A DNA stretch of 64,000 nucleotides. Source: Euglena gracilis. Taxonomy: Eukaryota. The stretch's first letter is position 1; each line of letters begins with the position of its first letter. The stretch lies in NCBI GenBank assembly GCA_039621445.1, contig CP154954.1:18338642-18402641 (forward strand), in the 5' to 3' direction. Below are positions 1 through 64,000 of this stretch, in pieces. Made by a program: the position numbers and the translations under genes. Under the pieces are notes generated by a model that was given only the letters and a program-made list of their open reading frames with translations, was not told the DNA's origin and ran no database searches.

Positions 1-1428
1 ACCGGAAAAGATGGGTAAGAACGGGGGGGTGGTGCTTATTTTGCCAAAATATGGGTAAGAACAGGGGGGGGGGAATGCAACTTGGCTCTTCAAATTATGC
101 AAGTCAAAAAAAATGCAAAAAATGCAAAAAAAAATTGCAACTTGCATGAAAACCTTGAGAAAAAGCTGGAATATGAAAGAGCTTTGCTGCCTAAAATCAA
201 AAAAAATTTCCAGGGCAAAATATTTTATGCAAAAAACGCAAAAAAAATGAAAAAAATCCAAACATATGCCAACCAACTACAAAATTTTTTTCCAGGGCAA
301 AATATTTTATGCAAAAAAAATGCAAAAAAATGCAAAAAAAATGCAAATTTCGGGAAAACCTGATTATGCAAAAAAAATGCAAATTATGCAAGTTGCATCC
401 CCCCCCCCCTTGGTAAGAACCAGGGGGGTGGTGCTTAGACAAGGGGGAAAAATTTGACTGCAAAAAAAATCCGGCGCTTCGCGCCAAAAAGGAAAAATTT
501 CCCTAATTTTGGAGGTCCACTGTTCACTGTTGAACTTACACACATTTGGATGCAGAAATCAACAATACCTCACCAAATCAGGCCTCAGATGTTGCAGAAA
601 TTTCGAAATTTTTCAGAAATTTCCCTTAAAATGCGATGACCTTTAAAAAGATGGGTAAGAACCGGGGGGGGGGTTGCTGAGACAAGGGTGGTATGTTTGG
701 GGGGTATCCCGGGTGCGGGCCTCAAAATAACGACTCCCTTGTGTTTCAGATACACTTTGGGGGGCTAATGCCTCTTGTTTCTCAACTCTTCGATCAACGA
801 TCAACGACCACATCCGATGATTATTTTTCAGGAAAGTACAATCGCTGAAAATAAAAGGTCTGTGGAGCGTGGCTGAATGTGGGGGCCCATGGCACCCAAG
901 CAAAAAAACCCAAAACCTTGGGTCTTTCTGCTTGATAACACGTTTTTGTCGATGCACAGAAATGATGATTTGTTGCACGTGAAAACCCAGAAAAAGGACC
1001 TTATTCATTCATGCCCAGTTACAATTTGGTTTCCTAATTGCCACTTCCTTCTTGTGAGTGAGGAGGGCCGGTGGCAGAAAAGAGACGAGCAGCAAGAAAG
1101 AAAGGTAAATACTCGGATGAGCTTCACAGCGGAAGCAGGGGAAGGGGTGTGTGCCAATGACGCGGTGTGTGAACAAAACGGTGTTATGAGTGGGTAGTAC
1201 AAGGAAGCTCCAAAAACATACAGACACAGCGTGGGAGAGGAAAAACACGAACAGGCGGCAAACATGGGGCGCCGAACCGTTGGACAAACATACCTCCAGA
1301 AGCACAATCTGATTTCAAAAGACTATTTCCAGGAATTTCCAGCATGATGCAATTGTGAAGAAGGAAAACACAACACCAAAATTAATTGCCCTCAAAATAA
1401 ACTCAACATGATTTATCATTTCAACTTA

Positions 1429-1856
1429 CCCCCCCCCCTATGTCCAATGACCGGTAACCTCTGTCCTCTGACCGGGGGGGGGGTGGTCGTTGGACATAGG
1501 GTAGTGACCAAAAAGGTGTCCTCTGACCGGGGGGGGGGGGTGGTCGTTGGACATGGGGTCAAAAGAAAGTTGGTGGGTACCCGGGTCCCTACCCACCCAA
1601 AAATGCCCAAATTTTCCCTTCTGGCGCTTTGCGCCGAAAATTTTGGGCAATTTTGACAATTTTTTGTCCAAAAAGTGTCAAAAATGGAAGTTTGGCCAAA
1701 TTTTTGGCCATTTTTTGGCCATTTTTTGGTCAAAATTTTTCGTCCCGGCGCTTCACGCTGGGACCAAAAATTTGGTAAAACCTCCGAAAAGGTGTCCTCT
1801 GACCGGGGGGGGGGTGGTCATTGGACATAGGGGGGTCGTTGGACATAGGGGGGGGG
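1429..1856. mobile_element. TA-flanked (Tc1/mariner-type) MITE
   Basis: CCCCCTATGTCCAA / TTGGACATAGGGGG ends; near-identical copy ~5462-5825, relative at ~39043-39610. Confidence 0.85.
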
Positions 1857-2467
1857 TAGTTCATTATTTGGGCATCCGAAACCAGCAGCCAGAGTTTACC
1901 ATTCTGCAGGGTATAATTGAACCAAAAAAGGGGCCAATAAGCTCTTCTACAGCTCTTAGACAGAAAACCAATATTAGCGGAAACGGAAATTTCAGCAAAT
2001 TCCATCGATGAATTGCTTTTTTATCTTGGGTTGGGTTGTTGTGTTTCCCTTTTCTTGATGGCTAAACCTTTTATCCCCGACACAAGAGAGAAACAGTGGC
2101 CAAATCGTACGGAAGCCCAAAGTCCAGATTGTTATATCTCAGCTACACCGCCCAGCAGAGAGGGTTTGACGCCTGCGCAGTGCCAGCCCGCCGTGCCTGC
2201 TGTGGGGTTAATCCCAGACAGAGGCAAACAGCCGAGGGCAAAAGGTGTGCAAAGGGGAAAAGGCACGGAACGATTATGACGGAGACTTGAGAAGGGGCAT
2301 TTTTGGAGGCAGTTCAGCCGGTGGGGCAGGCGAGTCAATTGCCGCATGGGGTTTGTGGGCAGCAGAATGGATCGAATCCCTCCCTCTCTGCCCGCCAACA
2401 CCACTCATTTCCCACAGGCTTTAGACCTCTGGCTTCTCCAGCACATTCATATACCCTGTGTGCCTCG

Positions 2468-2746
2468 CGGGCTTGTGCTTAGTCGGGGTGCTAGGGGCAG
2501 GCACCCCATAGCACCCGATCCGACCCCCCTTGGGGGGGGGTAGGGTTTTTTGGGGGTGCCTGCCCCTAGCAGGCACCCCCCTCCGACCCCGGTGCCTTCG
2601 GCGCCGGGGGCCCGGAAAAGCCCATTTTCAATGAAAATTTTCTGGGTCCCCCGGACCCCTATCCCCCCCTGGGGGGTGTGCCTGCTAGGGGCAGGCACCC
2701 TATAGCACCCCCCCCTTCCCCCATCCGGTCGGTAAGCACAAGCACG
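2468..2746. mobile_element. MITE of the 31012-31322 family
   Basis: TIR GCTTGTGCTTA/TAAGCACAAGC; TSD GTGCCTCG/GTGCCTTG. Confidence 0.85.
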
Positions 2747-3899
2747 GTGCCTTGTAACCTTTTGAGTACATTCATTGCTTACATTCTGAAGAGCAGAAAC
2801 TTTGGACGTCGTCGGTTGGTGTTAAGTTGCTGCTGGCTTGTTTGAATGGCTTTCTCTGAAAACTTGGAGAGACAAAAAAAGCAGGAGAAACATTACATAC
2901 AAAATAAGGCAAAGGAGTTTATTTCCAAATTTTTCAGGAGTAGAAAAATATCATCGATGCATATGGCAGGGATTTTTCTTAAGGTCTCCGGGGAGCTGGC
3001 AGGGTTGAAAATGGTGCTGGCTGGAAAACAAAAGCGTTGGCTGGACCCCCCACCCTCCAGGGAGCGGTCCAGGGGCTACCGGGCTAGACCTGGCTGCCAC
3101 CTGAAAACAGCCAAAGAAAAGCGCTGGGTTGGACTTGTTTTGGGCAAAATTTTGAAGTGAAACCCCCAAAAGTACCAAAAATGGCCAACTTTGGCCATTT
3201 TGACCACCCCTTCAAGAGCCGTCGGCGCTTAAGGACGAAATTTTCTCGGTCTAGCCGGCTTCGCCGGGCTGGAAGAACCTTGTTTCCGCTCAACACCCGG
3301 AGGGGAGAGTCCACACCCTGGCTGGGAGCCGCTGGCAATTTCGGGGAGGGTGTGCGCCTATTTTCACTGATTTCCGGCATCGGGTTAGGGTTGGGACTGG
3401 CGTGCCAAAAATAGGTATATATGTGAGAAAATTTATGTGTCTCTGTCAATTTCTATGTATGTGTGTACATGTATGTATTTTTGCAATCTCCTGCAACGTT
3501 CAAAGAAACAAAACACTCACATATCAACAACATACATACACAGGTTTGTGGGAATGCATTGGGATACATATGCCAATACGCACAATGACACGTACAAAAC
3601 GATGTGAGTATAAAATGCGTATGCAAATGGACAATTGTGGCTCGGAGGCACGCAAACACACACACAGACACATCACATATCATGCAGACAAAGAAATACA
3701 ATACAAATGCACACATGCAAATGCAAAAGAATTTGGCATCAAACTAATGACCCCCCCACTGTCGGGTTGGCCAGTACCGAGGACCCTGACTTCCCATCAG
3801 GACAGGTTGGCCGGTACTGGGTCCCTGACAGCTTCCAGGGATGGACCCAAGGGGGGGGGGGGGTTGGTTCCAAAAGAAAACAAACCCGAAGGATGGCAG

Positions 3900-41374
<37,475 letters not shown>

Positions 41375-41387
41375 GTCGTCACCGGAG

Positions 41388-41400
41388 CTGGGAGCAGAAC
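41388..41400 (-). promoter_or_regulatory. Candidate 3' splice / spliced-leader trans-splice acceptor
   Basis: Pyrimidine-rich GTTCTGCTCCCAG ending 13 nt upstream of the proposed ATG. Confidence 0.4.
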
Positions 41401-44400
41401 ACTCTGTGGGGGTGGAACAGAGGGGGGGGGGGTGTCGGTGCCCGGCGTCCACGTGCTGCTGCAGAACACCTCAAAAGACGAGCAAGGCTGAAACTTTATG
41501 AAACACGATGCACTGGAGCTTGGACACGTCTCCAGGAGATTATTTCATAGAGTGGAAGTCTCGCCTTTTCTGAAAAAGCTTTTTGTTTTTCAACATTCTT
41601 TCCATGCGAAATGGCGAATGCCTTGAAAAATCATTTGAATTTCAATTTACACAAAAAATTACAAAATGGACACTTTCCGGGCTTTGAAAATGCAAATTCT
41701 GTCACTTGTACACCTCTGCCCAATATCCAATATCCAAACCTGTGCAGTCAACAACCGACAACCGTTATCGGGAGATATGGCGTAAAATGGAGCGCCAACA
41801 TAACCCCACAGAACAGTACCCCATACCCCCCCACACATCCCCCCGCTGTCACTCCCCACACTCCCCCACCCCCCCCCGTCCCCGCACACATACCACCTAC
41901 ATCCCGCCCCCTGTCACCCCACACCCCCTACTGTCACCCCACACACTTCATCCAATCAGACCATTGCTCAAGGACCCCAGGGGGGGGAGGGGTCCACTGG
42001 CTGGCCATTTAGCTGGACACTGGAAAAATATGGACCCAACTGGAACTCAAAATAAAACAATCAACCCAACCAGAGAAAAGAATTCCTCCGGTGCTGCACG
42101 CTGAGGTGTAAATGAGGTTTTTAATGCAGTTTTTGGCTGGTTTTGTTCAAAAAAAATCCAAAAATGGACAAAAAAGGGGCAATTTTAGCCACTTTTTTCT
42201 TTTTTGGGGAGTCCCCCCAAAATTTTTTCGGAGCTTTGCGCCGCTCACTGGAAAAAAAATTTCATTAGGTAGCCCTGCCAGCGGACCCACCCCCACAGGG
42301 GGGGGGTCCGCTAGAACTCACACTAGCCAAATTTGGACTAGCTGGGCGGTCTGGGGCGCCCCCCCCCCCTGGACGAGGTCGAAGGCCGAGTAAATCAAAA
42401 AATGCCGCCACAAAAAGTTGCCCACAAAAGTGATTTGCATGTGCCAAAAAATTGACATTGGATGCAGGCCTTTGTTTGAGGGTTCGCAGTAAGCCCCAGC
42501 GCGTCGTTAGACATAGGTGAGTCATTGGACATAGTGGCCAGGGGGGGTCCACGGGCCGGCTGGAAAAACGTGCCGACTGGACCACACCCCTCAAGGGGGT
42601 GGGGGTCCGGGGGGGGGGGGTTTCTGGCCGGCTGGCAGCAGGACCCGGCAGGTACCCAAAAAATGCCCCCAAAAGCCCCAATTCAGCTGGGTTCGCAATT
42701 TTCATCCCGAATTTGGGGTGAAGACACAAAAACCACCCAAAAATGTCATTTTTTTGGTTTTTTTTTTCGCCCTTTTGCACCGAAACATTTTTGGTCTAAC
42801 ACGGCTTTGCTGGCCTGGGGGGGGGGGCTTCGCAGCCGGGCTGGGAAATACTGGTTTGGAAAAAGGTGCTGGCTGGCTGGACTCCCCCGAGGGGGTTGGG
42901 TCCGGCTTAAGAAAACCCCTGATTCAGATAAACAAGAATTTTTCTTACAATCTCAAAAAAGTGGAAGCGAAAATTTTGACATTTTTTCAAACAAGCCATT
43001 TGAAATGGCGTTGCATTGGATGGATGATGTTTGCGGGAGAAGGACATTTCTTTAGATCCCAGGGTGTCCAGCCAACTAGCTGTAAAAAAAGTGCTGTCTT
43101 GCCACCCCCCCCCCCCAAGGGGGTTCAGGGGGGGTCCGGCCGGATGCAGGGCCGTTGGTTGTTTCCCAAAAAACTGGCAAAAAAAACGGGAATATAGCTG
43201 GGTTGGAATCTCTCAGTCACATTTTTGAAGTGAAATGACAAATATGCCACTTTTTGACCCACAAATATGGCATATTTTGATCATCTTTCACCCTTTTTTG
43301 CAGTGTCCCAAACATGGGAAAAATGTTTTCTCCGGGACAATGGCTTTTCCAGGGCTGGATATGGCACTGGCTTTTAACTAAAATTTTGTGGTACTGCTCA
43401 CCAACAAATTGTCAGATTTGCGAAAGCCGTTGTGAGATGGGAATGCAAACTGCAACAACACGAAGCACTGACGATTTGTAGTTAAAACGATCCGGATGAG
43501 GTTTACAGCAAGGTCAGGATCCCCTCTGGTGGTGGTGTGAGTGGTTTGGAATGAGGGCCAAACGGAGGACAGAACTCCAGAAAGCAAAACGAAACGAATT
43601 GGAAAGTGATACCGCATACAGATGGCAAAAAGCTAGCCCCAAGGACCTGTGGCAATTGTTCAGGGGCTTACTCTTCTCACTGACCCATCAAATCAAATCA
43701 TTTGAAAAGAAAAGAATTCTTTCTTTTCTTCAAAAACAGATTGTCTCGGTTTTTGAATACCCTCACAACATTAACCTTGCAATATCACCATTGTCACAAC
43801 CAAAAAATAAATAACCAAATAAATAATATGGGTGGAGGCGAAGATTTGCCACACATGAGTGCGAGCGTCGCCTGCCGTGGAGCAGGGCTTATGGGGAAGA
43901 ACAAGACGTAAACCACCGGCCGTGGACACAATGCACGGAAAGGAAAGACATGGAAAGATTTGACTCAGAACTTAGGAGAGGCGGAGTATGGGTGACTTCT
44001 GGGTGACTTGGTTTGTGGGGCAGGCCCGGGATTGGCAACCATCGAATTTGATGGTGTTCCACCTGCAAGCAAGCAAGCAACAGCATGTACTGCCTCATGC
44101 AAATGACAAACAAAATTCTCGATCTGACTCCCAGGACGGACTCTTCACACCTACCGCCCCCCTGTCTCCAGACAGATCAACGCGGAAGAGGTTGGACACC
44201 TGTCAGCGGGTACAGAGCGTGGAGGACAATCTCATGGGCAGGTCCGGGGCAGAGGAACAAAGTTGACTCGAACTCAGTGACAAAAAATCCGAAAAAGAAA
44301 AAATTCCCCCAATTTGGAACCAGACACCTGCAACTGGTTTCTGAAGTGGTCCTTTTTGGAAAAAAAATCATCAGAATTTTGGGAAGAGACAGGTTAGAGG

Positions 44401-44948
44401 GTACAGGGAGACAGGTCCCTTGGAGGACCGTCGGCAAAACGCCGAAAAGCTGGTTTGATAGTTAAATATGAGAAAAATGGCAAAAAAAAGCCGAAAAGCC
44501 AAAATGAAACACATGCGGGTGGGAACAATAGCTGGGACAGAGGGTTGGGGACAGTTTCCAGGAGGACAAGTTTTCAGGGGGGTTGCAACCCTACAGTGAG
44601 CCAGGGCTCAGCCCAAGGCACAGAAGCTTGCCCTAAAGGCCTTAGAAACGAGGACTACCTTCTCGGGGAATGGGTTGGCGTGCCTGCCCCTTCCGATTTA
44701 TATCCAAACATACCGCAGAAAAAAAGGTTTATTTTCAGAGGGTCAGGGCAGGGACAGAAAGGAAACGTTTCTGATTCGCCGTGAAAAAATCAAGAGGTCC
44801 TCGACTGCTTGTGAACTAGGTCCGCAAATCATAGCTCTTTAAATGGGGTGGCTGGTTGCGCTTTGTAAGCTCCTCGCAACAAAAATCAACATCTGAAGAG
44901 GGTTGATGCCAGATGGCTGGAAAACGTTGCGAAATCCCAGGCCAGCTG

Positions 44949-45506
44949 TCATACGCAAGTGACCTCGTACAGCATCTGGATGTTGATCCGCACTTTGGTG
45001 GTCAAAGATAGCTGAGTTTGTACATTGGTCACCCCAAAACAGATGTTGCACGGCAACAGGCAGCCTGCAACCGGTGGGAAAAGAAGGTGGGGGGAGGGTC
45101 GTGCCCCCACAACCTAAACAGTGGTGCAGTCCAGGTGGCTGGAGCGAAACAAATTCCCCACCCAACATCGGCAAAAATTTGCTATTCTGGGCACACTTTG
45201 GGTTAAAAAAGAATAGCCAGACACAAACAACGTTTCAACACATAGCGCAGGACACACATACACACACACACACACACACATACGCACACCCACCCACCCA
45301 CACCCACACCCACACCCACACCCACACCCACACCCACACCCACACCCACACACACGCACGCACACACACAGATATATGTACATATATATACATATATATA
45401 CATATATATATTTACATACATATATACATATATACATACATATACATATATATACATATATATATGTATATATGTATATATACATATATACATACATATA
45501 TACATA

Positions 45507-45537
<31 letters not shown>

Positions 45538-45919
45538 ATATATATACATATACATACATACATATATATCTATATATATGTATATATATATGTATGTATG
45601 TAAAAACATGCCTTAAAAATATGTGTGTTGATTTTGGTTAAACAGCTGAGAACGTCGAGAAATTATTGTTCGTTTTTCCCCCTAATTTCAATAACAATAT
45701 GGGGGGGGAAACCGCAGAAAACAAACTGCATGGAAATGCTCCAAAACCACCCCTGGGCCACCAATGGCATCTTATTGTGCGGCAGGGTGCTGTGGTGAAG
45801 CAGGCCAGCCTGGGTGGCAGCAGGATCTCGCGCTCGTTGGGGAAGGCGCTCACCCCCTCTAGGTGGATCAGCTTGTTGCAGAACGTCCGCGGGATGGTGA
45901 TGACGAAGAGGTGGACCCC
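44949..45919 (-). pseudogene. ART paralog B: last two exons only (45816-45919, 44949-45051)
   Basis: [68 protein letters not shown]; same intron position as gene A; no upstream exon found in the window. Confidence 0.75.
45253..45601. repeat. Compound (CA)n/(CACCCA)n/(TA,TACA)n microsatellite
   Basis: Directly visible; inside the paralog-B intron. Confidence 0.95.
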
Positions 45920-47588
45920 GAAGCCAGGGCTTTACGGGAAGGACAGGGAGCTCGAACCGAGGGTTCGACATAAGCCCCCCCCCCCCCCCGCTCCAGAAGG
46001 GGGAGGGCGGGAGGGTTGCGGTAGGAGGCCCACATAATTCACGTCTCCCCGGGACTCTGCCCCCCACGCCGGGGGGGGGGGGGGGGCAGCAGAACAAGGA
46101 GGGTTTGGTTGGGGGTTCCCCTCCACACCGTTCACTGGCTCAGACGCACCAGACAGGTGCAATGGTTCGGTAGGACAGATTCCTTGCGGCTCCCAACAGA
46201 GTCCTCAACGGGTCAACGGACCCCCCCCCTCGACCAGCGCCCTCTGGCCAAAGAATGGTATATCAGCAATGCTTTTGGGACAGGGCCTAGCACAGTAATA
46301 CAAGGAGGAATACCACAGTTTCATCACCTTCGTTTTCCAGCTCTAAACACGCTGACACAGGAGGCTCTTGGTTGTCTTTAAAATGATCGGTGTGCGAATG
46401 CGCACATCGTCCATATGTGCATTTGTGCACACTGACATCGCTTTAATTGTTGTTTTGGTGTCACAGAGTCTTAATCATCAGTGGGGCATTGACGGACAAC
46501 TTACAAATTCTACAAAACATCTCACGTTTAAGGATTTCAAATTGCAGTAGTGCTGAGCCCTCTAAATGGGACGCGGGACCACCAATTTTTCACAAAGTTG
46601 AAGGTTCAGGGTTTCGTTCCAGGCTTCGTCTCGCCTGCCCCAAATCTACCCATCAACATTCCATGTTGAGGAGGCAGGTGTTATGTTCCTGTATTCTGTG
46701 GTGACACCTGCTCTCAGGCACCCTGGCTTTCAAAGTCCCCGTTTCCATCTCCGCATCCTGGGGCACCACATCACATCCTCATTACATTATTGTGGTTTAA
46801 GGAGTCAGGAATTGTCGTTTTCACAGAAAATGTCGATGTGACTCCCATCATTCATCAATGGTCCGGGGGGGTACCCCATTCAAATAGTGGCATGGCTAAA
46901 ATGACAGGGTGTCTCTTGTGGCCTGGGGCGAAGCGTGGGCCGCTATTTTTCTCACCTCCACAAACTGGCCTAAAATGCATTTACAGGCACTCTGAGGCAA
47001 AGCTGACCGGAAAGAAAGTTGACTGAAAAGAAGTCAGCCAGGGATAATGGTGCGGCATTTGGTTTGCTTAGGTACTTGGACATTCCTTGGGGGGAAGGGG
47101 TACACGCTTCTTCAGTATCCCCAGCAAAACAAACCTCTTGATGAGGAGGTTAGTTGGGCCTTTAACTTAGGCGGCCGACTTCGCACTGAAAGATTTTTCC
47201 TTTGTCAATGCGCTCCACACCACACCGTTGTTTGAGTGTGTCCTACCCCCCCCCCCGGTAACTGGCTGGTTTTTTCGGAGTGACTGGCTGGTGTTTGGCC
47301 CCAACCCCCCCAGGGGGGGGGCAGGCCAGGAGTGGCCGAAAGTGGTCGCCCAGCACCGGAATTTTGCGTGGATTTTCAGACAAAAAATCCACTGATTTTA
47401 GGCCAGAGATACCAACCTCCCGGGGGGGGGGGGGGGGTGGATGACTGGTATGTGAAAAGTGATTGACTGGTTTTCTGAAAGTCCCCCCCTCCCCGGGGGT
47501 CGGCTAAGCAATGGCATGGTCCGGACCACCCCCTGGCCTCACATCACCCCCTGGGGGTGGCGTACCCTCATGGCATCTGCACCCGCAG

Positions 47589-50500
47589 ATCTCGGAGAGC
47601 ACGCTGCCGGGGGTGTCGAAGGCGATGTTTTACAACGAGGGCAAGACGCTGGTACACGAGATGGGCCACTTCCTCGGCCTGCTCCACACCTTCCCCCTGG
47701 CCCCCAGCTGCACCGGCCAGGCGCTCCGATTTGCCGTTGCTGCGCGCCGCATGGAGTTGGTGGTCTTGTGCGAGGCATAAGGCGGCAAAAGTGTCCCCCG
47801 GATGTTTTTTTTGTAACCCTGGCGGGGTGCCAGGTTGACTGGATCCACCGCCTTGCCTGCCAGGGTATTCGGGCATTGCCAGGGGAAAGAGTCCCATGGA
47901 GGTTAGTTGTGGCGGTGCTTACATGCGGCTGCATTTATCTTTGCCTTCTGTCGTGGGCCATTTTTCAGAGGGGGGGGGGACTGTAATTATTTTGGCATAG
48001 ATAACTCTATATAAGGACCTGATTTTTCCTCGGACCAAAGTTTTTGTCAAGTTTTATCATTTTTGCAGTTTTTGGCCAACAAATTCCATGTTTGGGGGTG
48101 CCTGGGGCAGGCACCCTATAGCACCCCATCCAACCCCCCCCCCCCCGGAGAGGGGGTAGGGTTTTTGGGGGGTGCTAGCAGGCAAGCACCTATAGCTAAA
48201 TGGCCTAAAATGGCCTAAAATGGCCTAAAATGGCCTAAAATGGGAAAATTTTCGTTGCACAACTGTAGCCATTCAGGTACTGACTTTTGGTGTCTTTTGT
48301 CAATGTGGACGGCGAACATTGGATTTGGTAGAGGAGCACAGCCCCGCAAGGCCCTTTTTTTTTATCCCAACTAATAATAGTATCAGTCCCCAAATCCACG
48401 GTCCCCAACCTTCTTTTGGTAGCTGAATTTTGAAGGTTTGGACAGCAGTATTTTTCTTACTCCCATCCTTTTTTTGGTGTGCAACGATGTCTGCTTCGCA
48501 GATAATGAAACAGTGCAAATTTGGAATGAAGTTTTAGTATTAAGTTTCTCCTAGGGGGAAACCAAACACGGAGAAGAGGAATTGTTTACAGCTTTGCCCT
48601 TTGATCTCTGCAATCGCCAAAAAAGGCCCAAATGGCAAAAAAAAAAACAATACCAAAATCAAATTGGATCTCACCAGGCAACAGCATCAAATTTGGCGTT
48701 GGACCGAAAATCCCCAAATGACGTCCAAGGTTGGGGGTGTCTTATGGCGTGGTTGGGATCTTATGTTTGGGGGGAGGTCAAGGCTTGGGAGTCAATCTTC
48801 AGGTACCAACTTCGTATGCATAACCCCCCCCCAGAGTTTGGCTCCCCTCCTCCTTCCATTCACACTTGGTTCCTTAATTTGTGTATATTCACGATTCCTT
48901 AATATGTATATAAGCCACGTGCAGACAATGAAGATGAATTATTCCCCCAGAAAAGTCAGGAACTTCTTTTTGCGAAATCCCGCAAAATGATATAGATTTC
49001 ACAAAATACAAAAAAACTGGGTGCTTTTTTGGTCGCACAAATAAAAACTTTTAATATTTGTCCACGTTTTTTTCCTGAAAATTTTTCATTGCCACAAATT
49101 CTTATTGTTCAGAATTCCTCTATGGGGCATGAATTAAGATTTGTTGAGCTTCCCATTGTTTTGATCCAGTGTTCATGAATTTTGCATGCTTTTTTGGATG
49201 TACATTTCTCATTACTGAGTAAGAGAAGGTTCGCACACGTTATTATGCAGTTTTCGCAAAATTATGATTTTCAGAACCCCCACCTATACCTTAAAATGGC
49301 CTAAAAGGGCCTTAAATGGCCTAAAATGGCCTAAAAAAAAAATGGCCTAAAATGGGAAATTTTTGGGCTTGACTATAGGTGCTTGCTAGCAGGCACCCCC
49401 CCCCTCCGACCCCAGCGCCAAAGGCGCCGGGGGCCCAGAAAAGGCCATTTTCAATGAAAATTTTCATTGGGGGGTGTGCCTGCTAGTGGCAGGCACCCTA
49501 TAGCACCCACCCCCCCCTTCCCCTCCCGGTCGGTAAGCACAAGCCAGCTCCAAATATCATATTTTGGATTTTTAGGAAAAATCTTTTTTGAATGACACCT
49601 AAACTCTTACCACTGTTGTTACAAAAAAACAAAGAAAATCTAGGTATGAAATATATATGAAATTTATCGCAGTCCACTTCAGCAGAAATGTGCCGGAATG
49701 TCCGAAATTAATTCCAGAATCGATTGGGATAAACCAAATAAACTGGAATAGAACCCTAAATAAAGTTTCGGGCCGGCCGGAATATGTCCCCCCCCCCCAG
49801 GGGCCACCAGATGGATGGCCACCGGGTGGGTGGGTGGTTGGGTGGAATGTGCCAGGGCCTTTTTTGAAAAACGGAGAAATGCGAAGGCGAAGCCCCCACA
49901 GGCGTTCCCCCTTGCACTGTTTGGGGGATGCCCCACCCCCACTTCCGAAGGACCACAACCGCCTGCGGCGGACCCTGCCGACATGGTGGACGACACCCCG
50001 GCCATGAGCACCCCGGCTAAGGTGCCCCCCGGCGTCTTCTTATTCCTGTCAGGACGTGACGTAGTGCCTTGGCCCGGCCGGCCAAAGCCCCAAACTCTTC
50101 CCACCTCCATCAACAAGTTTGGATTCCCATCCAGCCGGGTCTTATTTTGGGGTATTTTCCCGGAAACCTCCAGTGGGTATCTATTTTTTGGCAGAATTTC
50201 TACGGCCTCCCCGGCCCTTCAGGCCATCGGGGGGGGGGGGGGCTGAATGTTTGGGGGGTCTTATTTTTACTCAATCACTGAATCCTGTTGGATGCAGAAA
50301 CCCCGCTTTCTTTCAACGCTGTTGTTCGTCTTTCCAGGTTTTCAGGGACTTCACCTCGGAATTCCAGCCGATAAAATCCAACCCACCGGGATTTGGTCTT
50401 TTGCCATTTTTCAGGATCAACTGGATCTATCCTGGTAGCAGACCCCCCCCCCTCCTTCTGGACCCCTAAGCCACCTGGCTGCGGATCTTCAAGAATCCCC

Positions 50501-53500
50501 TATTTATATCCTGATGAATTCACGGAATAACGGAATGGAAAGCATTCTGGAATAATAAGCACAACAGCAGCCGGTGCTGAACGTGTGAGTGAATGAACCA
50601 AATTTGAAAACGATTCAGTGCTCACTGTTTTGAACAAACCCACCAACCCCCCGCCCCAGGAAAGTGTTGTGACCGAGAGAGAGCCTGCCTCTTCTGAGAC
50701 CATGTCTCCAACGCTGGCCGATTTGTTGACGCAGTCCTGTCCCAAAAAAAAAATACACAGATGCGCTAATAGAGAGCCGCTGCCTCCGGCGGCGGGGGTG
50801 CGCTTCTATTGGACCCAACCTGCATGACTTCTTGTTGATTTTCTTTTGAACCCCCTCAAAAATGGAGCATGTGCTTCCAAGGAACCGGAGTTTGGCGGTG
50901 CAGGGTCCGCTTCCATTTGGACCTGGGCTGGTAGCTGGCCCCGAACCTCTATTGTGGGGGGGGGGTCAGGAAATTGTCAAGGCCGCCGGTACTGACCGAC
51001 CATATGGGCTTGAGAGGGGAGTGACACCTTGCTGTCTCATCCACCCCAGGCACCTGAGAAGCATTTCCGGCCTGCGTGGGAGCGGTCGTGCACCACATCA
51101 TCTGCAATTTCATCGAATGCCCCTCCGGGGCCAGGACAGAACAGGCTTCGGCAAAATGGCCAGGGGGTGGGGGGGGGGGTCGACCCCCCCACCCCCTCCT
51201 CCGGCATTTCCGGGAGCACCAATTCTCGACCCCAAAGAATTTGTGAAAAATGCTGTGGTGGGTCTGGGTGGGGTGGGGGGTCGACCACCCTCCCACCAGG
51301 CCTTCCCGTTCTGCCCCGGACTTTCCAGCGTTCCTGCTCTCCGGCGCAGGGATGCCCCGCGGGGCGCAACACGTGCCCCGCCCGGCCGGGGGAGGACCCC
51401 ATCCACAACTACATGGGCTACACCGACGACAGCTGCATGTCCGAGTTCACGCCCAGGGCTACCGGGAACCCCAGAAACAGGCATTGGTTTTAGGGCATTC
51501 TTTTAAAAATGATTCAGGTATTTAAAGGTATTTTTGAGGCGTTTAAAGGCATTTCGTCGGAAATTCAAATTTTAGCCATTTTGAGGTTTTAAAAAAATAT
51601 ATAAATAAAAGTAAATACTTGAAAATAGCCATTGTTTATAATTTTATAATAATGTCTGCCCGGAAACTCTATGGGTGGTGGGTGGCAAGGGGGTCCGACA
51701 ACCCTCCACCCTCCAGTGGGGGGAGGTCAACCTGGAAACAGTCCTGTCCACGCCAGGGCAGAACGAGCGCATGCAGCAGGTGATGCAGCGATACCGCGCG
51801 CCGCTGGTGACGCAAGGTGGCGCGGTGCCTGGCCTGTAGGCATCGGCAGCGGAGACCACAACTCGTCGGTGGTTTGTAGGGTACAATGAGCGTCCCCACA
51901 ATAGATTGCCACACAGGGCTGTACAGGTGCACCAGCCAGGGGGAGGGATTTCTGGGGCACCAGTCACCCGGGTGTCTTATAGCCTCTCCAGGTTTAAGGG
52001 TAGTTCAACCCACAGTGTATATGTGTGTATATATAGAAATATATATACACATAATATATATATACATATATATACATATATATACGTCGATTAAGTGCAA
52101 TGCTGATTGTTCAAACAGAGTTTGAGTGCCTTGTCATTTTCCACAGGACTCGTGGCTGGTAATTGTACATTTGGGTATTGCATTTGCTCTGAAGCCTCCC
52201 GGACGTGCAGTTTTAACCCAGGTATTTGCTGTTTCAATCCCCATGGCATTTCTCTCATCAGTATTCAAATGATGTTGTTGGTTACGTGATTGTATTGAGT
52301 TTTGTTGTGTTTGTTGTCTTTGATGTGATGATGTCCAATTTATTTTTTATCTGACACAATTTTTGTTGTATGATGCAACATGAATATAAATGTATGGCGT
52401 GGTTGCAGTATGATGATTATTTTTTCAACATACGACATGATCATTGGCATGAAAAATAGGATGATTGATCGATAACAGATTTTTTGGCCCCCTCCGCTGT
52501 ATCTTTTGTCTTGCTATATTTTAGAACCATTTTCAAGGAATATTTGCTGTGCTTGTCGATTTCTGAAAGTACACACCCAGGCACAGCTTATCGACAGCTT
52601 TTCTCATGTATTTGTGTGTGTGTGTGTGTGTGTTGCAGTGTTTCTCAACTTGTTTTGTTTTCAATGTGTATTGTGAAGTAATGATGTTGCATCGTTGCTC
52701 GGCTTCTGACAGGACCCGTTTTCTTTTTATTGTGCCGATGTTTGCAATTTGGGAACATTTTTTTCTCAAACCGCATAAAGATTGGCAAGGCAGCGTTTTC
52801 AGCGTCTTTCGGGCACGCAGCTGCGAGATAAGTTATTGGCTCTATTCCCTTAGGATTTCATCTGTCTCTGTTTGGCGCGTGTGTGAAGCATGAAATGATT
52901 AAAGCCAAAAGTCCTGGGTCAGTATATCTTCGATCATGCGTGTATTTCTGAAACAGGAGGCATTTTCAGGTCCAAGCAATTTTTTTTTCCCACTGGGCCA
53001 GGGGATTGATTACTTTCCCAGGTGTTGATTGAAGTTGCTGGGAATAGGTTCAGCTCTCTCCCATTCAAATTGATGCAATGAAAAGGAAATGCCCAGATTT
53101 TTTATAATGTTTTCGGAGAAAAACACACCCCAGTCGGCATATCTGCCTGTTTCAGGTCCACATGTTCAGCTCATTCCATAAGCACTTTTCCTCCCGGCTT
53201 CCTGCAAGCGATTTGCCAGGTCTTTGGATCCGAACTGGTTGCACCAGTCAACCACAGAGTCAATTCAAAGTCCCATTGTAGACTACACGGGTTTATGCAA
53301 CACGGTCACCCCCCAACCCACCGTCTTTCGTTTCCACTTTCTTCCAATCAGGGGATGGAGGGTTGTGTGGCTGTGCCGTCCACGGCCAGTGCTCTGTCAC
53401 GGGAGGTTGCTATTGTGCCCCCAACTACACCGGGAAACATTGCGGTGTGCATCTCCACAGCAGATGATGTCCTCATCCACTGCGAATCGAAACGACACCT

Positions 53501-54116
53501 GCCAGCAATTCAGCGATGCAGCAAGTCAAAGAGGAGCCATAAACACCCAATTAAAAGCCCCTCGCACCCTCCCCCAAATGGCAACCCCGAATTTTTCCAC
53601 CAAGGATCCTAAATGACAGACCTGCCCAGCCCTACCAGGGCGTCCCTCATTGAAAATAATCGCATCCCAGGACCGATTTGTTCCGAGAATGGGGGAAATT
53701 CCGAATTTCCTCAAGTGAATCACGTTTGGGAAAATTTTTATTTCTAACATCGGCGGGATTCTCACGGTCATGGAGCCATCGACGGCGCTTTGCCATCCCT
53801 TCAGCCAAAGGGCAAAGTTTTGCAGGGGGAAGGCTCAACATCTTGTTCTTTCACTTTTTGTGTCTTTGCTGAGGAAGGGTTGTGAGGGTCCTCTGTTAAA
53901 GAAAGAATCAGTTAATTGACCATCAAAGCATCCATGCGCCATCCACCAAAGTATTTTTGACACTCACATTGCATCCAAACGCTTTCCCCCTCAACCACCA
54001 ATTGTGGACGAGACCTCCAATTAAAAACCCCTCAAGACGATCTTTCGGTCATATGGCACAAACCATGGATTTACGAAGGGAGAAGGGAGTTTTTTGGCCC
54101 ACCTGTCTGTATGCCT

Positions 54117-54181
<65 letters not shown>

Positions 54182-56803
54182 GCACTCACGCACGCACGCA
54201 CGCACGCATGCACGCACGCACGCACGCGCGCGCGCACATGCACGTACTCGCCCATACACACATCCAGGCACTCACATGTTTGTATCGTATGAATTCGTTC
54301 AATATAAGTTCGCATCTTTGAAAATCCAAATTCAAATCAAACCTATTTTAATTTTTGCAAGGAGGCAACAAATTGTATGCATGTGGTGTGATAAGTTTTT
54401 GCACACGTGTTCAAAAAACACAGAATGCACAAAAATATAACCCCCAAATAATGATATGTCCTGTTTGGGGATTTCAATATAGCCTCCCCCCTGCCAAACA
54501 TCTGTGGTGCAAATCTGGCAACGAAGAGCACTGGCAGGATGAAATCATTGGTCCAACAAAATTGAGGCATGTATGGACGTAAAAACAAAAAAAATAGAAC
54601 CAAAACGTTCCAAAACGTGAAAATATCCAGAAATTATGTAAATATGTGCATTGGGGGGGTTAATTTAAAAAATATTGCCGAAACAGTGTACCCTCCTTTG
54701 ACCCCCGATTTCGGACGCCCAAGTATTCTCCCCCTCGGGTGCATGGTTTGGAGGTGTTTATGTTTGTGTTAATACACATACACATCGATCATTGTGTTTG
54801 CATATATGGCAAATTGCAAAATTTGTCCACACAGAAACAGCATGCCTGTGTGCATCTGTCTGTGTGAATGTGTTGTGGTCTGTGTGCGCGTGCGTGTGTG
54901 CGTGCGTGCGTGCGTGTCTGTGTATTTATGTGTGTGTGCCTGCATGTGTGTGTGTGTGTGTGAATGTGTGTGTGTGGAAACATGAGCACGGGTGTGCCTC
55001 CCCAGCCCGCCCCACAGAGTGGTGCCAGCCCTGGACCTCCGGCCCCAACTGCACCGCGTCGGTGGCCGGGGACGGGCTCGCGGCGTTCTTCACCTCGGTA
55101 CTTGTCCCCGGCGATGGCGTGCTGGCGGGGGCCGACGTGCGGCTCACCCTGCAGCCCCACCGCTCCCCTGGCCGGACAGCCCAGCCCGGGCAAGTGAGGC
55201 CCCCTCCAGGAAAAAAAAGAAAGAAATTGGCAAATTGGTGTCAAATGTGGTACGTGTGCGCGACGATGGCTTTTTCCGGCGCTGTGTTGGACCCTTTCTG
55301 GGGATGGTTTGACCCAGGTCGACCAGGAAAAGGCCACACCAAGCAATGCTTTTTTCCATCCCATAGGAATCCTCTATTGAAGGACCAGCAGTGATGGAGG
55401 GTCCGGTCCAGCGGGGTGTGCGAACGAAGCTCCTTGGGCGGCGGCTTAGCGAACCCCAACGTGGCCTGGCCCCGAGCGATGCAGTGGTCTGCTGGCTCAT
55501 ATGTGTGGCTATTGGAAACCCTTTGGTGGTGGTGGTGGTGGTGGTGGTGGTGGTGGTGGTGGTGGTGGTGGTGGTGGTGGTGGTGGTGGTGGTGGTGGTG
55601 GTGGTGGTGGTGGTGGTGGTGGTGGTGGTGGTGGTGGTGGTGGTGGTGGTAAAAGTGGAAGTGGTGGTGGTGGTGGTGGTGGTGGTGGTGGTGGTGGTGG
55701 TGGTGGTGGTGGTGGTGGTGGTGGTGGTGGACAACGGTTACTCAATTTTGGCTTTGCCTCGGCTATTGGTCTTCGCTTGCTTTGGAGCCCCCCTCGAGGG
55801 GTCGAGGGTCTATGGCCCATATTGCTGAAAATTGACTGAGAATTGTTGAAGATTGACCCCGCTTTGATGTGAGCGTGGGGGGTAAACCTGCAAATTTCAA
55901 ATCTTGTTTGTGCATTTTCAGAATCGCTTTGAAATTTGTTTTCTAAATTGCACGACATTTGTGAGTTCAAAAGCGCCAGAAAATTGTTTGCAAAGTCCGA
56001 ACGTGGACTCTTTGGCTATAATTTGAGGGGCAGGGACTCCAGAACATTGCCAAAAAAAAAATGCTTTATTTTTGCCGTTCTTGGGGTACCATTCTCCCTT
56101 TGAAGATAATGACACTCCCATATCGGGGGGGGGGTGGCACTCAAATTTAGCAATATTTCTATGGTCTATGGCTTATGTTCGTTCAATTCTGGATAGTTTG
56201 TCCCAGAATCCGCAAAGGATGCCAAGATAAGCCTTGGGTGTTTCTTAACAACTGATTTTAAGAAATAAGCCTCGTTTATCTTCCATTTTTCTGCTTGCTT
56301 GACGTTTTTTTCCCCGTTCTTTCTTTCTCGCAGGAGTGGTTTGGCTTTTGCAGCGCGCGCAACGAACACCAGTGATGGATCAATTGTGAACGGTACGTTG
56401 GGTGCACGGTGGCCGCTGCAAGTGACGTTTCATATTCGAGAGTTGTGGGATTGGGCATCTGCTTGTAAGCCTCCACGGTTTCTTCAGGCATTTTTTTTTC
56501 TGTTTAAAATTTTTCAAAGACCTTTGTCGTTTGTCGTTGTAATTGCAAGATATTCTTCTTGCACGATTACAAACGTCTATTTTTGCCCAATTAATGATAA
56601 ATTTATGTCAATTGGTTGTGATGGTTGTAGTAACATAAAACATGTGGATATTGCATGTTTGATATATACATGCATATTTGCATATGCATGCATTGATGTA
56701 TATGCATGTGCATATACATATGTATATGTATATATACGTAAATGCATATGTATATATGAATATGTACATGTATATGTATATGTTTATGTATATGTATATG
56801 TAC

Positions 56804-56896
<93 letters not shown>

Positions 56897-57582
56897 CATA
56901 TGTGGCCAGTGTATCCCTGGGGGGGTATTGAAGTGGACCCTTGGTTTGGCACGGCACCCTGGGGTTAGTGAAGGCGTACGACCGGCCGGTCGGATTTCGC
57001 TCGCCTGCACTGCAAATCCCACCACCTTCTTTTTCAGAGTCACTCCAGAGGCAAAGAGAGGTCCCAAACCCTTGTGGGGCCGACCGTTCAGCAACTTTTA
57101 TCTTTCTTTTCCCCTGCCTGTTTTTTCGCCTTTGGGAATCATGCCGGGGAGGGGATTTGCGCATGCGGCTGAACCGCCTGAACCGCAAAGGCCGGCCACT
57201 CTTGACCCTGACCCTACGCTTTCACCAACCCCAGGTGCCGTGCCACACCAAGGGTCCATTTAAATACCCCCCTTAGTTGCATTAAGGCTTCTTGTCTATT
57301 TTAATACCCCCCACGGGGAGTAAAAGGTGCATTTACATTTTTTTTGTATTTAATATTTTTCAAAGATCTTTGTCGTTTGTCGTTGTAATTGCAAAGCATT
57401 CTTCTTGCACGATTTCAACGTCTGTTTTTTCCAAATTTATGATTATTGTATGTCAATTATTTGTAATGGTTGTAATTAGAATAACAATTTTCAGTATAAT
57501 ATAATTATGTGAATTTTGTAATTTTGGTTTTGTATATGTATAAATATGTATATGTGCACGTGTACGTGTACGTGTACGTGTA

Positions 57583-57661
<79 letters not shown>

Positions 57662-58450
57662 GTGTGTGTGTCTATGCATACGTGTATGTAGTGTATGTTT
57701 CTTTGCAAATATGTATGTGTGTCTGTCTGTCTGTCTGTCTGTCTGTGGGTATGTATGTATGCATATATGTATGCATGTGTGCATGTACCATGTCCCCCCC
57801 CTTACTGTTCCCGTCCCGTGGCCCCCTTTTGGGTCCATGGGAACAGTAAGGGGGGGGGGACAGTAAGGGGGGGGACAAGCTCCCCCCCCCCCTTACTGTT
57901 CCCTGGGCCATGAACCAACCAACCAAGTTAGACCCAAAAGGCGACCTAAAATGCCAAAATGAGGCTTTTTTGGTTTGCTTGAAAATTGCACCTCCACAAC
58001 ATCCATTTTGGCATTAGGTTGGATTTTGGTGGGATGGAAAGCACCTAAAACCGACCAAAAAATTCCCCTTTTTACCTTGTGTTCCAAGAACCCTTTACAA
58101 AAAAGTGCTATGACACTGTACTGTTCCCGTCCCCCCAATGGGAGCAGTAAGTGGGGGGAACAGTAAAGGGGGGGGCATGGTATGTATGTATGCATGTATG
58201 TATGCATGTATGTATGTATGTATGTATGTATGTATGTATGTATGTATGTATGTATGCATGTATGTATGTATGCATGTATGTATGGATGTATGTATGTATG
58301 TATGTATGTATGTATGCATGTATGTATGTATGCATGTATGCATGTATGTATGTATGTATGAATGTATGGATGGATGGATGGATGGATGGATGGATGGATG
58401 GATGGATGGATGGATGGATGGATGGATGGATGGATGGATGGATGTGTGCA

Positions 58451-58504
<54 letters not shown>

Positions 58505-59010
58505 GGTTTATTACACAGTTGTATTTTATCTCGTCTGTGGATGGTTGGTGGTGGGGAATAGACATTAGGGTAGGTTTGTGAGGGTGCAGGCGCTGGATCG
58601 TACACCGCATTTTTGACAACATTGCCAGTATTGGCGTGTGATATCTGGGTTGGTGTTTATTATTTTCTTCTTTGGGAACCGAGTGGCTGGCTATGGTTTG
58701 CCCTTCTCACCCCATGACTTGCCCTCGTGAATCGCAATAATGGAAGCAGCATCCTGCTCTCAACCTCCAGAAGTTGATGGTGCTGTGGTGGGACGGAGGG
58801 CAATGGCTAGAGCCCACCGCGGCGGCGCGCGCGTCCTCCTCCAACGCCTCCTCCCTTGTGGGGGTGGACGAGGAGGCCCGCACGGTCACGTTCGGGCTGT
58901 ACCACACTGGCGAGTTCGCTGTGTTCGAGTCCCATGCCGTCACCCGCACCGCTTCCGTCTGGGTTTTGGCCGCGAGCGTCCTCCTCCTCCTCCTCTTCCT
59001 CCAGCTTTAG
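47589..59010 (+). CDS. Peptidase M43 (pappalysin/ulilysin-like) zinc metalloprotease with EGF-like segments and hydrophobic C-terminus; exons 47589-47714, 49971-50021, 51350-51450, 51752-51816, 52147-52221, 53352-53444, 55018-55193, ~56334-56453, ~58762-59010
   Basis: [18 protein letters not shown] (HExxHxxGxxH), [16 protein letters not shown] (Met-turn), FTPGQ..RM; CAVHGQC...[18 protein letters not shown]-terminal [17 protein letters not shown]. Mix of GT-AG and nonconventional introns; 5' exons unresolved. Confidence 0.88.
55524..55730. repeat. (GGT)n trinucleotide repeat
   Basis: Directly visible. Confidence 0.98.
56700..58505. repeat. Microsatellite cluster: (TATGTA)n ~56700-56900, (TATGTG)n ~57540-57670, (TATG)n/(GATG)n/(TTG)n ~58180-58505
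   Basis: Directly visible. Confidence 0.92.
56918..57272. mobile_element. MITE with ~55-bp imperfect TIRs
   Basis: GGGGGTATTGAAGTGGACCCTTGGTTTGGCACGGCACC / GGTGCCGTGCCACACCAAGGGTCCATTTAAATACCCCC. Confidence 0.8.
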
Positions 59011-59232
59011 TGACAGCCACATTATTATTCTATCGGCCAAAGTTCATTTAATGCACGGGAGTCAAGCATTATTGTTGTGTGTTCTTAGTGTCAAAATGCT
59101 GGCTGTTGGATTGTTGGTCGCTGACACGTTTGAGGCATTGTGCTTTCAACTTCCACGGTGGATATTTGCCCATCGTCAATTTCCATCAGCCTTTGGGGTG
59201 AGAGTGATTTCGCGCCCATTTCACGCCCCGTC

Positions 59233-62200
59233 TTAAAAGCGCAAGGCTTTCTCGGACGGCGAGGTGCGAACTAGGAGAACAGAACCAGGGACCTCGGGCT
59301 CCGCACTTTTCCCTTGCGAAGCCATATTGCGGGCACTCCCAGGGAGGATGACCTGGGAGTACCGGAACATGAGGGCGAAGCAAAAAAGGGGGGTGAGGTC
59401 CTGCTTCTTTTGCCGGCTTGCTGTGTGATTGTTTTTTGGCGAGGACTTTCTTACTGCTTTTTGTTGCCGGAGTTGGCGTTTTCCTGATGTCTCCGCCGGT
59501 CCTGGTGAATGGAACACGGAAGGGGCCCTTTCCTCCTGGTCTTGCGGGCTCGTTCCTCCCCCGGGGGGGGGGGTGGGGGGGACCGGGGGGTGGGCGTGTT
59601 GGGGTTGGGATGGGTGGATCACCCCTCTTGGCTTTCTGCCCTCATGATCCGTTTCCCCCCAGGTCATCTCACTGGGGGGGGGGGGGGGGGGGGGCGGGCT
59701 CGCTTCCCCCCCAGTGGGGGGGGACGGGGGGTGGGCGTTTGTTGGGGTTGGGATGGGTGGGATCACCCCCTCTTGTGCTTCGCCCTCATGATCCGTTCCC
59801 CCCAGGTCATCCTCACTGGGAGTGCCAGACCATTCGGGCTGCGCACACTCTGGGGGTGAGGTGTTGTGCGCGCCCCTTGCCTTAATGAATATTTTTCCGC
59901 CTTTTCCACTGCACCCAATCTTAAATAAACCCCCAAAAAAAATAAGACCCCCCCAAAAAATAAGACCCCCCCCCAAAAAATAAGACCCCCTCTGGGCCGA
60001 TCGAGCAAAAATCCAAAAATAAGACCCCCCCCATAAATAAGACCCCCCCTGACGGCGCGAAGCGCCGGGGACGGTGAAAATTTTCCCTGAGAAATTGCCA
60101 AAAACCCAAATTTCACACACAAAAATGATGAAATTTCAAAAAATTTCAGATTCCTGAAGTGCAAAAAACATGCTGAATGTCAACTTACACAAATGTACAC
60201 ATGGCGCGAAGCGCCGAAGGAAAATTTCAAGTGTTTTTGGGAACCTCAAAAATGATGTTTTTTTCGGGCCCGGGTCGGTCAAGAAAAAAACGAAAAATAA
60301 GACCCCCCCAAAAATAAGACCCCCCCCCTGGAGGTTTCCAGCAACGGACCCAAAAATAAGACCCGGGTCTTATTTTGGGGGGGGGGTTAGTGTGCTGAAA
60401 AGACTTGTGAATTTTTCCATTGGCCAAGTTCACACACTTCTTCACTTGAAAACCCCAAGGTTTTGTACATCAGCACTCCAGCACCCCTTGTAGAATGAGC
60501 AGTCCAGTGAGACACGGGGAATCCAAATTTTTCCATGAGATCTTTTGCCAAAGAATTAATGGTATTGGAGGTGAGGGGTTTTTTCCCATCCAAACTCCAG
60601 AGTAATGGTCCCCCAGGGGCAAAAAGGATGTACGTTTCACATACTCTAACATGACATGATAAGGGGGTAAAAGGGGGTTGGAATCATTTTTCAAGAGTTG
60701 TTCCCACTTTGGCACTTTCCAGCCCTTTCTCTGGAACAAAACGAAAATCTTTTCACCAACCACAGAGAGAGATCTCTGTGTTCTGGCCAAATCAATACCC
60801 CTGTGTAAGGCAAAGAGTCTGAACAACAAAATGATTCTGAGTCTCAACTCACTGGTGGCCATGATGTCCAGTGGACCCCCCTCCCCCAGTTTCTGTAAGA
60901 TGGGCAGGGGATCCCAAAAGGTTGCATATTTCTGAACATTTTTATTCCAACAGGATTTAACATCCTTCAACAAAGGGTGAAAAGAGACACGTTGGAAACC
61001 AGGGAGTGATGTGACTGCAAATAAAGCGTTTCTGGCGTCAGCACTCGTCATTCTGTGCAGCTCCAGGATGCTGTGCACAATGTCCAAGGTGGTTGCCTGC
61101 AGGGGGTCCAGACCCTTGCCTTGCAGCAGCACATACAATTTTCTGAAGGCCCTGTTGTATCTCATCAGAGTGGAGGCACGTTTTAAGATAATGTCAATTT
61201 GTGAAGCTGACACTGTTTGCTGTTCCAAAAGGAACCTGAAACAATGCTGCAGGCTAGGGGCCATTTTCGCCTGGGCATTGATTCCCCCCAAGAGTTTTTG
61301 AACATCCCTTGGCAGGGGGGAATCACTAACATTTTCGCCCCAGGTTTGGACATTTTTGTTAACAGGGGCCACCATGCACTTGAAAGCCACATGGGGGTTA
61401 CTAAAAGGCATTTTACCTGTTTGTTCATAGAAAGTTTGATGAGCCAGGGCATTATGACTTTCCGGGGGGTTGGCATACACTTCCACCACGCCATCCAGAC
61501 TGCAGTTCAGAGCATCCACCAGAAAAGCTTGGTGGTGAAGCCATCTGGAACAAAATTTTGGGAACTTCGTGTTCCCTGGGAATGCAAACATGTCCACTGA
61601 TGGGGTGATGTGCCCTTGAAAAAATCTGAAAATTTTTTGAAACATGATGGGGTTTAGGGTATAATCCCCCCTGTCCTGTGACCACCTTGTTAGGGGGTCT
61701 GCCACCACCTTTTCGGAGGGTACCCACTGGACATGGAGCTGAACTTTGTTTTGCCAGCACCACTTGAAAAGGGGGTGTAAAATTCTGCTTAGGTTTTCTT
61801 TCCTTCCCCCCCATTTTTGTAGATAGCTTACGGCTACGTGATTGTCCACATTCAGAAGGACAGTTTCTCCTGGCTTTGCAAAGGCTTTCACAGTGTTTAC
61901 TGCTGCAGCTAATTCCTTCACATTTATGTGGAGCAAACTTTGCTCCACCCAAAAATCCTGGATGAACAAATTTTTTGTGCTGTCAACCCCCCCCAGGCCC
62001 AGGTGGATGAGTCGGAGTGCAGCACATGTTTGGGTGTTTTTAAGAAGGGTCGACCTGCCCCTGGCACCAGGAACTCTTTGAGATGTTTGATTTCCAGTTT
62101 CAACTGGGGGGGTATTGGTACTGCAAAATCCCAGCCCATGGTATCGTTTAACTGGCTGAATTTTTTGACATTCCTGTGTGACCAGCCTTAGGAATGGAAG

Positions 62201-64000
62201 GGCAGGGAGGTGCGAACGTATTTGCCCTAGGATGCTGGCAATTTTTCTGCAAGAAAGGCTTTGAGCTAAGACCACTTTCCCCAGTTCCTTTCTGATGATT
62301 TTTAATTTTCCAGCTGGCACCTCCAGCAGCCACTCCTGCAGGTGGATGATGAACCCCAGGTGCTGCAGCTTTTCAGTGGGGGAGAGAATGGATTTTTTCA
62401 GGTTTATTTTGAAACCTGCAGAGCACAGATTGTTGATCATCATGGCCAGTTGCTCTTTTACCAAATTTTCTGAGGAACCAATTAGAATGATGTCGTCCAA
62501 ATAAACGAATGCCATGAGCCGATTTGATATCCAGAGTCTTTGGAGCACTTTCATGAGGGACATGAAAATTTCTGGAAGAGTGCTTAGACCAAAACAAGCA
62601 CCTTGAAACTCCCACAGCCTTCCCCCTACTTCCATCCTTACAATTTTTTTGAAAATTTCTTGAAGGGCCAGGTGAAAGTAGGCATCTTTGAGATCCAGCT
62701 TTGCAGCATACCAGCCTTGCTTTAGGAGAGGAAAAATGGTGGAGATGTTTTCCAAGGTGAATTTTTTTGGGGAACAGTAAAGATTGAGTTGCCTGCAGTC
62801 TGCAATGAGACGATGTTTTACCCCCTCCCCTTCTGGTCTGCTCAACAAAAACCAGGGAACCAGATGCCTGGTGTTTTGCGGATATGTAACCACTTTGACA
62901 GCTCCTGATTTTTTGTAATCCTTCAAAATTTCTGTGGCCAGTAAAGTTTTTGGCTTGTTCTTTTGATGTGGACAGGTGGAAAGCTTTTCTGGAAGGGGTC
63001 GATCTGGTCCCACCCCTTGTCGGATCATTCGCACCACTTTGGTGTGAGCGTGGGTTTTCAACCAGGGGAGACATTCTCTCAACCTCTGAAAGACAGGGGA
63101 ATCTTTCCATCTTTCCTCCTGACTTAGGATTATCCTTACAACCCCCTCTTCCCACTCCCCTGGCTGCTGCTGCAGATTGGGGCTCTGGGCCCCCTGGTTG
63201 GGGCTGGCTGATATGGAACATGAGGTTGTGGGACAAGGTAATGGTTGTGGGGCATCTTGCTCCTTCCAGATCCTGATGGCTTGACTCCTGTTCACCCCAA
63301 TCTGGGGTCTGTCTGGTGCCCTCTCCAGGGGCCTGGGTGTCAGGGCTTCCCTCTGCCCTTTCTCCTGCAGTGGAAATGTAGGGAAGAATGAGATTTGATT
63401 GGGTGCCATACCCTTTGGAGGTCCAGGGACTTCTCCATACTGGGCTGCCATAGCCTCCCCTGCCACCCTTGAATCCTCCTTTGAAACCCTTGAATCCTGC
63501 TTAAAATTTCCAGCCTCGGCTGCCTGTGGGGGTGGGAAAATGCCACCATTCCACCCGACCCACTGGTGTGTGCATACCAGCAATGTTCAGCTGTTGCTGA
63601 GTCCTCTCCACCCGAAGATCTTCTTTTGAAAATAGACCGTTTGATGTTGAAGGTATGGATCCTGGAACACTTCGACGTTTCCGTTCTCGTAGAAGGCCTT
63701 GTTCTAATTCCGCCATGGCGAAGAAGAGCTGCTGGAAGAGGACTCTGTAGTCCTCTGGCAAAGTATCCACTTGACTGTAGATGGTGGCCATCATCCTCAT
63801 CAAGTGTATGACCCTTTGTTGAACACCTTTCAGCATCTTGTCCATGGGTGCTTTGGCATCCTGGTTGTGGTTGTTGTCCTCGGCGCGCATTTTCAGGTCC
63901 TGGAAGAGTGGCAGCTCGTGGAGGACTTGTTTCCAGGGTGACCTTGTACCTGCCGCCGCCTGCTTGAGGCAGGCCGACAGCCCTTGAGGGAGGGGGGTCG
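59233..64000 (-). mobile_element. DIRS1-like tyrosine-recombinase retrotransposon (gag-like, RT, RNase H, Dam-like methyltransferase, YR), frameshifted, runs off the window
   Basis: LDLKDAYFH, FGLS, YLDD; HSDSS/HINVKEL/VDN (RNase H); DMFA...YANPP (MT); HSTRGAG...LGQWKN...SAH|Y (YR); gag-like ORF 63501-63890; 3' inverted repeat 59332-59382 / 59777-59826. Confidence 0.9.
59928..60387. mobile_element. TA-flanked MITE inserted in the DIRS YR gene
   Basis: ACCCCCAAAA..AATAAGACC / GGTCTTATTTTGGGGG..GT ends; relative at ~4648-4938. Confidence 0.8.

Follow-up and report, generated by a model that had tools for sequence, protein, structure and literature searches.

One intron of a zinc-metalloprotease gene in the 64 kb stretch of Euglena gracilis DNA analysed herein (the window) is bordered by a near-perfect 8 nt direct repeat, which raises the question of whether this repeat records how the intron arose. 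We consider it probable, at roughly 60 %, that the repeat bordering 51451–51751 is the target-site duplication (TSD) of an inserted short element bounded by terminal inverted repeats (TIRs), with the intron itself being nonconventional.

The host gene and the intron junction

The host gene encodes a peptidase M43, with the zinc-site motif HExxHxxGxxH recovered by Pfam and in homolog alignments (PF05572 on the zinc-site exon, E = 2.2e-5, with 24.9 bits where the cut-off is 23), and the C-terminal block ..Y.D..CM..FT.GQ..RM found in alignments with ulilysin and homologs. Pfam searches of single exons return a match for the HEMGH exon and none for exons 4 and 5, and the last exon alone finds no match amongst solved structures. 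At the junction, the end of the upstream exon (exon A) aligns with ...CMVMFT of ulilysin, tblastn extends exon A to 51451 and begins exon B at 51750, and EFT(G/P/A)GQ..RM runs uninterrupted across the join in all four M43 homologs, the proteins being continuous at the intron site without indel. A four-exon model aligns with 4/4 homologs at E-values of 2e-38 to 5e-35 and with zero gaps at any junction; removal of 51451–51751 thus restores the conserved reading frame, bearing out the claim of an earlier note on this DNA that the intron must be removed to build the M43 motif. That note also held the intron borders to be independently fixed. The homologs do set the junction, but the borders only up to a slide, with intron starts from 51448 to 51454 (seven registers) all producing one mRNA. 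None of the seven has the GT/GC–AG ends by which a spliceosomal introner would be recognised. Coordinates of all features are collected in Table 1.

Table 1. Protease gene features and repeat-flanked elements, with positions in the 64 kb window
Feature	Position	Strand	Flanks, composition or evidence
MITE-like family copy, complete	10374..10632	+	flanked both sides by ATGTGGAA, 8/8
MITE-like family copy, complete	30391..30674	+	flanks GGCGAGTC / GGTGAGTC, 7/8
MITE-like family copy, complete	39884..40151	+	flanks GGCCACCC / GTCCACCC, 7/8
Candidate nonconventional intron, CGG..CCG type, 91 nt	41225..41315	-	13-bp stem, published code
M43 exon with zinc site	47589..47714	+	PF05572, homolog alignments
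Nonconventional intron, second in protease gene, 2256 nt	47715..49970	+	CAGGCG/CGCCTG stem, agrees with splicing code
M43 exon	49971..50021	+	homolog alignments
Conventional GT-AG intron, 3′ end pyrimidine-rich	50022..51349	+	sequence, homolog alignments
M43 exon including ...DSCMSEF-T	51350..51450	+	ulilysin and homolog alignments
5′ copy of 8 nt direct repeat, TTCACGCC	51446..51453	+	5 nt exonic (Phe-Thr codons), then 3 nt intron spacer
Nonconventional intron, 301 nt, register of published code	51451..51751	+	sequence, tblastn, homolog alignments
5′ arm of terminal stem / TIR, CAGGGCT	51454..51460	+	sequence, minimum-energy fold
Nested AT-rich element, 181 nt	51478..51658	+	stem, in-register 8-mers, GC boundary
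3′ arm of terminal stem / TIR, AGTCCTG	51740..51746	+	sequence, minimum-energy fold
3′ copy of 8 nt direct repeat, TCCACGCC	51747..51754	+	5 nt intron spacer, then 3 nt exonic
Last M43 exon, stop codon included	51752..51842	+	homolog alignments

The published Euglena splicing code takes here the form N3-CAG/CTG-N5 followed by an exonic purine, the general form being N3-CDG/CH'G-N5-6 followed by R (Nomura et al. 2025, PMC12501133). Intron 51451–51751 satisfies every sequence rule of this code, with CAG at +4 to +6 (51454–51456), CTG at −8 to −6 (51744–51746), spacers of GCC (3 nt, 5′) and TCCAC (5 nt, 3′), and a purine, G (51752), at the start of the downstream exon. Judged by its sequence, it is therefore a euglenid nonconventional intron. 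With such introns (Milanowski et al. 2014, 2016; PMC12501133) it has in common the non-GT–AG ends, the places of CAG and CTG, the spacers and the purine, as well as a possible terminal helix, a slidable junction and a host gene that also holds a conventional intron, and no sequence difference from them is seen.

As RNA, the stem CAGGGCT/AGTCCTG comprises 7 bp (six Watson–Crick and one G.U), and any helix extending beyond it depends on G.U pairs. When the intron is folded on its own, the minimum-energy structure contains this terminal stem and leaves 3 and 5 bases unpaired at the ends; folding the outer part by itself gives the stem as well. When 10 nt of exon are included on each side its ensemble probability falls to ≤0.001, since alternative pairings involving the 3′ exon are preferred; this counts against the TSD reading. 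The thermodynamic fold of the whole intron is not unusual (z −1.49).

An 8 nt direct repeat abuts both stem arms

The earlier note had described the stem as flanked by a 7/8 repeat, and this observation is confirmed. TTCACGCC directly abuts CAGGGCT and TCCACGCC directly follows AGTCCTG, the two differing at position 2 alone, both in the sequence itself and in a separate repeat search. The repeat thus lies in the exact place of a TIR-element target-site duplication. Its sole mismatch is the C at 51748, within the intronic part of the 3′ copy, and the exonic copy retains the conserved Phe codon. When flank length is varied, identity reaches 7/8 at L = 8 and is at chance for L = 4–7 and L = 9–12.

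How often such a repeat would appear by accident was gauged from CAG..CTG pairs spaced 30–3000 nt apart in the window, with low-complexity 8-mers excluded. At least 7/8 identity in the exact register occurs in 43 of 51,704 pairs (8.3e-4), and ten shifted control registers give 20–50 of 51,704 at the same threshold; chance is therefore unlikely for one pre-defined intron at 7/8. This low in-register background (8e-4 per pair), together with an identity peak at L = 8 and nowhere else, makes it improbable by a wide measure that the repeat is a coincidence, i.e. an ordinary 'slidable' junction carrying no historical information. In favour of coincidence are the short junction repeats reported for 84.4% of E. 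agilis introns (PMC12501133), the selection of the protease intron after many introns had been examined, and the score of 11 for the two junction regions in a free local alignment, which 2.24% of 20,000 random pairs of the same spacing reach (p only 0.022). Blind window-wide scans for CAG..CTG, or for the general code, combined with an 8 nt repeat likewise reveal no excess at the true register over shifted registers, a result that counts against the TSD reading and cannot serve as its support. A scan of all 64 terminal trinucleotides was set aside as uninformative, its result being dominated by microsatellites.

Could the repeat instead serve splicing, with the machinery requiring identical spacers? 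It does occupy exactly the two spacers whose length is critical for splicing (PMC12501133). Spacers are, however, described as random in sequence, and the code itself rests on introns that are non-slidable and on synthetic ones that splice (PMC12501133). Within the protease gene, moreover, the 2256 nt intron satisfies the code with in-register 8-mers matching at only 3/8, a 4 nt repeat (CGGC) adjoining its termini. A functional repeat is thus exceedingly unlikely.

A further explanation is double-strand-break repair, in which fill-in of a staggered break in the protease gene would have taken up unrelated DNA and produced a short duplication, the insert persisting as an intron because it happened to have a CAG..CTG helix or gained one later. 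Such repair has been put forward for the young gapC intron with an 8 nt repeat (PMC4770533), and here the repeat does run on for a further five bases once a one-base slip is allowed (TTCACGCCCAGGGC against TCCACGCC-AGGGC), so that it can also be read as 13–14 nt long, interrupted by a single slip and a single mismatch. This extension counts against an 8 bp duplication, because only a longer one predicts it. Also in keeping with repair, and against the TSD reading, CAGGGCT and AGTCCTG form a weak inverted repeat at the DNA level (only 6/7). Repair would be expected to leave duplications of varying length, and on this point the remaining elements of the window are informative.

Elements of similar architecture in the window

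Three complete copies of a MITE-like family with the termini CAGG..T-run / A-run..CCCCTG are present, their ends having been set by homology. All three (3/3) show at least 7/8 identity in the same register, which again argues against coincidence. For the copy at 10374–10632, the 8/8 repeat claimed previously is found as ATGTGGAA on both sides, in that same register. The copy at 39884–40151 ends at its 3′ side in CTA rather than CTG and sits inside another family fragment; since it fails the splicing code and is nested within another copy, the family appears to be mobile independently of splicing.

For the candidate CGG..CCG intron, application of the published code yields borders of exactly 41315–41225 (minus strand), and the 6/8 repeat attributed to it earlier is recovered in the 8-mers GGCAAGCC and GGAAGGCC, which flank the stem. 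That this repeat might be a by-product of a CCCGGG palindrome was considered and rejected, as the minus-strand code register places the 6/8 match outside the 13-bp stem.

Within the protease intron itself, the nested element has a GC content of 0.26, the outer arms having 0.62 and 0.64, and the boundary is sharp. Its stem CAGGCATTG/TAATGTCTG is 9 bp long including two G.U pairs, and its flanks CCCAGAAA (51470–51477) and CCCGGAAA (51659–51666) agree at 7/8 in register. Comparable structure arises in 2 of 3000 shuffles, and a stem of at least 9 in 0 of 3000.

Across the six elements of the window, the flank length of best identity is exactly 8 in every case (6/6), other lengths being at chance level. 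No common pattern is apparent amongst their 8-mers by eye, and hence no target-site preference is evident. The constant length of 8, the derivation of three of the six elements from one sequence family with conserved termini, and the repetition of the same architecture by a nested second element all speak against double-strand-break repair, which we regard as distinctly unlikely.

There is also evidence that runs counter to the TSD reading. Certain pairs of good termini lack a repeat, namely 2967–6242 (2/8), 34547–38095 (2/8), 15245–15417 (1/8) and the 2256 nt protease intron (3/8), as do family-like termini paired over long distances; the long-distance pairs may represent introns of old age, or else termini that belong to separate copies. 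No second copy of 51446–51754, of its 293 nt element or of the 181 nt core of that element is present in the 64 kb window, a point that also sits well with repair, and multi-copy status within the window is seen for the separate family at 10374, 30391 and 39884. Likewise, the window holds no empty-site paralog of the protease intron. Among the 150 longest of its 829 ORFs (at least 50 aa), Pfam revealed no transposase, the only domains found being RVT_1 and MIB_HERC2, and Rfam and tRNA scans of the window gave no match. A reverse transcriptase domain (RVT_1) is hence encoded amongst the ORFs of this region.

Proposed origin and splicing

If the repeat is a target-site duplication, a short element bounded by TIRs (CAGGG...CCTG) would have inserted into a continuous ...GAG TTC ACG CCA GGG... 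and left an 8 nt duplication abutting both stem arms. Following the published model, the ends of the pre-mRNA would be brought together by a helix on CAG (+4 to +6) and CTG (−8 to −6), the RNA would be cleaved at two points, one lying 3 nt upstream of CAG and the other 5 nt downstream of CTG, and the exons would be ligated with the intron released as a circle. For an intron of this class, excision would be expected to follow that of the conventional introns. Splicing would in this way remove the element plus 3 + 5 = 8 flanking bases, equal to one copy of the 8 bp duplication, and it is this excision that would restore the Phe-Thr-Pro-Gly-Gln frame. The single mismatch would have arisen afterwards by substitution in the intronic copy, which is free of constraint, and the intron would be a composite, the 181 nt AT-rich element of the same architecture having been inserted afterwards.

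More tentatively, and with the odds somewhat against it, the nonconventional introns of this genome could be, or descend from, a MITE-like superfamily with 8 bp TSDs, CAGGG...CCCTG ends, spacers of 3 + 5 = 8 and repeated nesting. The spacer total of 8 would then follow from the machinery taking out the element and exactly one copy of the duplication, and insertions into exons would consequently be silent, being repaired in the RNA. Repeated invasion, of the kind suggested by the nesting in the protease intron and in a family copy, would build long composite introns, whose intronic duplication halves would then decay neutrally. The published passages on these introns that are cited herein contain neither the 3 + 5 = 8 link nor the multi-copy family, although both may be in print.

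Relation to known systems

A non-spliceosomal route accounts for the removal of most Euglena introns (in E. agilis, 71.8%; PMC12501133), and both a MITE-like origin and TSD-like repeats have been proposed for nonconventional introns (PMC3935182, PMC11282704). An 8 nt repeat has also been described at a strain-specific intron of the E. agilis gapC gene (PMC4770533). As listed for strain ACOI 323 (PMC4770533 Table S3), this gapC intron 4 shares with the protease intron the division of its repeat into 5 exonic plus 3 intronic and 5 intronic plus 3 exonic bases, and the repeat directly abuts inverted termini in both. The two differ in that the gapC repeat is 8/8 with termini CAT..ATG, whilst that of the protease intron is 7/8 with CAG..CTG. 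Since the gapC intron is strain-specific, it is taken to be recent (PMC4770533). The protease intron is accordingly a new example of something for which TSD-like repeats, a MITE origin and an 8 nt repeat at a recent intron are already in the literature cited.

A second comparison is with introners of, among others, Micromonas, Aureococcus and dinoflagellates (PMC11282704), which are likewise transposon-like introns that keep a TSD and inverted repeats at their junctions. Those introns are, however, spliceosomal, with GT/GC–AG partly co-opted from duplications of 3–5 nt, whereas the protease intron is without spliceosomal borders.

Of the features seen here, several are those of MITEs and other non-autonomous TIR transposons, including short length, apparent inverted termini, an AT-rich core, a duplication of fixed length and nesting, along with a multi-copy family in this window that shares the terminal pentamer. 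Unlike MITEs, the protease element is single-copy in the window, its inverted repeat is imperfect, and the ORFs scanned lack a transposase. Duplications of 8 bp are characteristic of the hAT superfamily, the termini of which often start with CAG or TAG.

Taken alone, the intron adds one more case to a phenomenon already described. As an example it nonetheless helps to link intron origin with mechanism, in that a junction fixed by homology and agreement with the splicing code coincide with an 8 nt footprint at inverted termini, and the same window also holds a nested insertion as well as a family bearing a matching footprint. Considered together, the intron, the family and the nesting point to a machinery that takes out the insertion along with one copy of the duplication.

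Possible decay of the repeats with time

The earlier note went further and arranged repeat identities of 8/8, 7/8, 6/8 and about 0 as an age series of decaying target-site duplications. We find such a series rather doubtful as a usable measure, and the ordering claimed for 8/8, 7/8 and 6/8 is not supported, built as it is on three introns of the window with eight sites each, none of them independently dated. A single mismatch in 8 corresponds to a per-site divergence anywhere from <1% to about 50% (binomial interval, our own arithmetic), and 8/8, 7/8 and 6/8 are therefore not orderable in time. Nor is a trend visible within the MITE-like family, where pairwise identities give copy divergences of about 12%, 18% and 10% for the 8/8, 7/8 and 7/8 copies, respectively.

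The notion of decay does receive some backing from the protease intron, where the mismatch sits in the unconstrained intronic copy, and from the supplement of PMC4770533. By hand count of the entries there, the strain-specific gapC intron matches at 8/8, and 54 rows of introns common to six strains match at 1–6 of 8 (157/432 positions), these rows not being independent because they are orthologous. Decay thus agrees with the E. agilis data in that supplement, in which one demonstrably young intron is 8/8 and older ones are 1–6 of 8. For hsp90 intron 5, the same hand count gives repeat identities by strain of 1, 4, 6, 5, 4 and 4.

The protease gene and its splice junction

The intron at 51451-51751 (+) lies within a gene whose upstream ORF harbours the zinc-site motif (HEMGH exon) and scores 24.9 bits against Pfam Peptidase_M43 (E 2.2e-5; cut-off 23), with alignment of the exon ending at the repeat to ulilysin reaching ...CMVMFT. 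Queried with a 45-aa in-frame reference, a word-based search retrieved four homologues, all with PF05572 and all displaying an uninterrupted EFT(G/P/A)GQ..RM, one being identical over 11 residues there. The only homologues retrieved for the 47589-51842 protease are bacterial (Sphaerisporangium) or environmental, with 67-79% identity over the query exon. By tblastn, the upstream exon extends to 51451 and the downstream exon begins at 51750, the Thr-Pro codons being present twice owing to the repeat; the same search gave no match for the N-terminal half of the gene. The four-exon model (see table) encodes 122 residues and a stop, and aligns to all four homologues with E 2e-38 to 5e-35, 55-58% identity and no gap at any of its three junctions, indicating a gene with two nonconventional introns and one GT-AG intron. 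Removal of the intron is thus needed to build the M43 motif, as the earlier note had claimed. From sequence comparison the gene could be of bacterial origin, in which case every intron would have been gained later.

The same note regarded the intron borders as independently fixed. The junction is indeed set by the homologues, but the borders can slide, as CACGCC is repeated and starts from 51448 to 51454 yield identical mRNA. None of these seven equivalent registers has GT/GC-AG ends. The experimentally derived Euglena code, as given in PMC12501133, is 5'-N3-CDG-/-CH'G-N5-6 before an exon starting with R; splicing is abolished when the 5' spacer is not 3 nt, and the 3' spacer optimum is 5 nt. 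Register 51451-51751 conforms to this code throughout (GCC, CAG ... CTG, TCCAC, then G). Folding evidence is mixed: folded by itself, the intron is predicted to adopt a minimum-energy structure containing a 7-bp helix with 3 + 5 unpaired end bases, but the probability of this helix is ≤0.001 once 10 nt of exon are added per side, where alternative pairings win.

Features located in the window
Feature	Position	Strand	Basis or flanking repeat
M43 exon model, four exons	47589-47714, 49971-50021, 51350-51450, 51752-51842	+	script-built, homologue alignment
Protease intron, nonconventional	47715-49970	+	four-exon model
Protease intron, GT-AG	50022-51349	+	four-exon model
Protease intron, focal	51451-51751	+	four-exon model
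Family copy, complete	10374-10632		ATGTGGAA on both sides, 8/8
Family copy, complete	30391-30674		in-register 8-mers 7/8
Family copy, complete	39884-40151		in-register 8-mers 7/8
Family copies, partial	about 34547-34659 and 37906-38098		homology
RT ORF, uninterrupted, 1038 aa	60473-63586	-	RVT_1, E 2.2e-15
MIB_HERC2 exon-sized ORF, marking another gene	22898-23311	-	E 4.9e-11

The flanking repeat and its chance level

Direct reading of 51446-51754 (+) gives TTCACGCC, CAGGGCT ... AGTCCTG and TCCACGCC, the outer 8-mers being identical at 7/8 positions. An automated repeat search of the window lists the same direct repeat. The flanks described in the earlier note are real. The arms form 7 bp of RNA pairing, including one G.U, and a 6/7 inverted repeat at the DNA level. 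Beyond the 8-mer, the repeat goes on with the five bases AGGGC after a one-base slip (51446-51459 vs 51747-51759), such that the 5' stem arm resembles the downstream exon start; unless coincidental, this continuation would fit a 13-14-nt duplication better than one of 8 bp. The exon copy of the repeat and the 3' stem arm can also pair with each other as a local hairpin. Neither a second copy of the intron nor an empty-site paralogue is present within the 64-kb window.

With the 8 nt before CAG compared with the 8 nt after CTG, at least 7/8 positions agree in 43 of the window's 51,704 CAG..CTG pairs, and ten shifted control registers yield 20-50, giving p ~8e-4 for one intron defined independently through protein homology. 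Many introns were inspected before this one was chosen, blind window scans for CAG..CTG with an 8-nt repeat reveal no excess of the true register over shifted ones, and free local alignment of the junction regions gives p = 0.022; the repeat at this single intron is therefore suggestive, not proof. Two more CAG..CTG pairs, 47327-48104 and 8019-8056, have in-register 8/8 repeats, with about 1-2 expected by chance; the latter is a 38-nt hairpin, and the former is excluded as an intron of the M43 gene because the HEMGH exon lies inside it.

A nested element and a candidate intron

Within the protease intron, an AT-rich core of 181 nt (51478-51658; GC 0.26 vs 0.62 and 0.64 outside) is bounded by a 9-bp CAG..CTG stem and flanked by CCCAGAAA (51470-51477) and CCCGGAAA (51659-51666), at 7/8. 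Among 3000 dinucleotide shuffles of the intron, two combine a stem of at least 7 with a repeat of at least 7/8, and none has a stem of at least 9. The terminal stem is absent from the minimum-energy fold. The core agrees with the published code; possibly it is a nonconventional intron in its own right, nested as a 'twin'. On the minus strand, the candidate intron 41315-41225, placed exactly by the code, has a 13-bp CGG..CCG stem and, in the same register, flanks GGCAAGCC/GGAAGGCC with the 6/8 identity first reported. The other nonconventional intron of the protease gene displays 3/8 in register and only a 4-nt CGGC repeat at its termini.

A repeat family with the same footprint

A dispersed MITE-like family, with termini CAGGGGTTTTTT.. 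and ..AAAAAACCCCTG, is represented by three complete copies, homology having defined where each one ends, and in all three the in-register 8-mers match at 7/8 or better, including the 8/8 repeat noted previously around 10369-10635. Copy 10374-10632 is 78% identical to 39890-40140 over 255 nt and 70% identical to 30396-30674. The copy at 39884-40151 sits inside another fragment of the same family (39819-40160); its 3' end is mutated to CTA and the base at which an exon would begin is a pyrimidine, so the published code would not splice it. This copy is mobile DNA, its mobility being independent of splicing. When flank length is varied from 4 to 12, identity peaks exactly at 8 in all six elements (the three family copies, the focal intron, the nested element and 41230-41312), other lengths being at chance.

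The family's 12-nt terminus recurs at the 5' end of hsp90 intron 9 of E. agilis strain ACOI 2970 (PMC4770533 supplement). Solitary or distantly paired CAGG..T-run..TTAAG/ACC termini occur at 2967, 6631, 7948, 15245, 40206, 42921, 56485 and elsewhere. Across the window, the 12-mer terminus with at most two mismatches has 34 matches vs 21.8 expected, and family-like pairs lacking a flanking repeat score 2/8, 2/8 and 1/8, including the long pairs 2967-6242 and 34547-38095.

Proposed origin and relation to earlier work

The intron, its code-conforming ends and its in-register 8-nt repeat are observed. The most likely origin is the insertion, at TTCACGCC, of a short element bearing inverted termini, which left this site duplicated. 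The repeat family, the flank length of 8 shared by six elements and the nested element are independent support from the window. Counting against this reading, or complicating it, are the lack of a second copy and of an empty-site paralogue in the window, the 6/7 inverted repeat, the slipped continuation of the repeat, the family-like pairs and second nonconventional protease intron with low in-register identity, and the absence of a transposase among the ORFs scanned. The nonconventional pathway would cut 3 nt before CAG and 5 nt after CTG, removing the element plus eight flanking bases, equal to one duplication copy, and so restoring Phe-Thr-Pro-Gly-Gln. The T-to-C difference would be a later change in the intronic copy, as the Phe codon, which all four homologues conserve, is intact in the exonic copy. 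A second element would have inserted into the first. Members of the hAT superfamily generate 8-bp duplications and have termini often starting CAG or TAG; we take this superfamily as a lead for the proposed element.

The earlier note read 8/8, 7/8 and 6/8 as an age series of TSD decay. This is not demonstrable here, as eight sites cannot order such values, and divergence of the three complete family copies displays no trend with repeat identity. Tables in PMC4770533 are in line with the idea: the young gapC intron has the repeat GTCCCAAC (8/8, same 5+3 register), whilst introns common to six strains, nonconventional or intermediate in type and filling 54 rows, score 1-6 of 8 (157/432 positions, counted by hand, with small errors possible). 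That contrast was already noted by its authors, who describe eight-nucleotide repeats, longer than in other introns, at the strain-specific, recently gained gapC intron, and suggest double-strand-break repair for it. A MITE-like origin was proposed from inverted repeats and frequent junction repeats (PMC3935182), TSD-like repeats were described as frequent at nonconventional intron junctions, with a MITE origin of the introns called likely (PMC11282704), and the MITE suggestion was repeated with junction repeats at 84.4% of introns (PMC12501133). Neither a multi-copy family nor the 3+5=8 relation was found in the open-access literature searched. The protease intron is a confirmed, well-anatomised case of an already described type, to which are added a homology-proven junction, full fit to the 2025 splicing code, a nested element and a co-resident family with an 8-nt footprint.

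Other features of the window

Of 829 ORFs, the 150 longest were compared with Pfam and none proved to be a transposase; the only matches were the RT ORF, from its domain match probably a retroelement, and the MIB_HERC2 exon. G-run/C-run hairpins are very frequent in the window (16 G5..C5 and 40 C5..G5, vs <1 in shuffles), examples being 51169-51190, 51275-51290 and 51689-51704, and the protease introns contain three instances of a GGGGGTC(C)GAC..CCC module.
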